A DNA stretch of 64,000 nt from a virus. The notes under the pieces are model-generated. The model worked only from the letters and a program-made list of their open reading frames with translations. It ran no database searches and was not told the origin of the DNA. This document shows, piece by piece, positions 1-64,000 of the stretch (positions are counted from its first letter, which is position 1; each line of letters begins with the position of its first letter). Position numbers and translations under genes: made by a program. The DNA is taken from the IMG/VR virus record IMGVR_UViG_3300025098_000019, positions 46,011-110,010 of that record. One strand, written 5' to 3'.

Positions 1-488
1 GCTGTGTTTAATACCTTAACAAACTGTTCATACCAATTAGTATTAGTGCTGTCGTTCCATAATATAGTTTGACCTTGCAAGTTTCTACCATTTGAATCAA
101 TAACGTCTTCAGTTGTACTAACACTAGTGATTTTTAGTAAGCCGTTTGCTGCTTGATTTCTACGAGGATTATAATTAAGTAAACGTGCTAAACGGAGAAC
201 ACTTTCTCTACGCTCTGCAAGTTCTAAAAAGTTTTCTCTAGCATTTAGGTCAATACGGAAAGCAAGGTTTTGACCTAAGAAAGCAATCAAGTCAATTAGT
301 GCTAGATATTCGCTTGATTCTATATAGTCGTTAAAATCCTCAGGATAATTAGTCCTAAGGTAGTTGATCATTGTTCGACGTAAATTGTCAAAGTCGTATG
401 ATTGAAAATCTGCGTTGCGGAAGGTTTGGTATACACGCTTCCAATCTTCTGCAACTAGTAATCTATTCTGTCTATCTGTCGCTGACAT
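1..488 (-). CDS. gp6: Baseplate wedge subunit gp6-like, N-terminal part (runs off the window start)
   Basis: Not in the ORF track; hand translation from ATG at 488 gives MSATDRQNRLLVAEDWKRVYQTFRNADFQSYDFDNLRRTMINYLRTNYPEDFNDYIESSEYLALIDLIAFLGQNLAFRIDLNARENFLELAERRESVLRLARLLNYNPRR, typical of the gp6 N-terminus (DFD...F.DY...E.FL..A..R.SV...A..L.Y.P). RBS GAGG upstream; adjacent to gp25. Confidence 0.85.
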   Translation of the reverse strand, partial: MSATDRQNRLLVAEDWKRVYQTFRNADFQSYDFDNLRRTMINYLRTNYPEDFNDYIESSEYLALIDLIAFLGQNLAFRIDLNARENFLELAERRESVLRLARLLNYNPRRNQAANGLLKITSVSTTEDVIDSNGRNLQGQTILWNDSTNTNWYEQFVKVLNT

Positions 489-508
489 GTGCTTTCCTCG
501 TTATAATG

Positions 509-515
509 TATTTAT
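509..515 (-). promoter_or_regulatory. T4-type late promoter (ATAAATA) for gp6
   Basis: Matches the TATAAATA late consensus, ~20 nt upstream of the start codon; the genome encodes gp55. Confidence 0.6.
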
Positions 516-540
516 TCAATTTAAAATATGCGTATATAAC

Positions 541-987
541 TTAGGAAAGTAATCCGTTGTCTTGATCAAACTGTAACCGCATAGTTTCAGCTATACTGTA
601 ATTTAAGTAAACTAACACACATTCTATTTGTAAACCGCTTTCGTATTCTTCTACTATTACTTGATCAGCTTGTACTCTTGGATCGTAATTAATAATATCT
701 TCTACATTTTCAACAATAGCAGCTTTAAGATTCTCAGTTAACGGATCAAATAAAACGTCCCAAATAATTGTTCCAAATTCAGGTTGTTCTAATTTTTCAC
801 CTTGCCGTATGTGAAAATGATTTATTATGTCTTGTTTGATAACTGCAAGATCATATAATTTGTTACCAATATTTTCGTTGCTAACTGAACTAATCGATCT
901 GTACGTAGCAGACGATGATGGTTTTTGCTGACTTTGTGGTACATCAACAATTACCCGTTTATATAAGTTTTTTTCTAAAGTGCTCAT
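541..987 (-). CDS. gp25: Baseplate wedge subunit gp25-like
   Basis: IKQDIINHFHIRQGEKLEQPEFGTIIWDVLFDPL...INYDPRV is the gp25/GPW signature; lies between the gp5-like and gp6 genes. Confidence 0.9.
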   Translation of the reverse strand: MSTLEKNLYKRVIVDVPQSQQKPSSSATYRSISSVSNENIGNKLYDLAVIKQDIINHFHIRQGEKLEQPEFGTIIWDVLFDPLTENLKAAIVENVEDIINYDPRVQADQVIVEEYESGLQIECVLVYLNYSIAETMRLQFDQDNGLLS

Positions 988-991
988 AACG

Positions 992-998
992 TATTTAT
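992..998 (-). promoter_or_regulatory. Late promoter ATAAATA 4 nt upstream of the gp25 ATG (leaderless)
   Basis: Minus strand reads ATAAATA-CGTT-ATG; no Shine-Dalgarno. Confidence 0.55.
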
Positions 999-999
999 G

Positions 1000-3387
1000 T
1001 TAAACAATTTGTCCAGTTTGTTTAGCATTCCTTAATGCTGCTACTAATTCTTCAGTAGATATTAATGACTTATTCAGCCCATCGCCTGAGTAATAACTTT
1101 CTCCAGGATTTACAATTCGCTGTGATCCTTGTGTTTTATTAATTACAGGCATACTTGCCCATTCTTGAGCAATACTTTTTGCCATTGCTGCTTCTGACTT
1201 TGTACCTTTAATAAAATCGTTAATTTTTCTTCTACTTAATAATTCCTTGGCTGCTCTATCTTGGGCATCTTGATTAAATAATTCATCTTCGGATATTGCT
1301 ACTCCAATAAGGCTTTTAAGTGTCTTTCTAATAAACTGATATCTTCCAACAGCAGAGCTTGCTGAGCCAGCTGCAACACTGTCATCTTGCCACTGTTGAA
1401 CTTCTGCTACTGTCATCTGTATAAGCGGCTTAGGTGTTGATATTTTAGATCCACTGTAAATAGTATTATACCCAGAACTTTCTGCATTTCCGATAACATC
1501 TAGTAAGTTTCCAAACGCTCCAACAGCAGAATAGTTTGCTGGAGGGAAGTTGTTTGGACTAGATGTTACTTGTGATGTTCCGCTTCTAGCTGTAGTTGTT
1601 GCAGTACCTGTCGCAGATCCGCCTGTTCCGCTAAAGTTAGCTGTGTTTAGACTTTTTCTAAAAGTATCAACTGCATTTATAAGGGAACCTGATTGTGTTG
1701 AATTGGTATTTAATACATCAGTTTGGATTGGCTTAAATGCCATTGGATTTAAGTTTTCATGATGTGGCCAAGGTTCGTGGCTTGGCATACGTTTTACTAT
1801 TGACGAAACATCAGATGCTACAGTTGTTCCAGGAGTTACTTTTGGAACAGCATGTGTGTTTAACGGTACAACTGGTGTTGCATCCTCTGCGTCTGTTGAT
1901 GCTGTAGCAGGAGTAACGTCTCCGCTATTCATATTAATGTTTACACCTTGCTGTTCTATATTCGCCGAGGCTTTAATATTAACGGCGCCTTCTGATGCAG
2001 AAAGATACGTATTTTTACCACTAGCATGTAGATTGGCATCTGTGTTTACATGTAAATCATCCACTGCTTTAATATGTCCTTGTACATCTGCTAATATGTA
2101 TAAATTTGCATTTGTATGATGATGAATATCGCCTTCAACTAAAGTTTTTTGGTATCCAGTAACTTTAGTTTCTTGATATCCTGCAACTTCAGTTTTCATA
2201 TTTTGTTCAACAAGTATATTAGTATCGTATTTGCTTTCTATTTGTACATTGCCGCTTGTTCCGCCTTCGGCAGATCCGTTAGTTGCTCTTGCACTTGCAC
2301 GAATATTAACATTTCGGCCGCCTTCAATATTAACATCTCTATCAGCACTTAAATTAATATCTGCATCGCTATGTATACTAATACTATCTGATCCGTAAAT
2401 ATCTATTTTACCATCACTGGTTAATTCTACCCATGCTGTGCCACGAGAATTACCAATATAAACAAAGTCTTCTGTGTTGTGCATTACAATTTGATGGCCT
2501 GTTCGTGTTCTAAAACGTACTAGCTCATTGTGAAGTAATGTTCTATCGCCGTTTTTTTCGCCGGCTTCAACATTTACATAATCTGGAGGTCCTTCACTAG
2601 CATGTGTTTTTCGTATTAGTGTATTATCTCCGTCATCCATTACAAAACTTGAACCTCCAAGTCTGTTAACAAATACACTTTGCGACCCAGGTCCAGCTGC
2701 TAAACCTCTTAGTGAAAAATCACGTTTATCTACTGGTCCAGGAGTGCTTATTCCAAAAACACTGCTAGGTACTTCTCGCCTAGCACTTGTCGAAGTTGTT
2801 CCTCTATTATCGTCGTTTAAAAGACCTTGGACTTCTAATACTTGTGTAAAATCTTTATTGTATGGTTTTGGAAATTTAGTTGGATCTCTTGCTTCGCCTT
2901 TTTCGATGTACTTGTTATATTCACCAACAGGAAGTTTTTGTCCTTTTATATTATTCGGTGTTCCGTCGGTTGTAATTGTTGTACTGGCTTTACCGTCAGG
3001 CACCATAAAATTCATATGTTTATCTTGTATACAACCTATCCAATAACCTTGTGATACATCGCCTTCAGCAAAAATTACTAATACTCTTGCGCCTGGATCT
3101 GGCGGAACTGCCCAAAACCCATAGCTTTTTTGAGAACTTGCATAACCGTCATTTGGTGTTGTATGGTTAGGATTTGTTACTCCATAAAATGGGCTGAGGT
3201 ATTTTACTATAACACTAGTACCTATTTTATTAGGTATTGAACCTGAGCTGCCTCCTTTGAGTATATCTACTTTTAAACTTCCCATATAATGAGGGTCAAG
3301 GTTACTAACCACAACTGCTTCATATGGTCCAGGTCCTATTGATTTTTCTAATTTTTCTCTATTAGTTCTTTTACTTTCGCCGGACAT
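1000..3387 (-). CDS. gp5: Baseplate central spike gp5/VgrG-like with C-terminal lysozyme-like domain
   Basis: N-terminal OB-fold motifs (VVSNLDP...GSLKV, PPDPGARVLVIFAEGD...YWIG); RTRTGHQIVM and beta-helix repeats (ETKVTGYQKTLVEGD); C-terminal LLDVIGNAESSGYN...SSAVGRYQFI...QD lambda/GH104-like muramidase motif. Confidence 0.8.
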   Translation of the reverse strand: MSGESKRTNREKLEKSIGPGPYEAVVVSNLDPHYMGSLKVDILKGGSSGSIPNKIGTSVIVKYLSPFYGVTNPNHTTPNDGYASSQKSYGFWAVPPDPGARVLVIFAEGDVSQGYWIGCIQDKHMNFMVPDGKASTTITTDGTPNNIKGQKLPVGEYNKYIEKGEARDPTKFPKPYNKDFTQVLEVQGLLNDDNRGTTSTSARREVPSSVFGISTPGPVDKRDFSLRGLAAGPGSQSVFVNRLGGSSFVMDDGDNTLIRKTHASEGPPDYVNVEAGEKNGDRTLLHNELVRFRTRTGHQIVMHNTEDFVYIGNSRGTAWVELTSDGKIDIYGSDSISIHSDADINLSADRDVNIEGGRNVNIRASARATNGSAEGGTSGNVQIESKYDTNILVEQNMKTEVAGYQETKVTGYQKTLVEGDIHHHTNANLYILADVQGHIKAVDDLHVNTDANLHASGKNTYLSASEGAVNIKASANIEQQGVNINMNSGDVTPATASTDAEDATPVVPLNTHAVPKVTPGTTVASDVSSIVKRMPSHEPWPHHENLNPMAFKPIQTDVLNTNSTQSGSLINAVDTFRKSLNTANFSGTGGSATGTATTTARSGTSQVTSSPNNFPPANYSAVGAFGNLLDVIGNAESSGYNTIYSGSKISTPKPLIQMTVAEVQQWQDDSVAAGSASSAVGRYQFIRKTLKSLIGVAISEDELFNQDAQDRAAKELLSRRKINDFIKGTKSEAAMAKSIAQEWASMPVINKTQGSQRIVNPGESYYSGDGLNKSLISTEELVAALRNAKQTGQIV

Positions 3388-6300
3388 TACTGCGGGCCTC
3401 CTGTATTTGGATCTGATTCTTCAGGTGTTGTTGGTAGTGTAGTAGTAGGTTGATATGTTGCATTATAATTTTGATATGCTGCTAATACCTTGCTTCCAGT
3501 GTTATAACTATATAAGTTATCATTCACGTCTGTAGGCAAGTACTGGCGCAATACATCTCCAAATCCGCCTTGTATTTGATTGCTTACTTGTAGTCGTTGT
3601 GTTACTGGCTGTGTCCCTGACACAGTTGGTTGACTTTCAACTGTTTGTTGTGCAGCAGTTTTTACTGTGCCATCTGCATTGTGTGTTTGGCCATATTTTG
3701 CGTTCCATGCTGCCAGTGCTTTACCTTCCAAACCCAAACTAATTCTAGGTGCAACAGGTTGTAATGTTGGAACTTTAGCACTTGTTGATCCAATCTGTTC
3801 ACGTCCTCTTGGGTCGTTATCATCTAATTGGGTACTTGCATTATCACTTGTTTGTGCTTGTGGTGGACTTCCATCCTCTGGTAAAGGCGGTTCTTGATCA
3901 GGTGCTTTAGGTATTAATCCGTTGCGCGGCCAGTCTAGCGTTCCTCCTTCAAAAGATGCTGCTGAGAAGTGCATAGCATCAACAGAACTTTTCCAGTTGC
4001 CTCCCCATCCAAGTCCGTGTTTCTTAGCAAGTGCTAACATTTCATTTCCGGTTCCGTCTTCAGGCATGTCTGTAGGTTCGCCGCTCGGAAGTGGTTGCGG
4101 CCTTGGTCTTTTATAAGCATTTTCTGCGGAATTAATATCTATTGCTAGACCACTAGCATGATAACTTGGTTTACTTGACCCGATTGACGTGCGGTTTACA
4201 TAGCCGCCTAATGTTCTAATTTCATAACCGTAAAAATCTTCAAGTTCGTCTATAAGAGCTTGAAACTGTTCTCCTACAATTTTTGCAACTTGTGTTGTTT
4301 TTCCAGACTTAGTTGTAATAGTAACAAGTTCTCCATTTTTCTCCGACTGTAAAGGTCTAGCAATTCTTCTTGATGAATTAGGCGCAACTCTTTCTGTTGG
4401 ATCTTGACCAATCCTTTCTGCTAAAGGTCTTTCATTAGGGTTTAATGATTTAGATTGTGGATTTTCTACTAATGTCTTAGCTGTACTGATACCTTCGGTA
4501 CTTTGATTCTTTCTACGAAGTAAGTTTAACTTTTGTGTAAATTTATTACCTGATATACTTGTAGTTAATGTTAAAATTTTATACAATCCGCTAAAACTAT
4601 CTACCGGTATAGTGTCTCCTGGAAATTCCATTATTCCTGAATTCATACTATAGTCTATTGGGGTCCTAAAGTTAACTAAAATATCTACTTCGCTTCTTTG
4701 ATGATCAATACTACCGTCTGCTGTAATATTAATACTAGGTCCTTGTGCTGCTGTGTAGTTTCCTACACCGCTATCAGGTATATAAAAAGGGTCTCCCCAA
4801 ATTTCCAGTTCAGCAGTAATTAAATCTGCGTCACTATTTAAAAGTGTATTATGTAGTTGTCTAGCTAAGTTAGTTGCTGCTGTGGCATTAAAGTTATTGC
4901 TTGTAAATCCAACTTGGTTTACAGCTTGTGTTGTTCCTTCAGGTAACGATCCGCCTGAAGTATCAGGTGTTAACGTAGGTTCAGGTCCTTCAGCAGTTGA
5001 TTTGTCTCTACTACCATTTATTTGCGCACTGCTTAGTTGTCCTAAGTCTGCTCTCATAGCTTCAAAGAACGCTGCATTAAATTTAATTTCAAAACCTAAT
5101 ACGTCAGTGTTCATTCCGCTATAGATATAATTGTATGACTTAGGTGCTTGTTTTGCTAATGCAACATTGCCTTTTGTTGTTTTGTTAGGTGAACTAAATT
5201 GTGATACATTAACATCATACCTAACTACATCATATACAAAGATTCTTGCACTCTTACCTGTAATATTCTCAAAATCCGGATCGTCGATCATATACACTTT
5301 TGGTTCAACCTTAAACCAAGGTATATTTCCTTCTTCGTTTACTAAATCTAATGCTGATTTTCCGTATGTACTAACTAACACAATTTCTTCAATAATCTTA
5401 GTTATCGGAGTGCCTTGACTAAATTTAAAAGTTCTATTACTGTCACTGATTGTTAATTCAATACCATCTCTTTCATAAAGTTTTTTATCTTCATTCCAAG
5501 TGTATAAGCCTAAACCAAATGGCGAATCGCCGCTTGAATTTGTTCTATCTAACATTGGAGCTGCGCCAATTGGGTTAAGATCACTAACAGCACTACCTCG
5601 TAACACTCCTAATAAACTACTTGAATTTGTATCTAGTCCAATATTTGCAAAATAGTCTGTAATATTTCGTGCTGCGGCATCACTAATATCTGTACCAAGA
5701 CGTGAAGCAACAGATTCACGATCAGTAACTGTTGCTGAATTATCGGCTGCTGTTTTTGAATCACCTAACGTAGGATTTCCTGCATCTCTAGAAGTTGGAA
5801 ATCTAATAAGATAAAAGTCGCTTGTCGGCATGCCTGCACTTTGTGCAACTTCTTGTAATTTAGCATTCATTGATGTTGTAAGACTTTGCTCGCCCGCACA
5901 CAAACATTCAAAAACATTTGAACCTGTAATTTCAATAGTATCCTGTATGTTCATTATTTCGTTCATTAATGCAGATTCGTTCCAAGGTATACAATTAACA
6001 GTATATGTTGAGCCGCCTTTTTCAACATCAAACTCTACTGACATTAATTTAAAAGGAATTTTTCTATTTGAATACTTAATAGGTTCTGCTATACCGTTAT
6101 CGTTCCATCCTACGAAATCTAGTTCGAGCAAATAAGGTGCTTGCAGGTAATTTTGAAACCCTCCACTAAATGCTGCTGCTTGTAACGACTGTAGAAATAA
6201 TCCCATTGAATACGGTTCTTGCACTTGAAAAGAAAATTGCATAGACTGTGCTACACCTGCTTGTTTAGATGGAGCAATAACTGATTCAAGTTCAAAGTTA

Positions 6301-7058
6301 TCAATAAAGTATTCTAAATTTCCAGGTTCAAGTCCTAAAGCATCATACGCTGTTTGTATTCTCTTATCATCAATTCCGCCACCGCCTGATCTAAGTATAG
6401 TAAAATCGGCTCCGTTTTGTCTATACGAGTCTTGTGGGTTATTAATACTATTTGTCGAAAGTACACCTAGTGTAAAAATACAATTATAAGAGTGGTATGC
6501 TTCTAGCTGATTTTTTAAAACTGCACCAGGTCCTGGAGGATATGTTTCTGCTGTAGATGTTGATCCAATTTGAGAAGTTGATTGTAATGCAGTCTCGAGT
6601 ATTGTTTCAAGATCTATTATTGGTGTTGTTAATGATCCTATTTGTCCATAAACATCTTCTAGTGCTGCGGTTGCTGAATTTGCAAGTCCGGTCAACGATG
6701 AAACAGATCCAGGAAGAATATTAGTAACATAATCTTGTATTGCTGATCCAGTAGATGCTCCAAATCCGTTAGCAAACTTGTTTAATGACGGAGGAAATAT
6801 ATCTTTAAATTCGCCTGTTGGTGCAGCAAATTTAGACATTAATCCTTGAGGACCTTTAGCTATTAATTTTCCTACAGTGTCAACATTAGCAAATTGATTA
6901 TCTAGTACCTTTACCTGACTTGAAAAACTAGATGCTGTTGCACTTAACCCATTTTTCAAAGGACTAAAATCAGGAGTCTGAATATTTCCAAACGATCCAT
7001 CTGCTGCTTTGGCTAGAGCGGCTGTCTTGTTTTGTATTATCTTACTAGGATCTATCAT
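3387..7058 (-). CDS. Baseplate hub protein (gp27-like) with a C-terminal M15 family peptidase domain
   Basis: Sits between gp53 and gp5; hub-like motifs (AELEIWGDP, FSGLYKILTLTTSISGNKFTQKL); M15 zinc-peptidase motif R...SYHASGLAIDIN...WGGNW...DAMHF. Confidence 0.65.
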   Translation of the reverse strand: MIDPSKIIQNKTAALAKAADGSFGNIQTPDFSPLKNGLSATASSFSSQVKVLDNQFANVDTVGKLIAKGPQGLMSKFAAPTGEFKDIFPPSLNKFANGFGASTGSAIQDYVTNILPGSVSSLTGLANSATAALEDVYGQIGSLTTPIIDLETILETALQSTSQIGSTSTAETYPPGPGAVLKNQLEAYHSYNCIFTLGVLSTNSINNPQDSYRQNGADFTILRSGGGGIDDKRIQTAYDALGLEPGNLEYFIDNFELESVIAPSKQAGVAQSMQFSFQVQEPYSMGLFLQSLQAAAFSGGFQNYLQAPYLLELDFVGWNDNGIAEPIKYSNRKIPFKLMSVEFDVEKGGSTYTVNCIPWNESALMNEIMNIQDTIEITGSNVFECLCAGEQSLTTSMNAKLQEVAQSAGMPTSDFYLIRFPTSRDAGNPTLGDSKTAADNSATVTDRESVASRLGTDISDAAARNITDYFANIGLDTNSSSLLGVLRGSAVSDLNPIGAAPMLDRTNSSGDSPFGLGLYTWNEDKKLYERDGIELTISDSNRTFKFSQGTPITKIIEEIVLVSTYGKSALDLVNEEGNIPWFKVEPKVYMIDDPDFENITGKSARIFVYDVVRYDVNVSQFSSPNKTTKGNVALAKQAPKSYNYIYSGMNTDVLGFEIKFNAAFFEAMRADLGQLSSAQINGSRDKSTAEGPEPTLTPDTSGGSLPEGTTQAVNQVGFTSNNFNATAATNLARQLHNTLLNSDADLITAELEIWGDPFYIPDSGVGNYTAAQGPSINITADGSIDHQRSEVDILVNFRTPIDYSMNSGIMEFPGDTIPVDSFSGLYKILTLTTSISGNKFTQKLNLLRRKNQSTEGISTAKTLVENPQSKSLNPNERPLAERIGQDPTERVAPNSSRRIARPLQSEKNGELVTITTKSGKTTQVAKIVGEQFQALIDELEDFYGYEIRTLGGYVNRTSIGSSKPSYHASGLAIDINSAENAYKRPRPQPLPSGEPTDMPEDGTGNEMLALAKKHGLGWGGNWKSSVDAMHFSAASFEGGTLDWPRNGLIPKAPDQEPPLPEDGSPPQAQTSDNASTQLDDNDPRGREQIGSTSAKVPTLQPVAPRISLGLEGKALAAWNAKYGQTHNADGTVKTAAQQTVESQPTVSGTQPVTQRLQVSNQIQGGFGDVLRQYLPTDVNDNLYSYNTGSKVLAAYQNYNATYQPTTTLPTTPEESDPNTGGPQ

Positions 7059-7061
7059 ATA

Positions 7062-7364
7062 TTAAACGCCTAAAACTTTTTTTAATTTATCTGGTGAAGG
7101 TAGATATATTTCTGTTCCTGCTATAAAATCAAAAACAGGATCTTTTATAGTATTCATATTTCGTTGTGCAAATACCCACCATAATTTAGGAGTACCATAA
7201 TAATCGTAAGATAGTAAATCAGGACGATATGTATATTGAGGTTCAATAGTATAAACGCTATCGTCAGCACTTTCTGGAACAGGACGTATTCTCAAAATAT
7301 CAAGTGCGCCTTGAGCAGTGTATCCTGTATTATTCCAAGGACTTGTTGTAGTATATGATGCCAT
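7062..7364 (-). CDS. gp53: Baseplate wedge protein gp53-like (LysM-like)
   Basis: YRPDLLSYDYYGTPKLWWVFAQRN...GTEIYLP is the gp53 motif. Confidence 0.8.
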   Translation of the reverse strand: MASYTTTSPWNNTGYTAQGALDILRIRPVPESADDSVYTIEPQYTYRPDLLSYDYYGTPKLWWVFAQRNMNTIKDPVFDFIAGTEIYLPSPDKLKKVLGV

Positions 7365-8263
7365 TAAATAAACCCTTGTCCGCTATTAATATAATTTCCA
7401 TTTACAAAACTGTTTAAATTAAATTCTGATACTCGTCTTCGTGAATAAGTAGGTTTCAGCGTTACTGAAATTTGACTCGACGTAGGCACCCATGTTGTAC
7501 CAGCATTACTATTTTCGTCTCCTTGAACAACAGGAGTAAGTAAAGGAGTTGCAATGTAATCTACGTCAGCTGGTAAATCAACTGTAAAGTTTGCTACTAC
7601 GCAAGGTACTTTGTTAAACACATAATCACCGTATCCGCTTAATTTTACTAGTGGAGGCGGAGCACCTGAGTTATCACCTTGTCCATAAAACATTTTAGTA
7701 ACACTTCTTAAGTAATGTACACATGCAACCCAATACTGGCCTTCTTCAGCAGTTTCAATATTAAATTCGCCTGTAATTACTATATCATCCGATACACTGT
7801 TATCATATATTTGGAATGGATAATTTGTATGTACTGGTTGTAAACTATTATAATTAGCACTATGGCTAACAATAATTGTTGGTGTGTAAGGAAAACAAAA
7901 TCCGCCTGTTTTTGTCAAAGGTGCAATAAGTCCTGCACCTGATAGTGATGGCGGAATACTAAGTTTTACCCTCCAATCAGTATCTTTAGTTGCTTTACTA
8001 AATGATGCTGATGCTTCGCTTTTAACTTGGCCAGTATCTGGCTTAGGTAAATTTGCTCCTCTTGACTCTTTTGCAAAACCAAAGGAACTAAACAATTCGT
8101 TTGCAACGTCATTGATTGCAGAGTCAATAGCACCTATGCCCGTTTTTAAGTTATTACCTACAAAATTCTTCACAGATGCTTCTGCTTCATTTGCAAAGTT
8201 ACCAGCTGTATTTTTTATAATATTTCTACCGATGGATTTTGGGTCAAAAAGTGCCATAATCAT
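7364..8263 (-). CDS. Baseplate tail-tube initiator/cap-like protein (gp48/gp54 class)
   Basis: Tube-protein fold motifs FPYTPTI, PPPLVKLSGYG..VFNKVPCVVANFTVD and VPTSSQISVTL; immediately upstream of gp53. Confidence 0.6.
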   Translation of the reverse strand: MIMALFDPKSIGRNIIKNTAGNFANEAEASVKNFVGNNLKTGIGAIDSAINDVANELFSSFGFAKESRGANLPKPDTGQVKSEASASFSKATKDTDWRVKLSIPPSLSGAGLIAPLTKTGGFCFPYTPTIIVSHSANYNSLQPVHTNYPFQIYDNSVSDDIVITGEFNIETAEEGQYWVACVHYLRSVTKMFYGQGDNSGAPPPLVKLSGYGDYVFNKVPCVVANFTVDLPADVDYIATPLLTPVVQGDENSNAGTTWVPTSSQISVTLKPTYSRRRVSEFNLNSFVNGNYINSGQGFI

Positions 8264-8278
8264 ATCTCCTATTATACT

Positions 8279-8284
8279 TATTTA
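8279..8284 (-). promoter_or_regulatory. Late promoter TAAATA for the baseplate operon
   Basis: Late consensus core upstream of the 8263 gene; back-to-back with a sigma70 promoter. Confidence 0.5.
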
Positions 8285-8285
8285 G

Positions 8286-8314
8286 TTGACATAATTAAGT
8301 ATGTAGTTTATAAT
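8286..8314 (+). promoter_or_regulatory. Perfect sigma70-type promoter for gp55
   Basis: TTGACA (8286-8291), 17-nt spacer, TATAAT (8309-8314). Confidence 0.85.
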
Positions 8315-8341
8315 ATGTTTATACTAACTGGAGATATTCAA

Positions 8342-9193
8342 TTGAGAAAACGAAATTACCTAAATAACAAAGATATTCTATCTGAAATACACAAATCAAA
8401 GAGCACATACTGTAGCTTTATTGAACCTGAACATGCACAGTTTGACATCATTTTACTAGATGTTGACAAAATAAACATAAGAACTATAGCCGAAGCAAAG
8501 CGAAACAAAGCAAAACGTCTTAGTACTGCGGATTACGAAGCAAGAAGAATGGCTGGAGAAAAAGTTAAGCAAGCAGAATGCGAAGTTGACTATAGAAAAA
8601 TTACTAAAGAAGAGCTAATTTTCCGTGTTATGACGTTTGATCATATCCCAGAAGAGCCAGGAAGAAAAAAGAACCCAAAGACCATTGCTGACACAAAAGT
8701 AAAGCTAAACTTTCCACCATTCCACCATTACAAGTTTGACGAAGACGGAGTCTTGCAATTAGTAGGAAAAAGTCACTGGGAAGGCGGCATGCAAAACGGT
8801 GCTTTCAATCATAAACACGGAAAAGCAACAAATACACTTGCTACTATGTGGTTAAAGTTAGTTGACAGATATGCTACCCGAGGCAATGTACGTGGTTACA
8901 CATACAATGACGAAATGAAAGGTCAAGCAATACTCCAGTTAGCACAGATTGGCTTACAGTTTGACGAATCAAAGTCAAACAATCCATTTGCATATTACAC
9001 AGCAGCCGTTACTAACAGTTTTGTACGTGTTATTAACATTGAAAAACGTAATCAAAACATTAGAGACGACATTCTTGAGATGAACGATCTTAATCCTAGT
9101 TACACTCGACAACACCAAGGTGAATGGGAAGCTTCTGTTAAAAGAAACGAAGAAGCAGGATTTTCTATACACAAAGACACAAAAACCGGTTGA
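8342..9193 (+). CDS. gp55: Late transcription sigma factor gp55
   Basis: NYLNNKD at the N-terminus; NVRGYTYNDEM...FDESKSNNPFAYYT...SFVRVINIEKR is the gp55 signature. The start is more likely TTG at 8342 (GGAGA RBS at 8330) than ATG 8315, which abuts the -10 box. Confidence 0.9.
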   Translation: MRKRNYLNNKDILSEIHKSKSTYCSFIEPEHAQFDIILLDVDKINIRTIAEAKRNKAKRLSTADYEARRMAGEKVKQAECEVDYRKITKEELIFRVMTFDHIPEEPGRKKNPKTIADTKVKLNFPPFHHYKFDEDGVLQLVGKSHWEGGMQNGAFNHKHGKATNTLATMWLKLVDRYATRGNVRGYTYNDEMKGQAILQLAQIGLQFDESKSNNPFAYYTAAVTNSFVRVINIEKRNQNIRDDILEMNDLNPSYTRQHQGEWEASVKRNEEAGFSIHKDTKTG

Positions 9194-9218
9194 CTTTTAT
9201 AGTATTTGACCTTATAAT
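9190..9218 (+). promoter_or_regulatory. Sigma70-type promoter for the gp47-gp46-hemE-hemC operon
   Basis: TTGACT, 17 nt, TATAAT. Confidence 0.75.
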
Positions 9219-9246
9219 TAATAAGAGTGAATAGAGGAATCTAAAT

Positions 9247-10266
9247 TTGTTTAAGAAAGCAGCAGTTTTTACTGACATACATTTTGGCCTAAAAGGCAAC
9301 AGTCGCATACATAATGATGATTGCGAAGAATTTGTAGATTGGTATATCGAAAAAGCCAAAGAACACGGATGCGAAACAGGAATATTCTGTGGCGACTGGC
9401 ACCATAACAGAAACAGCCTTAACCTTACAACTATGGATGCAACTATTCGTAGTTTAGAAAAACTTGGTAAGGCATTTGATAAATTTTATATGTTTGTGGG
9501 TAATCACGACTTGTACTATAAAGACAAGCGCAATGTTAGTTCAACTATATTTGGAAAACACATTGAAGGTATTACATTTATAGATGAAATTTATCAAGAA
9601 GATGATGTGGCTCTTGTACCGTGGCTAGTAGGCGACGAGTGGAAGAAGATTGAAAAAATTAAGTCCAAGTATATGTTTGGGCATTTTGAATTACCAAGTT
9701 TTTATATGAATGCTTTGGTTAGAATGCCTGATCACGGTGACTTACGCCCTCAACACTTTAAACATCAAGAGTACGTGTTTAGTGGACATTTCCACAAACG
9801 TCAAGTACAAGGTAAAATACATTATATCGGAAATGCTTTTCCTCACAACTATGCAGATGTAGGTGATGACGAACGTGGCATGATGATCCTCGATCGTGAG
9901 AATAATAAAGAGCCTGAATACATTAATTGGTGGAACTGTCCTAAGTATAGAACAATTAAACTTTCAAAATTAATTGACGATGCAGATGCTTTTATTAAAC
10001 CTAAAATGTATCTAAGAGTTGAACTAGACTTACCTATTAGTTATGAAGAATCTAGTTTCATTAAAGAGACATTTATTAAACAATATAACTGTCGTGAAAT
10101 TACACTAATTCCACAAAAACAAATTGAAGAAATTACTACTGATTTAGATATTAGTACGTTTGAATCAGTTGACCAAATTGTAGCAAGTGAAATAACAGAA
10201 CTTGATACAGAAAATTACGATAAATCGATGTTACTAGACATCTATCATGGATTAGAGAGTTATTAA
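9247..10266 (+). CDS. gp47: Recombination endonuclease subunit gp47 (Mre11/SbcD-like)
   Basis: Metallophosphoesterase motifs DIHFG, GDWHH, GNHD, GHFE, SGHFH. Confidence 0.95.
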   Translation: MFKKAAVFTDIHFGLKGNSRIHNDDCEEFVDWYIEKAKEHGCETGIFCGDWHHNRNSLNLTTMDATIRSLEKLGKAFDKFYMFVGNHDLYYKDKRNVSSTIFGKHIEGITFIDEIYQEDDVALVPWLVGDEWKKIEKIKSKYMFGHFELPSFYMNALVRMPDHGDLRPQHFKHQEYVFSGHFHKRQVQGKIHYIGNAFPHNYADVGDDERGMMILDRENNKEPEYINWWNCPKYRTIKLSKLIDDADAFIKPKMYLRVELDLPISYEESSFIKETFIKQYNCREITLIPQKQIEEITTDLDISTFESVDQIVASEITELDTENYDKSMLLDIYHGLESY

Positions 10267-12039
10267 ATGATTCGCATTAAAGACCTAACTGTTAAAAACT
10301 TTATGAGTGTGGGTAATCAAACACAGGCTGTAGATTTTAACAAAGACAACTTAACGTTAGTACTTGGTGAAAATTTAGATCAAGGTGGGGACGACAGTGG
10401 CTCACGTAATGGTACTGGTAAAACTACAATCATTAATGCACTAAGTTATGCATTATACGGTACTGCACTTACTAATATCAAACGAAACAACTTGATTAAT
10501 AAAACTAACAGCAAAGGAATGTTAGTTACACTACACTTTGAAAAGAACAACGTAGACTACAGGATTGAGCGAGGACGCTCTCCTAATATTTTAAAGTTTT
10601 ATGTGAACAATCAAGAGCAAGAACAAATTGACGAAAGTCAAGGTGATAGCCGTAAGACACAAGAAGAAATTGATTCCTTGTTAGGAATGTCGCACACAAT
10701 GTTTAAAAATATTGTTGCACTAAACACATATTCAGAACCGTTTCTTGCAATGCGTACAAATGATCAACGTGCTATTATTGAACAACTATTAGGTATTACA
10801 TTATTGTCTGAAAAGGCAGAAGTACTAAAAGAAGGTACACGTAGAACTAAAGATGCAATTACCGAAGAAACTCTTAAGATTGAAGCAATACAAACTGCTA
10901 ACAGTAAGATCGAAGGCACTATTGACAATCTAAAGAAGAATCAACGTGCATGGGTCGCAAAACAACGATCTGATGTTGAAAAACTTAACAAAGCTATTGG
11001 TGAGTTAGAACAATTAGACATCGATACAGAACTTGAATTGCACGAAAAACTATCAAATTGGACTGAACATAATAATTCTATTTTGGCTCTTAAAAAGGAA
11101 TTAAGCACATTAGAGCCGGCACTATTACGTGCTGACAGATCTGTTGAAAAAGCAAAAAAAGATGCCGCTGATTTAGATCAAGGCACATGTCATTCGTGTG
11201 GACAAGATCTTCCTGCTGATAAAAAAGCAGAGATAGAAAAACGCAAACAGTCGGAATTAGAAGATGCTATTTCGTATCAAACAGAGATACAAGAAAAGGT
11301 TTCTTCTGTTGCTGAAGCACTAACAGAAATTGGTGACATTAACGGCAAACCTACAACATTTTACGATACTGCAAAAGAAGCATATGAACATCGAAGCAAC
11401 GTTGAAAATTTACGCAATGCTTTGATAAGTAAACATGAGGATACAGATCCTTATCAGAGTCAAATTGACGAATTAAACGATAGTGCAATTCAAGAAGTTA
11501 ATTGGGAAAGTGTAAATCAATTAACGTCTTACAAAGAGCACCAAGATTTCTTATTGAAACTGCTTACTAACAAGGACAGTTTTATTCGTAAAAAGATTAT
11601 TGATCAAAATCTTGCATATCTAAACAACAGGCTTACATACTATCTTGACAAATTAGGCTTACCACATCAAGTACTATTTCAAAATGATCTAGCTGTTGAA
11701 ATTACACAGTTAGGACAGGATTTAGATTTTGATAATTTAAGTAGAGGCGAACGTAACAGATTGATTTTAGGACTATCATTTGCATTTAGAGATGTTTGGG
11801 AAAGTTTATATCAAGGTGTTAATTTACTGTTTATTGACGAATTAATTGACAGTGGTATGGATACAGCAGGTGTTGAGAATTCACTAAGTGTCCTTAAGAA
11901 GATGGCTAGGGAACGTGAAAAGAATATCTACTTAATTAGTCACAAAGACGAACTAGTTGGTAGAGTTAATAACGTATTAAAAGTAATAAAAGAAAACGGT
12001 TTCACTAGTTACGAGAACGATGTAGAAGTTGTAGAATGA
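10267..12039 (+). CDS. gp46: Recombination ATPase gp46 (Rad50/SbcC-like)
   Basis: KNFMSVG, Walker A NGTGKTT, zinc hook CHSCG, signature LSRGE, Walker B LLFIDE, H-loop ISH. Confidence 0.95.
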   Translation: MIRIKDLTVKNFMSVGNQTQAVDFNKDNLTLVLGENLDQGGDDSGSRNGTGKTTIINALSYALYGTALTNIKRNNLINKTNSKGMLVTLHFEKNNVDYRIERGRSPNILKFYVNNQEQEQIDESQGDSRKTQEEIDSLLGMSHTMFKNIVALNTYSEPFLAMRTNDQRAIIEQLLGITLLSEKAEVLKEGTRRTKDAITEETLKIEAIQTANSKIEGTIDNLKKNQRAWVAKQRSDVEKLNKAIGELEQLDIDTELELHEKLSNWTEHNNSILALKKELSTLEPALLRADRSVEKAKKDAADLDQGTCHSCGQDLPADKKAEIEKRKQSELEDAISYQTEIQEKVSSVAEALTEIGDINGKPTTFYDTAKEAYEHRSNVENLRNALISKHEDTDPYQSQIDELNDSAIQEVNWESVNQLTSYKEHQDFLLKLLTNKDSFIRKKIIDQNLAYLNNRLTYYLDKLGLPHQVLFQNDLAVEITQLGQDLDFDNLSRGERNRLILGLSFAFRDVWESLYQGVNLLFIDELIDSGMDTAGVENSLSVLKKMAREREKNIYLISHKDELVGRVNNVLKVIKENGFTSYENDVEVVE

Positions 12040-13019
12040 GTAACGAAAAATTTAATAATGCATGTAATAGAATAGCACAGCCATGTCCGCCTATATGGAT
12101 GATGAGACAAGCTGGACGGTATCAAAAAAGTTACATGGAACTAAAAGAAAAATACACGTTTGAACAAATGTGTAAATTGCCGCAACTTGCTATGCAAACG
12201 GCAATGCTACCGATTAACGAGTTTGACTTTGATGCCGCAATATTGTTTAGCGACATACTTTGGCATTTAGAAGGATTAGGATTTCCTGTTGAATTTGCTC
12301 CAGGTCCTAAGTTTACAGAACACTTAACTGAAGAAAACTATTCTAAGTTTACTGATGTTGACTCAGCAATGTTACACCTTGAATTTCAGAAAAAAGCAAT
12401 TATTGCTACAAAAGAAAATTTGTCGCAAAAGAAAAGTTTGATTGGCTTTGTAGGTGGTCCTTGGAGTTTACTTAACTATGCGTTAGGAACTAATAAAGTT
12501 AGTAAAGAGTTTAAAACAATGTATCTTAAAACTGTACTTGTTCCTCTAATAAAAGAAAGTATTAGAGAGCAAAAAAGAGCAGGTGCTGATGTTGTAATGA
12601 TACTCGATAGTGGACTAGACAATGTTAGTAAAAGTTATTACGACACTACATATATAGAATTTCTTAAAGAAATTGCGTTAATTGGTGATGTAGGTTATTA
12701 TGTTAGAGGCATACCAGAAGGAAGTCTTTCTAAAATAAAAAAATTAGACTTCGCTGGCATTGGTATTGACAGTTCTCAAGATTTACCTAAAACATTAAAA
12801 ACATATTCAAAAGGATTTGTTCAAGGAAACTTTAACGAACAATTTTTATTACTTGAAACAAGATTATTCAAATACGAATTAGATAAGTGGTTAGACACAC
12901 TATCAGGTGTAGACACTACAGGATGGATATGCGGATTAGGACACGGTATTACAAAAACTACTCCAACAGATCATATTCATCATTTTGTAAAAACAGTTAG
13001 GAGTCATTTTAGTTCATGA
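12036..13019 (+). CDS. hemE: Uroporphyrinogen decarboxylase
   Basis: PIWMMRQAGRY, DAAILFSDIL, IGFVGGPWSL, VQGN and GLGHGI motifs of URO-D. Confidence 0.93.
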   Translation: MSNEKFNNACNRIAQPCPPIWMMRQAGRYQKSYMELKEKYTFEQMCKLPQLAMQTAMLPINEFDFDAAILFSDILWHLEGLGFPVEFAPGPKFTEHLTEENYSKFTDVDSAMLHLEFQKKAIIATKENLSQKKSLIGFVGGPWSLLNYALGTNKVSKEFKTMYLKTVLVPLIKESIREQKRAGADVVMILDSGLDNVSKSYYDTTYIEFLKEIALIGDVGYYVRGIPEGSLSKIKKLDFAGIGIDSSQDLPKTLKTYSKGFVQGNFNEQFLLLETRLFKYELDKWLDTLSGVDTTGWICGLGHGITKTTPTDHIHHFVKTVRSHFSS

Positions 13020-13756
13020 TTAGAGTCGGTGCAAGAGGAAGTAAATTAGCTCTAGCATATGCTAGGAAAGCATGTGAGCAATTAGATTGCGAAACTGAAA
13101 TTATTGAAATTACAACTCCAGGTGACATCGACACCGAAACTCCTATATACGAAATGGGAGGTAAAGGTGTATTTTGTAGTACAATTGAGCAAGAACTATT
13201 AAACGGTAATATTGACGTTGCTGTTCATAGTTTAAAAGATGTTCCTGGCCAAGAAACAGACGGATTAATAATTGCTGCAATGTTGCAACGAAACAGTCCT
13301 CATGATGTTCTTATTGGAAAAGTTAGTTATAATTGCACTATTGGAACTAGCAGTCCTAGACGTACTGCACAATTATTAGATCTTTACAAAGACTTGAGAA
13401 TTAATATCAAACCTATTAGAGGAAATATAGATACTAGGTTAGAAAAACTTGACAATGGCGAGTATGATGCTATAATACTAGCAGAAGCTGGGCTTCAAGC
13501 ACTTAATATATCAAGACCAACAGTTAAGGTACCAACTATTCCTGCTGTAGGACAAGGTATTATTGCTTTGCAGACTAGACAGGACGACGAAGAAACAATA
13601 AAAATAGTTAAACAGGCAAATCACGATAAAACATTTAAACAGGCAACAATTGAAAGAGCATTTTTAAAAGGCATAGACGGAGACTGTCATACAAAAATAG
13701 CAGCTCACGCAACTGGATCAAATCCAATTACACTTAAAGCAATGTATTATGAATGA
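13016..13756 (+). CDS. hemC: Porphobilinogen deaminase (hydroxymethylbilane synthase), compact form
   Basis: IRVGARGSKLA, GGKGVF, DVAVHSLKDVP, IGTSSPRR, IRGNIDTRLEKLDNGEYDAIILA, PAVGQG, and the cofactor Cys in ERAFLKGIDGDC. Confidence 0.93.
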   Translation: MIRVGARGSKLALAYARKACEQLDCETEIIEITTPGDIDTETPIYEMGGKGVFCSTIEQELLNGNIDVAVHSLKDVPGQETDGLIIAAMLQRNSPHDVLIGKVSYNCTIGTSSPRRTAQLLDLYKDLRINIKPIRGNIDTRLEKLDNGEYDAIILAEAGLQALNISRPTVKVPTIPAVGQGIIALQTRQDDEETIKIVKQANHDKTFKQATIERAFLKGIDGDCHTKIAAHATGSNPITLKAMYYE

Positions 13757-13961
13757 TGACATACACGACGAATTAGTACAAACGTACTTAAAATACTTTC
13801 GGGCAAATGAAAAATTTGCTAGACGTAATTCTGTTAGACTACATGCCGAGGTGCGAAGACATCTTAGAAATCTAAGAAAATTAGCCAAAATAAGAATGGA
13901 AGAGATACACATATACCAGGCAGAAAACAAAGTAACCAGAAAAGACATAGATAAAAAATAG
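13749..13961 (+). CDS. Small basic protein, possibly Hc1-like DNA-binding
   Basis: 70 aa, Arg/Lys-rich; pattern NEKF...N......VRRHL..L.KLAK.R..EI resembles phage Hc1-like proteins. Start overlaps the hemC end. Confidence 0.5.
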   Translation: MNDDIHDELVQTYLKYFRANEKFARRNSVRLHAEVRRHLRNLRKLAKIRMEEIHIYQAENKVTRKDIDKK

Positions 13962-13978
13962 GCACGGTAAGTAAGTTC

Positions 13979-14428
13979 ATGCAGTGGACTTATGAAGGCA
14001 AAATTATAGACAATATACCAGACGAATACGAAGGTTTTGTTTATATCATTACAAACACCACTACAGATCAAAAATACATAGGCAAAAAACTAGCAAAGTT
14101 TAAAACTACTAAGCCACCACTTAAAGGCAAGAAAAATAAAAGACGCGGTTACAAAGAAAGCGACTGGAGAACATACTACGGTAGTTCTGATAGATTAAAC
14201 GCAGATGTAGCCGAGCTAGGCGAAGACAAGTTTACAAGAGAAATATTATACCTATGTAAAGGTAGGGGCGAAATGTCCTATATAGAGGCACGAGAGCAGT
14301 TTGACAGGCGAGTACTTGAAACTGATGATTACTATAATGGTATCATTAATGTTAGAGTAGGCGGATCAGACAAACTTAAACAGGCATTGCTAGAACATCA
14401 CATCAAGGCAAAACATTCCAACACCTAA
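13979..14428 (+). CDS. Stand-alone GIY-YIG endonuclease
   Basis: GFVYIITN...KYIGKK, YYGSS, FTREIL, catalytic-type E (IEAREQ) and YYN motifs; no C-terminal DNA-binding repeats. Confidence 0.85.
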   Translation: MQWTYEGKIIDNIPDEYEGFVYIITNTTTDQKYIGKKLAKFKTTKPPLKGKKNKRRGYKESDWRTYYGSSDRLNADVAELGEDKFTREILYLCKGRGEMSYIEAREQFDRRVLETDDYYNGIINVRVGGSDKLKQALLEHHIKAKHSNT

Positions 14429-14830
14429 GGTTGGCGGGCCAGATTAGAAATACCGCTGTGGAAAAAGCTCTCGTATAGAAGCACACGTACATATTGATTG
14501 ACACACCAGAGTGTGGAAGCCACCAAACAAATTGGGCTCACTAGTTGATATAGATTGCATGTTGGCAGTCGAAAAACACAAACACAGTACATAAAAACTC
14601 TTTAGCAATAGGAACGAAGCGAGAGGTAGCTGGAAACAGCGATGTCGACGTAGGTTGGGAAAGGTCAGAGCCCATTGTACTTTGTGTATAAACAATTACC
14701 TACTTCCAATGTCTCGGCTGGTGCGACTCACATGAAGCGTATTTTGAGATTAGATGGGACCGTAACAGGTTCCGTCTGACTGAAACAATCTACATGAAAC
14801 TTAAACATTATTACTTCGTAATAATGCATT
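14429..14830 (+). ncRNA. Candidate large structured non-coding RNA
   Basis: About 400 nt, GC-richer, no credible ORF; many complementary segments (TGGGCTC/GAGCCCA, TAGATTG/CAATCTA, GTAGGT/ACCTAC, GCTG-GAAA-CAGC, AGATGGGACC/GGTTCCGTCT). Strand assumed from the upstream gene and the GAAA tetraloop. Confidence 0.55.
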
Positions 14831-14925
14831 CATCTTTATATTCATTTGTATCTATCTGATGTAATTACTTTAAACGAAGTGTTTAGTTTGAGCGTTAGCG
14901 ATAACTTGTTTCGTGTAGCGAAACA

Positions 14926-14933
14926 TATAAATA
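14926..14933 (+). promoter_or_regulatory. T4 late promoter TATAAATA
   Basis: Exact consensus 30 nt upstream of the ATG at 14964. Confidence 0.8.
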
Positions 14934-14963
14934 CAAGTAATAATTTTAAAGGTATACTCACAA

Positions 14964-15731
14964 ATGAAAATAAATGATATATTAAATGAATCTGATGTTA
15001 AAGCTGATCCAAAGATAGTGGATAAATTTGCTGGCGTAAGTGATAGTCAAAGATCATACTACATATACCAATGGGCAAAAGAAAAAGGCATTGACAGCGA
15101 TGACGCAATGCAACTAGCTGGATATAAGCGTGGTAGTTATATGGGTGCAGGATCTTACATGTGGAACTATGCTCCAAACGAAAGCATTGAGGAAGCACCT
15201 GCAGGTATGTTAAAACAAGTAGGACGTAGACTTGGTGCTAAGGCCGCAGGCGCTATAGGCATGAAAGGCACCGCAGCAAAATTAGGCGGGGCTGCTGACG
15301 CAGGCAAAGCAGCAAATCAGTTAAAAGTTAAACTTCAAGGATACCTTGGTAAAACTGGCGGTAATATAAAGCAATTAGATGCTCAAGAACTTTCTGCATT
15401 TTTAAAACAACAACAACTTCCAACTAACGCTGTACCTGCAAGTGGTATAATTGCACCAAAAGACGTTGATAAAGTTTTAATGAAAACTATTCAAACAAGT
15501 AATAAAGCCGCAGGCGCACCTGCTGGCGATGCACCACAACAAGATGCACCACAACAAGCAGCAGGTGGCGGACAGCAACAAGCAGCAGCACCACAAGCAA
15601 GTGCTCCACAAAAACAAGCAAGTGCTCCGCAACAACAGGCAGCAAGTGCAACAGGAATACCTGCAAATATACAAGCGCAGTTAGATTCGCTAACACCAAC
15701 AGAGAAAAAAGTATTGGCAGGAGTTATATAA
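14964..15731 (+). CDS. Putative internal head/virion protein, Ala/Gln-rich
   Basis: Late promoter; N-terminus MKINDILNE resembles capsid-targeting leaders; low-complexity APQQ repeats. Confidence 0.5.
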   Translation: MKINDILNESDVKADPKIVDKFAGVSDSQRSYYIYQWAKEKGIDSDDAMQLAGYKRGSYMGAGSYMWNYAPNESIEEAPAGMLKQVGRRLGAKAAGAIGMKGTAAKLGGAADAGKAANQLKVKLQGYLGKTGGNIKQLDAQELSAFLKQQQLPTNAVPASGIIAPKDVDKVLMKTIQTSNKAAGAPAGDAPQQDAPQQAAGGGQQQAAAPQASAPQKQASAPQQQAASATGIPANIQAQLDSLTPTEKKVLAGVI

Positions 15732-18010
15732 TGAAATTAACCGAAGTTACATTATACGAAAATAAATCACACAGAATTTTAAAAGAAGGCTGGCAGGATC
15801 TTACTGAATCACAAAAACTTTATCAAGGAAGATTTGAAAAAGAACTTTGGCCATTAGTTGAACAATACACAAAACTAGCAGAAGCAGAACTTTCTAGACA
15901 ACAAGTATTAGATATCTTTAGTGGTGCTGAACAAGTTGCAATGGACAGTGGCGATAATAAAACAATCGCTGGTAAAGTAGGCGCAGGCGCAGCAGCAGCC
16001 GCAAAACTTCCTGTAGATATTGCTAAAAAAGTTGATGCAAAAATTAACGAACTAGGTAAACTAGCACAAAATGCAGGTCCTGTAAAAAATGCAGATGCTA
16101 AGTTTGCACAACTTAAGAAAGATATTACTGCAAATAACAGTGACAGTAAAATTGTACAAGGTGTACAAAAGATAAGTGATTGGGCAAAAGCAAATCCTGG
16201 TAAAGCAAGTGTAGCTGTTGGTATTTTAACTACTATGGCAGCATTTGCAGGCGGTCCTGCGGGCGGCGCAGCAGCAGGTTTGGTACTACGTGCATCAAAA
16301 GATTTATTACAAGGCGAGGAGCTTTCAGCAGCAGTTGGCAAGTCAATCAAGACTGGTGTTTATGGTGCTCTTGCTGGCATGGCATTTAGTGAACTTACAG
16401 ATAATATTGTTGATAACATTTCATCTGCACAAGGCGCAGAGCTTGAAGCAATGGAAGCAAGTTTGAAAGCTGAAAATCTTGCAACAGCAAAAGCTGACTT
16501 ATTTGCAGACCTAGGAATGGAAGTTGATGTTCTAGACGGTGCAACTAGAATTGATATGAGTGGAAACTTAAATGGATTCTACTATTCATATGACACAGTT
16601 ATTCCACCAGACATGATGGGTCAATACGAAGCATTAAGTAATGCAGTAAGTAGTGCAGATACATTTAGTCCTGAACACTATGCAGCAGCAGCCAAGTTCC
16701 ATGATTTTATGGGCGGATTAGTTGACGCTCCTGAAGCAAAGAATTTAACAGCAGCCTGGGACGCACTAAAAGAAATACCAAAAGAACAGTTAACTACTGC
16801 AAACCTTGATACACTTCTTGCTCAAGCAGAATCTAGTGGTGCAGTATTAACCGCATTAAATGATGCAGGCGGAGCAATAGCTGCGGCTGCTCAAGGTGCA
16901 TTACAAACAGTTGACGATACTGCCAAAGATGCACATAAAGCAAAGCCAGTTGATCCAGAAATTAAGCAACAACTTGAACTAGATTTAAAAGGCGGAAGCA
17001 ATGCAAAAGCAGAATCAATGTCAATGGAAGAACGCTTTGAATTGTATCTAGCAGAAGCAGATCCTGCACAAGGAGAATTGCCTTTAGATAATCCTAATAC
17101 AATGGGTGCAAAACTAAAGCGTGGAGCAGGAAAACTTGCAGGTAAAGCCGCAGGTGCAGTAAAAGGCGCAGCAAGTTCAGCAGCAGGTGCAGTAAAACAA
17201 GGTGCAAAAGATGTTGGTAATAAAGTTACTGCTAATAAACTTACAAAAACTTGGAAGTCAATGGGAGAACCAACTGACGCAGGAAGTATTGCTAATATTT
17301 TAGCAGATGCAGGTGTAAGTAATGACCAAATTGCACAAATAAGTAAAACTGCTAACGTAAAATTACAACCTACGCCAAAATCAACAGCAGCAGATCCTAA
17401 AGCAGCAGCAAAAGCAACTGCAACTGCAAAAGCAACTGCAAAAGATCCTAAAGCAGCAGCAGCAGAGCCTAAATCAGCAATTTCTAAAGGTGCTAATAAA
17501 GCAACTGCAACAAAGCCAATGAAAAAAGGTACTACAAAAGAAGTAGGCGGCAAAACTTATCGTTGGGAAGGCGCACTTTGGGTAGACACTGCAACAAATA
17601 AACCAGTGAGTGTTGCAAATGCAATGAAAATGGGATTAGGTAATCCTAAATTAGACCCAATTATATCAGCAGCGAAAAAAGATCCTGCACTTGCTAAGTT
17701 AATTAAACAACAAATTACTTCTAAAGGTGTTAAAGCAGGTACTGCGCAAGCAGCAAAAGCAGCACAACCAGATGCTAAAAATAAAGTAGCTCCAAAAGCA
17801 GCTCCGGCAGCTAGTGTAGCACCAAAAGCAGCACCGACAGCTAATGTAGCACCAAAAGCAGCAGCAACTAAGAAGACAGCCGCAAAAGCAGCACCAGCAG
17901 CTAATGTAGCAACTGCAAAATCAGGTGGTAAACTTAAGAAAGCAGCAGGCGCAGTAAAAAGTGGTTATAAAAATTATAATAAAATGAGTGCTTTAAATCC
18001 AGGTTCTTAA
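15731..18010 (+). CDS. Putative internal head/ejection protein with Ala/Lys-rich C-terminus
   Basis: MKLTEVTLYE N-terminus, a hydrophobic Gly/Ala hairpin (AVGILTTMAAFAGGPAGGAAAG), and APKAAP repeats. Confidence 0.5.
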   Translation: MKLTEVTLYENKSHRILKEGWQDLTESQKLYQGRFEKELWPLVEQYTKLAEAELSRQQVLDIFSGAEQVAMDSGDNKTIAGKVGAGAAAAAKLPVDIAKKVDAKINELGKLAQNAGPVKNADAKFAQLKKDITANNSDSKIVQGVQKISDWAKANPGKASVAVGILTTMAAFAGGPAGGAAAGLVLRASKDLLQGEELSAAVGKSIKTGVYGALAGMAFSELTDNIVDNISSAQGAELEAMEASLKAENLATAKADLFADLGMEVDVLDGATRIDMSGNLNGFYYSYDTVIPPDMMGQYEALSNAVSSADTFSPEHYAAAAKFHDFMGGLVDAPEAKNLTAAWDALKEIPKEQLTTANLDTLLAQAESSGAVLTALNDAGGAIAAAAQGALQTVDDTAKDAHKAKPVDPEIKQQLELDLKGGSNAKAESMSMEERFELYLAEADPAQGELPLDNPNTMGAKLKRGAGKLAGKAAGAVKGAASSAAGAVKQGAKDVGNKVTANKLTKTWKSMGEPTDAGSIANILADAGVSNDQIAQISKTANVKLQPTPKSTAADPKAAAKATATAKATAKDPKAAAAEPKSAISKGANKATATKPMKKGTTKEVGGKTYRWEGALWVDTATNKPVSVANAMKMGLGNPKLDPIISAAKKDPALAKLIKQQITSKGVKAGTAQAAKAAQPDAKNKVAPKAAPAASVAPKAAPTANVAPKAAATKKTAAKAAPAANVATAKSGGKLKKAAGAVKSGYKNYNKMSALNPGS
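17785..17915 (+). repeat. Coding tandem repeats VAPKAAP(A/T)A(S/N), ~30-bp unit
   Basis: gtagc(t/a)ccaaaagcagc... recurs 3-4 times. Confidence 0.7.
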
Positions 18011-18243
18011 AAGAACGGTAAACCTGACTTTTTAGTAGTTTCCATATTGTCTTTAACAATACCACTTATCATTTCGCGTTCTTCTGAAGACAAATAGTGT
18101 GCTTCAGTGTAGGATAATCCCCCTCGCATATACCAAACAGTTTGTAGTAAATCATTTTTGATTTGCTTGACTTGATTTTCTAGGACCTTAACTTCTTTTA
18201 ATATTTCGTCAAGGGGTAGGTTTAAGATCCTTATGCGAAAAAA
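18007..18243 (-). CDS. gp51-like ORF without its own start, probably expressed by -1 frameshift from gp26
   Basis: Open frame FFRIRILNLPLDEILKEVKVLENQVKQIKNDLLQTVWYMRGGLSYTEAHYLSSEEREMISGIVKDNMETTKKSGLPFF*; begins at the slippery T TTT TTC. The M...LS..E...L...ER pattern resembles gp51. Confidence 0.7.
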   Translation of the reverse strand, partial: FFRIRILNLPLDEILKEVKVLENQVKQIKNDLLQTVWYMRGGLSYTEAHYLSSEEREMISGIVKDNMETTKKSGLPFF

Positions 18244-19088
18244 TTTGTTTGATCAAATGCAATTGGTACTTCGTATGATGCAGGAACACCTTTTGTAATT
18301 TCTTCGTCTGTTGCATCAACTATCATTGGTTTAATTTCAAAAGAATCTTTTTGACTTTGTAAATGATTTTGAATATGCTCAAAAGTTGTTTTATCAGCAT
18401 TTTCAATAAACTCGCTGATGTGTTCTCTACTTGTAACTACATCGTCGCCTATCTGAATAGATTGTATACTAAACTTTATGCTGTCAACAGTAAGATCTGT
18501 TAGTTTTTTAAAGCTAGACTGAAACTGTGATAGTTTTTCTTCTTCAGTTAAGTCTTGATCATTAACAACTGCAAATATTCTTTGCTCTTCAAATGTTTTT
18601 AAGTTAACTGATGTAAATTCTTTGTATGTTAACGGCTTCATTGTAATAGTTAAATCACCCATTATACAAGTACCATTGTATTGTGCAGAAATTAGTCTTT
18701 CAAGAATAATTTTTAAGTCTAACTCAAAGTCTTTTTCTTCTTCAGTTATCGGTGTTGTAGTTGTTAGTGTCATCATATCGCCATAAGTTGCAATTCTAAT
18801 AGCAACTAGTGCAGCGTCAACATCTAAACTTGGCATATTCCATGCATTTTTAATATTAGGAATACAACTTTGAATAATATCAACAGTTGCTTGTCCGTTT
18901 AATAGTGCATCAGGTGTTTTTATAATCATCTCGTCTTTTGCTGTCATAGCATAGACTGGATATTCGTTGTTTTCTAGCAAATCGATACTATTGTTACCAT
19001 AGTATTGACCTTGAGACGGTAAAGATAGGTAAATCTTTGGTTGTCTGAAGTACTTTTGTAACGGATTAGCCGTTGCGGTATTAGTCAT
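18231..19088 (-). CDS. gp26: Baseplate hub assembly chaperone gp26-like
   Basis: LSLPSQG..Y, V.AMTAKDE, LDVDAALVAIRIATYG and the C-terminal NFF typical of gp26 family proteins. Confidence 0.75.
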   Translation of the reverse strand: MTNTATANPLQKYFRQPKIYLSLPSQGQYYGNNSIDLLENNEYPVYAMTAKDEMIIKTPDALLNGQATVDIIQSCIPNIKNAWNMPSLDVDAALVAIRIATYGDMMTLTTTTPITEEEKDFELDLKIILERLISAQYNGTCIMGDLTITMKPLTYKEFTSVNLKTFEEQRIFAVVNDQDLTEEEKLSQFQSSFKKLTDLTVDSIKFSIQSIQIGDDVVTSREHISEFIENADKTTFEHIQNHLQSQKDSFEIKPMIVDATDEEITKGVPASYEVPIAFDQTNFFA

Positions 19089-19101
19089 ATAATTCTCCTG
19101 C

Positions 19102-19140
19102 TAAATACAATGTATAAAGTATATACCATTTTTATTTATA
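19102..19140. promoter_or_regulatory. Face-to-face late promoters for the tape measure-like gene (+, TAAATA 19102-19107) and gp26 (-, TATAAATA 19133-19140)
   Basis: Late consensus on both strands in a 78-bp divergent intergenic region. Confidence 0.6.
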
Positions 19141-19166
19141 TACGTATTTAACTAGGACCTAACTAA

Positions 19167-21956
19167 GTGGCAGAAGAAATTGAAATTAGTAATGTAGGCG
19201 GAGCCAATGGTGTTGCAAGTGAAGCAACGCTTAAAGCTCTTGTTGATGCATTAAACAAAAAAGACGGATCTGGCGCCTCTGGCAAGGCAGCAAAACAGTA
19301 TAACGACCAATTAAAAAATGGTGCAACAGTAACTAGAGACAATAATAAAGCAACAAAGACTAATACTAAAGCTACTATTAGTGCTTCAGAAGCTACAAGT
19401 AAGTTTGCTTCAAAATTAAGTGGTGCCGCATTAGGCGCAATTGGTGCTATAGCTGGTTCAATAGGTAATCTTGGTAAAGAGTTTATCAATGGCGGTAGTC
19501 AACTAGGTGATTTTACACAGCACTTACCTTTAGTTGGACAAGCAATATCTCCTTTAGTTGGATTAATTGACGATAGTGTATCAAGCTTCAGAGCATTGTC
19601 AAGTGTTGGTGCTAGTTTTGGTAACAGTATAACTGATATGCGTCTAGCATCTGCTAATGCCGGATTAAGTATGGAAGAATTCTCTGGCTTAATAGGTAGT
19701 AATTCAGAAACACTTCGATTATTAGGTGGAACTGTTTCACAAGGTACTCAAAGATTCCTTCAAATGAATCGTAATCTTAAAGATACTGGTGATTTTGAAA
19801 CTCTAAAGAACTTAGGCTTTACAGTTATGGACATCAACGAAGGAATGGTTGATTACATTGACTTACAAGCTAATTTAGGTAGAAACCAAAAGCGTAGTGC
19901 TGCAAGCCTAGCACAAGGTTCATCGCAATACCTACAACAACTAGATGCACTTGCAAAAGTAACAGGTAAATCTAGAAAAGAATTAGCAGCTACACTGAAT
20001 AAGCAATCACAAGACGCAGGTTTCAGAGCATTAATGAATCAGTTTGAAGCAGGAAGCGAAAAAGCTGAGAATTTTGCATCAAGCATGGCTTTGATTGACA
20101 CACTTCCTGCAGAAGTTGCAACAGGATTAAAAGACTTAGCAGATGGCGTAGCACAAACGCCCGAAGCAGTAGCATTAATAAATGCAGCAGGCCCAGAAAT
20201 TGCAGATGCAATGGAAGCTGTTGCTAACGGAGCAGATCCACAAGTTATAATCGATGCACTTGGTAAAGCAGGTGTTGATATGGAAAAATTTGCAGGACTT
20301 GAAGGCAAACAAAGAGCTGCATTCATTCAAAATCTAAGGCAAACAAATCCTACACTAGCAGCAATACTTGATTCTTCTACTCAATTAACTAAGATAGGTA
20401 ATGCAGAATTTAAAAAAGCACAAGGCGAACAGAAAAAACGAGACGAGATTACAGCATCACTTACTACATTCGATGATTCCGTTCGCGAAGTTAGATCAAA
20501 ACTATCTAAAGCGTTTATTGAGAGTGGCCTCTTTGAAGCTATCTCAGGTCAAACTGGTAATTTAGCTGATGGACTAGCAGCAGCAGTGCCGCATATTGTA
20601 AATTTCTTAAAAGAGTTTACATCTATTGCACAAGGTGAAGGTTTCGGAGCAGCAATTTCTCAAAAAATTATTGATCCAATGAAAGAAGCGTTACTTAACG
20701 GTATTAAAGGACTTTGGACAGACTCAAGTATATTTTCAAAAATGGCTATTGGTATTTTGGGCTTATTTGCAGGAGCAAAAGTTGTTGGCGCTCTAACAGG
20801 CGGCCTAAGTAAATTATTTGGCGTTGGTGGCGGCGGCGGCATGGGCGGTGGCGGAATGCCAGGCAAAGGCAAAGGAGCAGCCGCAGGTAAAGGTGCAGGA
20901 GCGTTTGTTGGAAACGTAGCTGGCGGAGCAATGACAGGTGCTGCTAAAGGACTTAGTGCATTTGCAAGTCCGCAAGTAGCAATTGGTGCAGGTGTATTAG
21001 CAGGAACAATCTTAGTAGTTGGCGGAGCAGTAGCAGGCGCAACATGGATGATGGGCAAAGCACTACCAACATTTGCAGAAGGTTTAACAAAATTTGAAGA
21101 ACTAGACGGCGAAAAACTTAAATCAGCTGGTTTAGGTATGGTTGCTATCGGTGGAGGCTTTGCAGCCTTCGGCGTAGGAGGTGTTGCAGCAGGCATAGGC
21201 GGCATTATTGGCAGCATATCCGAAGGGCTGCTAGGAATGTTTGGCGGTGACGATCCATTAACTAAGATAAAAAAGTTTGGTGATGCTGATATTGATGCAG
21301 TAAAAGTAAAAGCAAACGCAGAAGCAATGGTTGCATTTGGTGAAGCAATGGGTGCAGCAGGTGTAGGAAATGCAGCAGCAGGAGCAGGCGGAATTGTAGG
21401 AGCATTTGCAAGTTTCTTTGCTGACGATCCAACAGAGCAAGTTAAAGAGTTTGGCAAACTAGATATTAATGCGGACGGTGTTACTAATAATGCCAATGCA
21501 ATGCTAGTGATGTCACAAGGCATCGCTGCAATGGCAAACGCCGGTATATCTTCACTAACAATAGATGATGGGCTAATAGACAACTTTTCTACATTATCAA
21601 AAATAGGCCCAGGATTAGATACAGCAGGTGATGCAATAGTTAAAATAGCAGGTGTTGCTGACCTAAGTGGAAATGTTGATTTGTTAAATTCGATTGACAG
21701 AAGTGGAATAAGAAACTATAATATAGAATTAGCTAAGATGGTTGATTTGCTTGAAAACATGAATACTGAACTATCAAAAGATAATAAATTTGGATTTGGC
21801 AGCGGAACAAATGCCGGAGACGTGATGCAAACCATGGCTGACAGTGGTCAAGCCACTACTCAGCTAAGTACTACTATGCTTACAACATTGGAAGAGATAA
21901 AAGATATAAACAAAGCAAGTAAGACATTGCTTGGTGAAATAAAGAGAAATATATAA
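19167..21956 (+). CDS. Tape measure-like protein
   Basis: 929 aa, helical Ala/Gly-rich with hydrophobic Gly-rich segments and semi-repeats (DDPLTKIKKFG / DDPTEQVKEFG); adjacent to the gp26/gp51 chaperone pair. Confidence 0.65.
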   Translation: MAEEIEISNVGGANGVASEATLKALVDALNKKDGSGASGKAAKQYNDQLKNGATVTRDNNKATKTNTKATISASEATSKFASKLSGAALGAIGAIAGSIGNLGKEFINGGSQLGDFTQHLPLVGQAISPLVGLIDDSVSSFRALSSVGASFGNSITDMRLASANAGLSMEEFSGLIGSNSETLRLLGGTVSQGTQRFLQMNRNLKDTGDFETLKNLGFTVMDINEGMVDYIDLQANLGRNQKRSAASLAQGSSQYLQQLDALAKVTGKSRKELAATLNKQSQDAGFRALMNQFEAGSEKAENFASSMALIDTLPAEVATGLKDLADGVAQTPEAVALINAAGPEIADAMEAVANGADPQVIIDALGKAGVDMEKFAGLEGKQRAAFIQNLRQTNPTLAAILDSSTQLTKIGNAEFKKAQGEQKKRDEITASLTTFDDSVREVRSKLSKAFIESGLFEAISGQTGNLADGLAAAVPHIVNFLKEFTSIAQGEGFGAAISQKIIDPMKEALLNGIKGLWTDSSIFSKMAIGILGLFAGAKVVGALTGGLSKLFGVGGGGGMGGGGMPGKGKGAAAGKGAGAFVGNVAGGAMTGAAKGLSAFASPQVAIGAGVLAGTILVVGGAVAGATWMMGKALPTFAEGLTKFEELDGEKLKSAGLGMVAIGGGFAAFGVGGVAAGIGGIIGSISEGLLGMFGGDDPLTKIKKFGDADIDAVKVKANAEAMVAFGEAMGAAGVGNAAAGAGGIVGAFASFFADDPTEQVKEFGKLDINADGVTNNANAMLVMSQGIAAMANAGISSLTIDDGLIDNFSTLSKIGPGLDTAGDAIVKIAGVADLSGNVDLLNSIDRSGIRNYNIELAKMVDLLENMNTELSKDNKFGFGSGTNAGDVMQTMADSGQATTQLSTTMLTTLEEIKDINKASKTLLGEIKRNI

Positions 21957-21957
21957 A

Positions 21958-23709
21958 ATGAGTTGGAAAAAACACTTTACACCAGTGCCACAAGGCACAG
22001 CAACAGGCGGATCGTACAGTCCTTTAAGTAATTACAAAGGAAGTATGCCAGGACCTGCTGCAAGAAATTATAATTCACACTTGCCAGATGTATATGTAGG
22101 AAATCCTAATCGTATCGAAAGGTATGGTCAATATAATACAATGGATTCAGATTCTGAAGTAAATGCAGCACTTGATATACTTGCAGAGTTTTGTACTCAA
22201 ACTAATGAAGCAAACGGCACTAATTTTAAATTAAATTTTAAACAAAAAGCAACTAACTCAGAAACAACAATTATATCAAAATATCTACAACAGTGGTGTA
22301 AACTTAATAAGTTTGAAACACGCATGTTTAGATTAATACGTAATTCCTTTAAGTACGGTGATCAAATATTTGTTAGAGATCCAGAAACTAAAAAGTTATT
22401 TCATGTAGACTGTGCAAACCTTACAAAAATTATTGTAAACGAAAGTGAAGGCAAAGTTCCAGAACAGTATGTTGTTAAAGATATGAATTTAAATTTTAAA
22501 GATTTAGTAGCAACTACACCTTATCAAACAAATGGTCAAATAAACAATGGCGGCGCAGGCAGCTATCAAAGTTCAAGCTCAGGCAAAGGATATATTTCAG
22601 GCGGAGCAGGACAAAATGCAGGAACAAGATTTAGTAGAGAAGAAAATGAAATAGCAATTGATTCAGAACATATTGTTCACCTATCAATGAGTGAAGGATT
22701 AGATAATAATTATCCTTTTGGTAATTCATTACTTGAAACTATTTTTAAAGTTTACAAACAAAAAGAATTGCTTGAAGATGCGATTATTATATATCGTGTT
22801 CAAAGAGCTCCAGAAAGAAGAGTCTTTTACGTTGATGTGGGCAACATGCCTTCACACCTTGCTATGCAATTTGTGGAACGTGTTAAAACGGAAATACATC
22901 AGAGACGTATCCCATCGCAGACTGGCGGAGGTCAAAGCGTCATAGACAGCTCATATAATCCGCTTTCAATTAACGAAGACTACTTCTTCCCACAAACTGC
23001 TGAAGGTAGAGGATCTAAAGTAGAAACACTGCCAGGCGGAACTAACCTAGGAGAAATTGATGACCTTAGATATTTTACTAATAAGCTCGTACGTGGTTTA
23101 CGAATCCCTAGCAGCTACTTGCCTACCGGCGCTGAAGATGCTACTTCATCATACAATGATGGACGAGTCGGAACTGCTTATATACAAGAATTAAGATTTA
23201 ATACTTATTGCGAACGCTTGCAAGGCCTGTTAGTTGAAGACTTTGATCAAGAATTTAAACGTTACCTTTTAGAAAAAGGTGTAAACATTGATACTTCAAT
23301 GTTTGATATTCAATTCCAGCCACCACAAAACTTTGCAAGTTACAGACAAAGTGAAATTGATAATGCTCGTGTACCAACTTATACACAAATGAGTGCTATA
23401 CCTTATATTTCAAATAGATTTGCATTAAAACGTTTCTTAGGTATGTCAGATGAAGAGATTGCAGATAACGAAAGATTGTGGAAAGAAGAAAACGTTGAAA
23501 ACTTAGAAGTACCACCAGCAGATGCATCAGGAGAGATGCGTAGTGCAGGTATAAGCGGCGCAGGTCTTGAAGCTGACTTGTCAGATGCCGAAGGCGAAGC
23601 TGCACCAGATGAAGCTCCAATTGAAGGAGGAGTAGGTACTCCGCCCGAAACTAATACTGGTGCAACATTAGGCGGCGGAGATGCCGCAGCAACAGATCAA
23701 ACGATATAA
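21958..23709 (+). CDS. gp20: Portal vertex protein gp20
   Basis: LLEDAIIIYRVQRAPERRVFYVDVGNMP, EDYFFPQ.AEGRGSKVETLPGG.NLGEIDD.YF are T4 gp20 signatures. Confidence 0.97.
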   Translation: MSWKKHFTPVPQGTATGGSYSPLSNYKGSMPGPAARNYNSHLPDVYVGNPNRIERYGQYNTMDSDSEVNAALDILAEFCTQTNEANGTNFKLNFKQKATNSETTIISKYLQQWCKLNKFETRMFRLIRNSFKYGDQIFVRDPETKKLFHVDCANLTKIIVNESEGKVPEQYVVKDMNLNFKDLVATTPYQTNGQINNGGAGSYQSSSSGKGYISGGAGQNAGTRFSREENEIAIDSEHIVHLSMSEGLDNNYPFGNSLLETIFKVYKQKELLEDAIIIYRVQRAPERRVFYVDVGNMPSHLAMQFVERVKTEIHQRRIPSQTGGGQSVIDSSYNPLSINEDYFFPQTAEGRGSKVETLPGGTNLGEIDDLRYFTNKLVRGLRIPSSYLPTGAEDATSSYNDGRVGTAYIQELRFNTYCERLQGLLVEDFDQEFKRYLLEKGVNIDTSMFDIQFQPPQNFASYRQSEIDNARVPTYTQMSAIPYISNRFALKRFLGMSDEEIADNERLWKEENVENLEVPPADASGEMRSAGISGAGLEADLSDAEGEAAPDEAPIEGGVGTPPETNTGATLGGGDAAATDQTI

Positions 23710-23711
23710 GG

Positions 23712-23718
23712 ATAAATA
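23712..23718 (+). promoter_or_regulatory. Late promoter ATAAATA 5 nt upstream of the ATG at 23724
   Basis: ATAAATA-ATTAC-ATG. Confidence 0.6.
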
Positions 23719-23723
23719 ATTAC

Positions 23724-23969
23724 ATGATACTAAGAGAATTATTTTATTTTGATCCCGAGACTGTTGAAATGGGCCAGAACGATCGTTATGAGCCACAGCA
23801 TGACGACTCACCTCTTAAGGCATCAGACACACGAAAGTCTAAACTTACACTAAAACAAATTAACAGAATTAGAAAAGCATCTGATTTGCATAAAGAAGAA
23901 CAAGTAAACGATCTTGATTTTGTGCGTCAAATGTATGGAGTTGCAGCTAACGCTGAAGCCGGCGTCTAA
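23724..23969 (+). CDS. Small head-module protein
   Basis: 81 aa directly after portal; MILRELF N-terminus; DTRKSKLTLKQINRIRK. Confidence 0.6.
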   Translation: MILRELFYFDPETVEMGQNDRYEPQHDDSPLKASDTRKSKLTLKQINRIRKASDLHKEEQVNDLDFVRQMYGVAANAEAGV

Positions 23970-24568
23970 TGTCTGTAAGCCATACTGCTTTCGTTTTAGG
24001 AAACGGACTCAGTAGACAATCTATTAACCTACATGAATTAAAAAAACACGGAACTGTGTATGGATGTAATGCTATATACAGAGAGTTTAAGTGTGATCAT
24101 TTAATTGCTGTTGATACAAAGATGGTTCTAGAAATAGCAAAAACAAACTATCAGAAGTATAATAGTGTATGGACCAACCCAAGTAAACTGTACAAAAACA
24201 TACCATCTTTGAATTATTTTGAACCAAGTAAAGGTTGGTCAAGTGGACCTACTGCATTATGGCTTGCAAGTCAAAATGGACACAAACACATTTATATTTT
24301 AGGTTTTGATTATTCAGGCACAGGTGATCAACACGCTAACTTTAACAACATATATGCTGATACAATAAATTATAAGACGTCACAAGAACCTGCAACATTT
24401 TATGGTAATTGGTTAAGACAAACTGCATCAGTAGTTAAAGAATATAGCATAATTAGATACAGTAGAGTTATAACGTCATATAATATTTGTCCGTCTGAAC
24501 TAAATAAATTTAGAAACATTAGTAACATTTCAATTGACGATTTCAAAAAAATCGACAAATTTAAGTAG
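23969..24568 (+). CDS. Putative glycosyltransferase of the CstII/GT42 sialyltransferase-like (DUF115-related) fold
   Basis: AFVLGNGLSR...YGCNA...SSGPTALWLASQNGHKHIYILGFD parallels the CstII motifs IAGNGPS...CN...TSG..M.A.A..LG.KEIYL.GID. Confidence 0.5.
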   Translation: MSVSHTAFVLGNGLSRQSINLHELKKHGTVYGCNAIYREFKCDHLIAVDTKMVLEIAKTNYQKYNSVWTNPSKLYKNIPSLNYFEPSKGWSSGPTALWLASQNGHKHIYILGFDYSGTGDQHANFNNIYADTINYKTSQEPATFYGNWLRQTASVVKEYSIIRYSRVITSYNICPSELNKFRNISNISIDDFKKIDKFK

Positions 24569-24694
24569 TATCTTTCCGAAATGGTCCGTTTTGAGCCTGT
24601 TTCTAGGCACTTTTTCTTATATCAAGTAAATAATAATGACAGCCTTACCGTAGACTATTGTAGAACATGGTATATACATTTATAGGAGAATAAA

Positions 24695-25645
24695 ATGGCA
24701 GATCTAAAGAAATTTGAAGAAATGCTCGAGCGTCTTGTTAATGAAGACAAGGAAGGCGCTGAGGAGCTTTTTCACGAGATTGTAGTAGAAAAATCACGTG
24801 ATATTTATGAGTCACTATTAGAAAGTGATTTAGACATCGAAGAAGACACTGATGAAGAAGTTGAAGAAACTACTGACGAAGAAGTAGAAGAAGCAACTGA
24901 CGAAGAAGTTGACGAAGATGAAGACAAAGTTGATGAAAACTTTGATCTAGATGAATTTGAAGTTGAAGCTGACCCAATGGACATGGGCGGCGACGCAGCT
25001 GACGACATGATGGCTGACCTAGAAGGTGGCGATGATGACGAAGAAGGTGATGACGAAGACGGCGAAGATGGCGACATGGAAGACCGCGTTATGGACCTAG
25101 AAGATGCACTTGACGACCTAAAAGCAGAATTTGAAAAAATGATGGACGGTGAAGAAGGTGAAGGCGATGATGAAGAAGCTGGTGATGATGAAGAGCCAGA
25201 AGAAGCATTTGCTTTTGAAGCATCAGACGAGGAAGTTGAAGAAGCTACTGACGAAGAAGTAGAAGAAGCAGCTGACGAAGAAGTCGAAGAAAAAACTAAC
25301 AAATCCGCTGGCGAAGAAATGCGCGAGTACGTAGAAAAAGTATCAGCTAAAATGGGTGACAACGGTGCAAACTCAAAGTCATCAGTAGCGGGTGCAAATG
25401 ATATGGGTGGAACAGCAAGCAACTTGAATCAAGCTGCATCTGCAAGTGACCCAGAAGCCGGAGCAGGAAGCACAGTTAAAGGTTCATCTTTAAGTGATAC
25501 ATCTGCAAAGGATATGAATACCAAGAACGTAAATGTTCCTGGTGGTAAGGCATCGAAAGCTGCTAAAACCGAACCTGGCCACGGCGCTGAGAAAAAGGGC
25601 AAGCCAGAGACTGCTGACAACAAAAAATCAACTGTCGGCAAATAA
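24695..25645 (+). CDS. Highly acidic prohead core protein (gp67/gp68-like position)
   Basis: Very D/E-rich with TDEEVEEA repeats; located between portal and protease; strong RBS AGGAG; late promoter TAAATA at 24627. Confidence 0.6.
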   Translation: MADLKKFEEMLERLVNEDKEGAEELFHEIVVEKSRDIYESLLESDLDIEEDTDEEVEETTDEEVEEATDEEVDEDEDKVDENFDLDEFEVEADPMDMGGDAADDMMADLEGGDDDEEGDDEDGEDGDMEDRVMDLEDALDDLKAEFEKMMDGEEGEGDDEEAGDDEEPEEAFAFEASDEEVEEATDEEVEEAADEEVEEKTNKSAGEEMREYVEKVSAKMGDNGANSKSSVAGANDMGGTASNLNQAASASDPEAGAGSTVKGSSLSDTSAKDMNTKNVNVPGGKASKAAKTEPGHGAEKKGKPETADNKKSTVGK

Positions 25646-25661
25646 ACTAAAGGACGATTGA

Positions 25662-26285
25662 ATGAGAAACTTACGAGAGCATTTGACATTCGACCAAGCT
25701 CAGATAGTTGTTGAAAACGCAAATGAAGGCAAAGATCTTTACATGAAAGGTATTTGCATACAAGGCGGAGTACGCAACGCAAATCAGCGAGTGTATCCTG
25801 TAAATGAAATTGGCAGGGCTGTCAAAACTCTCAATGATCAGATCGAAGGAGGATATAGTGTTCTCGGCGAAGTTGATCATCCAGAAGGCCTTAACATTAA
25901 CCTAGACCGTGTGTCACATATGATTGAATCATGTTGGATGGACGGTGCAAACGGTTACGGAAAGTTGAAAATTTTACCAACTCCAATGGGACAACTAGTT
26001 AAAACAATGCTGGAAAGCGGAGTTAAACTTGGTGTCTCATCAAGAGGAAGTGGTAATGTATCAGAAGACGGTGGCAACACCGTCTCTGATTTCGAAATAA
26101 TCACTGTGGACGTAGTGGCTCAGCCTAGCGCCCCTGGTGCATATCCAACTCCCATTTATGAGCATATCATGAATGCAAGAGGCGGATACAAGGCATTTGA
26201 ATTAGCACAGGCTACAAAACACGATGACAAGGCACAGAAATATTTAAAAGAGAGCTTATTAAACATAATAAGCAGGCTCCGATAA
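25662..26285 (+). CDS. gp21: Prohead protease gp21
   Basis: NANQRVYP, LGEVDHP, NLDRVSH, ILPTPMG, GVSSRGSG, DVVAQPSAPGA. Confidence 0.97.
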   Translation: MRNLREHLTFDQAQIVVENANEGKDLYMKGICIQGGVRNANQRVYPVNEIGRAVKTLNDQIEGGYSVLGEVDHPEGLNINLDRVSHMIESCWMDGANGYGKLKILPTPMGQLVKTMLESGVKLGVSSRGSGNVSEDGGNTVSDFEIITVDVVAQPSAPGAYPTPIYEHIMNARGGYKAFELAQATKHDDKAQKYLKESLLNIISRLR

Positions 26286-26299
26286 CCGAGGAGAAAACT

Positions 26300-27394
26300 A
26301 TGTTGGACGCATTAAAAGAACTCTTCGAGAGCAGCGCACTTTCAGAAGAAGTAAAAGCAGAACTACAAGAAGCTTGGGAGACGAAAGTTACTGACAATCG
26401 TCGTCAAGTTACTGCTGAGCTTCGTGAAGAATTTGCTCAGAAATATGAACATGATAAAACTACAATGGTGGAAGCTATTGATAGCATGTTGTCTGAGAAA
26501 CTTGCTGAGGAAATTACAGAATTTTCAGAAGATCGCAAACAACTTGCAGAAGCAAAAGCAAAATATGCTATTGCAATGCGTGAGAATGCAGATTTAATGA
26601 AAGGCTTTGTAATGGATCAGCTTCAGAAAGAAATTTCTGAACTACACGAAGATAAGCAAGCGATGGCGGCTAAACACGCACAGCTTGAAGACTTTGTAGT
26701 TGAAGCTCTTGCTAAAGAAATTGCAGAGTTCCACGAAGATAAAAAAGATTTAGCAGAAACGAAAGTACGTTTAGTTCGTGAAGCTAAAGAACACTTTGCT
26801 AAAGTTAAAACTAACTTTATCGAAAGAAGTGCTAAAGCAGTATCTGAAACAGTTGATGGCGCATTACGCGGCGAAATTGGTCAACTTAAAGAAGATATTG
26901 AAGAAGCACGAAGAAACGACTTCGGTCGTAAGTTATTTGAAGCATTCGCTAGCGAATATTCAACTAGCTACCTAAACGAAAATAGCGAAACTGTGAAGCT
27001 AATGAAAGTTGTTGATACTAAAGACAAGCAACTATCAGAAGCCAAACAAGCTGCTGAGAAAGCTATCGCACTTGCAGAAGCACAAGTTGTGGAAAACAAG
27101 AAGATAACAGAATCAGCAAGACGTGAGAAAACAATTAATGGCTTAATTGCTCCTTTAAACAAGGAACAAAAAGATATTATGACAGACTTACTGGAAAGTG
27201 TACAAACTGATAGACTTAATAAGTCTTTTAACAAGTACTTACCATCAGTTATTGACGGAAATACTCCAGCAAAGCGTAAGGCAGTTTTAGCAGAGGCAAA
27301 AGAAATTACAGGCAACAGAGAAGAAACACAAATGACAACTAAAGCAGACGAATCTAACGTATTAGACTTACGCCGTCTTGCTGGATTAAACTAA
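26300..27394 (+). CDS. gp22: Prohead scaffolding protein gp22
   Basis: Coiled-coil, Glu-rich; lies between gp21 and gp23. Confidence 0.85.
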   Translation: MLDALKELFESSALSEEVKAELQEAWETKVTDNRRQVTAELREEFAQKYEHDKTTMVEAIDSMLSEKLAEEITEFSEDRKQLAEAKAKYAIAMRENADLMKGFVMDQLQKEISELHEDKQAMAAKHAQLEDFVVEALAKEIAEFHEDKKDLAETKVRLVREAKEHFAKVKTNFIERSAKAVSETVDGALRGEIGQLKEDIEEARRNDFGRKLFEAFASEYSTSYLNENSETVKLMKVVDTKDKQLSEAKQAAEKAIALAEAQVVENKKITESARREKTINGLIAPLNKEQKDIMTDLLESVQTDRLNKSFNKYLPSVIDGNTPAKRKAVLAEAKEITGNREETQMTTKADESNVLDLRRLAGLN

Positions 27395-27405
27395 GGAGAT
27401 AAAAG

Positions 27406-28575
27406 ATGTCAGAACTATTAGAAAGCCGTTGGTCAGACACAAAAACAGCTCTTCTTGAAGGCCTAGAGGGTAACAAGAAGTCTGTAATGGCTGCCACGCT
27501 AGAAAACACACGCAAGTACTTGTCAGAGAGTGCTACAGCAGGTGCAACATCAGCAGGTAACGTAGCTACACTTAACCGTGTAATTTTACCTGTAATTAGA
27601 CGTGTTATGCCAACTGTTATTGCAAACGAGCTCGTTGGTGTACAACCAATGACAGGACCAGTTGGTCAAATTCACACACTACGTGTACGTTACGCTGATG
27701 CGTTTAACGGCGCTGCAGGTGGGTCTACAACAGCTGGCGAAGAAGCATTAAGCCCATTCAAGATTGCTGAAGGTTACTCAGGTAACACAAATGGTAAAGC
27801 AAGTGCAACATCTTCATTAGAAGGTGAAGCAGGCAACCAAATGTCAATTCAGATCTTGAAGCAAACTGTTGAAGCGAAGACACGTAAATTGTCAGCTCGC
27901 TGGACATTTGAAGCAGCTCAAGATTCACAAGCAATGCACGGCATTGATGTTGAAGCTGAAATTATGGCTGCTCTTGCACAAGAAATCACAGCTGAAATTG
28001 ACCAAGAAGTATTAGGTTCTTTGGCTTCATTAGCAGGTACTGCTTCTGAAGATTTCGACCAAGCTGCGGTATCAGGTACTGCTACTTTTGTTGGTGACGA
28101 ACATGCTGCATTAGCTGTTTTGATCAACAGAGTATCAAACCAAATCGCTCAACGCACACGTAGAGGCGCTGGTAACTGGGCAGTTGTGTCACCATACGCA
28201 TTAACTGTACTACAGTCAGCAACTACTTCAGCGTTTGCACGTACAACAGAAGGCGCTTTTGAAGCACCGACTAACACCAAAATGGTTGGTACATTAAACA
28301 ATGCAATGAAAGTATATGTTAACACATACGCTTCAGATGACAGTGATGTATTAATTGGTTACAAAGGTTCAAGCGAATCAGATGCAGCGGCATTCTATTG
28401 CCCATACATCCCGCTAATGAGCTCAGGTGTTGTACTAGATCCATCAACATTCGAACCAACAGTATCATTTATGACACGTTATGGTTATGTTGAGCTAAAC
28501 AACACTGCGTCATCTTTGGGTAACGCAGCTGACTACTTAGGTAAAGTAGCTATCAACAACGTTAGCTTCAAGTAA
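27406..28575 (+). CDS. gp23: Major capsid protein gp23
   Basis: IRRVMPTVIANELVGVQPMTGPVGQIHTLR, VEAKTRKLSARWTFEAAQD, EITAEIDQE, FYCPYIPL, MTRYG. Confidence 0.98.
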   Translation: MSELLESRWSDTKTALLEGLEGNKKSVMAATLENTRKYLSESATAGATSAGNVATLNRVILPVIRRVMPTVIANELVGVQPMTGPVGQIHTLRVRYADAFNGAAGGSTTAGEEALSPFKIAEGYSGNTNGKASATSSLEGEAGNQMSIQILKQTVEAKTRKLSARWTFEAAQDSQAMHGIDVEAEIMAALAQEITAEIDQEVLGSLASLAGTASEDFDQAAVSGTATFVGDEHAALAVLINRVSNQIAQRTRRGAGNWAVVSPYALTVLQSATTSAFARTTEGAFEAPTNTKMVGTLNNAMKVYVNTYASDDSDVLIGYKGSSESDAAAFYCPYIPLMSSGVVLDPSTFEPTVSFMTRYGYVELNNTASSLGNAADYLGKVAINNVSFK

Positions 28576-28596
28576 TTACTTAATAGTAATAGCATT

Positions 28597-28625
28597 AAAA
28601 TAGGACCTTCGGGTCCTATTTTTTT
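28597..28625 (+). terminator. Rho-independent terminator after gp23
   Basis: AAAATAGGACC-TTCG-GGTCCTATTTT followed by a T run. Confidence 0.9.
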
Positions 28626-28718
28626 GACTAAATAAAATTAGTTTAGTCCGCTCGAGAGACTCGCATAGGTTCATGCGTTAAAAGAATCGTATACTATCTG
28701 TTACATAGGAGAAATACG

Positions 28719-28781
28719 ATGACTAAAGAACTAACCTTTATATATCGCGGTGTTAAGTACACTAAAACCGTAAGAGTATAA
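28719..28781 (+). CDS. 20-aa YRG peptide (DUF4278-like): MTKELTFIYRGVKYTKTVRV
   Basis: Not in the ORF track; AGGAGA RBS 6 nt upstream, YRGVKY motif, own terminator downstream. Confidence 0.7.
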   Translation: MTKELTFIYRGVKYTKTVRV

Positions 28782-28788
28782 TTCACGT

Positions 28789-28823
28789 AGGACAAGGATG
28801 TCCTTTTTACTTTTTTCTTTTTT
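28789..28823 (+). terminator. Terminator after the peptide gene
   Basis: AGGACA-AGGA-TGTCCT followed by long T tracts. Confidence 0.7.
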
Positions 28824-28824
28824 G

Positions 28825-28831
28825 ATAAATA
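28825..28831 (+). promoter_or_regulatory. Late promoter ATAAATA
   Basis: ATAAATACTTGTGTTA, identical to the 16-mer at 31446. Confidence 0.7.
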
Positions 28832-28924
28832 CTTGTGTTATAGAGTTCCTCATATGAGGACTTATGCGGATTCCACCGCGTAGACCCTAGAACGGCAAAT
28901 GATTTAAACAAAGGAGATATAATC

Positions 28925-29329
28925 ATGGGAAGACCAATTAATAAAAGATTTTTCGGAGAGCCAACAGCAGATGGCAACGAAATCAAAGTACGTTATCGTG
29001 CTACAGGACAAGCAGAAGCAAACGGTTGGATTGTAAAGCAATTAGGATCTAAAAAGTTCCGTTGCTACGATGGTACTAACACAATGGATTGTTACTTAGT
29101 TGACAAATCACAAGGCACTTTAGCAGTAGGCGATATGACTATTACAGTTAAAGACGATGGCGGAACAGCTCGTCAAGTTACTAAAATTTCAGGTCGTATG
29201 GTAACACTTGACTCAGGTGACAAAATTGCTTGGAACTTCAGTGATGCTGCCGATGACAATGCAGTTGAAATGGAAGAAGCTGGCACAGATGATGCATTCA
29301 CTGGCGCAGATGATTTCGAAGCTGACTAA
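28925..29329 (+). CDS. Virion structural protein (possible head decoration)
   Basis: Strong RBS AAGGAG, own late promoter and terminator, close downstream of gp23. Confidence 0.55.
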   Translation: MGRPINKRFFGEPTADGNEIKVRYRATGQAEANGWIVKQLGSKKFRCYDGTNTMDCYLVDKSQGTLAVGDMTITVKDDGGTARQVTKISGRMVTLDSGDKIAWNFSDAADDNAVEMEEAGTDDAFTGADDFEAD

Positions 29330-29338
29330 GACTAGAAT

Positions 29339-29367
29339 AGTAGGGGAGAAATCCCCTACTTACTTTT
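29339..29367 (+). terminator. Rho-independent terminator
   Basis: AGTAGGGGA-GAAA-TCCCCTACT-TACTTTT. Confidence 0.85.
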
Positions 29368-29379
29368 AAGGAATAATAC

Positions 29380-30489
29380 ATGTCAAAAATAGTAAGAGTA
29401 TCAGACGGTAACTATAAAATTGCAGTAGCAGAGGATCACAGAATTACCTTTGATGTCGGATCAGGCGGCAGAGGTGACGGAAACGGTACTGTGTATATTA
29501 CTGGTGACTTAATGGTTGAAGGTACAAACACTTCATTAGAAACTGTTAATACTGTAATTGAAGACAACATTATTACTTTAAACAGAGGCGAAAGTGGATC
29601 TGGCGTTACTAGAGATAGCGGTACATCGGGCTTACAAATTGATAGAGGTTTAAAAGTTGATGCTTATTGGGTATTCGACGAAGCAATTACATGGTATGAT
29701 CCAACAGGAATTACATATCAAGGAACATTTAAAGCAACTGACAATGATGACAGAATATTAGGACTACAAACACCTAATATTACTACAGACGGTACAGATT
29801 TAAATTTATTAGGCCCTTATTCAACAAGCGGCGGCATAGAAGCTAATCCAGGGTTAATTAAAATTGCTGGTGAAGACGGTGCACCTTATCTAGCTAAGAT
29901 GAACCTTACTAAAGATCCAGGCGATCCGTTGTCAGAAGTTGATGGAAACATTATTCCAAACGTATCTTATGTTAATGATTATGTTTTAACATTCTTTAAC
30001 AATACAGTGCCTAACAGAATTGAATCTGGTATTATTCCAGATGCAATTACTAGCGTAAGAGCTTTTGATAATTCAGAAGATGGCGGAACTAGTAAAGTAG
30101 TGTTAAGTGTTGACGGAAATGCAGTACAAGAAAACTTTGATAATTATGTAGAAATGTATGGATTAATTATCCAAGACACTGACTTAGGTACAGAAATAAA
30201 AACATCAAGTACGTCAGCACAAGATCTAATACTTGGAGCAATGGGTACAGGTAGTGTTGTTGTAGAAGATAATCTACGTATTAGTAGAATCGGACATGAA
30301 GGTGATGACAGATTAGAACCAGCAGCACCAGTTGGTGACGAAGGAACAGTAATATATACAGATCACAGCGGCGCTGGTGCATCAGGAATATATTTTGTTA
30401 ATTCTAAAACTGTAACCACAGGTGGCGACGAACAGAGAGACGAATTGATAAGTAGAAATAGAGCACTAGTTTATAGTATGCTCTTTTAA
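29380..30489 (+). CDS. Virion structural/fibre protein
   Basis: ITGDLMVEGT...IEDNIITLNRG...SGLQIDRG motif common in phage fibre proteins. Confidence 0.6.
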   Translation: MSKIVRVSDGNYKIAVAEDHRITFDVGSGGRGDGNGTVYITGDLMVEGTNTSLETVNTVIEDNIITLNRGESGSGVTRDSGTSGLQIDRGLKVDAYWVFDEAITWYDPTGITYQGTFKATDNDDRILGLQTPNITTDGTDLNLLGPYSTSGGIEANPGLIKIAGEDGAPYLAKMNLTKDPGDPLSEVDGNIIPNVSYVNDYVLTFFNNTVPNRIESGIIPDAITSVRAFDNSEDGGTSKVVLSVDGNAVQENFDNYVEMYGLIIQDTDLGTEIKTSSTSAQDLILGAMGTGSVVVEDNLRISRIGHEGDDRLEPAAPVGDEGTVIYTDHSGAGASGIYFVNSKTVTTGGDEQRDELISRNRALVYSMLF

Positions 30490-30499
30490 GGAAAGATAA

Positions 30500-30889
30500 A
30501 TGGCAATAGTAAATGAAGCAATAATAAGTAACGGCACCGGCGGCGCAACAGACTATAGATACACTATGTTAACTGTACCAGCAGGTGAAGAATGGGCCAT
30601 AACAAATATTATGGTTTGTAATACATATGATCCAGCAGGTGGCGATGCAGCAACAGCAGATTGCGCATTTGACTTACATTTTGTACCAAGTGACGGATCG
30701 TACAGTGATACTATTACATCTGTAGTTAGAAGATTAAATTTACCTGCAGGCGAAACTTTTACGTTTGATACAGAAAAAGTTGTGCTAGAAGGCGGCGACA
30801 GTGTAGTTGTTAATGGCAGTGCAGATACAACTTCTCCAACAGCAGTTGGTAGATTAGCATGTACAGTAAGTTATATTAAGGTATTGTAA
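30500..30889 (+). CDS. Small beta-rich virion protein (paralog of 45859..46191)
   Basis: Shared pattern I..I.VCN...LPAGET...EKVVL..GD...V...VSY. Confidence 0.55.
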   Translation: MAIVNEAIISNGTGGATDYRYTMLTVPAGEEWAITNIMVCNTYDPAGGDAATADCAFDLHFVPSDGSYSDTITSVVRRLNLPAGETFTFDTEKVVLEGGDSVVVNGSADTTSPTAVGRLACTVSYIKVL

Positions 30890-31440
30890 TGAGGTTATTA
30901 AAAGCGCAAAATACAAATCTACGTAACATTTACGGTAAGGGTGTTAAGTATGATATTAATAACAGAGTAATTGTAGATAGCGAAAATGTTATGCTAGTTC
31001 CAAAAGGTACTACAGCAGAACGTCCTGCAGATGCAACTACTGGCGACTTGCGCTACAATACAAGCAACAACGAATTTGAAGCATATCAAGGCAGCAGTGC
31101 AACTTGGAAAAGAATTGCATTTAAAGAACCATCAACAGTGGTCCAGCAACAATTTGGACCAGCTGACGGAGTAGAAACTGTGTTTGGTCCGTTGAACTCG
31201 TCATGGGATAATGACGGTGGCGACTATGAAGATTACACATTGCCAGTGGATGGAAACAATGTTATTGTACTAGTAGAAAATGTTATTCAAATACATGGCG
31301 CAGGAAATAATTATACAATCGTAACAAATCCAGGTGGATTTGCAGCAGGTACTTATCTACAATTTACTTCACCACCCCCATCAGCGGGCACAGGTGGCGC
31401 TGACGTTTATATAACAGTGCTACATAACTTCGATAAGTAA
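30889..31440 (+). CDS. Virion fibre-associated protein
   Basis: PKGTTAERP...GDLRYNT....FEAY module, also present at the C-termini of the giant fibres. Confidence 0.55.
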   Translation: MRLLKAQNTNLRNIYGKGVKYDINNRVIVDSENVMLVPKGTTAERPADATTGDLRYNTSNNEFEAYQGSSATWKRIAFKEPSTVVQQQFGPADGVETVFGPLNSSWDNDGGDYEDYTLPVDGNNVIVLVENVIQIHGAGNNYTIVTNPGGFAAGTYLQFTSPPPSAGTGGADVYITVLHNFDK

Positions 31441-31474
31441 ATTCAATAAATACTTGTGTTAAGGAGACATCTGA

Positions 31475-34400
31475 GTGGCACAAGTAGGTAGAATATCCGG
31501 AGGTTTATTAGATAGCAACCTTCTAAGAGAAGGCGCAACAACCGGAGCAAATCAAAATCTTACATTTAGAAATGTATCATCAGCAAGTGGTGGTGCAGCA
31601 ATACTTCACCTTGACGTTATTAATGATAAATTAGGATTTAATAATGATGCTCCTAGTACTGTTTTACATGTAACAGGCACAACAAAAATATCTAATTCAT
31701 TAACTGTCGATACCAATATCGACATTGCAAATCTAAATATTCAAAATAACACTATAGTACCGCTAGGCGGAACAAATAATATTATACTTAATTCTGCTGG
31801 TGTTATTACATCAACGAATGTGCAAACTGAAGAATTATTTATTGATAATAATTTTATACAGACATCAAATACTAGTGCAAACTTAGAACTAAGACCGAAC
31901 GGCAATGGTAGCGTTGAGGTAATTTCTAATGTAAATGTTAGAGGAAATTTACACTCTGAAGGAAATATTACCGCTGAAGGTAATATTGTATTTGGTGATT
32001 CGAACACCGACACAGTTATACTTAAAGCAGAAGTAAGTAGTAATATTGTTCCTGATCAACACGATACATATGCTCTTGGTAGTACATCAAAACGCTGGAT
32101 AGAATTTGAAGGGATATTATTAAACGGGCAAGAAACTACAGCAGACGTTGCACTTATCGGTGGACTAGAAATAAACTCTCGACAAGGCAAAATATGGTTT
32201 GTTGCTAAAAATGGTAGTAATTATAATGTAGGAGATCATCCGCAAGGCCCATTTGAAACTATTGATTATGCTGTAACACAAGCAACTGCCGGAGATACAA
32301 TTTATGTATATCCAGGAGAATATGAAGAAAGTTGCCCAATTGAAATTCCACAAGGCGTAACTTTACGAGGACACGATCAAAGAAATACTATTGTATATCC
32401 AGCAAGCAGTCAAAGCACTACTGATATATTTTTACTCAACGGTGAAACTGGAGTAAGTGATTTAACTATTAAAGATTACTTTTATGACAATGCAAACGAT
32501 ATAGGATATGCATTTAGATTTGCAGCAGGCGGCAAAGTAACTAGCCGATCACCGTATATACAAAACGTTACGGTTTCAACTAAAGGTAGCACAGTATCCG
32601 CAGCAGATCCTTTAGGATTTATTGCAGGTGATGCTGGGCGTGGCATCCTAGCTGATGGCGCAGTATTAGCAGCAGATACAAGAGAAGCAAGTTTATTATT
32701 TCATGCAATTACATTAATTGTTCCTAATGCAGATGCATTAGTAATGACTAATGGTGTAAGGATAGAATGGTTAAACTCCTTTACTTATTTTGCTAATAGA
32801 GGATTTTACGCAACAAATGGTGCAGGCCGAGTTGATGATAATTTACAAACACACTACGGTGCCGAAGTAAGGTCAATCGGAAGCGCAAACATTTACGGCA
32901 ACTACGGTGCCGAAGTAGATGGCTCAGATACATTAATCTATCTAATTATGCACAACTTTGGTTACATAGGGACAGGTGCTGATAGTTCAAATGACGAAAC
33001 ACTAACAATACAAGCAAATGAAGTTGTAGAAGCAAATAGTGGTAGAATACAATATCAATCACAATCACATAATGGTGATTTTAGAATAGGCGATAACTTC
33101 TTAATTGACTTTCAAAAAGGCAGCCAATCTTTTAATATTAATGATCTTCCTGTAGTTGGTGTTGATACTATTAGTGTTACCACTGGCTCGGACATTACTT
33201 TCTTAGATTTACAATATGTACAAACTGGAAATGTTAGATTAATTGACAATAGTTTAGCAAGCATCAGCGGCGACATGAATATCGCTAGTGCATCAACTTT
33301 AATAAATCTTAACGGTGATGTTACTATTGAAGAAGATCTAGATGTTAGTGGAAACTTAACTATAGCAGGAGCATTAATTGCATTTGGTAATAATCAATCA
33401 ATTGATACAATTAGATTTGAATCAGGTATTGACAGTAATTTATATCCTAAAACAACAGACATTTATGACATTGGCAGCAACACACTACAATGGGACGATG
33501 TTTGGTTAACCCAAGTACTAAATGATGATATTAATATTACTAATAACTTTATTGAGACAACACAAACTAGTAGTGATTTAGAACTTAGAGCAGACCAAAC
33601 TGGAACAATAGTTATTAGTGATAATGCTATATTTGAAAATAATTTAACAGCGTCAAGTTTAACTACATTTAATGGCACGTTAGACGTTTCAAACTTAATT
33701 CTTAACAACGGCTTGTCCGGGTTAGGAAATTTAAATGAAAATCAAAAACTAATAATAACTGGCAATCTTACAACCGGCGCAGCAGCGCAATTTGAAGAAA
33801 TATTAATCGACGGCAACTTTATTACAACTACGTCTACAAGTGAAGATTTAGAACTTCGTGCAAATAGCACTGGAAAGATATTAGTACCTGATAATGATTT
33901 TATAGTTGTAAATGATATTATAGTAACTGAAAACGTACAAGCTGGGGAAATAGAAGCTACAGGATATATCCAGTTTGACGGAGAATATACAACAGGTCAA
34001 TTAAAAATATTTGATGATACTATTACTACAACATCAGGTAATTTAGATCTTGGCGCAACTGGTGATGTTGTAGTTGATTCAAACGGAGTACAAATTGATA
34101 ATAATTTAACAGTTATTGGATTAACTACTGTAAACAATACTGTTGATGTTACCGGCACACTAACGCATATTGGCACTAATAACCAAATCGGTAATAAAAC
34201 TATTACAGGAAATCTTTATGTAAGCAATAAAAATACATTTGACCGTAGATTTGAAATTGAAGATATAGTAATTGACGGAAATGTTATTACTACATCTGCA
34301 ACTAGTTCAGATTTAGAATTACGTGCAAACAGCGCAGGAGTTATACGATTTAATAACACATTAGAAGCACTAGGAACTGGTGTTAATGTACAAGATGTTA

Positions 34401-37400
34401 CTGCAAATACATTATTGTCACAAACAACAATTACAACACCAACAATAAGTAATGGCACAATTGTTGTTTCAGGTAATCAAATATCTACAAGCAATACTGA
34501 TTTAGTTTTTAGTGTATTAGATCCAAACAAGGCAGTAACCGCTGACATCAATGCTGTTAGAGCATTATCAAGTATTGAAGTAACATCAGGACCAACTCAA
34601 TTCACGACTGCTACTGATATAGTAGGTACATTAATACATACTGGATCACTATCACAGTTTGGTAGTAGTAGTCGCACAGGTGATCATGATATAGTAGGTA
34701 ATTTAACTATTAGTTCAGCAACAACGATAGACGATATTAAGTTCGCATCGGGTAACATTTTTACAACCGATACTGATTTAATACTTTCTGCACAAGGTAC
34801 CGGACAGGTATTAATACCAACTAATGATGCACTAATTGCAGGAACTTTTGACAATCAAGGCATATCGATTGTTAATTCTGCTATTGTTTCAAATTTAACA
34901 ACAGCAGAACAATTTATATCAGGAAGAACTACCATTTCTGATAATACTATATTCACTGATTTTGCTTTAGATTTAGCAGCAACCAGTGGAAAAAAAGTAG
35001 TATTTGATTCTAACGCAATATTTGAAAATGATTTAAATGTTATTGGCTTAACAACTCTTAATGCAGTTGATATTACTGGCACACTACTCCATAATGATGA
35101 CAGAATACAAACAGGGCTGTATTCACTTATAGGTGATTTGACAGTAAGCGGCAATTTTGTTGTTCCTAATATAGAATTTGATAATATATTAATTGACGGA
35201 AATAGAATTACAACAACATCTGGAGACTTAGAGTTAGAAGCAGCAGGCTCCGGCAAGGTTGTCTTTAACAAACCCGTAATAATAGATGCAGATGTTACAG
35301 CTAAATCTACAATACAAGGATCGCAAGCAACAGTAGATGTATTTCCTGGAGGCACAATTAATGTAGACGCATTAGCTACTCCTGTTAGTTTAACCGAAGC
35401 AACTGTTTTAATTAATAATAAAATTACAACATCTGTTGGAACTAATGTGTCATTAAGTATTGAAGATTTTGACACTATAATAATAGATGCAGATGCTACA
35501 GAAATTTCACTTAACCTCGATGTTGACGGAACAACTACATTATTAGATACAGAAGTTGGTAGTACATTAACATATATAGGAGACCTAACTCAAACAGGTA
35601 ATGTTGATATAACTGGTAATGTTAGTTTTAATGGAACCTTAACAGTTGCTAGCCAAGTACAATTTGAAAATATTTTTATAGACGATAATATTATTACAAC
35701 TACTGAAACAAGTAGTGACTTAGAATTACGTGCTAATGGAACAGCAAAAGTTGTAGTATCTAGTAGTAATTTGTCTATAGACAATGATCTTACAGTAGAC
35801 GGATTAACAACAACTGACGGTATTACTAACGGAATAAACATTAGTTCGAATGCATTTGAAACTAACACCGGATTAGAAATTAGAAGTAACGGTATTATTC
35901 ATACCACGCCTGATTTAAATATAGAATTAGCTGCTGGTTTAAATGCAGATGTAATATTTGATTCTGATACAAGTGCTAATGAAGATTTTACAATGTTTAG
36001 TGGCTCATCGCAGTTACTTAATACTAGAATAGGAACAGTAGTAACAACTAACACTATTCTAACTCATACTGGTGATAGAGAACAAACAGGACTCTTTTCT
36101 ATGCCAAACTTCCTTGGCAACGAGGTAATGAGTGTAACTGGCACAATTGATGTTACAGGTTCTGGAAGATTAGGCAATATTAGAATTGAAGGTAATACTA
36201 TACGTCAAACTGCTGTTGCAAACGGAGATCTAGAATTACGTGCAAACGGCACTGGCAACATTTTAGTACCCGAAAATAATGTTCGAATTACAAATAATTT
36301 AACTGTATCACAACTAACCTCGTCAACTATACAGAATATTAGTCAGGTTAATGTAGACACATTAGAAACTAATTCTCTTAGGATTTATGATAATAACATT
36401 GATGCATACGGTACTGACAAAGACATTATTTTAGAAACTAATGGCTCGGGTAATGTTGTAATTGATACAAATAATGCAGTATTTGGTCAAACATTAACAG
36501 CAACTAACTATATATTAGGCGGCGTAAATATTGGTAGTGTTGCAACACCGGCCCAACTTACTCAAACCGGCGACAGAATTGATAATGGAACTATTATACT
36601 TTTATCATGTGATTTTGATATTACAGGAAGTTTAACAGGAAGTTTAGGACAAGCTAGACTAGATGACATAACAATTTCTACTATAGGAACTGCTGAAGGA
36701 ATATCATCAACTAGCGACCTTATACTTAGAGCTACAAATAATGTTGTATTTGACGGCGACCTGGCATTTAGTCATAATAATATTAATGCTCAAAACATAA
36801 CTTCGCAAACTATTATTAATAGTGGTACAATTACTGCAAATGCATTTGAAACTGCCGATATTACTGTTACACAAGATACTATTGGAATTAGTACTGTTGG
36901 ATCAGGCTTATACTTCATGCCATCAACAGGCAATATAGTAAGTGTTCCAAGTAATGATGTGTTTATCAATGAAGATTTAGATATTGCTGGTACCACTACA
37001 ACTGTACAAGATCTTGAGGTAAACGATGGTACATTAGACCCAAAACAAATTACTCATGTAGGTGATAGAACAGTAGAAGATACATTTGATGTCTCAGGCG
37101 ACTTAATAGTTACAGGAGATATTATTGCAACTGAAGTACAGTTTGAAGAAATTAATGTTAATGATAACACAATAACAACTACGTCATCCAGCGCCTATTT
37201 AGAGTTACAAGCAGCAGGAACTGGAGAAGTACAGTTTAGTGCTAACGCAAAGATAGAAGAAAATTTATATCTAAACGGTGTAAGTGACATAGGACAGTTA
37301 ACAGCACAGTATATACAATCTGACAAGTTTGAAACTGATAACATAGAAATATACGACAATAGAATACAGTCTGTTAATACTGATAGTAATTTAGAATTAC

Positions 37401-38179
37401 GTACAAATGCTCCAACTATCTCTGCGAACATAGAAATAGACGACCTTAGATTTTCAGGTCAATCATATCCACCCGTAATGGACTCTATTACTTCTGAATT
37501 CAAGTTTAGCCTTGGCTCCGGCAGTCTTGATATATCTAACTTTGATAATGCCGAAATGCCATACGGTACAACAGCACAAAAAACATTAAGCACATCTGGA
37601 GAAATTAGGTTTAATACTGACCTTGGTGTGTTTGAAGGATTTACATCAGCACCAATTGCATTTTCAGGCATTTACTCAGCAGATAGACAAACAAATGTAA
37701 CTGCTGACTCTGCATCAAACGAATTAAGATTAAATGCACAAGGAAATAGAGTAGCTACATTTAGAACTGGTAACGTGTCACTTGCTGGAATAATACTTCC
37801 TAATATTGATATTAATGACTCTACAATATTAGGTACTGTAACAGATCAAGATATTACATTTAGCAACGGAAGCGGCGTAGTTAATATTGAAGAATTAACT
37901 TTTGAAAATTCTAAAATATTCAACAATACTAATAGTGCATTAACATTTTCAAACACCGGCGGCTTTACAGTACTATCTGCAGACGGATTGCAACTTCCAT
38001 CAGGCCCATCAGCTAATAGAACAAGTATAGAAGTAGGCGACACTCGATGGAATACAGATACTGGAATTTTAGAAACATATGACGGAAATTCTTACATAGC
38101 ATCAGCAGGATTATCTAATAATATTACCCCTGCAGAGTTTGACGATCTATTGTTTGAATACACGTTAATCTTTGGCTAA
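31475..38179 (+). CDS. Giant repetitive fibre protein (2234 aa) with a beta-helix (pectin lyase-like) domain
   Basis: WFVAKNG...GDTIYVYPGEY...SPYIQN beta-helix; many ~110-aa repeats containing I.IDGN.ITT...DLELRANG.G; late promoter at 31446. Confidence 0.75.
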   Translation: MAQVGRISGGLLDSNLLREGATTGANQNLTFRNVSSASGGAAILHLDVINDKLGFNNDAPSTVLHVTGTTKISNSLTVDTNIDIANLNIQNNTIVPLGGTNNIILNSAGVITSTNVQTEELFIDNNFIQTSNTSANLELRPNGNGSVEVISNVNVRGNLHSEGNITAEGNIVFGDSNTDTVILKAEVSSNIVPDQHDTYALGSTSKRWIEFEGILLNGQETTADVALIGGLEINSRQGKIWFVAKNGSNYNVGDHPQGPFETIDYAVTQATAGDTIYVYPGEYEESCPIEIPQGVTLRGHDQRNTIVYPASSQSTTDIFLLNGETGVSDLTIKDYFYDNANDIGYAFRFAAGGKVTSRSPYIQNVTVSTKGSTVSAADPLGFIAGDAGRGILADGAVLAADTREASLLFHAITLIVPNADALVMTNGVRIEWLNSFTYFANRGFYATNGAGRVDDNLQTHYGAEVRSIGSANIYGNYGAEVDGSDTLIYLIMHNFGYIGTGADSSNDETLTIQANEVVEANSGRIQYQSQSHNGDFRIGDNFLIDFQKGSQSFNINDLPVVGVDTISVTTGSDITFLDLQYVQTGNVRLIDNSLASISGDMNIASASTLINLNGDVTIEEDLDVSGNLTIAGALIAFGNNQSIDTIRFESGIDSNLYPKTTDIYDIGSNTLQWDDVWLTQVLNDDINITNNFIETTQTSSDLELRADQTGTIVISDNAIFENNLTASSLTTFNGTLDVSNLILNNGLSGLGNLNENQKLIITGNLTTGAAAQFEEILIDGNFITTTSTSEDLELRANSTGKILVPDNDFIVVNDIIVTENVQAGEIEATGYIQFDGEYTTGQLKIFDDTITTTSGNLDLGATGDVVVDSNGVQIDNNLTVIGLTTVNNTVDVTGTLTHIGTNNQIGNKTITGNLYVSNKNTFDRRFEIEDIVIDGNVITTSATSSDLELRANSAGVIRFNNTLEALGTGVNVQDVTANTLLSQTTITTPTISNGTIVVSGNQISTSNTDLVFSVLDPNKAVTADINAVRALSSIEVTSGPTQFTTATDIVGTLIHTGSLSQFGSSSRTGDHDIVGNLTISSATTIDDIKFASGNIFTTDTDLILSAQGTGQVLIPTNDALIAGTFDNQGISIVNSAIVSNLTTAEQFISGRTTISDNTIFTDFALDLAATSGKKVVFDSNAIFENDLNVIGLTTLNAVDITGTLLHNDDRIQTGLYSLIGDLTVSGNFVVPNIEFDNILIDGNRITTTSGDLELEAAGSGKVVFNKPVIIDADVTAKSTIQGSQATVDVFPGGTINVDALATPVSLTEATVLINNKITTSVGTNVSLSIEDFDTIIIDADATEISLNLDVDGTTTLLDTEVGSTLTYIGDLTQTGNVDITGNVSFNGTLTVASQVQFENIFIDDNIITTTETSSDLELRANGTAKVVVSSSNLSIDNDLTVDGLTTTDGITNGINISSNAFETNTGLEIRSNGIIHTTPDLNIELAAGLNADVIFDSDTSANEDFTMFSGSSQLLNTRIGTVVTTNTILTHTGDREQTGLFSMPNFLGNEVMSVTGTIDVTGSGRLGNIRIEGNTIRQTAVANGDLELRANGTGNILVPENNVRITNNLTVSQLTSSTIQNISQVNVDTLETNSLRIYDNNIDAYGTDKDIILETNGSGNVVIDTNNAVFGQTLTATNYILGGVNIGSVATPAQLTQTGDRIDNGTIILLSCDFDITGSLTGSLGQARLDDITISTIGTAEGISSTSDLILRATNNVVFDGDLAFSHNNINAQNITSQTIINSGTITANAFETADITVTQDTIGISTVGSGLYFMPSTGNIVSVPSNDVFINEDLDIAGTTTTVQDLEVNDGTLDPKQITHVGDRTVEDTFDVSGDLIVTGDIIATEVQFEEINVNDNTITTTSSSAYLELQAAGTGEVQFSANAKIEENLYLNGVSDIGQLTAQYIQSDKFETDNIEIYDNRIQSVNTDSNLELRTNAPTISANIEIDDLRFSGQSYPPVMDSITSEFKFSLGSGSLDISNFDNAEMPYGTTAQKTLSTSGEIRFNTDLGVFEGFTSAPIAFSGIYSADRQTNVTADSASNELRLNAQGNRVATFRTGNVSLAGIILPNIDINDSTILGTVTDQDITFSNGSGVVNIEELTFENSKIFNNTNSALTFSNTGGFTVLSADGLQLPSGPSANRTSIEVGDTRWNTDTGILETYDGNSYIASAGLSNNITPAEFDDLLFEYTLIFG

Positions 38180-38202
38180 TAGCCCACTTTTCCGTAAAAC
38201 AC

Positions 38203-38324
38203 ATAAATACTAGTAATGCAAATACGTGAGACCGCGTCTTGCAGGACAAACTGTGGTTAGCCAGCAAAGACCTTAGGGTGAAAAATAGGCTAGAGGGACA
38301 GGATCCCCGTGTTAAGGAGAAGAG
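38203..38324 (+). promoter_or_regulatory. Late promoter plus a structured 5' leader
   Basis: ATAAATA at 38203-38209 followed by several GC-rich stems before RBS AAGGAG. Confidence 0.55.
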
Positions 38325-41300
38325 ATGGCTGTTGGTCGTATATCGGGTCCGCTCTTAAAGTCAAACTTACTTCGATCAGGAGTAAATTTAGCCTTTGAGA
38401 ACGACTTACTAGTATTAGATGTCAATAATGACAAAGTAGGTATCAAGCTAGGACTTAACAACGGAGATCAAAACGATCCTATATTACCTCAACACGAATT
38501 AGATGTTAACGGAACATCAAAGACTACTAACCTCATAGTAGACGTACAAGCAGACCTTGCTGATATTACTATATCTGGTAATACTATACAAAGCTCCAGT
38601 GATTTAAATCTTGTAACAATAGGTGCAGATACTGTTGTATATCAAAAACAATTAGATATACAAGATATAAGCATATATGACAATATTATAAGCACTAATA
38701 ATGGTAATGTAAATTTAGAATTAAGACCAAACGGAACTGGAATTGTAGATATATTTTCAGAAGTAAACGTTACTGGAAATATTCATGCTACAGGCAATAT
38801 TACAGCAGACGGTAATATTCAACTTGGTAGTACTGACCAAACAACACCAAATGACGATACTGTAACATTTAATGCAGAAATAGCATCAGATTTAATACCT
38901 GATGCAGATAATACTTACCAACTAGGTACAGCAGCAAAACGTTGGTCAGATATTTACGTTCAAAACTTTGTTGCTACTGAGATTGACACCGGCGACTTAT
39001 TTGTTGATGGTATTGATTTATCATTACGTCAAGGTAAAATTATATATGTTGCAACAAATGGTGACGACACTAATACAGGAACACATCCTCAAGATCCGGT
39101 TGCAAGTTTAAAATATGCTATAGAAACAATAGCCAACACTGGCGATTCAATACACATATATCCAGGAACGTATACTGAAACATTTCCGATTGAAATTCCA
39201 GTAGGAGTAAATATCAAAGGCGAAAGTCTTAGAAGTGTTAAAGTACAACCAACCGTAGCATCACAAGACAAAGATGCGTTTCTTCTTAATGGTGAAACAA
39301 CAATTGAAGACATAACTGTTGCAAATTATTTTTACAATAGTACTAATAATACAGGCTATGCATTTAGATTTGCAAGCAACATTGAAGTAACTTCACGTTC
39401 ACCATACATAAAGAATGTTACTGTTATTACAGAAGGAAGTGTAACTAGCGCAGCAGATCCTAGAGGATTTGATCAAGGAGATGCTGGTAAAGGTGTTTTT
39501 GTAGACGGTAGTGATGCAACAGCAAACAGCAAAGAAGCAAGTATGTTGTTCCACTCAGTGACATTTATTTGTCCGGGTGTTGATGCAGTTACAGCAACTA
39601 ACGGCGCAAGAATTGAATGGCTAAATTCATTTACATACTTTGCTAATCGTTCAATGTATGCATATGATAGTGCAGCAGGTTTAAGAGGCGACGGCAAAAC
39701 AGCAATTAGAGTAGACGATGTAATAGGTTCATTTAGTGCAGGCGAGACAGTTACTTACTACGACATCGATGGCACTACAGTATTAGCATCAGGAACTATT
39801 GAAACAGTTGATGCAGACGGCAAATTTTATATTGACACTAAAAATACAGGTTGGGAACTTCCTTCAGAGCGTGGCGGAAAAACTGTAGCAGTTAACGGCG
39901 ATGCTCAATTATCATCATCAATTAGTAAATTTGGTATTGGCAGTTTATTACTAGACGGTACTGGCGATTATATAACAGTTAGTAGTCAAGACGATTTTGA
40001 ATATGGCACTGGTGATTTTACTATTGAGTTTTATGTATATTTTGATGCAGTATCAGGCAACTTATACGATCAAAGAACAACTGCGTCACAGGCATCGCCT
40101 GTAATTTATGTTAATGGTTCGAGTAAAATTGCATATTATGTTAATGGTGCAGAAGTAATTACAGGTACAACTACTCCTGCTACAAGTACTTGGTATCATG
40201 TTGCTGTAACAAGAGAAGGCACAAACACTAAACTGTTTATCAACGGAACACAAGAAGGTAGTACGTGGACTGATAATACAACGTATGTTGAGACAGGTAT
40301 AAGAATAGGTGCAGGATTTAATGACACTTCTTTTGTAGATGGTAACTTTGATGAAGTTAGAGTTGTTAAAGGCGAAGCAAAATATACTACAAACTTTACT
40401 CCTAGTACACTTCCATTTGTAGGTGAAGACGGTACTATTTTATTATTACATTTTGAAGGCTTAGACGGATCAACAGACATTGTTGACGATGGAATAAGCG
40501 GACAAGATATTAGATTCAGCGGAGGCGCCACAGCAAGTAAAACTACACTAGTTGATCTTTCAGACTTTGGCGCAGAAATACGTTTAATTGGTTCAGCAAG
40601 TGTTTACGGTAATGAAGGACTTGTAGGCGACGGTCCTGGCGTTGTTATGTACGCAATTGGCCATAATGTTGCATATATTGGTAACGGTAAAGATGTTGAC
40701 AATGATCCTAACACTGTAATACAAGCAAACGAAATTGTAGAAACAAATGATGCAAAAGTTTATTATTCGACAGTTGACCATAAAGGCGATTTTAGAGTAG
40801 GCGATTTATTTGTTATTGACCAAGAAAACGGTGCTATACAATTTAGTAATGCATCTTTTAATATTGATACTACTAATGGTATTGAAATTACAGATGGAAC
40901 AAATACTACACTAATTAGAGGTGACAAAATTGAAACCGGTAACTGGCGTCTAAGTGATAATACATTAGAAACCTTATCCGGTGATGCTAATATTACAGCA
41001 GCAAGTGGTCAAATTAATTTACAAGATAATGTTGATATTACTGGAGACCTAGACGTTGTTGGTAATGTTACTGTTGCAGGTAATATTACAATAGGCGATC
41101 AAAGCACAGATTCAATTAGTTTTGCTGCTAATATTGATAGCGGAATGTTTCCAACTACATCCGATACTTACGACTTAGGTAGTCCAAGTTTGCGTTGGAG
41201 AGACCTTTGGTCAAATAGATTATATGTCGATGATATAGAAATTAATGACAACTATATTACAACTACTGGCACAAATGCAGATTTAGAACTTCGTGCAAAC

Positions 41301-44300
41301 GGCGCTGGAGTTGTACGTGTACCAAGTAACAATGTTATTATTTCAAATGATTTAACTGTAAACGGAAATACAATACTTGATGATGTTACAATTAATTCAG
41401 ACTTCGATGTAACAGGTACTGTTACAATTACCGGAGATACTGATATTACAGGTGATGTAACTATTGGTCAGAATTTAACTGTTTCTGAAACTGCACAATT
41501 TGAAGAAATATTAATTGATGACAACTTTATTACAACTACTACCACAAGTGCAGACTTAGAACTTCGTGCAGCAGGAACAGGTTCTGTAGTTATACCAAAT
41601 AATGATTTAGAAATTACCAACAATTTAAATGTTGGAATTAAACTTACATCGCAAAATATTGATGTAATAGGAAATATACAATCTGCTTCTATTAGTTCTA
41701 GCGATATTAATATAGTTAATAATACAATAACAACTACTCAAACAAGTAGTAATTTAGTTTTAAGAGCCAGCGGTGCCGGCGAAATACATGTTGATACAAA
41801 TGATGTTGTATTTGGTCAAACACTAACAGTAGCAGGCGCAACTGACGTACAAGATTTAACTGTTAACGGAACTATAACACATACTGGTGATTATACGCAG
41901 ACAGGCGATACAAACATTACTGGAAACTTAGATGTTTTTGGAACAGTTACGTTTGATTCAGAAGTACAGTTTGAAGAAATATTAATTAATGACAACTTTA
42001 TTACTACTACATCTACAAGTGCAGATTTAGAGCTACGTGCAGCAGGTACAGGCAGAGTACTGATACCAAATAATCAAGTTGTAATTGAAAATGATCTTGA
42101 TGTTACTAATAATATAACTGCTAATAATATAGATGTAACAGTAGACGTAACATCACCGACATTTAATATTAGTGATGTACGAATAACAGGTAACGAAATT
42201 GCCACAACAATATCAAATGCAGACTTAGATCTTGTTGCTAATGGCGGCGGAGAAATTGTATTTAATAGTAAAGGCATTTTCAGCCAAGGACTTACTGTTG
42301 CAAGCGGCACTACAAATTTACTTGATACTACTATTGTAGGCAATTTATCTCATGCAGGCCCTGCAACATATACAGGTGATGCACTTACTACTGGTGACTA
42401 TATATTACAGGGTGCATTGACCCTTACAGGCGGTAGTGCTATTATTGATGATATTTTAATTGACACTAACTTTATTACTACTAATATAACAAATGCAGAT
42501 CTAGAACTACGTGCCGACGGCAATGGTATAGTTAGGATAGATGACAACTTAGAAGTTACAAACGACTTAACAGTTAACGGAACTTTGTCTACACCAGTGT
42601 TAGATGTTACAACAACTATTACATCTGATATCTTTAGCACCGGCGACATTGAAATACAAGATAACGTAATTACTACAACAAATACTAACAATGATTTAGA
42701 ACTACGTGCTAATGCCTTTGCATTTGTTAGGGTAGATCAAAACAATGTAATTATGAACCAAGAATTAGAAGTTGTTGGAGCTACACGATTACAAGATACA
42801 ACTGTAACTGGTAGTTTAACTCATATCGGACAAACTAATCAAACTGGCGATTTTGATCTAACTGGAAACTTAAATGTAACCGGAGATTTAGATATTTCTG
42901 GAGCAGCACAGTTTGAAGAAATATTAATCGACGATAATAAAATTACAACTACATCTACAAATGCAGATTTAGAATTAAGTGCAAGTGGCACCGGCAACGT
43001 ACTGATTAATAATGCAGCAGTATTTGAACAAAATATTGAAATTGAAGCATCTAATACTTTACGAGCTGGAACTATTAACGTTGGTACTGTGCTTACTCCG
43101 TCATTAACTATATCCGACGAAATTGAAATTGCTGGAAATGTTATTAGAGCAGTACAAAGTAATTCCGATCTTGTAATTGATGCTAGTGGAACAGGCTCAG
43201 TATTAATTCCTAGTAGTAATGTTAGTATTACAAATGACTTAACAGTGTCTGGCTTAACAACTTTAGGTAATACAGTAGTTACTGGAGATATAACACATAC
43301 TGGAAATTACGCACAGACGGGCGATGCAGTCATTAATGGTGATTACACAGTCAATGGATTATTTTCAGTTAATGCAGAAATGCAATTTGAAAATATTTTA
43401 ATTAATGATAACTTTATCACTACTACACAAACCAGTAGTGATTTAGAATTACGTGCAGCAGGTACAGGAAAAGTATTAGTTCCTAACAATGATGTTTTAA
43501 TTAACAATAACTTAGAAATTTTAGGAATAACAACAACTGAAGATATTAATAATACTGGCTTAATAACTTCAGGGTCATTTGAAACTTCTGAAATTAGAAT
43601 TATCAACAATCTTATTAAAACAATACTACCAGGTGACGATTTAATTATAGAAGCCAACGGTACTGGCACAATTAATGTAGATTCTGATTTAACTGTTACT
43701 AATGATTTTGCAGTTACAGGCGAGACTACATTACAAGAAACAAGTATAACAGGTACATTAACACAACAGGGCGGTACAGTACAAAGTGGTAATTTTGATC
43801 TAACTGGTAACTTGCAAGTTGTTGGTGATTTAACAGCACTTAGCTCAGCACAATTTGAAGAAATATTAATTGATGACAACTTTATTACAACTACTAACAC
43901 AAGTGCAGATTTAGAGCTACGTGCAAATGGACTTGGCGAAGTACTAATACCCCTTAATGATGTTGTTATTACAGATAATTTAACAGTTAACGGAGTAATA
44001 ACTAGCGGATCAATTGTAAATTCAGGACAAATAATTAGTGATTCGTTTGGCACAGGCGACATATTAATTGATGATAATACAATTACAACATCTGTTACTA
44101 GCAGTAATTTAGAACTACGTGCAAGCGGCACTGGTGAAATAAAAGTTCCTACAAGCAATGTTGAAATTACTAATGACTTAACAGTAATTGGATTAACAAC
44201 AACTGCTGACGTAAACGTTACTGGACAAATTACACATATTGGTAATACAATTCAAACAGGTGATTATACGGTAAACGGTGCTGTAGTTCTTAACGGACAA

Positions 44301-45854
44301 CTTAATGTTACTGGTCCGTCTACTTTGGACAATATGGTGTTTTCAAATAATGTAATATCCATAGATCCAAATTCAACAAATACTGATTTAATTCTTAGAC
44401 CAAACACAGGCAACGAAGTTATTATTGATCAAAATGATTTATCAGTAACTGGAGATATATTAGCACAAACTTCTACTATAAATTCAAACACTATTAACAA
44501 TACGTTCTCTGTATCAGCATCTACATTTAGTACTGGTACTATATCAATAATAGGAAACTATATTACTTCTAGTGCTGATATTATTTTAGAAGCAAATCCA
44601 GGAGATGCTGTTAGAATAGAAACTGCTGACGTAGAATTTGGTGAAGATCTAACTATTCTTGGAACTACTACTTTAAATGATTTAAATGTTAACGGAACAA
44701 TAACACACATTGGTGACTACACACAAACTGGCGACACAACTATTAATGGTAATATTATTGTCGGCGGCAACTTTGATGTTTCGGGTGCATTCCAGTTTGA
44801 AGAAATATTAATTGATGATAACATTATTACAACTACATCAACAGATGCAAACTTAGAACTAAGTGCGAGCGGCACAGGCGAAGTATTAGTTCCAAATAAT
44901 AATGTTAGAATGCTACAAGATTTAACAGTTGATGGAACAATATATGCAAATAGTGTTGTAACATCAAATTCGTTTATTTCTAGTGATACGTTTAGTACTG
45001 GTAATATTTTAATTGAAGATAACTTTATCACTACAACGGATACTAATAGTAATTTAGAATTACGTGCATCGGGTACTGGCTCTATTGATTTTGGTACTAT
45101 ACAAATTAAAGATAATACAATTTCAACAGTAGCTAATACTGATCTAATTATAGGTTCTGGAGATGCAATAGTACTTGATACAACAGGTAGTTTAGTACTT
45201 CCGTCGGGTACAACCGCACAACAGCCAGCTACTAGTTATGCAGGTAGTTTAAGATTCAATACAGACATAAATGACTTTGAAGGATATGATGGCACAAACT
45301 GGACTAGCTTGGGAGGAGTGTTTGATACTGACAGAGACACCTATATTACAGCAGAACTAACTCCGGGTGCAAATGATGGTGCTATTAGATTTTATACAAA
45401 TGGATCACTAGCAGCAACTTTAGACAGTACAGGACTTGAAACACCAAGACTTGAAATTGATAATATTTTAATTGAAAATTCTACTATTAGTTCAGTAAAT
45501 AATAATACTGATATTAATATTGAAGCACAAGGAACTGGCGGAGTAGTATTAGAAAATTTCCGTATAGCAGAAAATACTATAACTAATACTGTACCAGGAT
45601 CAAACACTGAAATTGTACAAACAGGCAACGGGTATCTTAAATTTGGAGATACTGAAGGGTTTGTAATTCCAGTAGGTACAAGTATACAAAGACCAGGAGC
45701 ACCAGTAGTTGGTGTTACACGTTTTAACACTACTGACAGTCGTGTTGAAGTATATGACGGACAAAATTGGGTATCAGTTGCTGGTTCAGCAAGTGGTATA
45801 TCAAGAGCAGATGCAGAAGATTTAGCACTAGAAATTGTATTAAGTTTAGGATAA
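38325..45854 (+). CDS. Giant repetitive fibre protein (2509 aa) with beta-helix and LamG/ConA-like domains; paralog of the previous gene
   Basis: Same MA.GRISG.LL.SNLLR N-terminus; LamG motif GDFTIEFYVY...WYHVAVTR...LFING...DEVRV; QFEEILIDDNFITTT...DLELRA repeats. Confidence 0.78.
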   Translation: MAVGRISGPLLKSNLLRSGVNLAFENDLLVLDVNNDKVGIKLGLNNGDQNDPILPQHELDVNGTSKTTNLIVDVQADLADITISGNTIQSSSDLNLVTIGADTVVYQKQLDIQDISIYDNIISTNNGNVNLELRPNGTGIVDIFSEVNVTGNIHATGNITADGNIQLGSTDQTTPNDDTVTFNAEIASDLIPDADNTYQLGTAAKRWSDIYVQNFVATEIDTGDLFVDGIDLSLRQGKIIYVATNGDDTNTGTHPQDPVASLKYAIETIANTGDSIHIYPGTYTETFPIEIPVGVNIKGESLRSVKVQPTVASQDKDAFLLNGETTIEDITVANYFYNSTNNTGYAFRFASNIEVTSRSPYIKNVTVITEGSVTSAADPRGFDQGDAGKGVFVDGSDATANSKEASMLFHSVTFICPGVDAVTATNGARIEWLNSFTYFANRSMYAYDSAAGLRGDGKTAIRVDDVIGSFSAGETVTYYDIDGTTVLASGTIETVDADGKFYIDTKNTGWELPSERGGKTVAVNGDAQLSSSISKFGIGSLLLDGTGDYITVSSQDDFEYGTGDFTIEFYVYFDAVSGNLYDQRTTASQASPVIYVNGSSKIAYYVNGAEVITGTTTPATSTWYHVAVTREGTNTKLFINGTQEGSTWTDNTTYVETGIRIGAGFNDTSFVDGNFDEVRVVKGEAKYTTNFTPSTLPFVGEDGTILLLHFEGLDGSTDIVDDGISGQDIRFSGGATASKTTLVDLSDFGAEIRLIGSASVYGNEGLVGDGPGVVMYAIGHNVAYIGNGKDVDNDPNTVIQANEIVETNDAKVYYSTVDHKGDFRVGDLFVIDQENGAIQFSNASFNIDTTNGIEITDGTNTTLIRGDKIETGNWRLSDNTLETLSGDANITAASGQINLQDNVDITGDLDVVGNVTVAGNITIGDQSTDSISFAANIDSGMFPTTSDTYDLGSPSLRWRDLWSNRLYVDDIEINDNYITTTGTNADLELRANGAGVVRVPSNNVIISNDLTVNGNTILDDVTINSDFDVTGTVTITGDTDITGDVTIGQNLTVSETAQFEEILIDDNFITTTTTSADLELRAAGTGSVVIPNNDLEITNNLNVGIKLTSQNIDVIGNIQSASISSSDINIVNNTITTTQTSSNLVLRASGAGEIHVDTNDVVFGQTLTVAGATDVQDLTVNGTITHTGDYTQTGDTNITGNLDVFGTVTFDSEVQFEEILINDNFITTTSTSADLELRAAGTGRVLIPNNQVVIENDLDVTNNITANNIDVTVDVTSPTFNISDVRITGNEIATTISNADLDLVANGGGEIVFNSKGIFSQGLTVASGTTNLLDTTIVGNLSHAGPATYTGDALTTGDYILQGALTLTGGSAIIDDILIDTNFITTNITNADLELRADGNGIVRIDDNLEVTNDLTVNGTLSTPVLDVTTTITSDIFSTGDIEIQDNVITTTNTNNDLELRANAFAFVRVDQNNVIMNQELEVVGATRLQDTTVTGSLTHIGQTNQTGDFDLTGNLNVTGDLDISGAAQFEEILIDDNKITTTSTNADLELSASGTGNVLINNAAVFEQNIEIEASNTLRAGTINVGTVLTPSLTISDEIEIAGNVIRAVQSNSDLVIDASGTGSVLIPSSNVSITNDLTVSGLTTLGNTVVTGDITHTGNYAQTGDAVINGDYTVNGLFSVNAEMQFENILINDNFITTTQTSSDLELRAAGTGKVLVPNNDVLINNNLEILGITTTEDINNTGLITSGSFETSEIRIINNLIKTILPGDDLIIEANGTGTINVDSDLTVTNDFAVTGETTLQETSITGTLTQQGGTVQSGNFDLTGNLQVVGDLTALSSAQFEEILIDDNFITTTNTSADLELRANGLGEVLIPLNDVVITDNLTVNGVITSGSIVNSGQIISDSFGTGDILIDDNTITTSVTSSNLELRASGTGEIKVPTSNVEITNDLTVIGLTTTADVNVTGQITHIGNTIQTGDYTVNGAVVLNGQLNVTGPSTLDNMVFSNNVISIDPNSTNTDLILRPNTGNEVIIDQNDLSVTGDILAQTSTINSNTINNTFSVSASTFSTGTISIIGNYITSSADIILEANPGDAVRIETADVEFGEDLTILGTTTLNDLNVNGTITHIGDYTQTGDTTINGNIIVGGNFDVSGAFQFEEILIDDNIITTTSTDANLELSASGTGEVLVPNNNVRMLQDLTVDGTIYANSVVTSNSFISSDTFSTGNILIEDNFITTTDTNSNLELRASGTGSIDFGTIQIKDNTISTVANTDLIIGSGDAIVLDTTGSLVLPSGTTAQQPATSYAGSLRFNTDINDFEGYDGTNWTSLGGVFDTDRDTYITAELTPGANDGAIRFYTNGSLAATLDSTGLETPRLEIDNILIENSTISSVNNNTDINIEAQGTGGVVLENFRIAENTITNTVPGSNTEIVQTGNGYLKFGDTEGFVIPVGTSIQRPGAPVVGVTRFNTTDSRVEVYDGQNWVSVAGSASGISRADAEDLALEIVLSLG

Positions 45855-45858
45855 AAAA

Positions 45859-46191
45859 ATGGCAACACTATTTAAAAATAAAGTATTAACGCAGGTAGGA
45901 ACAACTCCTGTACAAATTGCGCAGACTGCAAGCAATTCTAGAGCAACAGTAATTGGGCTCAGTCTTACAAATTTATTAGCAGACAAAGCTGTGTTAGTTA
46001 GCGTAATGTTAACAGATGAAACAACCACAACAGGGTATTATCTAAAAGATGTAATGATACCACCAGGCGGAAGTTTACGGGCAGTTAATGGAGGCGAAAA
46101 ATTAATTGTAGCTTCTAGTAATGAATTAATGGTAGTATCAAGCGTTGACGACAGCGTAGATGTTTTAATGAGCTTTGTTGAGATTGTATAA
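45859..46191 (+). CDS. Small beta-rich virion protein
   Basis: TVIGLSLTN...IPPGGSL...GEKLIV...DVLMSFVEI; paralog of 30500..30889. Confidence 0.55.
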   Translation: MATLFKNKVLTQVGTTPVQIAQTASNSRATVIGLSLTNLLADKAVLVSVMLTDETTTTGYYLKDVMIPPGGSLRAVNGGEKLIVASSNELMVVSSVDDSVDVLMSFVEIV

Positions 46192-46201
46192 GGAGAAATA
46201 A

Positions 46202-46561
46202 ATGAGTGGAAATTATTACGTAGGAAACGGACCAAATTTAATCCTTGATCAATACAACGGAGGAAGATATTTTTATGCGTTAAGAATAGACGAAAACGAA
46301 TTTTTGTATTTGACAAAGGTAGATATGGTACTAGATAAAACATCTAGTGTTAATTTAAATGAATCAGGTCCTGATAGTACAAAGGATTTTGAGAATTTTG
46401 AATTTGGAGTAGACTTTTTTGATAAACGTTTACCAAATAAAGAAGACGATCCTGAAATAAAAAATATGCGATATCAACAATATCGCTGGGATTCGAAAAA
46501 CATAGACTATGAAGTTAATGCTGACGGAGAACTCATAGTTAAAATAGATCCGTTAGGATAA
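46202..46561 (+). CDS. Hypothetical virion protein
   Basis: RBS AAGGAG; within the late structural cluster. Confidence 0.55.
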   Translation: MSGNYYVGNGPNLILDQYNGGRYFYALRIDENEFLYLTKVDMVLDKTSSVNLNESGPDSTKDFENFEFGVDFFDKRLPNKEDDPEIKNMRYQQYRWDSKNIDYEVNADGELIVKIDPLG

Positions 46562-46617
46562 TAAAATAAAAGATAAATACATGCAAAGCGCATGTGCTGA
46601 ATTAAAGGATAAGGAAA

Positions 46618-47994
46618 ATGGCAGAATTTAATCTAGGTAGATTACGATTTGTATGGAAAGGGGAGTGGCAGACCGGCACCGCATACCTAAGAGATGATGT
46701 TGTACGTTACGGCGGAACATCATACGTATGTAAAGCAGGACACACAGGTCAATCAAACTTCTATGCAGATAGAGATCTTGGTAGTTGGGAGATCATGGCA
46801 GGAGGATTCGAATGGGAATCTGAATGGACAGGTGGTACATATTATAAAGTAGGCAACGTAGTACGTTATGGTGTTACTGTTTATTTGTGTATTACAGGAC
46901 ACACAGCAGATCCTACAACATTCGAAAACGATGGTGCAAACTGGGAAATTTTAGTTGCAGGTTTAAACTGGAGAGACTCTTGGGGCGCAGGCATTCAATA
47001 CCAAGCAAACGAACTTGTAGTACAAAGTGATAGACTTTACATTGCATTACGTGATAATATTGGTGCTGACCCAGACACATCTGCTTTAGACTGGAGACGC
47101 TTAACAGGTTCTTTAGGACTTCAAGACGGTGACACAATTGGCGTAGATCTTATCCCTGACGCTGACGAAGTTTACGACTTAGGTTCTACAAATAACAAAT
47201 GGCGAGACCTTTATCTAAGTGGCAACACAATTTATCTAGGAGATACACAAATTAGTGTTAGCGCAGACGGCAAGATTTCAGCACTTGGCGGATTTGACTT
47301 AGGTGGTACTGAAGAACTTACCAACGGTCAAATAGCTATCACAGGCAATGTAATTGAGACTGTTGAGACAAATGCAGACGTCGATGTACGCACAAGCGGA
47401 ACAGGTGCAATTAATTTAGAAGCCGATACAAATGTAACAGGTAACTTAGATGTTACTGGAGACATTACATTAGGCGGAAATATAAGAATTGGTGATAACG
47501 AAGTTGATACTGTTGAAGTACAAGCAGATTTTATATCTAATATTGTTCCAGATGTTGCTGATACTTATGACTTAGGTAGTACAACTAAGCAGTGGGCAAA
47601 TGTCTATACAAATAATATTCGTGTTAATAATGCTATTACAACTACTGACGTAGGTACAATTGATGTTTTAAATACTAATGCAACAGTTATTAATGCATTT
47701 GGTGCAGCATCAACTATTATGATTGGTGACACCGACGGCGAAACAACGTTTAGAACAACTATTGTTGTAAATGGTGACTTAGAGTTAGACAATCAACTTA
47801 TGCCAGAATACGGTGGTACAGGTTTAACTACTATGCCAGCAAATAGTATTGTATACGGCAACGGCACAGGTGTGATGCAGACCACAGGCGAAAGTGCTCC
47901 TGGGTCAAATGCAACAACAAGTTACGGAATTTTAACAACAGATGATAGCAATGTTCCAGTATGGACCGATGTGATCGACGAAGGAACCTTTTAA
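46618..47994 (+). CDS. Fibre protein with N-terminal CBM5/12-like carbohydrate-binding repeats
   Basis: Three W..G..Y...DVV.YG...Y.C..GH-type repeats; IPD....YDLGS....W shaft motifs; late promoter at 46573. Confidence 0.65.
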   Translation: MAEFNLGRLRFVWKGEWQTGTAYLRDDVVRYGGTSYVCKAGHTGQSNFYADRDLGSWEIMAGGFEWESEWTGGTYYKVGNVVRYGVTVYLCITGHTADPTTFENDGANWEILVAGLNWRDSWGAGIQYQANELVVQSDRLYIALRDNIGADPDTSALDWRRLTGSLGLQDGDTIGVDLIPDADEVYDLGSTNNKWRDLYLSGNTIYLGDTQISVSADGKISALGGFDLGGTEELTNGQIAITGNVIETVETNADVDVRTSGTGAINLEADTNVTGNLDVTGDITLGGNIRIGDNEVDTVEVQADFISNIVPDVADTYDLGSTTKQWANVYTNNIRVNNAITTTDVGTIDVLNTNATVINAFGAASTIMIGDTDGETTFRTTIVVNGDLELDNQLMPEYGGTGLTTMPANSIVYGNGTGVMQTTGESAPGSNATTSYGILTTDDSNVPVWTDVIDEGTF

Positions 47995-48081
47995 GGATAA
48001 ATAAAAATACAAGCATATATATGCTTAAAGACTAAGGGAAGACAGGTGTTTCAACCCTTTACCTATATAGGAAGAAAATAA

Positions 48082-51000
48082 ATGGCTAGTAAACTAAAAC
48101 ACATTAGAAGTAGTGTACCGGGAAGAGTACCTACAGACTCACAGATCGAAACAGGTCAAATTGCAATTAACACTGCTGATGGTAAAATTTTTACCAAAAA
48201 GGAAAACGGTGAAATTGTTGCGCTACAGGCGGTTGATCCAGATTTTGCATCGTCAAGTATTTTCCAAGGCGATACTTTATTAAAAGTATTAGACGCTCAG
48301 GATAGTACTAAAGCAAGTATTACTGCAAGTGTAGACGGCGTATCCAAAGTTGTTATTGAAGCAGACGGTACCGAATTTAACGGACCAATTACTGTTAATG
48401 CAGCAGAAACATTATTCTTTAATGATGCTGATGACAACAAATACGTAGGTATACAAGCACCTGATGATGTTAACTTTAGCTATATTATTAAACTTCCACC
48501 AGAAGATTCAATTGACCCTGCTGTACTAACAACAGACGGACAGGGAAATACATTTTGGGGTAGACCAGATGCGTTTGGCGGAAACAGAGTTTATGTTTCA
48601 GACAAATATGGTAATGACGAAAACGACGGTACTAGCCAACCAGTTAAGTCAATTACGCGAGCAACACAAATTGCAGCAGATTTATCATATCGTCCAAAAG
48701 TAGATCCGGGTAGAGAATTCTTTAACGCTAAGAAATTATTGCGTGACAACAAGCCATATATTAAAGAAGAAGCAATTGCGTTTATTGAAGCAAACTTTGT
48801 TAACTTTTTTCCAGAGTTTGATCAAACAGACTTTGGCAATGACGTAGTTAAATTAGTTGATGCTGTAACAGAAGATATTGTATTTGCAACAAATTATAAA
48901 TCAACAGTACTAGCATTAGAATTAGCTGAAAAGCAAAAAGCATTTGCAACAGACGGCCAAAAAGCAAAATACATTGATTTTGTAGAATATGTTCTTACTA
49001 GACTAGAACTTATTGCGCCACTTGATGCAGCAACACTTCCTGCTATTAGAACACTATGGGCATCTATTGTTGAAATTATATGGACTGATCTTGACGATGC
49101 TCAAGCAATGAGCGAAATATACTTTACTCCAAATCCAACTGCAATAACAACACTTACAAATGGTGTTGATCTTCTAAGAAGAAACAAAGAGTTTATTGCC
49201 GAAGAACAAATTGCTTGGATCGAAGCAGAAATACTTGCTGGTAATTCACCTTTTAACAACGGCTTAACATATTCACAAGAAGTATGGAAAGACTTTTATA
49301 ATGACTTAATTGATGCAATAGCATATGATTTACAGTATAGTGGTAATACTGCTACAATAGCACAGACTGATTGGCTAGCATCTGGTGATGATAATATTAC
49401 AGGTGTTGAAGCACAATATAGAGAAGCAATTACACATTTAGTAACTTATATTGATGATGTAATCGAAAGCAACACAATATCAGTACCAGCGCAATCGACA
49501 GTAGCACAGGTTACTGACGCAGCAAATGGTAGTAGTGTTGAATCAGCAGCAGCTATTTCATTGTTAACACAATTAAATGAAAGAACATATCAAGATCCTG
49601 GTAATTACCCTGTTATAATAACTAATCCAGCATACGTTGCTGCTTTTAACTTTGATCCTGGTAATACTGACAGAGGTACAATCCAAGACGAAACAGCAGC
49701 AGTTAGACAAAACTCAATTATCTACTTAGATCAAAAGTATCCTGGTGCATATAAAGAAGCAAAATGTCGTAGAGACACTGGGCTTATTGTAGATGCAGCA
49801 TATTGGGATATTTTATTAGGTACTAATTATAATCAAGTTACAGCTGGATTATCGTATACTAGAGGTACAAGTGCGTACTTAGGAAATTATCAAAATATTC
49901 AAACTGTAGAAAGTTTAAAACATGCTAAAACGTTAGCAACAGTGCTTACAGGTTCTGATGCAGTTGCACAATTCCGTAATGACGAAGCATGGGACGAAGT
50001 TGTATACATTATTGAAAACGGTGTTACTGAAGACGGGTCAACAAGACCTATGCAGTATCCATCACCAGTTGGCGTTTCAGAGTTTAAAGTTGAAGCCAAA
50101 GATGTACTACAAGACAAAAGAATACTTATTCAAAATAGAGCAATTAGTTGGTTAACACTTAACTACCCTGCACTTGTGTATGATGCTGCAAAATGTCGTA
50201 GAGACGTAGGTTATGTAATTGACGCATTATGCTACGATACAACATATGGCGGTAACAGTGCTACACATTATAATGCTTCTATGTATTATGAAAATGCTGT
50301 TAACCAATTACCACCAGAACAAAGAGTAATTACATCAGCACTATACGCAGAATTAAAAAATTGGGTTGAAGGTGCAATTTCAGGTACTGACTTTACTGAA
50401 GCAATTGATGAAGAAGGTAACCCTGTTATAGTTGATCCAACAGGCACAACAGCACCAACTGGTACACCAACTGAGGACGATACCGGCGGCACTGGTACAG
50501 GAACCGGCGGCGGTACACCTACGGCAGCTCCACCAACAGGCGGACCAACTGGTACAGAGCCAACTGGTGAACCACCAGAAGAATTAGATCCATTACTAAT
50601 TGTAGAAATTCAAAATATACAAGCATTAATTGATGTTATCATTGGTGTAATTGATCAAGGACTTACTCAACTACCAAATAAAATTAATCCTGACATAGCA
50701 TGGGTATCGGGTTCTGTTACAACAGCAGCAACAAACTTATTAAACGGTGTTTCTGGAATCCAGCAGTCAGTTATTGAATATATTGAAAATAACTTTACTG
50801 GATATGTTTATGACCCAGCCGACTTTACTGCTAAATTAGGTGCATTTATCGATGCAGCAGAACTAGACGTTGGATTAAGTACAAACTATAATTCTGTTAC
50901 AGCAGGTAGAGCATATAATATTGTTGAAGCACCAAATGTATTCATTGACCAATTACGTGAGTTTTTACTTACTATAACAGATCTTAAAGCAAGAGCATTA

Positions 51001-54000
51001 CTAGTTAGTAATGTAGCTGATTTTCCAAATGCAACAACATCTGTTACTAATTCGTTTGATGAAATTATTAATATTATTACAAACGGTAACAGTTCTGCAA
51101 ATGCACTAACATTTACTTCACCAACTGGTGCTACTGACACTGAATATGCTAAAGATCATTTACAACTTAATAGAGAATTTTTACAAGACGAAATTATTGC
51201 GTGGATAGATGTTAACTACGGTAGTTTAAGATATGTTCCTCGTATAACTAAAGAAAGAGTTGGATTTGTTGTTGATGCACTAAGCTATGACATATTATAC
51301 GGCGGAAATAGTGCTACGAGATTTGCAGCAGCGGCGTACTTCTTTGGTTCAACCGGACTTGGTGGCGCAGAAGCTAATGCAACAGCAGCAGCATATAATA
51401 GATTACAAACTGTTGTAGCACAAGTAGTTAGAGGTATTACAGTATCTAAATCGACTGGTAATACTCAAGTACAGGATACATCAAGTCAAAATGCCGACGA
51501 AGCAACAGCAATTCTAGTACAAAACTTAGTACAGATTGTTGAAGATACAATTACTAATGGCGACTTGTCAGCATTGCCAGCTACAATTACACCGTCTACA
51601 GCTTGGAACGTATCAGATCTTATAGATGCAGCAACAGGACTTAACAATTCACAATCAGCAATGATTACAGAATCAATATTCTACTTAAACACTATCACGT
51701 TTGATTATAATAGAGATACATGTAAGCGTGATATTGGATTGATTGTTGACGCAGTAGCTTATGATATTGTATTAGGCGGAAATCAAAAGTCTGTCGAAGG
51801 CGGACTAAGTTACTTGGCAATTGCTAAAGTAATGAAGCAACAGTTATTCCAAACATTGAAATCAATTCAATTTACTAGAGACTTATGTGTAGACGGTATT
51901 TTAACTAATACAGCATATACGCCAACGTATACTAATGTTGCACCATTCCAAAAATTATATACTAACCTTGAGACTCAATCAGCAGTTGCAACTGTTAGAG
52001 AACGATTTGACGAATTATTATTAGTATTAACTAGACCAGCAAAAACTGCTCCTGAGCTTGTTGGTGTAAGTACTAAACTTAATACTTACAATGCATTACA
52101 AAATGCTAAATCTGTAATACAAACAGCAACAACACGTTTTATTAAAGGTACATTTAGCGGATTTATTTACAATGTTGCAACGTGTGAACGTGATATTGGT
52201 TTAATTATTGATGCAGTATGTTATGACTTAATTACAGGTTCGTACTTTGCTTCAGCTGTAGCAGGTAGATCGTATGCACGTGGCACAGCAAGTGTTGTAA
52301 ATGCAAGCCAAAAAGAAGAAACAGTAGCAGCATTTGGATACGCTAAAGGATTATCACTAGAGTATGCTGATAGTATTGAACAAGCTGAAATAGCACTTCT
52401 TTGGGATATTGTTATTGATCTTATCAGTACAGGTGTTACTGACAAAGGTAATATTTGGAACAACTTTACATATAATTCTGTTAAGTGTGCAAGAGATACT
52501 GAATATCTTGTAGATGCAGTACGTCTTGATGCTATCTTTAACAGTAATTATAGATCAGTTGCAAGTGCAAAACGTTATCTAAGTGGCACAGCAAGTGTTG
52601 TAACGACTAGTCAAAAGCCTCAAACTGCTGCGGCGTTCGGCGAAGCTAAGGTATTAACAGCAGCAATTCTTAGTGATGCTACGTTAATCTCACGCTCAAA
52701 TGCGCTGTGGGACGAAATTATTGATATAGTTCAAAATGGCGAAGACGCAGTAGATGCATATGTTAGACCAATTCCAACAGGCGGCTCAGGAAACGCAAGT
52801 GATTCCGGTTACGCAAATGCAGCAGCACAATTAATTGCTAACAAAACATTTATGCAAAAAGAAGTTAGTGCATGGATTGCTGGTCAAATAGGTGCATCGC
52901 AACCTCCGTTTACATCAGACTTTGTATATGATACAGAGAAGTGTGAAAGAGACATAGGATTGCTTGTTGACGCACTTGTTTATGATATCACATACGGCGG
53001 TAACTTACAAACTTATGACGCAGCAAATGCTTACTATAAAGATGGTGTAGCGCAATACGGCACAGATGAAAAAGAAGAAACTATTGCTGCATACAATCGA
53101 TTAAAAACTATTGCAGAACAAGTTATTATTGAAACAGCAGTTGTTGTATCAGCAGGAAACCAAGAAACGCAAGATACATCAGGTACAGCAGGTAGTGCAG
53201 CAGCAGGAAACCAAGCTGAAGCATTAGTTCAACAACTTATGGATACACTGACTAATGACGGCACGTTGCCAGTTAGATCAGAGCCTGATATTAGTTGGAC
53301 AAGTGGTACATTCCAAACACAATATGCTTCACTTGGAACAGCAGGTCAGGAAAGTATATCTGCAGACGTTATTACTTGGATTGATAACAACATTGCAAAC
53401 GCATTCCCAACTAACAACTACACACCAGCAGATGCTGCAACATCAGTATCTACTTTCCAAACTAACAAAGCAACTTATATAAGTTCAGTAACTAGTTGGA
53501 TCTCAACAAACTATCCTGATTTAACTTATGATAGTGCAACGTGTGAAAGAGATACAGGATTCTTAATTGATGCAATAAGTCATGATCTTATGTATAACGG
53601 TAACGTACAGTCGTACATTGCAGCTGATGCATATTATAGCTTTGGTGTATTACAATTAGGCAGTGTTGCTGAAAAAGAAGCTACAGTAGCAGCATATACA
53701 TATTTAAGAAACTTAATGATTGCAGATTCAACTGGGGTTGACACAGGCACAAGAATTACAGCATTATTTACTGATGTGTTTGTAATTATTAATGAAGGTG
53801 ATATACCAGATATTGTTGAAGCAAGATTTGATATTATTCCAATTACTGTTGCAGTATCAGCAGGTGACTTCTATGTTAACAACCCAATTATTGTTCCAGA
53901 CTTTGTTACTATTGTTGGTGATTCAATTCGTTCAGTTGTTATTAGACCACTCAATGCTGGTAAGGATATGTTCCGTACACGTAATGGTACATATATCTTT

Positions 54001-57000
54001 GGTGTAACATTTAAAGATGCACTAGACGAAAACAATATTCCAACATATACGTTTGATTTTGCATTAGCATTTGATGACCCGGCTGATACGTCAGTTGATA
54101 GAACTGAATATTTTGGTATTGGTAATACTAAACCAATTATTACAACTTCACCATATATTCAGAACTGTTCAATCATATCGTTCTTAGGTGCAAACGGTGC
54201 AAAAGTTGATGGTAGTAAAATTACTACTCCAAACATTCCAAAAATACTTGAAGAAGTTGAAACACCAGTTAGCTTCGGAGACGGCATACCAGAACAAGGT
54301 AAGTCAATGGTTTCGAACGCATTTACTACACTATCGTTTGGTGGTACAGGTTGGTTAGTAATTAACGATGCTTATGCACAGATTGTTAGTTGTTTCCAAA
54401 TCTTCATGCTTAACGGTAGTTACTGTCAGTCAGGTGGTTACTTATCAATTACTAACTCAGCTTCAAACTTTGGTTTGTATGCATTACGTGCAAGTGGTTA
54501 TTCGCAAAACGCATTCTTGTTTGATAGAGGAACAATTGTTGCAAGTGGCTTTGACGGCGGCAATACATTTACAAGTATTGGTACAGGTCGTTCACCAATT
54601 GAACAATTTGTTATTAGAATTAGAGATAAGGACGATAACACTGATATTACAGCAGATTACAAACAAGCAACTACTGAAGTATCATTTGATGCTGCAACTA
54701 GCATAGATGCTGCAACTAACATTATTACTATTGTAGATCACGGATTTACAAATAATCAAGCAGTATATTATAATAGCCTTGCTAATGATGATATTCCGGG
54801 ATTATTAGACCAAGGACAGTATTATGTAAATATTATTGATACAAATACATTTAGATTGTTTAATGATAACTCGTTAACATTTGCAACTGAAGTTTCTCCA
54901 GGCACTGGAACACATTCATTTACATTAAATGCAGAAGAATTTACTGTTCAAGGCATATTAAATGAGCATAACAACTATCAAACACTTGTTCTAACAGACG
55001 GACAAAATTTATCAATTAGTAGCTTTACTACAGGTGATGCACTATTAGGTACTACTGGTAGTTTTGAAAATACTGCATTTGTACTTGATTGGGATCACTT
55101 AACAAGAACACTTGTTGTATCTAATGAAGGTACTAACGTTGGTGCAGATGAACCAATTACAGTACGTTTTGAAGACACGTCAACAATTACACAAGTTGCA
55201 GGAGCACTTATTTCTCCAGCATACACAATTGAATCAGCTGTAGCAAGAACTGATTACTGGACAGCAACATTTACTGTTGACTCAACAGTACCTGACAACA
55301 GTATACAAAATCCAAGTCAGGCAGTAAGTAACAAGATTAGTTTCCACAGACCTTCAATTGTTAACAGTTCATCACATACTTGGGAATATTCAGGTTCAGG
55401 TGTTGACTATAACGCACTACCACAAAACGGCGGTAAGAGCCAAGGTACAGATTTTGAGCAATATTCAGAACTACCAGGACGAGTTTACGCTTCGGGTACT
55501 AACGAACTTGGTGACTTTAAAGTTGGTTCGTTTATTGTTGCTGAAAACAAGTCAGGTGAAATTGCGTTTAATGCAAGAGTTACAGTTGGCGAACTTGCTG
55601 TATTACGTTTGAGCTTATCAGATGTTAATATTGAGGAGTTCTCCACAGACGTAGGCTTGGGTGATAATGAAATTGGCGGCGCAAAAGATACTCGTGTATC
55701 AACTCAGCTTGCTATACGTAGCTTTGTTGCTAATAGACTTGGTAACGTACTAGATAAGAACGTTAGTTCTAACGCAGTACCGGGTGCTGTTGTACAGTTA
55801 AACTCAGCAGGACAGATCAACGCAGACTTGTTACCGCCAGCACGTGGTATTACAACATACAATGTTGATGAGTGGGAAGGTAGATTAAGACTTTCAGAAC
55901 GTGTTCCACCAGTTGAAGTAATTGCAGGTGATAACGCAAGTGAAACGTATGATCAAGCAATTATTGTAGTATCCAACAACATAACAGCTAACAAGGGTGA
56001 CGAAATTACCCAGGTTGGTAATGCTGGAGCATTTGGTTATAACCAAAATACAATTATTAATAATACAGTTATAACATTAGCAGACGTTACTGGTACATTT
56101 AACACTACAGGCGAGCTTGAAGTTAATGGTGTTGCGCAGTCAGGCATTATTCCAACTACTGTTAACGCAACAGAAGAAATTGTTGACAACTACTTTATGA
56201 AGAGTGACACTATTAGTCAGTACTTAGTACTTGAAGGTGGCGTCACATATGACTTTACTGGCATTACTGAAGTAATTGGTGCTAACGCAGGCGCACAAGG
56301 TGATATTACAGCAGGACCAACATATGGTAACATTGCATCACTTAACTATGCAACATTTACAGCAGGTACTGGATATACTCCAGGTACTGGAACAGCAACA
56401 TACAAAGACATTCCATTAACAGGCGGCACAGGCACAGGTGCAGTTGGTGATGTTATTGTTACTGGCGGCACAGTTGAAAGTGTTCAGCTAAAAGTAAGTG
56501 GAACAGGCTATACAGCAGGTGACACACTAAGTGCAGCATCGTCAGCTATTGGTGGTACTGGTTCAGGCTTTAGTATTAACATTGCTACAGTACAAACTAG
56601 ATTGTTTATTGATCTATCAGGCGGCTTTACTAAGTTTAGTGCTAATGAAGGTTCACCAGATTACATACAAGATGCTAATGCAACTGTTAAAACTATTGCA
56701 GATGTAACAGCAACTACAAATGTTATTGTTAACGGTGCTGATATTGGCGCAGGCGGTGATATTGATTACTTAAACAGTGAATTTGAAGTTTCAGGACACG
56801 GTCTTGTAAGTGGTGAAGCTGTTAAGTATAACAGAAACGGTAACCCAGTAATAGGTAACTTAATTGATGGCGAAACATACTTTGTTAAAGTAATAGATAT
56901 AGATACATTTGAACTTTACGCAAACTATGCATTTACATCGGGCTCACAGATACTATTAGGTGGTTCAACATCAGGTAACCATGTATTTGCACATGATGTA

Positions 57001-58773
57001 ATATCAGTTGATAACGATATTTTCAATATTCCATCACACACATTTATTACAGGTGATATTGTAAGATTAAGTGCTAGTGATGCACCAGCTGGGTTATTAG
57101 ACCAAACAACTTACTTTGTTGGTAGTGTAACAACTAATACATTTACGTTACATGAGCAAGGCGGTGATGCATTAGCAAGTACAAACGGTGTATCTCTAAA
57201 TGCAGTTGATTTAACTGACACTGGTACAGGTTCACTTACACTTACACTACAAAACGTTGCTATTGTTGGAACAGTAAACACAAGTTCAACAACACTTAAC
57301 AACTGGGGCATACTTGCTTCAAGTAGCTTCGATGCAAGTGCTATTGTTAGTGGTGTTATTGATCCTTCTAGACTTGCTCCAGAAGGAAGTGCATCAGATC
57401 AATCATTCTTAAGATTACTGAATGGTAATAGTGCTTGGGTACTTGCTGTACAAAATATTAGAGCAACAGCAGACAGTCCAATATCAGTAACTGGTGACTT
57501 CTTTACAGATCCAGATGACGGACTTAACAAGTTCTATTCAGAACTAGCATTAGATGTTTCAAGAGCTGATGATGCAGGTGGCGATACTAACTATACTAAC
57601 TTAGGTGTTGTAGGAACTAATAAACTACAGTTTACTACATCCAATGGACAAGTTAGCATTAAGAGTGGTATTGTAGATGCAGGATTCTTAGGCGGACAAG
57701 CGGGTAACTATTATACTAACCCAGCTAACTTGTCAAGCAGTGTACCAACTAATAAAGGTGGTACAGGACTAGCAAGTTTCACAGCAGGTGACTTGATTTA
57801 CTCAGGTGCAACTGATAGTTTAACTAACTTATCAATTGGTCCTAATAACTCAGTATTGTTTAGTGACGGAGCTGTTCCACAGTGGACAACATCACCAACA
57901 TTTGGTGGTGCGTTAACAATTGGCGGTATTGCTGCTGTTAACAGTACATCAGCAGCTACAAGCGCAACAACAGGTGCGCTACGTGTTGCAGGCGGTGTAG
58001 GTATTGGCGGAGACGTTTATCACACTGGTACGCTTAACACCGAAACACTAAATGTTATTAACCCAGATCCAAGTAATAATGTTGCTCTAGCTGTTAGATC
58101 TAGCTTACAATTCCAAGCAGTTGATGGCATTCAGCAAATTACTGCTAGAATGGATCAACCAGCAGGTGGTTTACGATTTGACGGTGCAGCTGGACAGTTG
58201 TTTACAATTACAGATACACTAGTTGGTACTGTGTTCTCAGTAAACAATGATACTAAAACATTATTAGAAGGTAATGACGTTAACGAACTTATTGCAGTTC
58301 CTTCAAGTAACAGTTATTTACTAGTTGGTCAAACATCAAACGATGGTGTTAGCAGACTACAAGTTACAGGACAGTCGGTATTTAATGGTAATGTAAATAT
58401 TACTGGCACAATGACTGCTGCTTCTAAGAGCTTCCTTATTACACATCCAGCTAAGCCAGGATATAAATTACAATACGGTTCACTTGAATCACCATATCAT
58501 GGTGTAAGATTAACTGGCGAAGGAGTTGTAAAGAATGGTACAGCAACTATTGAGCTACCTGACTATATCCATGCACTATGCCGCGAAGAAGGAGTTAATG
58601 TACAATTAACTAATATCAAACACGGACAGGTATTATGGGTAGAATCAGTTGATATTGCTAATAACCAAGTTGAAGTTAAAACTGAAAATACTGATGGTAA
58701 CTTTAAGTTTTACTGGAGCTTCACAGCAGTCAGAAAAGATGTTCCGCCACTAGCAACGGAGTATAAGTACTAA
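48082..58773 (+). CDS. Giant fibre/virion protein (3563 aa): split beta-helix, ~11 helical CxRD-type repeats, FCCH-like beta repeats, C-terminal chaperone-like domain
   Basis: VYVSDKYGND.NDG...VSAGDF...SPYIQNCS beta-helix; repeated KCxRD.G..VDA..YD...GGN; three HG......V.Y...GL.D...Y.V.....TF.L units; C-terminal KSFLITHP...L.YGSLESP. Late promoter at 47997. Confidence 0.75.
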   Translation: MASKLKHIRSSVPGRVPTDSQIETGQIAINTADGKIFTKKENGEIVALQAVDPDFASSSIFQGDTLLKVLDAQDSTKASITASVDGVSKVVIEADGTEFNGPITVNAAETLFFNDADDNKYVGIQAPDDVNFSYIIKLPPEDSIDPAVLTTDGQGNTFWGRPDAFGGNRVYVSDKYGNDENDGTSQPVKSITRATQIAADLSYRPKVDPGREFFNAKKLLRDNKPYIKEEAIAFIEANFVNFFPEFDQTDFGNDVVKLVDAVTEDIVFATNYKSTVLALELAEKQKAFATDGQKAKYIDFVEYVLTRLELIAPLDAATLPAIRTLWASIVEIIWTDLDDAQAMSEIYFTPNPTAITTLTNGVDLLRRNKEFIAEEQIAWIEAEILAGNSPFNNGLTYSQEVWKDFYNDLIDAIAYDLQYSGNTATIAQTDWLASGDDNITGVEAQYREAITHLVTYIDDVIESNTISVPAQSTVAQVTDAANGSSVESAAAISLLTQLNERTYQDPGNYPVIITNPAYVAAFNFDPGNTDRGTIQDETAAVRQNSIIYLDQKYPGAYKEAKCRRDTGLIVDAAYWDILLGTNYNQVTAGLSYTRGTSAYLGNYQNIQTVESLKHAKTLATVLTGSDAVAQFRNDEAWDEVVYIIENGVTEDGSTRPMQYPSPVGVSEFKVEAKDVLQDKRILIQNRAISWLTLNYPALVYDAAKCRRDVGYVIDALCYDTTYGGNSATHYNASMYYENAVNQLPPEQRVITSALYAELKNWVEGAISGTDFTEAIDEEGNPVIVDPTGTTAPTGTPTEDDTGGTGTGTGGGTPTAAPPTGGPTGTEPTGEPPEELDPLLIVEIQNIQALIDVIIGVIDQGLTQLPNKINPDIAWVSGSVTTAATNLLNGVSGIQQSVIEYIENNFTGYVYDPADFTAKLGAFIDAAELDVGLSTNYNSVTAGRAYNIVEAPNVFIDQLREFLLTITDLKARALLVSNVADFPNATTSVTNSFDEIINIITNGNSSANALTFTSPTGATDTEYAKDHLQLNREFLQDEIIAWIDVNYGSLRYVPRITKERVGFVVDALSYDILYGGNSATRFAAAAYFFGSTGLGGAEANATAAAYNRLQTVVAQVVRGITVSKSTGNTQVQDTSSQNADEATAILVQNLVQIVEDTITNGDLSALPATITPSTAWNVSDLIDAATGLNNSQSAMITESIFYLNTITFDYNRDTCKRDIGLIVDAVAYDIVLGGNQKSVEGGLSYLAIAKVMKQQLFQTLKSIQFTRDLCVDGILTNTAYTPTYTNVAPFQKLYTNLETQSAVATVRERFDELLLVLTRPAKTAPELVGVSTKLNTYNALQNAKSVIQTATTRFIKGTFSGFIYNVATCERDIGLIIDAVCYDLITGSYFASAVAGRSYARGTASVVNASQKEETVAAFGYAKGLSLEYADSIEQAEIALLWDIVIDLISTGVTDKGNIWNNFTYNSVKCARDTEYLVDAVRLDAIFNSNYRSVASAKRYLSGTASVVTTSQKPQTAAAFGEAKVLTAAILSDATLISRSNALWDEIIDIVQNGEDAVDAYVRPIPTGGSGNASDSGYANAAAQLIANKTFMQKEVSAWIAGQIGASQPPFTSDFVYDTEKCERDIGLLVDALVYDITYGGNLQTYDAANAYYKDGVAQYGTDEKEETIAAYNRLKTIAEQVIIETAVVVSAGNQETQDTSGTAGSAAAGNQAEALVQQLMDTLTNDGTLPVRSEPDISWTSGTFQTQYASLGTAGQESISADVITWIDNNIANAFPTNNYTPADAATSVSTFQTNKATYISSVTSWISTNYPDLTYDSATCERDTGFLIDAISHDLMYNGNVQSYIAADAYYSFGVLQLGSVAEKEATVAAYTYLRNLMIADSTGVDTGTRITALFTDVFVIINEGDIPDIVEARFDIIPITVAVSAGDFYVNNPIIVPDFVTIVGDSIRSVVIRPLNAGKDMFRTRNGTYIFGVTFKDALDENNIPTYTFDFALAFDDPADTSVDRTEYFGIGNTKPIITTSPYIQNCSIISFLGANGAKVDGSKITTPNIPKILEEVETPVSFGDGIPEQGKSMVSNAFTTLSFGGTGWLVINDAYAQIVSCFQIFMLNGSYCQSGGYLSITNSASNFGLYALRASGYSQNAFLFDRGTIVASGFDGGNTFTSIGTGRSPIEQFVIRIRDKDDNTDITADYKQATTEVSFDAATSIDAATNIITIVDHGFTNNQAVYYNSLANDDIPGLLDQGQYYVNIIDTNTFRLFNDNSLTFATEVSPGTGTHSFTLNAEEFTVQGILNEHNNYQTLVLTDGQNLSISSFTTGDALLGTTGSFENTAFVLDWDHLTRTLVVSNEGTNVGADEPITVRFEDTSTITQVAGALISPAYTIESAVARTDYWTATFTVDSTVPDNSIQNPSQAVSNKISFHRPSIVNSSSHTWEYSGSGVDYNALPQNGGKSQGTDFEQYSELPGRVYASGTNELGDFKVGSFIVAENKSGEIAFNARVTVGELAVLRLSLSDVNIEEFSTDVGLGDNEIGGAKDTRVSTQLAIRSFVANRLGNVLDKNVSSNAVPGAVVQLNSAGQINADLLPPARGITTYNVDEWEGRLRLSERVPPVEVIAGDNASETYDQAIIVVSNNITANKGDEITQVGNAGAFGYNQNTIINNTVITLADVTGTFNTTGELEVNGVAQSGIIPTTVNATEEIVDNYFMKSDTISQYLVLEGGVTYDFTGITEVIGANAGAQGDITAGPTYGNIASLNYATFTAGTGYTPGTGTATYKDIPLTGGTGTGAVGDVIVTGGTVESVQLKVSGTGYTAGDTLSAASSAIGGTGSGFSINIATVQTRLFIDLSGGFTKFSANEGSPDYIQDANATVKTIADVTATTNVIVNGADIGAGGDIDYLNSEFEVSGHGLVSGEAVKYNRNGNPVIGNLIDGETYFVKVIDIDTFELYANYAFTSGSQILLGGSTSGNHVFAHDVISVDNDIFNIPSHTFITGDIVRLSASDAPAGLLDQTTYFVGSVTTNTFTLHEQGGDALASTNGVSLNAVDLTDTGTGSLTLTLQNVAIVGTVNTSSTTLNNWGILASSSFDASAIVSGVIDPSRLAPEGSASDQSFLRLLNGNSAWVLAVQNIRATADSPISVTGDFFTDPDDGLNKFYSELALDVSRADDAGGDTNYTNLGVVGTNKLQFTTSNGQVSIKSGIVDAGFLGGQAGNYYTNPANLSSSVPTNKGGTGLASFTAGDLIYSGATDSLTNLSIGPNNSVLFSDGAVPQWTTSPTFGGALTIGGIAAVNSTSAATSATTGALRVAGGVGIGGDVYHTGTLNTETLNVINPDPSNNVALAVRSSLQFQAVDGIQQITARMDQPAGGLRFDGAAGQLFTITDTLVGTVFSVNNDTKTLLEGNDVNELIAVPSSNSYLLVGQTSNDGVSRLQVTGQSVFNGNVNITGTMTAASKSFLITHPAKPGYKLQYGSLESPYHGVRLTGEGVVKNGTATIELPDYIHALCREEGVNVQLTNIKHGQVLWVESVDIANNQVEVKTENTDGNFKFYWSFTAVRKDVPPLATEYKY

Positions 58774-58812
58774 TGATAAAGCAATATAAATTGTTAAAAG
58801 GAGACATTTAAA

Positions 58813-61632
58813 ATGGGCGTACATTACGGACCAAGACCCACAGGCAATTTGCCACCGATAACAGTGCCGCCGACGGCAGATCCAGCTTCAGGTAATACAA
58901 AACCAGTAAACCCGTCTAGTTGGACAAGAGAAAGCGACTGGCTAGCAATGCCAAACGTAGTTGAAACTGACCAAGTATTTTATGGGTTAGTTGCAATTCA
59001 CGATGTGCCGCACAACTTTTTGACATTTAGAGCGCAAGGTGCTTATACAATTGACTGGGGTGACGGAACACCTACTGAAAATTATACAAGTAATTCAACA
59101 GCACGACATGATTATGATTGGGACAATGTTTCATCTGCTACATTAACTAGTAGAGGATATAGACAGTGTATGGTCACTGTAACACCGCAAGGTGGAAACA
59201 ACCTTACAGCTATTAACCTAAATGATAAACATAACCAAGCAGGTTTAACAAACTATACATCAACCGGTTGGTTAGATATTAAATTTGCTATGAACAATGT
59301 AGGTACGTTTTACTTGTATAACTCAGCATGGCGTCATTCTGTATTAGAAAGACTTCACTGGGTTGCATCGTCATCTAGTCAAACAAGTGGTAACCAATTA
59401 TTTAGACACTGTTGGGCTATGCGCTCAATACCAAACTTACCATTTGCTTCATTAACAGATTGCTTTTTTATGTTTGGACATTGTGATAATTTAGGTGACG
59501 ACGGATATCCAACATTACCTAGTACAGCAACATCAAACAATTTCCACTATATGTTCTATTTGAACAGACAGTTGCAAACTGCTCCTGTATTAGATACTGG
59601 TAATGCTACAAATATGAGTTATATGTTTCGACTTTGTTGTCGAGTAAAGTATATACCTTCGCTTAATTTCCAAAATAATTTATATTCACAATACCAATTC
59701 CAAAACTGTTTTAACTTAGAATTATTTAGTGATACGTCATGGGACTTTGACAAAGTTACACGTTGCGAATATATGTTCTCAGGGTGTTATGCTATGAGAT
59801 ACTTACCAGCAATGGATACTAGTTCTGTAACACGTATGGACGGTATGTTCTTGTCACTAAGGTCGTTGACAGAAATGCCAGAAGTTGATCTAAGTGCATG
59901 TACTAATGCTTATCGATTAATGGAATCATGTACTAAAGTTAAGTATACACGATTTGTTGGTTCAAACTCGAATATTACACGAATGGATAGAATGTTCCTT
60001 GCATGTTATAGACTGGAATATTTACCATCTCTTGATACTTCGAGGATTGAAAGAGCTGATAACATGTTTAACGGTTGTATTAACCTTAAACGTTTAACTC
60101 AAGATACGTTTGATCTAAGTGCATGTACACGTATTAATGGTATGTTTGCAGGTATGAATCAGTTGAGAGTTGCGCCTGTATTACTTAATTCTAGTTTAGT
60201 TGTTGACCTTGATAACTTGTTTACAAGTTGTTATTACTTAACAGAAATTGGTTATATTGATACACAAAGTGTTACTGACTTTTATCGTATGTTTATTAAC
60301 TGTTACTCACTAACAGGCCTTGATTGGGAATTAGACTGTAGAAGTGCTACGCGACTACGTGGTATTTTCCACAGTTGTATTTCATTGCGTAAATCACCAG
60401 CATTACGTAACATTAACTTAGTTAATGAAGCTACAGAATTCCGTGATTTATACTATAATTGTAATTCGCTGCAAGAATTTACAAACATAGAATTAGATAC
60501 GTCGAATGCTACTACTTTTTATTATATGTTCTATAACTGTTTGAGTTTAGCAACAATTCCGTTTAACATTGATACAAGTAAGTGTATTGACATGCGTGGA
60601 ATGTTTAGATACTGTCGTGTGTTAGAATCGTTTAATCAAACTAATGATTCATTTGATACTACATGGCTTCGTAACTATGATGCAATGTTTTGGGATTGTC
60701 ATAATTTACAAGAAGTTCCGGATATTGAAATAAACAATATTAATACTGATATTGATGGAAATGCAGTTACTCAAAACTTAAACCTAGACTATATTTTCTA
60801 TGGTTGTTACAATCTTCGAGAAATTCCAACTAACTTCTTTAACAAAACTTATTTAGATGCAGGTGGCACTCCAAAGAGCTTTGACGGTTATAGATTGTTT
60901 AGTAACTGTTTTACAATTAATACATTACCCAATATGAGCTTTGGACAAATTAATAGATTTTATCAATTCTTAATTAGTTGTCGTAATATTGAATATCTAC
61001 CAACAATGGATACTTCAAATGGCGGCGACATGAGATACGCTTTTGCATACATGTATGCTCTTAGAGAAATGCCAGCTGGTGTTGATTTATCAAGTTGTAC
61101 TACTGCATATGCATTTGCTATTAACCCAAGAGCAATGACGTATCTTCCGGACTTAAATGGACCTGGTGCAAGTTGTACTGACTTCCGTTACATGTTCTAT
61201 GGCAGTGAGACTCTTACGAATGTAGATGCTACATTTGATACTAGCAGCGCAACAAATGTTGCACGTATGTGGGGTTATTGTAGAGCACTTAAAAAATTAC
61301 CAGGAACTTATGATTTTAATAATGTTACTACTGAGTCAACTAGTGCAGCAGCAGGTGTAAATCAATTTATTATAGACTGTAGTTCTCTACAAGAAATTAA
61401 TGTTATTAATTTACGTAGACAGATGGATTTCAAAAATGCAAGTTTTGATAGAGATCAAATTGTAAATATGTTTAATAACTTAGTTGACAATAGTAGCCCT
61501 GAGTTAAAGCCAGACGGTACAACACGGGCTACAGCATATACATTGTTTATAGGTGGTAACTTCGGATTGCAAACATTAACTCAAACTGATAGAGATATAG
61601 CTCTTAATAAAAATTGGATTCTAAACGGATAA
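58813..61632 (+). CDS. DUF285/BspA-like leucine-rich repeat protein with an N-terminal PKD-like domain
   Basis: YTIDWGDGT PKD motif; over 20 repeats of the form DTS.VT.M..MF..C..L..LP. Confidence 0.75.
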   Translation: MGVHYGPRPTGNLPPITVPPTADPASGNTKPVNPSSWTRESDWLAMPNVVETDQVFYGLVAIHDVPHNFLTFRAQGAYTIDWGDGTPTENYTSNSTARHDYDWDNVSSATLTSRGYRQCMVTVTPQGGNNLTAINLNDKHNQAGLTNYTSTGWLDIKFAMNNVGTFYLYNSAWRHSVLERLHWVASSSSQTSGNQLFRHCWAMRSIPNLPFASLTDCFFMFGHCDNLGDDGYPTLPSTATSNNFHYMFYLNRQLQTAPVLDTGNATNMSYMFRLCCRVKYIPSLNFQNNLYSQYQFQNCFNLELFSDTSWDFDKVTRCEYMFSGCYAMRYLPAMDTSSVTRMDGMFLSLRSLTEMPEVDLSACTNAYRLMESCTKVKYTRFVGSNSNITRMDRMFLACYRLEYLPSLDTSRIERADNMFNGCINLKRLTQDTFDLSACTRINGMFAGMNQLRVAPVLLNSSLVVDLDNLFTSCYYLTEIGYIDTQSVTDFYRMFINCYSLTGLDWELDCRSATRLRGIFHSCISLRKSPALRNINLVNEATEFRDLYYNCNSLQEFTNIELDTSNATTFYYMFYNCLSLATIPFNIDTSKCIDMRGMFRYCRVLESFNQTNDSFDTTWLRNYDAMFWDCHNLQEVPDIEINNINTDIDGNAVTQNLNLDYIFYGCYNLREIPTNFFNKTYLDAGGTPKSFDGYRLFSNCFTINTLPNMSFGQINRFYQFLISCRNIEYLPTMDTSNGGDMRYAFAYMYALREMPAGVDLSSCTTAYAFAINPRAMTYLPDLNGPGASCTDFRYMFYGSETLTNVDATFDTSSATNVARMWGYCRALKKLPGTYDFNNVTTESTSAAAGVNQFIIDCSSLQEINVINLRRQMDFKNASFDRDQIVNMFNNLVDNSSPELKPDGTTRATAYTLFIGGNFGLQTLTQTDRDIALNKNWILNG

Positions 61633-61641
61633 GGTAACATA

Positions 61642-62136
61642 ATGACAGAAATTACAGAAATAACGCAAGACAACACACAGTCGGGATTTTATTGCATGAT
61701 TGACGGAGCCTTAGGGTTTGCTCCAAATTTTGTTCAATGGCCCGATGGCACAACTATTCAGCGTTCAGAGAAAGACACTTATAGCTATCCTGTTAATGGA
61801 TATAGTTGGTTTGACTCACGAGCAGCAGCAAAAAGATTTTTTAATTATATTGAAGAGCCGCAAGGTGATGCTACATTAAGAGATACAGAAGACATGCAGT
61901 TTGGAACGTCTTCAAATTCATTTATTGTTGGACCTATTCCGCCCGACAACGATCCGGACGATGACGATCAAGGCATACTAGAAAAACCAGATCCTTATGT
62001 TGAAGACGGACCTTTGCCAAATCCTATTGGAATAGTATATGACATTGATATGCCTCCTGCACATGCAGAAGATGCTCACTTAGCTGATCCGTATGAATTT
62101 GATCCTACATTGGAAATGGATGTTCCGCATCAATAA
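61642..62136 (+). CDS. Hypothetical protein, acidic Pro-rich C-terminus
   Basis: Co-oriented after the LRR gene; KDTYSYPVNGYSWF motif. Confidence 0.55.
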   Translation: MTEITEITQDNTQSGFYCMIDGALGFAPNFVQWPDGTTIQRSEKDTYSYPVNGYSWFDSRAAAKRFFNYIEEPQGDATLRDTEDMQFGTSSNSFIVGPIPPDNDPDDDDQGILEKPDPYVEDGPLPNPIGIVYDIDMPPAHAEDAHLADPYEFDPTLEMDVPHQ

Positions 62137-62142
62137 TAAAAC

Positions 62143-62166
62143 AAAAGGACCGTAATGGTCCTTTTT
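62143..62166. terminator. Bidirectional terminator between convergent genes
   Basis: AAAAGGACC-GTAAT-GGTCCTTTT. Confidence 0.85.
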
Positions 62167-62596
62167 ATATTAAATCCATCACATCAAATATTGTTTCTAA
62201 TTTATTAACTATAATTTTTGTAGAAAAACTTCTGCGTAACCCTTGATGTAAAGGTTTAGGCGCATCTCTAATTTCACTCCATGCCCAGCCTTTATGCTCA
62301 TTGCTTAGAATAGGCAAGAACTCTTCATCTACTACACATAGATATGTATGAAAGTTAAATTTTTCATCGCTAGAAATAAATGTTTCTAATGGAATTGATT
62401 TGAGTATGTGAGGTAGGAACCCTATTTCTTCTTCAACTTCTCGTTGTAGACCTTGCCATGCACTTTCGTCTTTTAAATTAGTGCCGCCAACAAGTCCCCA
62501 AGTACCGCGATTTTTACCTTCGGCCTTTTGTAATAAAAATATTCTTTTGGTTTGCTTTGAATAAAAAAGCGCACCACTGCAAACTATCTCGGTCAT
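62165..62596 (-). CDS. NUDIX hydrolase
   Basis: Nudix box GGTNLKDESAWQGLQREVEEEIG; LSNEH..WAW, PLHQG. Confidence 0.9.
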   Translation of the reverse strand: MTEIVCSGALFYSKQTKRIFLLQKAEGKNRGTWGLVGGTNLKDESAWQGLQREVEEEIGFLPHILKSIPLETFISSDEKFNFHTYLCVVDEEFLPILSNEHKGWAWSEIRDAPKPLHQGLRRSFSTKIIVNKLETIFDVMDLI

Positions 62597-62604
62597 ACTA
62601 ATAG

Positions 62605-64000
62605 TTAGCCGTCGAGCTGCATTCCCCAGGTTCCTCCTGAGTATTCACCTTCGTATGAACGTATCCAAAACTCTCCAGTCCATTTATATTGATAAGTTGT
62701 ATTAAGATTAGTTACGTATGTAACTGTTGACGTTTCACTTGCATCAAATACAATTGACCAAGAACTGCCGTCCCATTCAACAATGTCGTTTTCGCCAGCA
62801 ATAAAGTCACTATTATTAGAATTTTTCCAAGCATCTGATCCGTCTGTGTTTTCTGCATTACCAATATCGCCTAGTAACATTAATCGTATACCGGGTGACT
62901 TTTCTTGTGTAGGATCAAATCTTAATGGATCAACAATGTAATCAATTGATGTTCTTGTTCCTGCAGGACCTGTAATAGCAGTATCGTCTCTAAACTCATC
63001 AAAGTCAATAACAATAGTTGTTACGTCTAGTGGGTTAATTGTAAATGTTCCTGCAATGTAAGTATCGCTATCGTCTGTTTTTAGATACAGTTTACTAACT
63101 CCTGCTTTATACGATCCAGGAACTGCTTCGACTAGTTCTTCCCAACTAACTTCGCCTACGTTATTTCGATTTATAAGTTGTGCTTCGTTACCAAGTACCA
63201 TTAATCCGTAATTTTGATAAGTGGAAGCAGATACTAAATGATCCCATCTAAATGTAGTATCGATATCCATTACTCCATCGCCGGCGTTTGGAAACTCTCC
63301 TTTATCTACTACAGTTTCAGATTCGCTACTAACGGCTTTAAATACAGGATCTGCGCCGTCTTGCGCACCAATGTTAAGATTAACACCTAGTTCGATAGAT
63401 CCTGAACTTTCGTTAAACATGTTACTAATAATATTTGTAACAACACCAAGTCGTTTAACCTTTGTGGGAGGCGATATGTATATCGGACTACTAAACTGTA
63501 ATTGTCCTACATCAATGTCGCTATCAACACCAACCGGAATACTTTTACTACTAAATGTAACTCCTTCTAAGTCAACTACACTTAGACTTGTCCAATCTAC
63601 ATAATTATCTGTTGTTTGTATTTCAAAACTAGGATTGAATAATACAAGTATTTGCTCCATTATTTGTAACTTTTGTTCAGTATTACTTGCCCATATATCA
63701 ACACTCATTTTTAATATATACGGACTTGGCATTGCACGTTCGACAGTATAGTTTTTGCCTTGTTTATTTAGATACTCGTTATTATTTTCATCATATGCAC
63801 GTTCTCTAATATGTACTTTACTAACTAAACTAGCATCTGCTGTCCTTGTGCGATCCATTTCTAAACCTGTGACATATACGCTCATTCTAGGAGCACTTGG
63901 TAATTTATTTTCAGAGTTGTCACGTATAATACCTGCAACCTGTCTAGTTAAATCACCATACATAACCGGAACCTGTGTTTCATTTCCGTTACCGTCTTGT
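62605..64000 (-). CDS. gp15: Tail completion/sheath terminator gp15-like (N-terminus beyond the window)
   Basis: Frame stays open past 63963 to the edge (QDGNGNETQVPVMYGD); PRMSVYVTGL, PSPY...VDIWA...QKLQIMEQIL.LFNP are gp15-like; carries a C-terminal extension. Confidence 0.75.
   Translation of the reverse strand, partial: QDGNGNETQVPVMYGDLTRQVAGIIRDNSENKLPSAPRMSVYVTGLEMDRTRTADASLVSKVHIRERAYDENNNEYLNKQGKNYTVERAMPSPYILKMSVDIWASNTEQKLQIMEQILVLFNPSFEIQTTDNYVDWTSLSVVDLEGVTFSSKSIPVGVDSDIDVGQLQFSSPIYISPPTKVKRLGVVTNIISNMFNESSGSIELGVNLNIGAQDGADPVFKAVSSESETVVDKGEFPNAGDGVMDIDTTFRWDHLVSASTYQNYGLMVLGNEAQLINRNNVGEVSWEELVEAVPGSYKAGVSKLYLKTDDSDTYIAGTFTINPLDVTTIVIDFDEFRDDTAITGPAGTRTSIDYIVDPLRFDPTQEKSPGIRLMLLGDIGNAENTDGSDAWKNSNNSDFIAGENDIVEWDGSSWSIVFDASETSTVTYVTNLNTTYQYKWTGEFWIRSYEGEYSGGTWGMQLDG

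What the first reader, a model, noticed from the sequence alone, without database searches (positions are those of the whole stretch)
13979..14830. Small GIY-YIG nuclease followed directly by a candidate ~400-nt pseudoknotted ncRNA
The longest intergenic gap in the window starts at the nuclease stop codon and is GC-richer than its surroundings. Visible pairings: CACAC/GTGTG (14502/14511), TGGGCTC/GAGCCCA (14533/14668), TAGATTG/CAATCTA (14551/14786), GTCGA/TCGAC (14568/14645), ACACAGTACA/TGTACTTTGTGT (14582/14676), GCTG-GAAA-CAGC (14629), GTAGGT/ACCTAC (14650/14698), AGATGGGACC/GGTTCCGTCT (14752/14768). Several cross each other, implying pseudoknots or alternative folds, and G-U pairs favour an RNA-level structure. 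The nuclease has only the catalytic domain. Hypotheses: a nuclease-RNA ribonucleoprotein (by analogy with HEARO/OMEGA loci), a ribozyme, or a replication primer RNA. I do not recognise it as tRNA, tmRNA, RNase P or an intron.
Basis: partly seen in the sequence, partly recalled or inferred. Interest (0 to 1): 0.8.

Follow-up and report, generated by a model that had tools for sequence, protein, structure and literature searches.

The report
Twin-box structured RNA beside phage nuclease
The gene-free stretch behind a small DNA-cutting enzyme gene of this uncultured marine T4-like giant phage encodes a real, knotted RNA of about 425 bases that matches no catalogued RNA family. It shows the same 7-letter word twice, the two copies mutating in step, and its job is still unknown.

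Summary
Window 14429-14963 is the longest internal ORF-free gap. Its first ~400 nt, plus the last 25 nt of the nuclease ORF, form a conserved, pseudoknotted RNA on the + strand.

On 45 relatives my 83-pair model is 93.9% paired, against 31-41% when partners are slid. 38 pairs show compensatory change.

Nothing in Rfam 15 matches even at E<=10. There is no tRNA or tmRNA, no match in 50,697 phage records, and no exact-core match in 185,579 prokaryote genomes. At least 119 uncultured viral contigs carry the core.

The striking feature is ACAUGAA at 14730-36 and again at 14792-98. In 97 unique relatives the two copies change together (five variant words, 21 sequences) and differ in 3. Nothing else in the RNA, the nuclease or about 230 kb of related contigs covaries with them.

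The nuclease gene lies within 330 nt in 123/123 cases. However, relatives insert a sigma70 promoter or another ORF between the two, the protein family exists without the RNA, and there is no guide-like segment. A nuclease-RNA particle is therefore not supported.

Earlier agents of this scan found the same family on other genomes.

Best reading: an independent trans-acting RNA that presents two identical pairing boxes. Function is unproven.

The parts
13749..13961 (+). Conserved 70-aa arginine-rich ORF, always directly upstream of the nuclease gene. It belongs to the syntenic block and its function is unknown.
   Evidence: Present in every full-length related locus. No Pfam or PHROG match.
13979..14428 (+). 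SegE-type GIY-YIG nuclease gene, 149 aa, catalytic domain only.
   Evidence: Pfam PF19835, E 2.3e-35, residues 3-123. 594+ viral contigs carry it. Its aa identity to relatives is 91.5% and third-position identity 0.77, against 78% and 0.58 for gp46.
14403..14428 (+). Conserved 5' leader of the RNA (AAGGCAAAACAUUCCAACACCUAA), which here overlaps the last codons of the nuclease ORF.
   Evidence: The same leader precedes P1 in relatives where a promoter spacer or another ORF separates it from the nuclease gene. Synonymous third positions here are mostly about 1.0 conserved, though three are low at 0.19-0.64.
14429..14826 (+). Structured RNA core (P1 to P12).
   Evidence: Patchy block conservation. 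83-pair model: 93.9% of cells paired against 31-41% when slid; 38 pairs with both-sided change against 8-19; 0/500 shuffles reach it.
14433..14486 (+). P1 hairpin (14433-37/14453-57), P2 (14458-60/14484-86) and P2a bulged hairpin (14467-72/14478-82).
   Evidence: helices 1-3. All 5 P2a pairs show compensatory change. P2 switches U-A to A-U in 7 sequences.
14491..14551 (+). P3 (14491-97/14545-51), which encloses the P3a hairpin (14502-06/14511-15) and a replaceable arm.
   Evidence: helices 4-5: 3 and 4 compensatory pairs. The arm is swapped for a shorter hairpin in about a quarter of relatives.
14553..14570 (+). P4 hairpin with a conserved UGUUGG-containing loop.
   Evidence: 4 both-sided pairs on 97 sequences. 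helix 6.
14582..14591 (+). P5 5' strand. It pairs with 14676-14687 across P8, forming the pseudoknot.
   Evidence: helix 8: 5/5 pairs compensatory, 100% paired.
14598..14625 (+). P6 hairpin with an invariant 12-nt loop, AAUAGGAACGAA.
   Evidence: helix 9 (3 compensatory pairs). The loop is 100% conserved.
14629..14640 (+). P7, a variable-length peripheral hairpin. It has a GAAA loop here and expands to about 100 nt in relatives.
   Evidence: large insertions at this spot.
14641..14703 (+). Nearly invariant core. It holds P8 (14650-55/14698-703), the P5 3' strand (14676-87) and a tentative P9 5' strand (14663-67).
   Evidence: Conservation is 0.94-0.99. P8 has 2 compensatory pairs. P9 is 99.6% paired but shows only one-sided changes.
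14721..14740 (+). P10, a short variable hairpin whose apical region carries box 1.
   Evidence: Stem variants GUGC/GCGU, UGAC/GUCA and GAUAA/UUAUC. Support is uneven: 67% paired on A1, and local folds offer alternatives.
14730..14736 (+). Box 1, ACAUGAA.
   Evidence: Changes in step with box 2.
14753..14781 (+). P11 hairpin (14753-61/14768-76), followed by the tentative P9 3' strand (14777-81).
   Evidence: helices 15 and 13.
14792..14798 (+). Box 2, ACAUGAA, 62 nt after box 1, in a linker that is unpaired in my model.
   Evidence: Columns 14734/14796 and 14736/14798 match perfectly among the 94 sequences whose two box cores are identical, which is partly circular. Three further sequences differ between the boxes. 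These are the top mutual-information columns.
14806..14826 (+). P12, a 9-bp AU-rich hairpin followed by a U-rich tail. It is the likely 3' end or terminator.
   Evidence: 8 of 9 pairs are compensatory (helix 16). The strict terminator scan did not call it, because the stem has only 2 G-C pairs.
14885..14933 (+). Two further conserved hairpins (14885-14906 with loop GAGCGUUAGCGA; 14907-14925), then the T4-type late promoter TATAAATA (14926-33) of the next gene.
   Evidence: Stems covary in relatives (sequences; conservation 0.75-0.90). Read directly from the sequence.

Best explanation
This is the gene for a stand-alone structured non-coding RNA of about 425 nt (about 14403-14826, + strand). 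It belongs to a family not catalogued in Rfam and found only in uncultured marine T4-like giant phages.

Shown:
- A covariation-supported fold of about a dozen helices with at least one pseudoknot (P5 across P8).
- Invariant segments that are unpaired in the model, a variable peripheral arm, and a terminal hairpin.
- Two copies of the word ACAUGAA, 62 nt apart, which mutate in step across lineages while nothing else in the RNA or the nuclease follows them.

Inferred:
- In this genome the RNA is made as the 3' extension of the early nuclease transcript. Some relatives give it its own sigma70 promoter.
- The folded core is a scaffold that presents the two boxes.
- Both boxes bind the same kind of partner by base pairing to a UUCAUGU-like sequence. 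This could be two copies of one RNA, or two sites of one RNA. Every observed variant keeps an AUG in the predicted partner, directly or through one G-U wobble, so a translation start region is one candidate.
- The nuclease is a Seg-like free-standing endonuclease gene that travels with this highly conserved RNA gene. It is not the RNA's protein partner.
For: - Structure: 93.9% paired cells, 38 compensatory pairs, and slid controls at 31-41% with 8-19 pairs. An independent column scan on 97 unique sequences gives the same helices.
- Strand: invariant or alternating G-U pairs fix the + strand.
- Not coding: no + strand ORF of 40 aa or more. The AUGs in the boxes are lost in the AUAAU and AUAAA lineages.
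- No known family: Rfam at gathering score and at E<=10, and ARAGORN.
- Twin boxes: the 5-nt core is AUGAA in both boxes in 72-73 sequences, AUAAU in 10, AUGAU in 5, GUGAA in 3, AUAAA in 2 and AUGAG in 1. It differs between the boxes in 3.
- No internal complement to the boxes.
- Independence from the nuclease: relatives carry promoter-bearing spacers (TTGACA-17-TATACT/TATAAT) or an extra ORF between the nuclease and the RNA, with the same RNA leader kept.
- Module conservation exceeds that of the flanks. About 22 of 80 contigs break inside it, as expected for a hyper-conserved island.
Against:
- No partner for the boxes was found. It is not within +-6 kb in cis, not the nuclease start site, and not at any orthologous site of five whole variant contigs of 34-64 kb. 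Only 10-30% of each genome of about 350 kb is available.
- A protein that reads the boxes would explain the in-step change equally well.
- The P10 stem that would place box 1 in a loop is only unevenly supported.
- 123/123 linkage with the nuclease is tighter than expected for a selfish neighbour.
Confidence: 0.5

Rival explanations
1. Nuclease-RNA particle. The catalytic-domain-only GIY-YIG protein binds this RNA and uses it for target recognition or regulation, as IscB/HEARO or TnpB use their omega RNAs.
For: The nuclease gene lies within 330 nt upstream in 123/123 RNA loci. The protein lacks any DNA-binding domain. The protein and the RNA are both more conserved than their neighbours.
Against: - There is no variable guide segment; the only lineage-variable words are 7 nt long.
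- No nuclease residue tracks the box type.
- Homologues at 47-70% identity occur in Melnitz, cyanophages and rhizobiophages; the RNA is absent from the one such locus checked (Melnitz) and from all 50,697 phage records searched.
- Relatives insert a promoter or an ORF between the two.
Confidence: 0.12
2. The two boxes are binding sites for a sequence-specific, probably dimeric, RNA-binding protein, such as a translational repressor. The RNA would then be a decoy or assembly platform, and the in-step change would follow the protein's specificity.
For: Two identical words at a fixed spacing of about 56-62 nt. No RNA partner found anywhere in the available DNA. A conserved arginine-rich 70-aa ORF sits in the same block.
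Against: Five different word variants among close relatives would need repeated re-tuning of a protein. Neither the nuclease nor any identified protein covaries. Covariation of orf70 with the boxes was not tested.
Confidence: 0.15
3. A ribozyme, either self-cleaving or a splicing or intron remnant associated with a homing endonuclease.
For: The core is pseudoknotted and has invariant nucleotides that are unpaired in the model. Homing endonuclease genes often accompany group I introns (established knowledge).
Against: - No hit to any intron or ribozyme model, even at E<=10.
- No interrupted gene: the flanking ORFs are complete, and the downstream gene is variable and has its own late promoter.
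- The strand order P5-P8-P9-P5'-P8'-P9' differs from the P3/P7 arrangement of group I.
Confidence: 0.08
4. A cis-acting 3' untranslated element that only stabilises or terminates the nuclease mRNA, or regulates the downstream late gene.
For: It starts inside the ORF's end and ends in a hairpin. It sits at the border of an early and a late transcription unit.
Against: 400 nt of invariant core and a pseudoknot are far more than a terminator needs. Relatives give it its own promoter. A late promoter lies between it and the next gene. The downstream gene differs among relatives while the RNA stays the same.
Confidence: 0.05

Closest known systems
GOLLD and ROOL RNAs (Rfam RF01998, RF03087): large ornate non-coding RNAs often carried by phages
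   Same: Several hundred nucleotides long, with many helices and pseudoknots and invariant unpaired stretches. Phage-borne, with no coding potential and no known biochemical function.
   Different: No sequence or structure match. Not next to tRNA genes. Carries the twin in-step boxes. Restricted to one lineage of marine T4-like phages.
Free-standing Seg-type GIY-YIG homing endonuclease genes of T4-like phages beside stable-RNA genes (e.g. SegB in the T4 tRNA cluster; from my own knowledge)
   Same: A SegE-family GIY-YIG gene sits directly beside a highly conserved structured-RNA gene. The module is more conserved than its flanks, with mosaic borders.
   Different: The protein has no DNA-binding domain. 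It is present in every RNA locus seen (no empty alleles) and is under strong purifying selection. Homing was not tested.
HEARO/omega RNA with IscB or TnpB (OMEGA systems)
   Same: A nuclease gene adjoins a long structured RNA on the same strand.
   Different: The nuclease belongs to a different superfamily. There is no variable guide region and no transposon ends. Protein relatives exist without the RNA. Box type does not covary with the protein.
Phage T4 gene 60 bypass with matched take-off and landing codons beside mobA (from my own knowledge)
   Same: Two identical short words tens of nucleotides apart, with a hairpin between them, next to a mobile endonuclease gene.
   Different: No reading frame enters or leaves the boxes. 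The words are 7 nt long and lie in a non-coding RNA.

Membership tests
Any Rfam 15 family (including group I/II introns, RNase P, tmRNA, GOLLD, ROOL, HEARO, 6S) | Covariance-model score at or near the family's gathering threshold | tested here: not met
   Nothing at gathering score on the region. At E<=10 there are only four chance-level snoRNA/miRNA hits of 16-21 bits.
tRNA / tmRNA (including two-piece tmRNA, which to my recollection related phages carry) | tRNA-like domain with acceptor stem, T-arm and CCA end; tag reading frame | tested here: not met
   ARAGORN finds none in the window. No Rfam tmRNA model hits.
Group I intron with homing endonuclease ORF | Interrupted host gene with two exons that join into one frame | tested here: not met
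   The upstream 70-aa ORF and the nuclease are complete. The downstream ORF is variable or unrelated among loci and has its own late promoter.
Group I intron with homing endonuclease ORF | P3/P7 pseudoknot core with adjacent P7 5' and P3 3' strands and a G-binding site | tested here: inconclusive
   A pseudoknot exists (P5 x P8), but the strand order differs and no model matches. Catalysis cannot be tested here.
OMEGA/HEARO-type RNA-guided nuclease locus | A variable guide segment attached to a conserved scaffold RNA | tested here: not met
   Variable parts are hairpin arms (P3 arm, P7) and two 7-nt boxes. No 15-20 nt unpaired variable end.
OMEGA/HEARO-type RNA-guided nuclease locus | Nuclease and RNA are an obligate pair | tested here: inconclusive
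   123/123 RNA loci have the nuclease nearby. Homologues at 47-70% identity occur in cultured phages; the RNA is absent from the one such locus checked (Melnitz) and from all phage records. The pair is also split by inserts in relatives.
Seg-type free-standing GIY-YIG homing endonuclease | GIY-YIG catalytic domain of the SegE family | tested here: met
   PF19835, E 2.3e-35, covering 1-123 of 123 profile positions.
Seg-type free-standing GIY-YIG homing endonuclease | C-terminal DNA-binding domain and sporadic presence/absence among related genomes | tested here: not met
   Only about 25 residues follow the catalytic domain. The gene is present in all related loci, at 57-100% identity.
Twin-box RNA family noted earlier in this scan on other genomes | About 400-nt pseudoknotted RNA after the GIY-YIG gene, with one 7-nt word present twice and changing in step | tested here: met
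   Structure. Boxes. Sequence overlap with the earlier findings.

The most novel reading that the evidence does not exclude
A new class of phage regulatory RNA. A large knotted scaffold presents two identical 7-nt 'reader' boxes, and each captures the start-codon region (N-U-Y-AUG-U) of an mRNA or another RNA loop. One RNA would then clamp two targets and switch translation during infection. The box word would co-evolve with a partner encoded elsewhere in the genome of about 350 kb.
Probability: 0.2. Interest if true: 0.85.

Novelty: categorically new. Interest (0 to 1): 0.72.

Why it matters
Large, intricately folded RNAs without a known job are rare. OLE, GOLLD, ROOL, HEARO and raiA are the main examples, and each has opened new biology once studied.

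This RNA is abundant in marine viromes: at least 119 contigs carry the exact core. It sits in the conserved replication and recombination gene block of giant T4-like phages. It is more conserved than the neighbouring essential genes.

It also carries a rare evolutionary signature: two identical words that mutate together. That signature gives a concrete handle for finding its partner.

Practically, the island breaks metagenome assemblies, and it could serve as a marker for this phage lineage.

Tried and rejected
- Rfam at both thresholds and ARAGORN found nothing.
- Single-sequence folding is not significant on either strand: z -1.26 and +0.17.
- The RNAalifold consensus found only part of the fold and forced a wrong long-range closure.
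- Boxes pairing with the nuclease start site (UUCAUG in the window): rejected, because the start context varies without relation to box type.
- Boxes pairing with a site within +-6 kb, or with U-rich words after the terminator: no covarying complement.
- Boxes pairing with another part of the RNA: no column follows them.
- A partner elsewhere in the phage: five whole variant contigs were compared site by site, and only the boxes themselves covary.
- In G000 no convincing gene start reads UUCAUGU.
- Box type against nuclease residues: no association.
- The internal promoter TTGACA(14301)/GATGAT(14324) is not conserved at synonymous sites.
- GUAGGUUG/CAAUCUAC as an alternative to P8: broken in the lineages where P8 is compensated.
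- The tmRNA idea rested on my recollection that related Melnitz/pelagimyophages carry a two-piece tmRNA: no support.
- Literature: a 2023 catalogue of viral structured-RNA candidates from IMG/VR lists only elements of 29-151 nt, and its supplements are not held. I could not check whether fragments of this RNA are listed there.
- One literature search was uninformative.

Full report
**Setting.** The window is part of a 110-kb IMG/VR viral contig, which CheckV estimates at 30% complete. That implies a genome of roughly 350 kb. It is a T4-like myovirus:
- gp47-like phosphoesterase and gp46-like SMC/AAA ATPase at 9247-12039
- portal gp20 at 21958-23709
- major capsid gp23 at 27406-28575
- a T4 baseplate protein at 18231-19088 on the minus strand
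- two haem-pathway auxiliary genes, hemE at 12036-13019 and hemC at 13016-13756

Next come a conserved 70-aa arginine-rich ORF (13749-13961) and the 149-aa GIY-YIG ORF (13979-14428). The latter is a full SegE-type catalytic domain and little else. The stretch 14429-14963 is the longest internal ORF-free gap of the window.

**Is the RNA real?**
- The nuclease protein recovers more than 594 viral contigs. The 80 fetched are all syntenic: gp47, gp46, optional hemE/hemC, orf70, nuclease, gap, then variable late genes.
- The gap aligns at 70-97% identity as far as about 14830 and then decays.
- Conservation is patchy in the way structured RNAs are. Blocks of 95-100% identity (14610-19, 14650-79, 14770-99) alternate with variable hairpin arms and one spot where relatives insert up to about 100 nt.
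- I wrote an 83-pair, 16-helix model from a column-pair scan of 97 unique sequences and counted it on the 45-sequence alignment A1.
- Results of that count: 93.9% of cells pair, against 31-41% when the 3' partners are slid. 38 pairs carry both-sided change, against 8-19. The covariation score is 0.238 against 0.04-0.05. None of 500 shuffles reaches the observed values.
- P5 (14587-91 with 14676-80) is compensatory at all five pairs and crosses P8 (14650-55 with 14698-703), which has two compensatory pairs. At least one pseudoknot is therefore established.
- A second crossing helix, P9 (14663-67 with 14777-81), is always complementary but shows only one-sided changes, so it stays tentative.
- G-U pairs that never vary, or that alternate with A-U or G-C, place the RNA on the + strand.
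- There is no + strand ORF of 40 aa or more.
- The folding energy of the single sequence is unremarkable, so the case rests on comparison.

**Extent and transcription.**
- The conserved element begins before the stop codon. In relatives that carry an insert between nuclease and RNA, the 25 nt before P1 (AGGCAAAACAWUCCAACACMUAAGG) are still present.
- In the window these 25 nt are the last codons of the ORF. Most of their synonymous positions are almost invariant, although three (14416, 14404, 14425) are not.
- Four relatives (L160, L198, L191, L125) carry a spacer with a textbook sigma70 promoter, TTGACA-17-TATACT or TATAAT, about 65 nt before P1.
- Four others (L146, L155, L103, L131) carry an extra 87-102 aa ORF at that place.
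- The RNA is thus a unit of its own. In the window no conserved promoter lies in front of it: the TTGACA/GATGAT match at 14301-29 is not kept at synonymous sites. I infer co-transcription with the nuclease gene here.
- The 3' end is most likely the 9-bp hairpin P12 (14806-26), which covaries at 8 of 9 pairs.
- After it come two more conserved hairpins and the late promoter TATAAATA (14926-33) of the next gene.

**What it is not.**
- No Rfam 15 family matches at gathering score or at E<=10. There is no tRNA or tmRNA.
- No similar DNA occurs in 50,697 phage records beyond a piece of the nuclease gene.
- The exact core pattern occurs in at least 119 viral contigs and in none of 185,579 prokaryote genomes.
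- There is one copy in the 110-kb contig. There is none beside the closest cultured nuclease homologue, Methylophilales phage Melnitz at 70% aa identity.
- There is no interrupted gene, so an intron is unlikely.

**The twin boxes.**
- Notes of earlier agents of this scan on other genomes pointed me to a word present twice. I tested this here.
- ACAUGAA stands at 14730-36, in the apical part of the short variable hairpin P10, and at 14792-98, in the linker before P12.
- Among 97 unique relatives, the 5-nt core is AUGAA in both boxes in 72-73 sequences, AUAAU in 10, AUGAU in 5, GUGAA in 3, AUAAA in 2 and AUGAG in 1. It differs between the boxes in only 3. One of these (L174) looks like a recombinant that took its 3' end from an AUGAU lineage.
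- Among the sequences whose two box cores are identical, the box columns are each other's best predictors and no third column follows them.
- At least five separate double changes are needed, so the coupling is selected.
- The partner is not inside the RNA, not the nuclease start site, and not any nuclease residue.
- It is also not any orthologous site in five complete variant contigs of 34-64 kb. Those contigs cover only 9-18% of their genomes.
- The predicted complement keeps an AUG in every variant, with one G-U wobble for GUGAA, and varies at the three bases before it. This fits a translation start region, but it is inference only.

**The nuclease link.**
- All 123 RNA loci with enough upstream sequence have the nuclease gene within 330 nt, and 110 abut it.
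- The gene is under strong purifying selection: 91.5% aa identity against 78% for gp46. Its synonymous sites are also more alike than those of gp46, 0.77 against 0.58.
- The nuclease-RNA block is therefore more conserved or more often exchanged than its surroundings. That also explains why about 22 of 80 contigs end inside 14449-14630 and many others start there.
- These facts fit a Seg-like endonuclease gene riding with a conserved RNA gene. They do not exclude a functional pair.
- Against a guide-RNA particle stand four points: the absence of a guide segment, the inserts between the two genes, protein homologues in cultured phages, none of which carries the RNA at blastn sensitivity, and the lack of covariation with the boxes.

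**Verdict.** The finding is a genuine large structured RNA of a family not in Rfam, already met by this scan in other genomes. Its nuclease-partner reading is not supported. The most likely mechanism is a trans-acting scaffold RNA that offers two identical pairing boxes, and this is unproven. I give about 0.9 to 'real structured RNA of an undescribed family' and about 0.5 to the whole explanation including the mode of action.

Noticed in passing
window 28847-28927 (+): A freshwater-2 RNA motif (Rfam RF02980, 52.4 bits, above gathering score) sits in the gap right after the major capsid gene gp23. This is the second-longest internal ORF-free gap of the window.
   Followed up: no
window 12036-13756 (+): Two haem-biosynthesis auxiliary genes, hemE (URO-D) and hemC (porphobilinogen deaminase), are inserted between gp46 and orf70. 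Most related contigs lack one or both of them.
   Followed up: partly
window 14885-14925 (+): Two conserved covarying hairpins lie between the RNA's terminal hairpin and the late promoter. The first has a conserved loop, GAGCGNUAGCGA. They may be a separate small element or terminators.
   Followed up: partly
window 14449-14630, and the ends of L004, L013, L016, L024, L054, L065 and others: About a quarter of related metagenome contigs end or begin inside the RNA gene. This is most simply an assembly break at a hyper-conserved island flanked by variable arms, as with rRNA genes.
   Followed up: partly
window 13749-13961 (+): A conserved 70-aa arginine-rich ORF with no family match always precedes the nuclease gene. 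It is a candidate RNA-binding partner that I did not test against box type.
   Followed up: no
L146 2367-2675 and L103 4380-4658: In some relatives a small ORF ending in a YL.W...ELxRRY-like motif is inserted between the nuclease gene and the RNA. L155 and L131 carry different small ORFs at the same spot.
   Followed up: no
window 31475-58773 (+): Three giant ORFs of 2234, 2509 and 3563 aa lie in the late region. I did not examine them.
   Followed up: no
window 14955-14970 (+): The start region of the downstream late gene reads ACUCACAAAUGAAA, which resembles box 1 with its flank (ACUCACAUGAAG). Relatives with other downstream genes do not show this, so it may be chance.
   Followed up: partly

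What the first reader, a model, noticed from the sequence alone, without database searches (positions are those of the whole stretch)
18007..18250. Programmed -1 frameshift fusing gp26 to a start-less gp51-like ORF, with a downstream stem and pseudoknot
On the minus strand gp26 ends AAT TTT TTC GCA TAA, containing the slippery heptamer T TTT TTC (18243-18237). The -1 frame stays open for 78 codons to 18007 and has no ATG for its first 37 codons. Five nt after the heptamer a 10-bp stem begins, AGGATCTTAA (18231-18222) / TTAAGGTCCT (18191-18182). Its loop CCCCTTG (18216-18210) can pair with CGAGGGG (18126-18120) to form a pseudoknot. This matches the lambda G/GT tail-assembly-chaperone frameshift, and the gene is next to the tape measure-like gene. 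It suggests the gp26/gp51 pair of T4-like phages is a G/GT equivalent. The ORF track misses it.
Basis: partly seen in the sequence, partly recalled or inferred. Interest (0 to 1): 0.8.

Follow-up and report, generated by a model that had tools for sequence, protein, structure and literature searches.

The report
Frameshift in phage baseplate-hub chaperone gene
The single gp26-type tail-baseplate assembly gene of this uncultured giant T4-related phage very probably makes a 285-residue and a 360-residue protein, because some ribosomes slip back one base on a strictly conserved TTTTTTC; phage T4 encodes a matching short/long pair as two genes (26 and 51), and T4 is the named exception to the tail-chaperone frameshift of long-tailed phages.

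Summary
The sequence facts are correct at the stated coordinates. gp26 (PF12322) ends AAT TTT TTC GCA TAA. The -1 frame is open for 78 codons, with no ATG/GTG/TTG in its first 38. A 10-bp stem starts 5 nt after the heptamer.

Comparison makes a programmed -1 frameshift the best reading.
- All 87 related loci I fetched carry an in-frame T TTT TTC, and so do two cyanophages.
- The codon after the slip is Arg in the -1 frame in 64/64 colinear sequences, while the 0-frame residue there varies.
- No start codon is conserved; PA5oct has none.
- Natural in-frame fusions of 319-351 aa are colinear with the predicted product and lack the T-run.
- The stem is enriched about 20-fold over pseudo-sites and covaries.

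Six complete jumbo genomes and two cyanophage genomes with this layout have one PF12322 gene. T4 has two, gp26 and the longer gp51.

The pseudoknot is not supported: only this window pairs there. The neighbouring 929-aa ORF is not shown to be a tape measure. In T4, gene 51 is divergent from gene 26, not downstream. No tail-assembly-chaperone fold was detected.

No product was observed. I found no paper or annotation reporting the slip. This scan has already flagged the same signal on other DNA (at least 142 genomes).

The parts
18231..19088 (-). gp26-like baseplate-hub gene, 0 frame, 285 aa (the short product)
   Evidence: ORF list and translation. PF12322 T4_baseplate E 4e-11 and phrog_150 baseplate hub E 5e-15. 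AlphaFold model pLDDT 84.9.
18237..18243 (-). slippery heptamer T TTT TTC (0 frame AAT TTT TTC); two tRNA-Phe can re-pair on UUU UUU after a -1 slip
   Evidence: Sequence. TTTTTTC lies at the homologous position in 87/87 loci. The preceding codon varies (AAT, CAT, AGT, GCT, ACT, CGT) but always ends in T. The second Phe codon is always TTC, although TTC is 16% of Phe codons elsewhere in these genes.
18232..18236 (-). 5-nt spacer (GCATA) between heptamer and stem; overlaps the 0-frame stop TAA at 18233-18231
   Evidence: Sequence. Spacers of 5-6 nt in 43 of the 57 loci that have a helix of at least 7 bp.
18182..18231 (-). stimulatory stem-loop: 5' arm 18231-18222, 30-nt loop, 3' arm 18191-18182
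   Evidence: MFE and centroid helix. On 12 sequences with the same arm position: 91.7% of cells paired, 4 of 11 pairs with changes on both sides, 0/500 shuffles reach the covariation score, slid controls 24-55% paired. Pseudo-site and arm-swap controls.
18007..18243 (-). -1 frame extension: 78 codons plus stop, read as FFRIRILNL...WYMRGG...TTKKSGLPFF; the predicted long product is 360 aa (gp26 residues 1-284 plus 76 residues)
   Evidence: Translations. 190 homologues at E<=1e-3, including in-frame fusions. No stops in 64/64, Arg after FF in 64/64, dN/dS 0.34 for codons 3-37. In a natural fusion the same domain is modelled as four helices, pLDDT 83-94.
18120..18216 (-). proposed pseudoknot partners (18216-18210 and 18126-18120): rejected as chance complementarity
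   Evidence: Column-wise and shuffled-loop tests.
19167..21956 (+). divergent 929-aa ORF: candidate tape measure or virion protein, identity not established
   Evidence: No Pfam or PHROG match. The protein atlas gives a weak lead to PF10145 (score 0.93, 99 shared features). It is Ala/Gly-rich, has three hydrophobic segments, and its homologues range from 520 to 1504 aa. No hhalign match to the T4 gp29 family. The RaK2 counterpart is annotated as similar to a tape measure.

Best explanation
The 3' end of the gp26-type gene carries a programmed -1 ribosomal frameshift site. Most ribosomes read AAU UUU UUC GCA UAA and release the 285-aa short form. A fraction pause over the stem that starts 5 nt downstream, with tRNA-Phe in both the P site (UUU) and the A site (UUC). 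Both tRNAs slip back one base onto UUU UUU, and the ribosome continues in the -1 frame for 76 more codons. The result is a 360-aa long form that carries a helical C-terminal domain.

Shown here: the signal, its conservation, coding selection in the -1 frame starting exactly at the slip site, natural in-frame equivalents, and stem covariation.

Inferred: that the product is made; that the shift is low-level, because the stem is weak; and that the two forms act together as baseplate-hub or tail assembly chaperones, the extension adding a second binding surface. That would mirror lambda G/GT and the T4 paralogue pair gp26 (short) and gp51 (long).
For: (1) The layout is conserved across very distant relatives. 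Atu_ph07, Phosso, PA5oct, 121Q, RaK2 and GAP32 share about 27-33% gp26 identity with the window, yet all have xxT TTT TTC followed by a 72-79 codon -1 ORF. The same holds in 80/80 IMG/VR loci and in cyanophages S-PM2 and P-SSM2.

(2) -1-frame coding begins at the slip site. The next -1 codon is Arg in 64/64, while the overlapping 0-frame residue is A, G, V or E. The second Phe codon is TTC in all loci, against a 16% background. The region has no stops in 64/64, whereas the other frames average 3-4 stops. dN/dS is 0.34 for codons 3-37.

(3) No start is conserved. The first ATG/GTG/TTG lies anywhere from codon -15 to +38, and PA5oct has none.

(4) Natural single-frame proteins of 319-351 aa carry PF12322 plus the same domain at the extreme C-terminus (extension against extension: hhalign E 1.5e-41). 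Their junction aligns without a gap to the predicted fusion, and the one whose DNA I could read has CGT TTT CGT, with no T6 run.

(5) The stem is supported. A helix of at least 10 bp starts 3-8 nt after the heptamer in 52% of sites, against 2.6% of pseudo-sites. Cognate arms pair for 9.3 bp on average, swapped arms for 6.7 bp. Four compensatory pairs occur in the window's class.

(6) Gene counts fit. There is one PF12322 gene in each of six complete jumbo genomes and two cyanophage genomes with this layout. There are two in T4, and two in tandem (short, then long in frame) in contig L089.

(7) A profile of predicted fusions aligns to the gp51 family over 31-247 of 249 positions, through the junction (E 8e-5, probability 61%).
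Against: No protein, peptide or reporter data exist; everything is comparative.

The window's own stem is weak (-9.3 kcal/mol, 30-nt loop, z = -0.54).

The genomes are AT-rich. TTT is 84% of Phe codons and T is 73% of the relevant third positions, so part of the T-run conservation is expected. Chance heptamers are also common.

The 80 IMG/VR loci are related to one another (53-67% identity in the extension), so they are not 80 independent observations.

Twelve of the 87 loci have ATG at -1-frame codon index 3, as in Atu_ph07 and Phosso, where it overlaps the 0-frame stop. Cyanophages have an ATG five codons after the heptamer. Independent or coupled initiation could add to, or in some lineages replace, the slip.

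The sequence classes used for the covariation count were chosen because they have a helix at that position.
Confidence: 0.85

Rival explanations
1. The downstream ORF is a separate small gene. It would be translated on its own by termination-reinitiation at the gp26 stop or from an internal or non-canonical start (ATA at 18235-18233, or the ATG at 18129), and no fusion protein would be made.
For: GenBank annotators call small separate ORFs here: Atu_ph07 gp687, 121Q gene 595, GAP32_242, Phosso 319 and cyanophage 'gp51'. Twelve of the 87 loci have ATG at -1-frame codon index 3; in Atu_ph07 and Phosso it overlaps the 0-frame stop as ATGA. The 0-frame stop is always within 1-6 codons of the start of the extension.
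Against: No start is conserved; its position ranges from codon -15 to +38, and PA5oct has none. In the window the first 38 codons would go untranslated, yet they lack stops and are under purifying selection. The Arg codon directly after the slip site lies upstream of every candidate restart codon, and it is invariant in the -1 frame while the 0-frame residue varies. This reading does not explain the invariant T TTT TTC, the stem at 5-6 nt, or the colinear natural fusions.
Confidence: 0.08
2. The shift happens at transcription. RNA polymerase stutters on the T6 run and adds one U to part of the mRNAs, and standard translation of those mRNAs gives the long form.
For: A homopolymer run sits exactly at the frame junction. 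Slippage-prone T/A runs are used this way in some bacterial and viral genes (Atkins et al. 2016, PMC5009743).
Against: The run is only six T in all 87 loci and never lengthens. From general knowledge, productive bacterial RNA polymerase slippage usually needs about 8-9 or more. The conserved in-frame register (xxT TTT TTC), the 5-6 nt spacer and the covarying downstream stem are the anatomy of ribosomal -1 frameshifting.
Confidence: 0.04
3. The arrangement is a decayed or misassembled gene: a frameshift mutation or homopolymer sequencing error in what should be one 360-aa ORF, or a dead remnant of a second paralogue.
For: Homopolymer runs are error-prone. Single-frame versions of the gene exist in other lineages.
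Against: The same frame offset occurs in 87 independent assemblies, among them finished isolate genomes from six jumbo-phage lineages, and in two cyanophages. The 0-frame stop position varies while the heptamer does not. The extension is under purifying selection.
Confidence: 0.02

Closest known systems
Phage T4 gp26 (208 aa) and gp51 (249 aa), baseplate hub assembly chaperones (Leiman et al. 2010, PMC3004832)
   Same: Both T4 proteins and the window's protein carry the PF12322 domain. gp51 equals that domain plus a C-terminal tail of about 48 aa, which begins right after the F-K/F-F motif where the window's frame changes. A profile of predicted fusions aligns to gp51 over its whole length. 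The cyanophage -1 ORF behind the same heptamer is clearly homologous to the gp51 tail (E 2e-9). Leiman et al. list gp26 and gp51 as hub assembly chaperones and say gp51 is absent from the particle.
   Different: T4 makes the two forms from two divergently transcribed genes, without a frameshift. The window's 78-aa extension matches the gp51 tail only weakly when compared alone (E 0.002-0.004, probability 8-15%, same register). The window's gp26 lacks the two CxxC pairs seen in T4 gp26, T4 gp51 and the natural fusions.
Lambda gpG/gpGT and the conserved -1 frameshift of tail assembly chaperone genes in long-tailed phages (Levin 1993 and Xu 2004, 2013, 2014, as reviewed by Atkins et al. 2016, PMC5009743)
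   Same: The logic is the same. A slippery heptamer lies a few codons before the stop of a tail-assembly gene. A short product and a C-terminally extended product share one N-terminal part. The two ORFs are annotated as separate genes unless someone looks for the shift. [quoted passage not shown]
   Different: The protein family differs (PF12322, about 285 aa). No tail-assembly-chaperone fold was found by Foldseek or VIA-align. The gene is not shown to lie next to a tape measure gene. The slip site is U UUU UUC with a stem, whereas lambda uses G GGA AAG (general knowledge). No binding partners are known.
Phage T7 gene 10A/10B -1 frameshift (G GUU UUC); general knowledge, not tested here
   Same: A -1 slip on a U-rich heptamer ending in UUC near the end of a phage structural gene adds a C-terminal extension of tens of residues.
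   Different: T7 gene 10 encodes a capsid protein, which is unrelated. The heptamer and its context differ.

Membership tests
-1 programmed ribosomal frameshift site | In-frame X XXY YYZ slippery heptamer that lets both tRNAs re-pair in the -1 frame | tested here: met
   T TTT TTC at 18243-18237, read as AAT TTT TTC. Invariant in 87/87 loci.
-1 programmed ribosomal frameshift site | Downstream RNA structure 5-9 nt after the heptamer, supported by covariation | tested here: met
   10-bp stem after a 5-nt spacer. A helix of at least 10 bp in 52% of sites against 2.6% of pseudo-sites. Four compensatory pairs, 0/500 shuffles. The window's own stem is thermodynamically weak.
-1 programmed ribosomal frameshift site | The -1 frame is open and under coding selection from the slip site, with no start of its own | tested here: met
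   78 codons. First start at codon 39 in the window, none in PA5oct. Arg after FF in 64/64. dN/dS 0.34.
-1 programmed ribosomal frameshift site | Trans-frame protein actually produced | not testable with these tools
   Needs mass spectrometry, a Western blot or a reporter assay.
T4 gp26/gp51 baseplate hub assembly family (Pfam PF12322) | Significant match to the PF12322 domain | tested here: met
   43.3 bits against a cut-off of 24.5. T4 gp26 and gp51 both match over the full length.
T4 gp26/gp51 baseplate hub assembly family (Pfam PF12322) | The long form carries a gp51-type C-terminal tail after the domain | tested here: inconclusive
   Full-length profile alignment runs through the junction to gp51 residue 247 (E 8e-5, probability 61%). 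Extension compared alone is weak. The cyanophage -1 ORF matches the gp51 tail robustly (E 2e-9).
Lambda G/GT-type tail assembly chaperones | Two overlapping ORFs joined by a -1 frameshift near the end of the first | tested here: met
   As above.
Lambda G/GT-type tail assembly chaperones | Gene pair lies immediately upstream of the tape measure gene | tested here: inconclusive
   The flanking 929-aa ORF is divergent, not downstream, and is not identifiable as a tape measure. There are only weak leads.
Lambda G/GT-type tail assembly chaperones | Chaperone fold or sequence family shared with known tail assembly chaperones | tested here: inconclusive
   No Pfam or PHROG chaperone family matched. 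Foldseek against the PDB gave nothing at E<=0.001. VIA-align hits cover only a helical hairpin at residues 151-210, Z<=8.2.
Lambda G/GT-type tail assembly chaperones | Both products needed for tail assembly in a fixed ratio and absent from virions | not testable with these tools
   Literature only: T4 gp51 is required but absent from the particle (PMC3004832).

The most novel reading that the evidence does not exclude
The T4 superfamily is not an exception to the tail-chaperone frameshift rule. Its hub-assembly chaperone gene ancestrally made a short and a long form by a -1 slip on U UUU UUC, and this state is kept in jumbo T4-related phages and cyanophages. T4 and its close relatives, and independently lineages such as contig L089, replaced the slip by gene duplication into a short gene (gp26) and a long gene (gp51). 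gp26/gp51 would then be the functional counterpart of lambda G/GT, with the extension recruiting a second tail component.
Probability: 0.45. Interest if true: 0.8.

Novelty: new variant of a known kind. Interest (0 to 1): 0.7.

Why it matters
Three reasons.

- Annotation. None of the annotated GenBank records I inspected, nor any row listed in the two tblastn searches (94 records matched), marks a frameshift here; these records and cyanophage genomes list gp26 and a small orphan ORF (or 'gp51') as separate genes, or leave the second unannotated. The real product set would be a short and a long gp26.

- A named gap. Atkins et al. 2016 state that the G-T frameshift is conserved in long-tailed phages 'except T4'. 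A conserved slip in the hub-chaperone gene of T4 relatives, with T4's own gp26/gp51 as the duplicated equivalent, would close that gap.

- Function of gp51. Leiman et al. [quoted passage not shown] This reading gives a testable idea for what it does.

It would also be a natural case of the same two-protein requirement being met either by recoding or by gene duplication.

Tried and rejected
- Pseudoknot: tested and rejected.

- Extension against known families: hmmscan of the 78-aa peptide against Pfam and PHROGs found nothing. The RaK2-type extension falls only in phrog_18291, function unknown.

- Rfam: no family matched over 17900-18400 at E<=1.

- Megablast of the region against phage records: no match.

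- Tape measure identity of the 929-aa ORF: PF25671 and PF10145 were absent from the 110-kb contig. There was no hhalign match to the T4 gp29 family and no Pfam domain on 120 homologues.

- Tail-assembly-chaperone fold for gp26: Foldseek against the PDB and VIA-align wide gave only generic helical-hairpin hits. An earlier scan note of such a fold in a cyanophage protein was not reproduced on this protein.

- tblastn with RaK2 gp26 did not reach cyanophages. I reached them by a PF12322 search of their records instead.

- Literature: nine full-text searches found no report of a gp26 or gp51 frameshift. The library misses most subscription papers, including Xu et al. 2004.
Full report
WHAT IS THERE

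On the minus strand, ORF 18231..19088 encodes a 285-aa protein. It matches Pfam PF12322 (T4_baseplate, E 4e-11) and phrog_150 (baseplate hub). It ends ACA AAT TTT TTC GCA TAA. The -1 frame opens at a TGA only three codons before the TTT TTT and then stays open for 78 codons, to a TAA at 18009-18007. The first ATG/GTG/TTG in that frame is codon 39.

The window is part of a 110-kb IMG/VR contig, estimated to be 30% of a genome. Portal, prohead protease, scaffold and major capsid genes of T4 type follow on the other strand. The source is therefore an uncultured jumbo T4-related phage.

RELATIVES SHOW THE SAME LAYOUT

tblastn of the 78-aa peptide finds the Agrobacterium jumbo phage Atu_ph07 and Sinorhizobium phage Phosso over residues 1-78, that is, including the start-less part. 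tblastn of gp26 finds 94 jumbo-phage records.

I read the junctions of six of them: Atu_ph07, Phosso, PA5oct, 121Q, RaK2 and GAP32. Each has xxT TTT TTC close to the gp26 stop. In each, a -1 ORF of 72-79 codons starts with FF(R/Q) and encodes a related domain. The 0-frame stop lies 1 to 6 codons after the heptamer, and the 0-frame residues there are not conserved. An ATG in the -1 frame is present in some, at varying positions, and absent from the whole frame in PA5oct.

A scan of IMG/VR gave 80 more loci with 53-67% identity in the extension. All 80 carry TTTTTTCG at the homologous position.

The residue before the two Phe varies (N, H, S, A, T, R), but its codon always ends in T. The second Phe codon is always TTC, although TTC is only 16% of Phe codons in the rest of these genes. 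The reason shows in the other frame. The -1 codon that begins with that C is Arg in 64/64 colinear sequences, while the overlapping 0-frame residue is A, G, V or E. So protein-coding selection in the -1 frame starts at the slip site, upstream of any possible restart codon.

The start-less region (codons 3-37) has no stop in 64/64 sequences; the other two frames average 3-4 stops there. Its dN/dS is about 0.34. dS is near saturation, so that figure is rough.

NATURAL IN-FRAME FUSIONS

A full HMMER search of 1.8 billion representatives with the 78-aa peptide gave 190 hits. Many are short ORFs whose called starts fall at different places. About 18 are proteins of 319-351 aa with the domain at the extreme C-terminus, matching query residues 2-77. 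These proteins carry PF12322 in front.

Their junction reads ...D.D...SFR.K(I/L)L...EEI. It aligns without a gap to the window's 0-frame ...AFDQTNFF followed by the -1 frame RIRILNLPLDEI. Extension against extension gives hhalign E 1.5e-41.

In the one fusion whose DNA I could fetch (L089), the junction is CGT TTT CGT, with no T6 run. A second PF12322 gene of the short type, without the extension, lies directly upstream of it.

RNA STRUCTURE

On its own it is weak: -9.3 kcal/mol, z = -0.54. The comparative evidence is much stronger.

- 52% of 73 unique sites have an uninterrupted helix of at least 10 bp starting 3-8 nt after the heptamer, against 2.6% of 1360 pseudo-sites inside the gp26 bodies.
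- Spacers of 5-6 nt dominate.
- The 3' arm sits at three alternative distances (about 30, 45-55 and 65 nt).
- Cognate arms pair better than arms swapped between loci, 9.3 against 6.7 bp.

On the 12 sequences that share the window's arm position, 91.7% of cells pair and 4 of 11 pairs show changes on both sides. No shuffle of 500 reaches the covariation score, and slid controls pair at 24-55%. That class was chosen for having a helix there, which inflates the percentage paired but not the compensatory changes.

The proposed pseudoknot fails. At the same columns relatives form 3.28 of 7 pairs, as the slid controls do, and loop-to-downstream complementarity equals the shuffled-loop value. Rfam has no match.

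RELATION TO T4 gp26 AND gp51

In T4, gene 26 is followed by gene 25, and gene 51 is transcribed divergently from gene 26.

Both T4 proteins are PF12322 over their full length, and gp51 has about 48 extra C-terminal residues. A profile of 66 predicted fusion products aligns to a profile of 92 gp51 homologues over gp51 residues 31-247 of 249. That alignment runs through the junction, placing FFR.R(I/L)L..P.(D/E)EI on V(D)VFKLLVNPDEI, and ...LS..ER..I on ...MIPAER... (E 8e-5, probability 61%). With the extension alone the same register returns, but weakly (E 0.002-0.004).

Cyanophages give the bridge. S-PM2 and P-SSM2 each have one PF12322 gene, ending CAG TCT/AGT TTT TTC G.A TAA. The annotated 57-aa 'gp51, baseplate hub assembly catalyst' is the -1 ORF behind that heptamer. 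It matches the T4 gp51 tail with 96% probability, E 2e-9.

Gene counts agree with a short/long requirement.
- One PF12322 gene in Atu_ph07, Phosso, PA5oct, 121Q, RaK2, GAP32, two large IMG/VR contigs and the two cyanophages.
- Two in T4.
- Two in L089.

STRUCTURE

The window's gp26 models well (pLDDT 84.9). It has no significant PDB neighbour by Foldseek, and by VIA-align only generic matches to its long helical hairpin.

A natural fusion models at pLDDT 90.4. Its extension forms four helices (residues 266-275, 279-306, 313-317 and 321-341). Its neighbours among predicted viral structures are baseplate hub proteins of many myoviruses. I could not show a lambda-type chaperone fold.

NEIGHBOUR

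The divergent 929-aa ORF is the positional counterpart of virion structural proteins in PA5oct, 121Q, RaK2 and GAP32. The RaK2 protein is annotated as similar to a tape measure. The window's ORF is Ala/Gly-rich with three hydrophobic segments, and its homologues vary from 520 to 1504 aa. A language-model search gives a weak lead to PF10145. No HMM or profile comparison supports a tape measure identity.

LITERATURE AND EARLIER NOTES

Leiman et al. 2010 list gp26 and gp51 as hub assembly chaperones. They describe gp51 as required, absent from the particle and of unknown function. Atkins et al. [quoted passage not shown] Nine full-text searches found no report of a frameshift in gp26 or gp51. None of the annotated records I inspected, and no feature listed under the match in the tblastn rows shown, marks one.

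I fixed my reading. After that, the scan's own index showed that other agents had reached the same conclusion on other DNA: 160 notes in at least 142 genomes. This is therefore a repeated, consistent signal across the T4 superfamily. Those notes are not independent proof.

VERDICT

A conserved -1 programmed ribosomal frameshift at the end of the gp26-type gene is very likely (0.85). The stem is real. The pseudoknot is not. That the two forms work like lambda G/GT, and correspond to T4 gp26/gp51, is a well-motivated inference (about 0.45-0.6), not a demonstrated fact.

Noticed in passing
L097:1120-1190 (S-PM2) and L098:1150-1215 (P-SSM2): In both cyanophages a GGAGG lies 10 nt upstream of the T TTT TTC heptamer (TTGGAGGGATTGCAG TCT/AGT TTT TTC). 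It resembles the internal Shine-Dalgarno stimulator of the E. coli dnaX frameshift (general knowledge). The window has no such element.
   Followed up: no
L089:6961-8960: Two PF12322 genes lie in tandem. The first is a short type without CxxC motifs and without the extension. The second is a long type with two CxxC pairs and the extension in frame, and has no T6 run. This is a duplicated alternative to the frameshift layout.
   Followed up: partly
window 15731-18010 (+): A 759-aa ORF with no Pfam or PHROG match converges on the extension ORF and overlaps its stop by 4 nt. Its C-terminus is an Ala/Lys-rich repetitive stretch, seen as GCTGCTGC... on the minus strand at 17800-17960.
   Followed up: no
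window 13979-14428 (+): A SegE-type GIY-YIG homing endonuclease (PF19835, E 2e-35). Earlier notes of this scan describe a structured RNA just downstream of it (14418-14830). I did not examine that RNA.
   Followed up: no
proteins P0155-P0246 (T4-type gp51 homologues): The precomputed annotation gives a second Pfam family, PF28602, on gp51 homologues. It is missing from two of the three truncated hits (P0247, P0248). PF28602 is not in the local Pfam copy. It may be a model of the gp51 C-terminal tail and would be worth scanning against the frameshift extensions.
   Followed up: no
window 31475-58773 (+): Three very large ORFs (2234, 2509 and 3563 aa) lie downstream of the head genes, as in other giant phages. 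I did not examine them.
   Followed up: no
L004:2334-2558 (PA5oct): The 75-codon -1 ORF behind gp26 is unannotated in MK797984 and contains no ATG, GTG or TTG at all. PA5oct is therefore the cleanest cultured system for testing the frameshift by mass spectrometry.
   Followed up: partly
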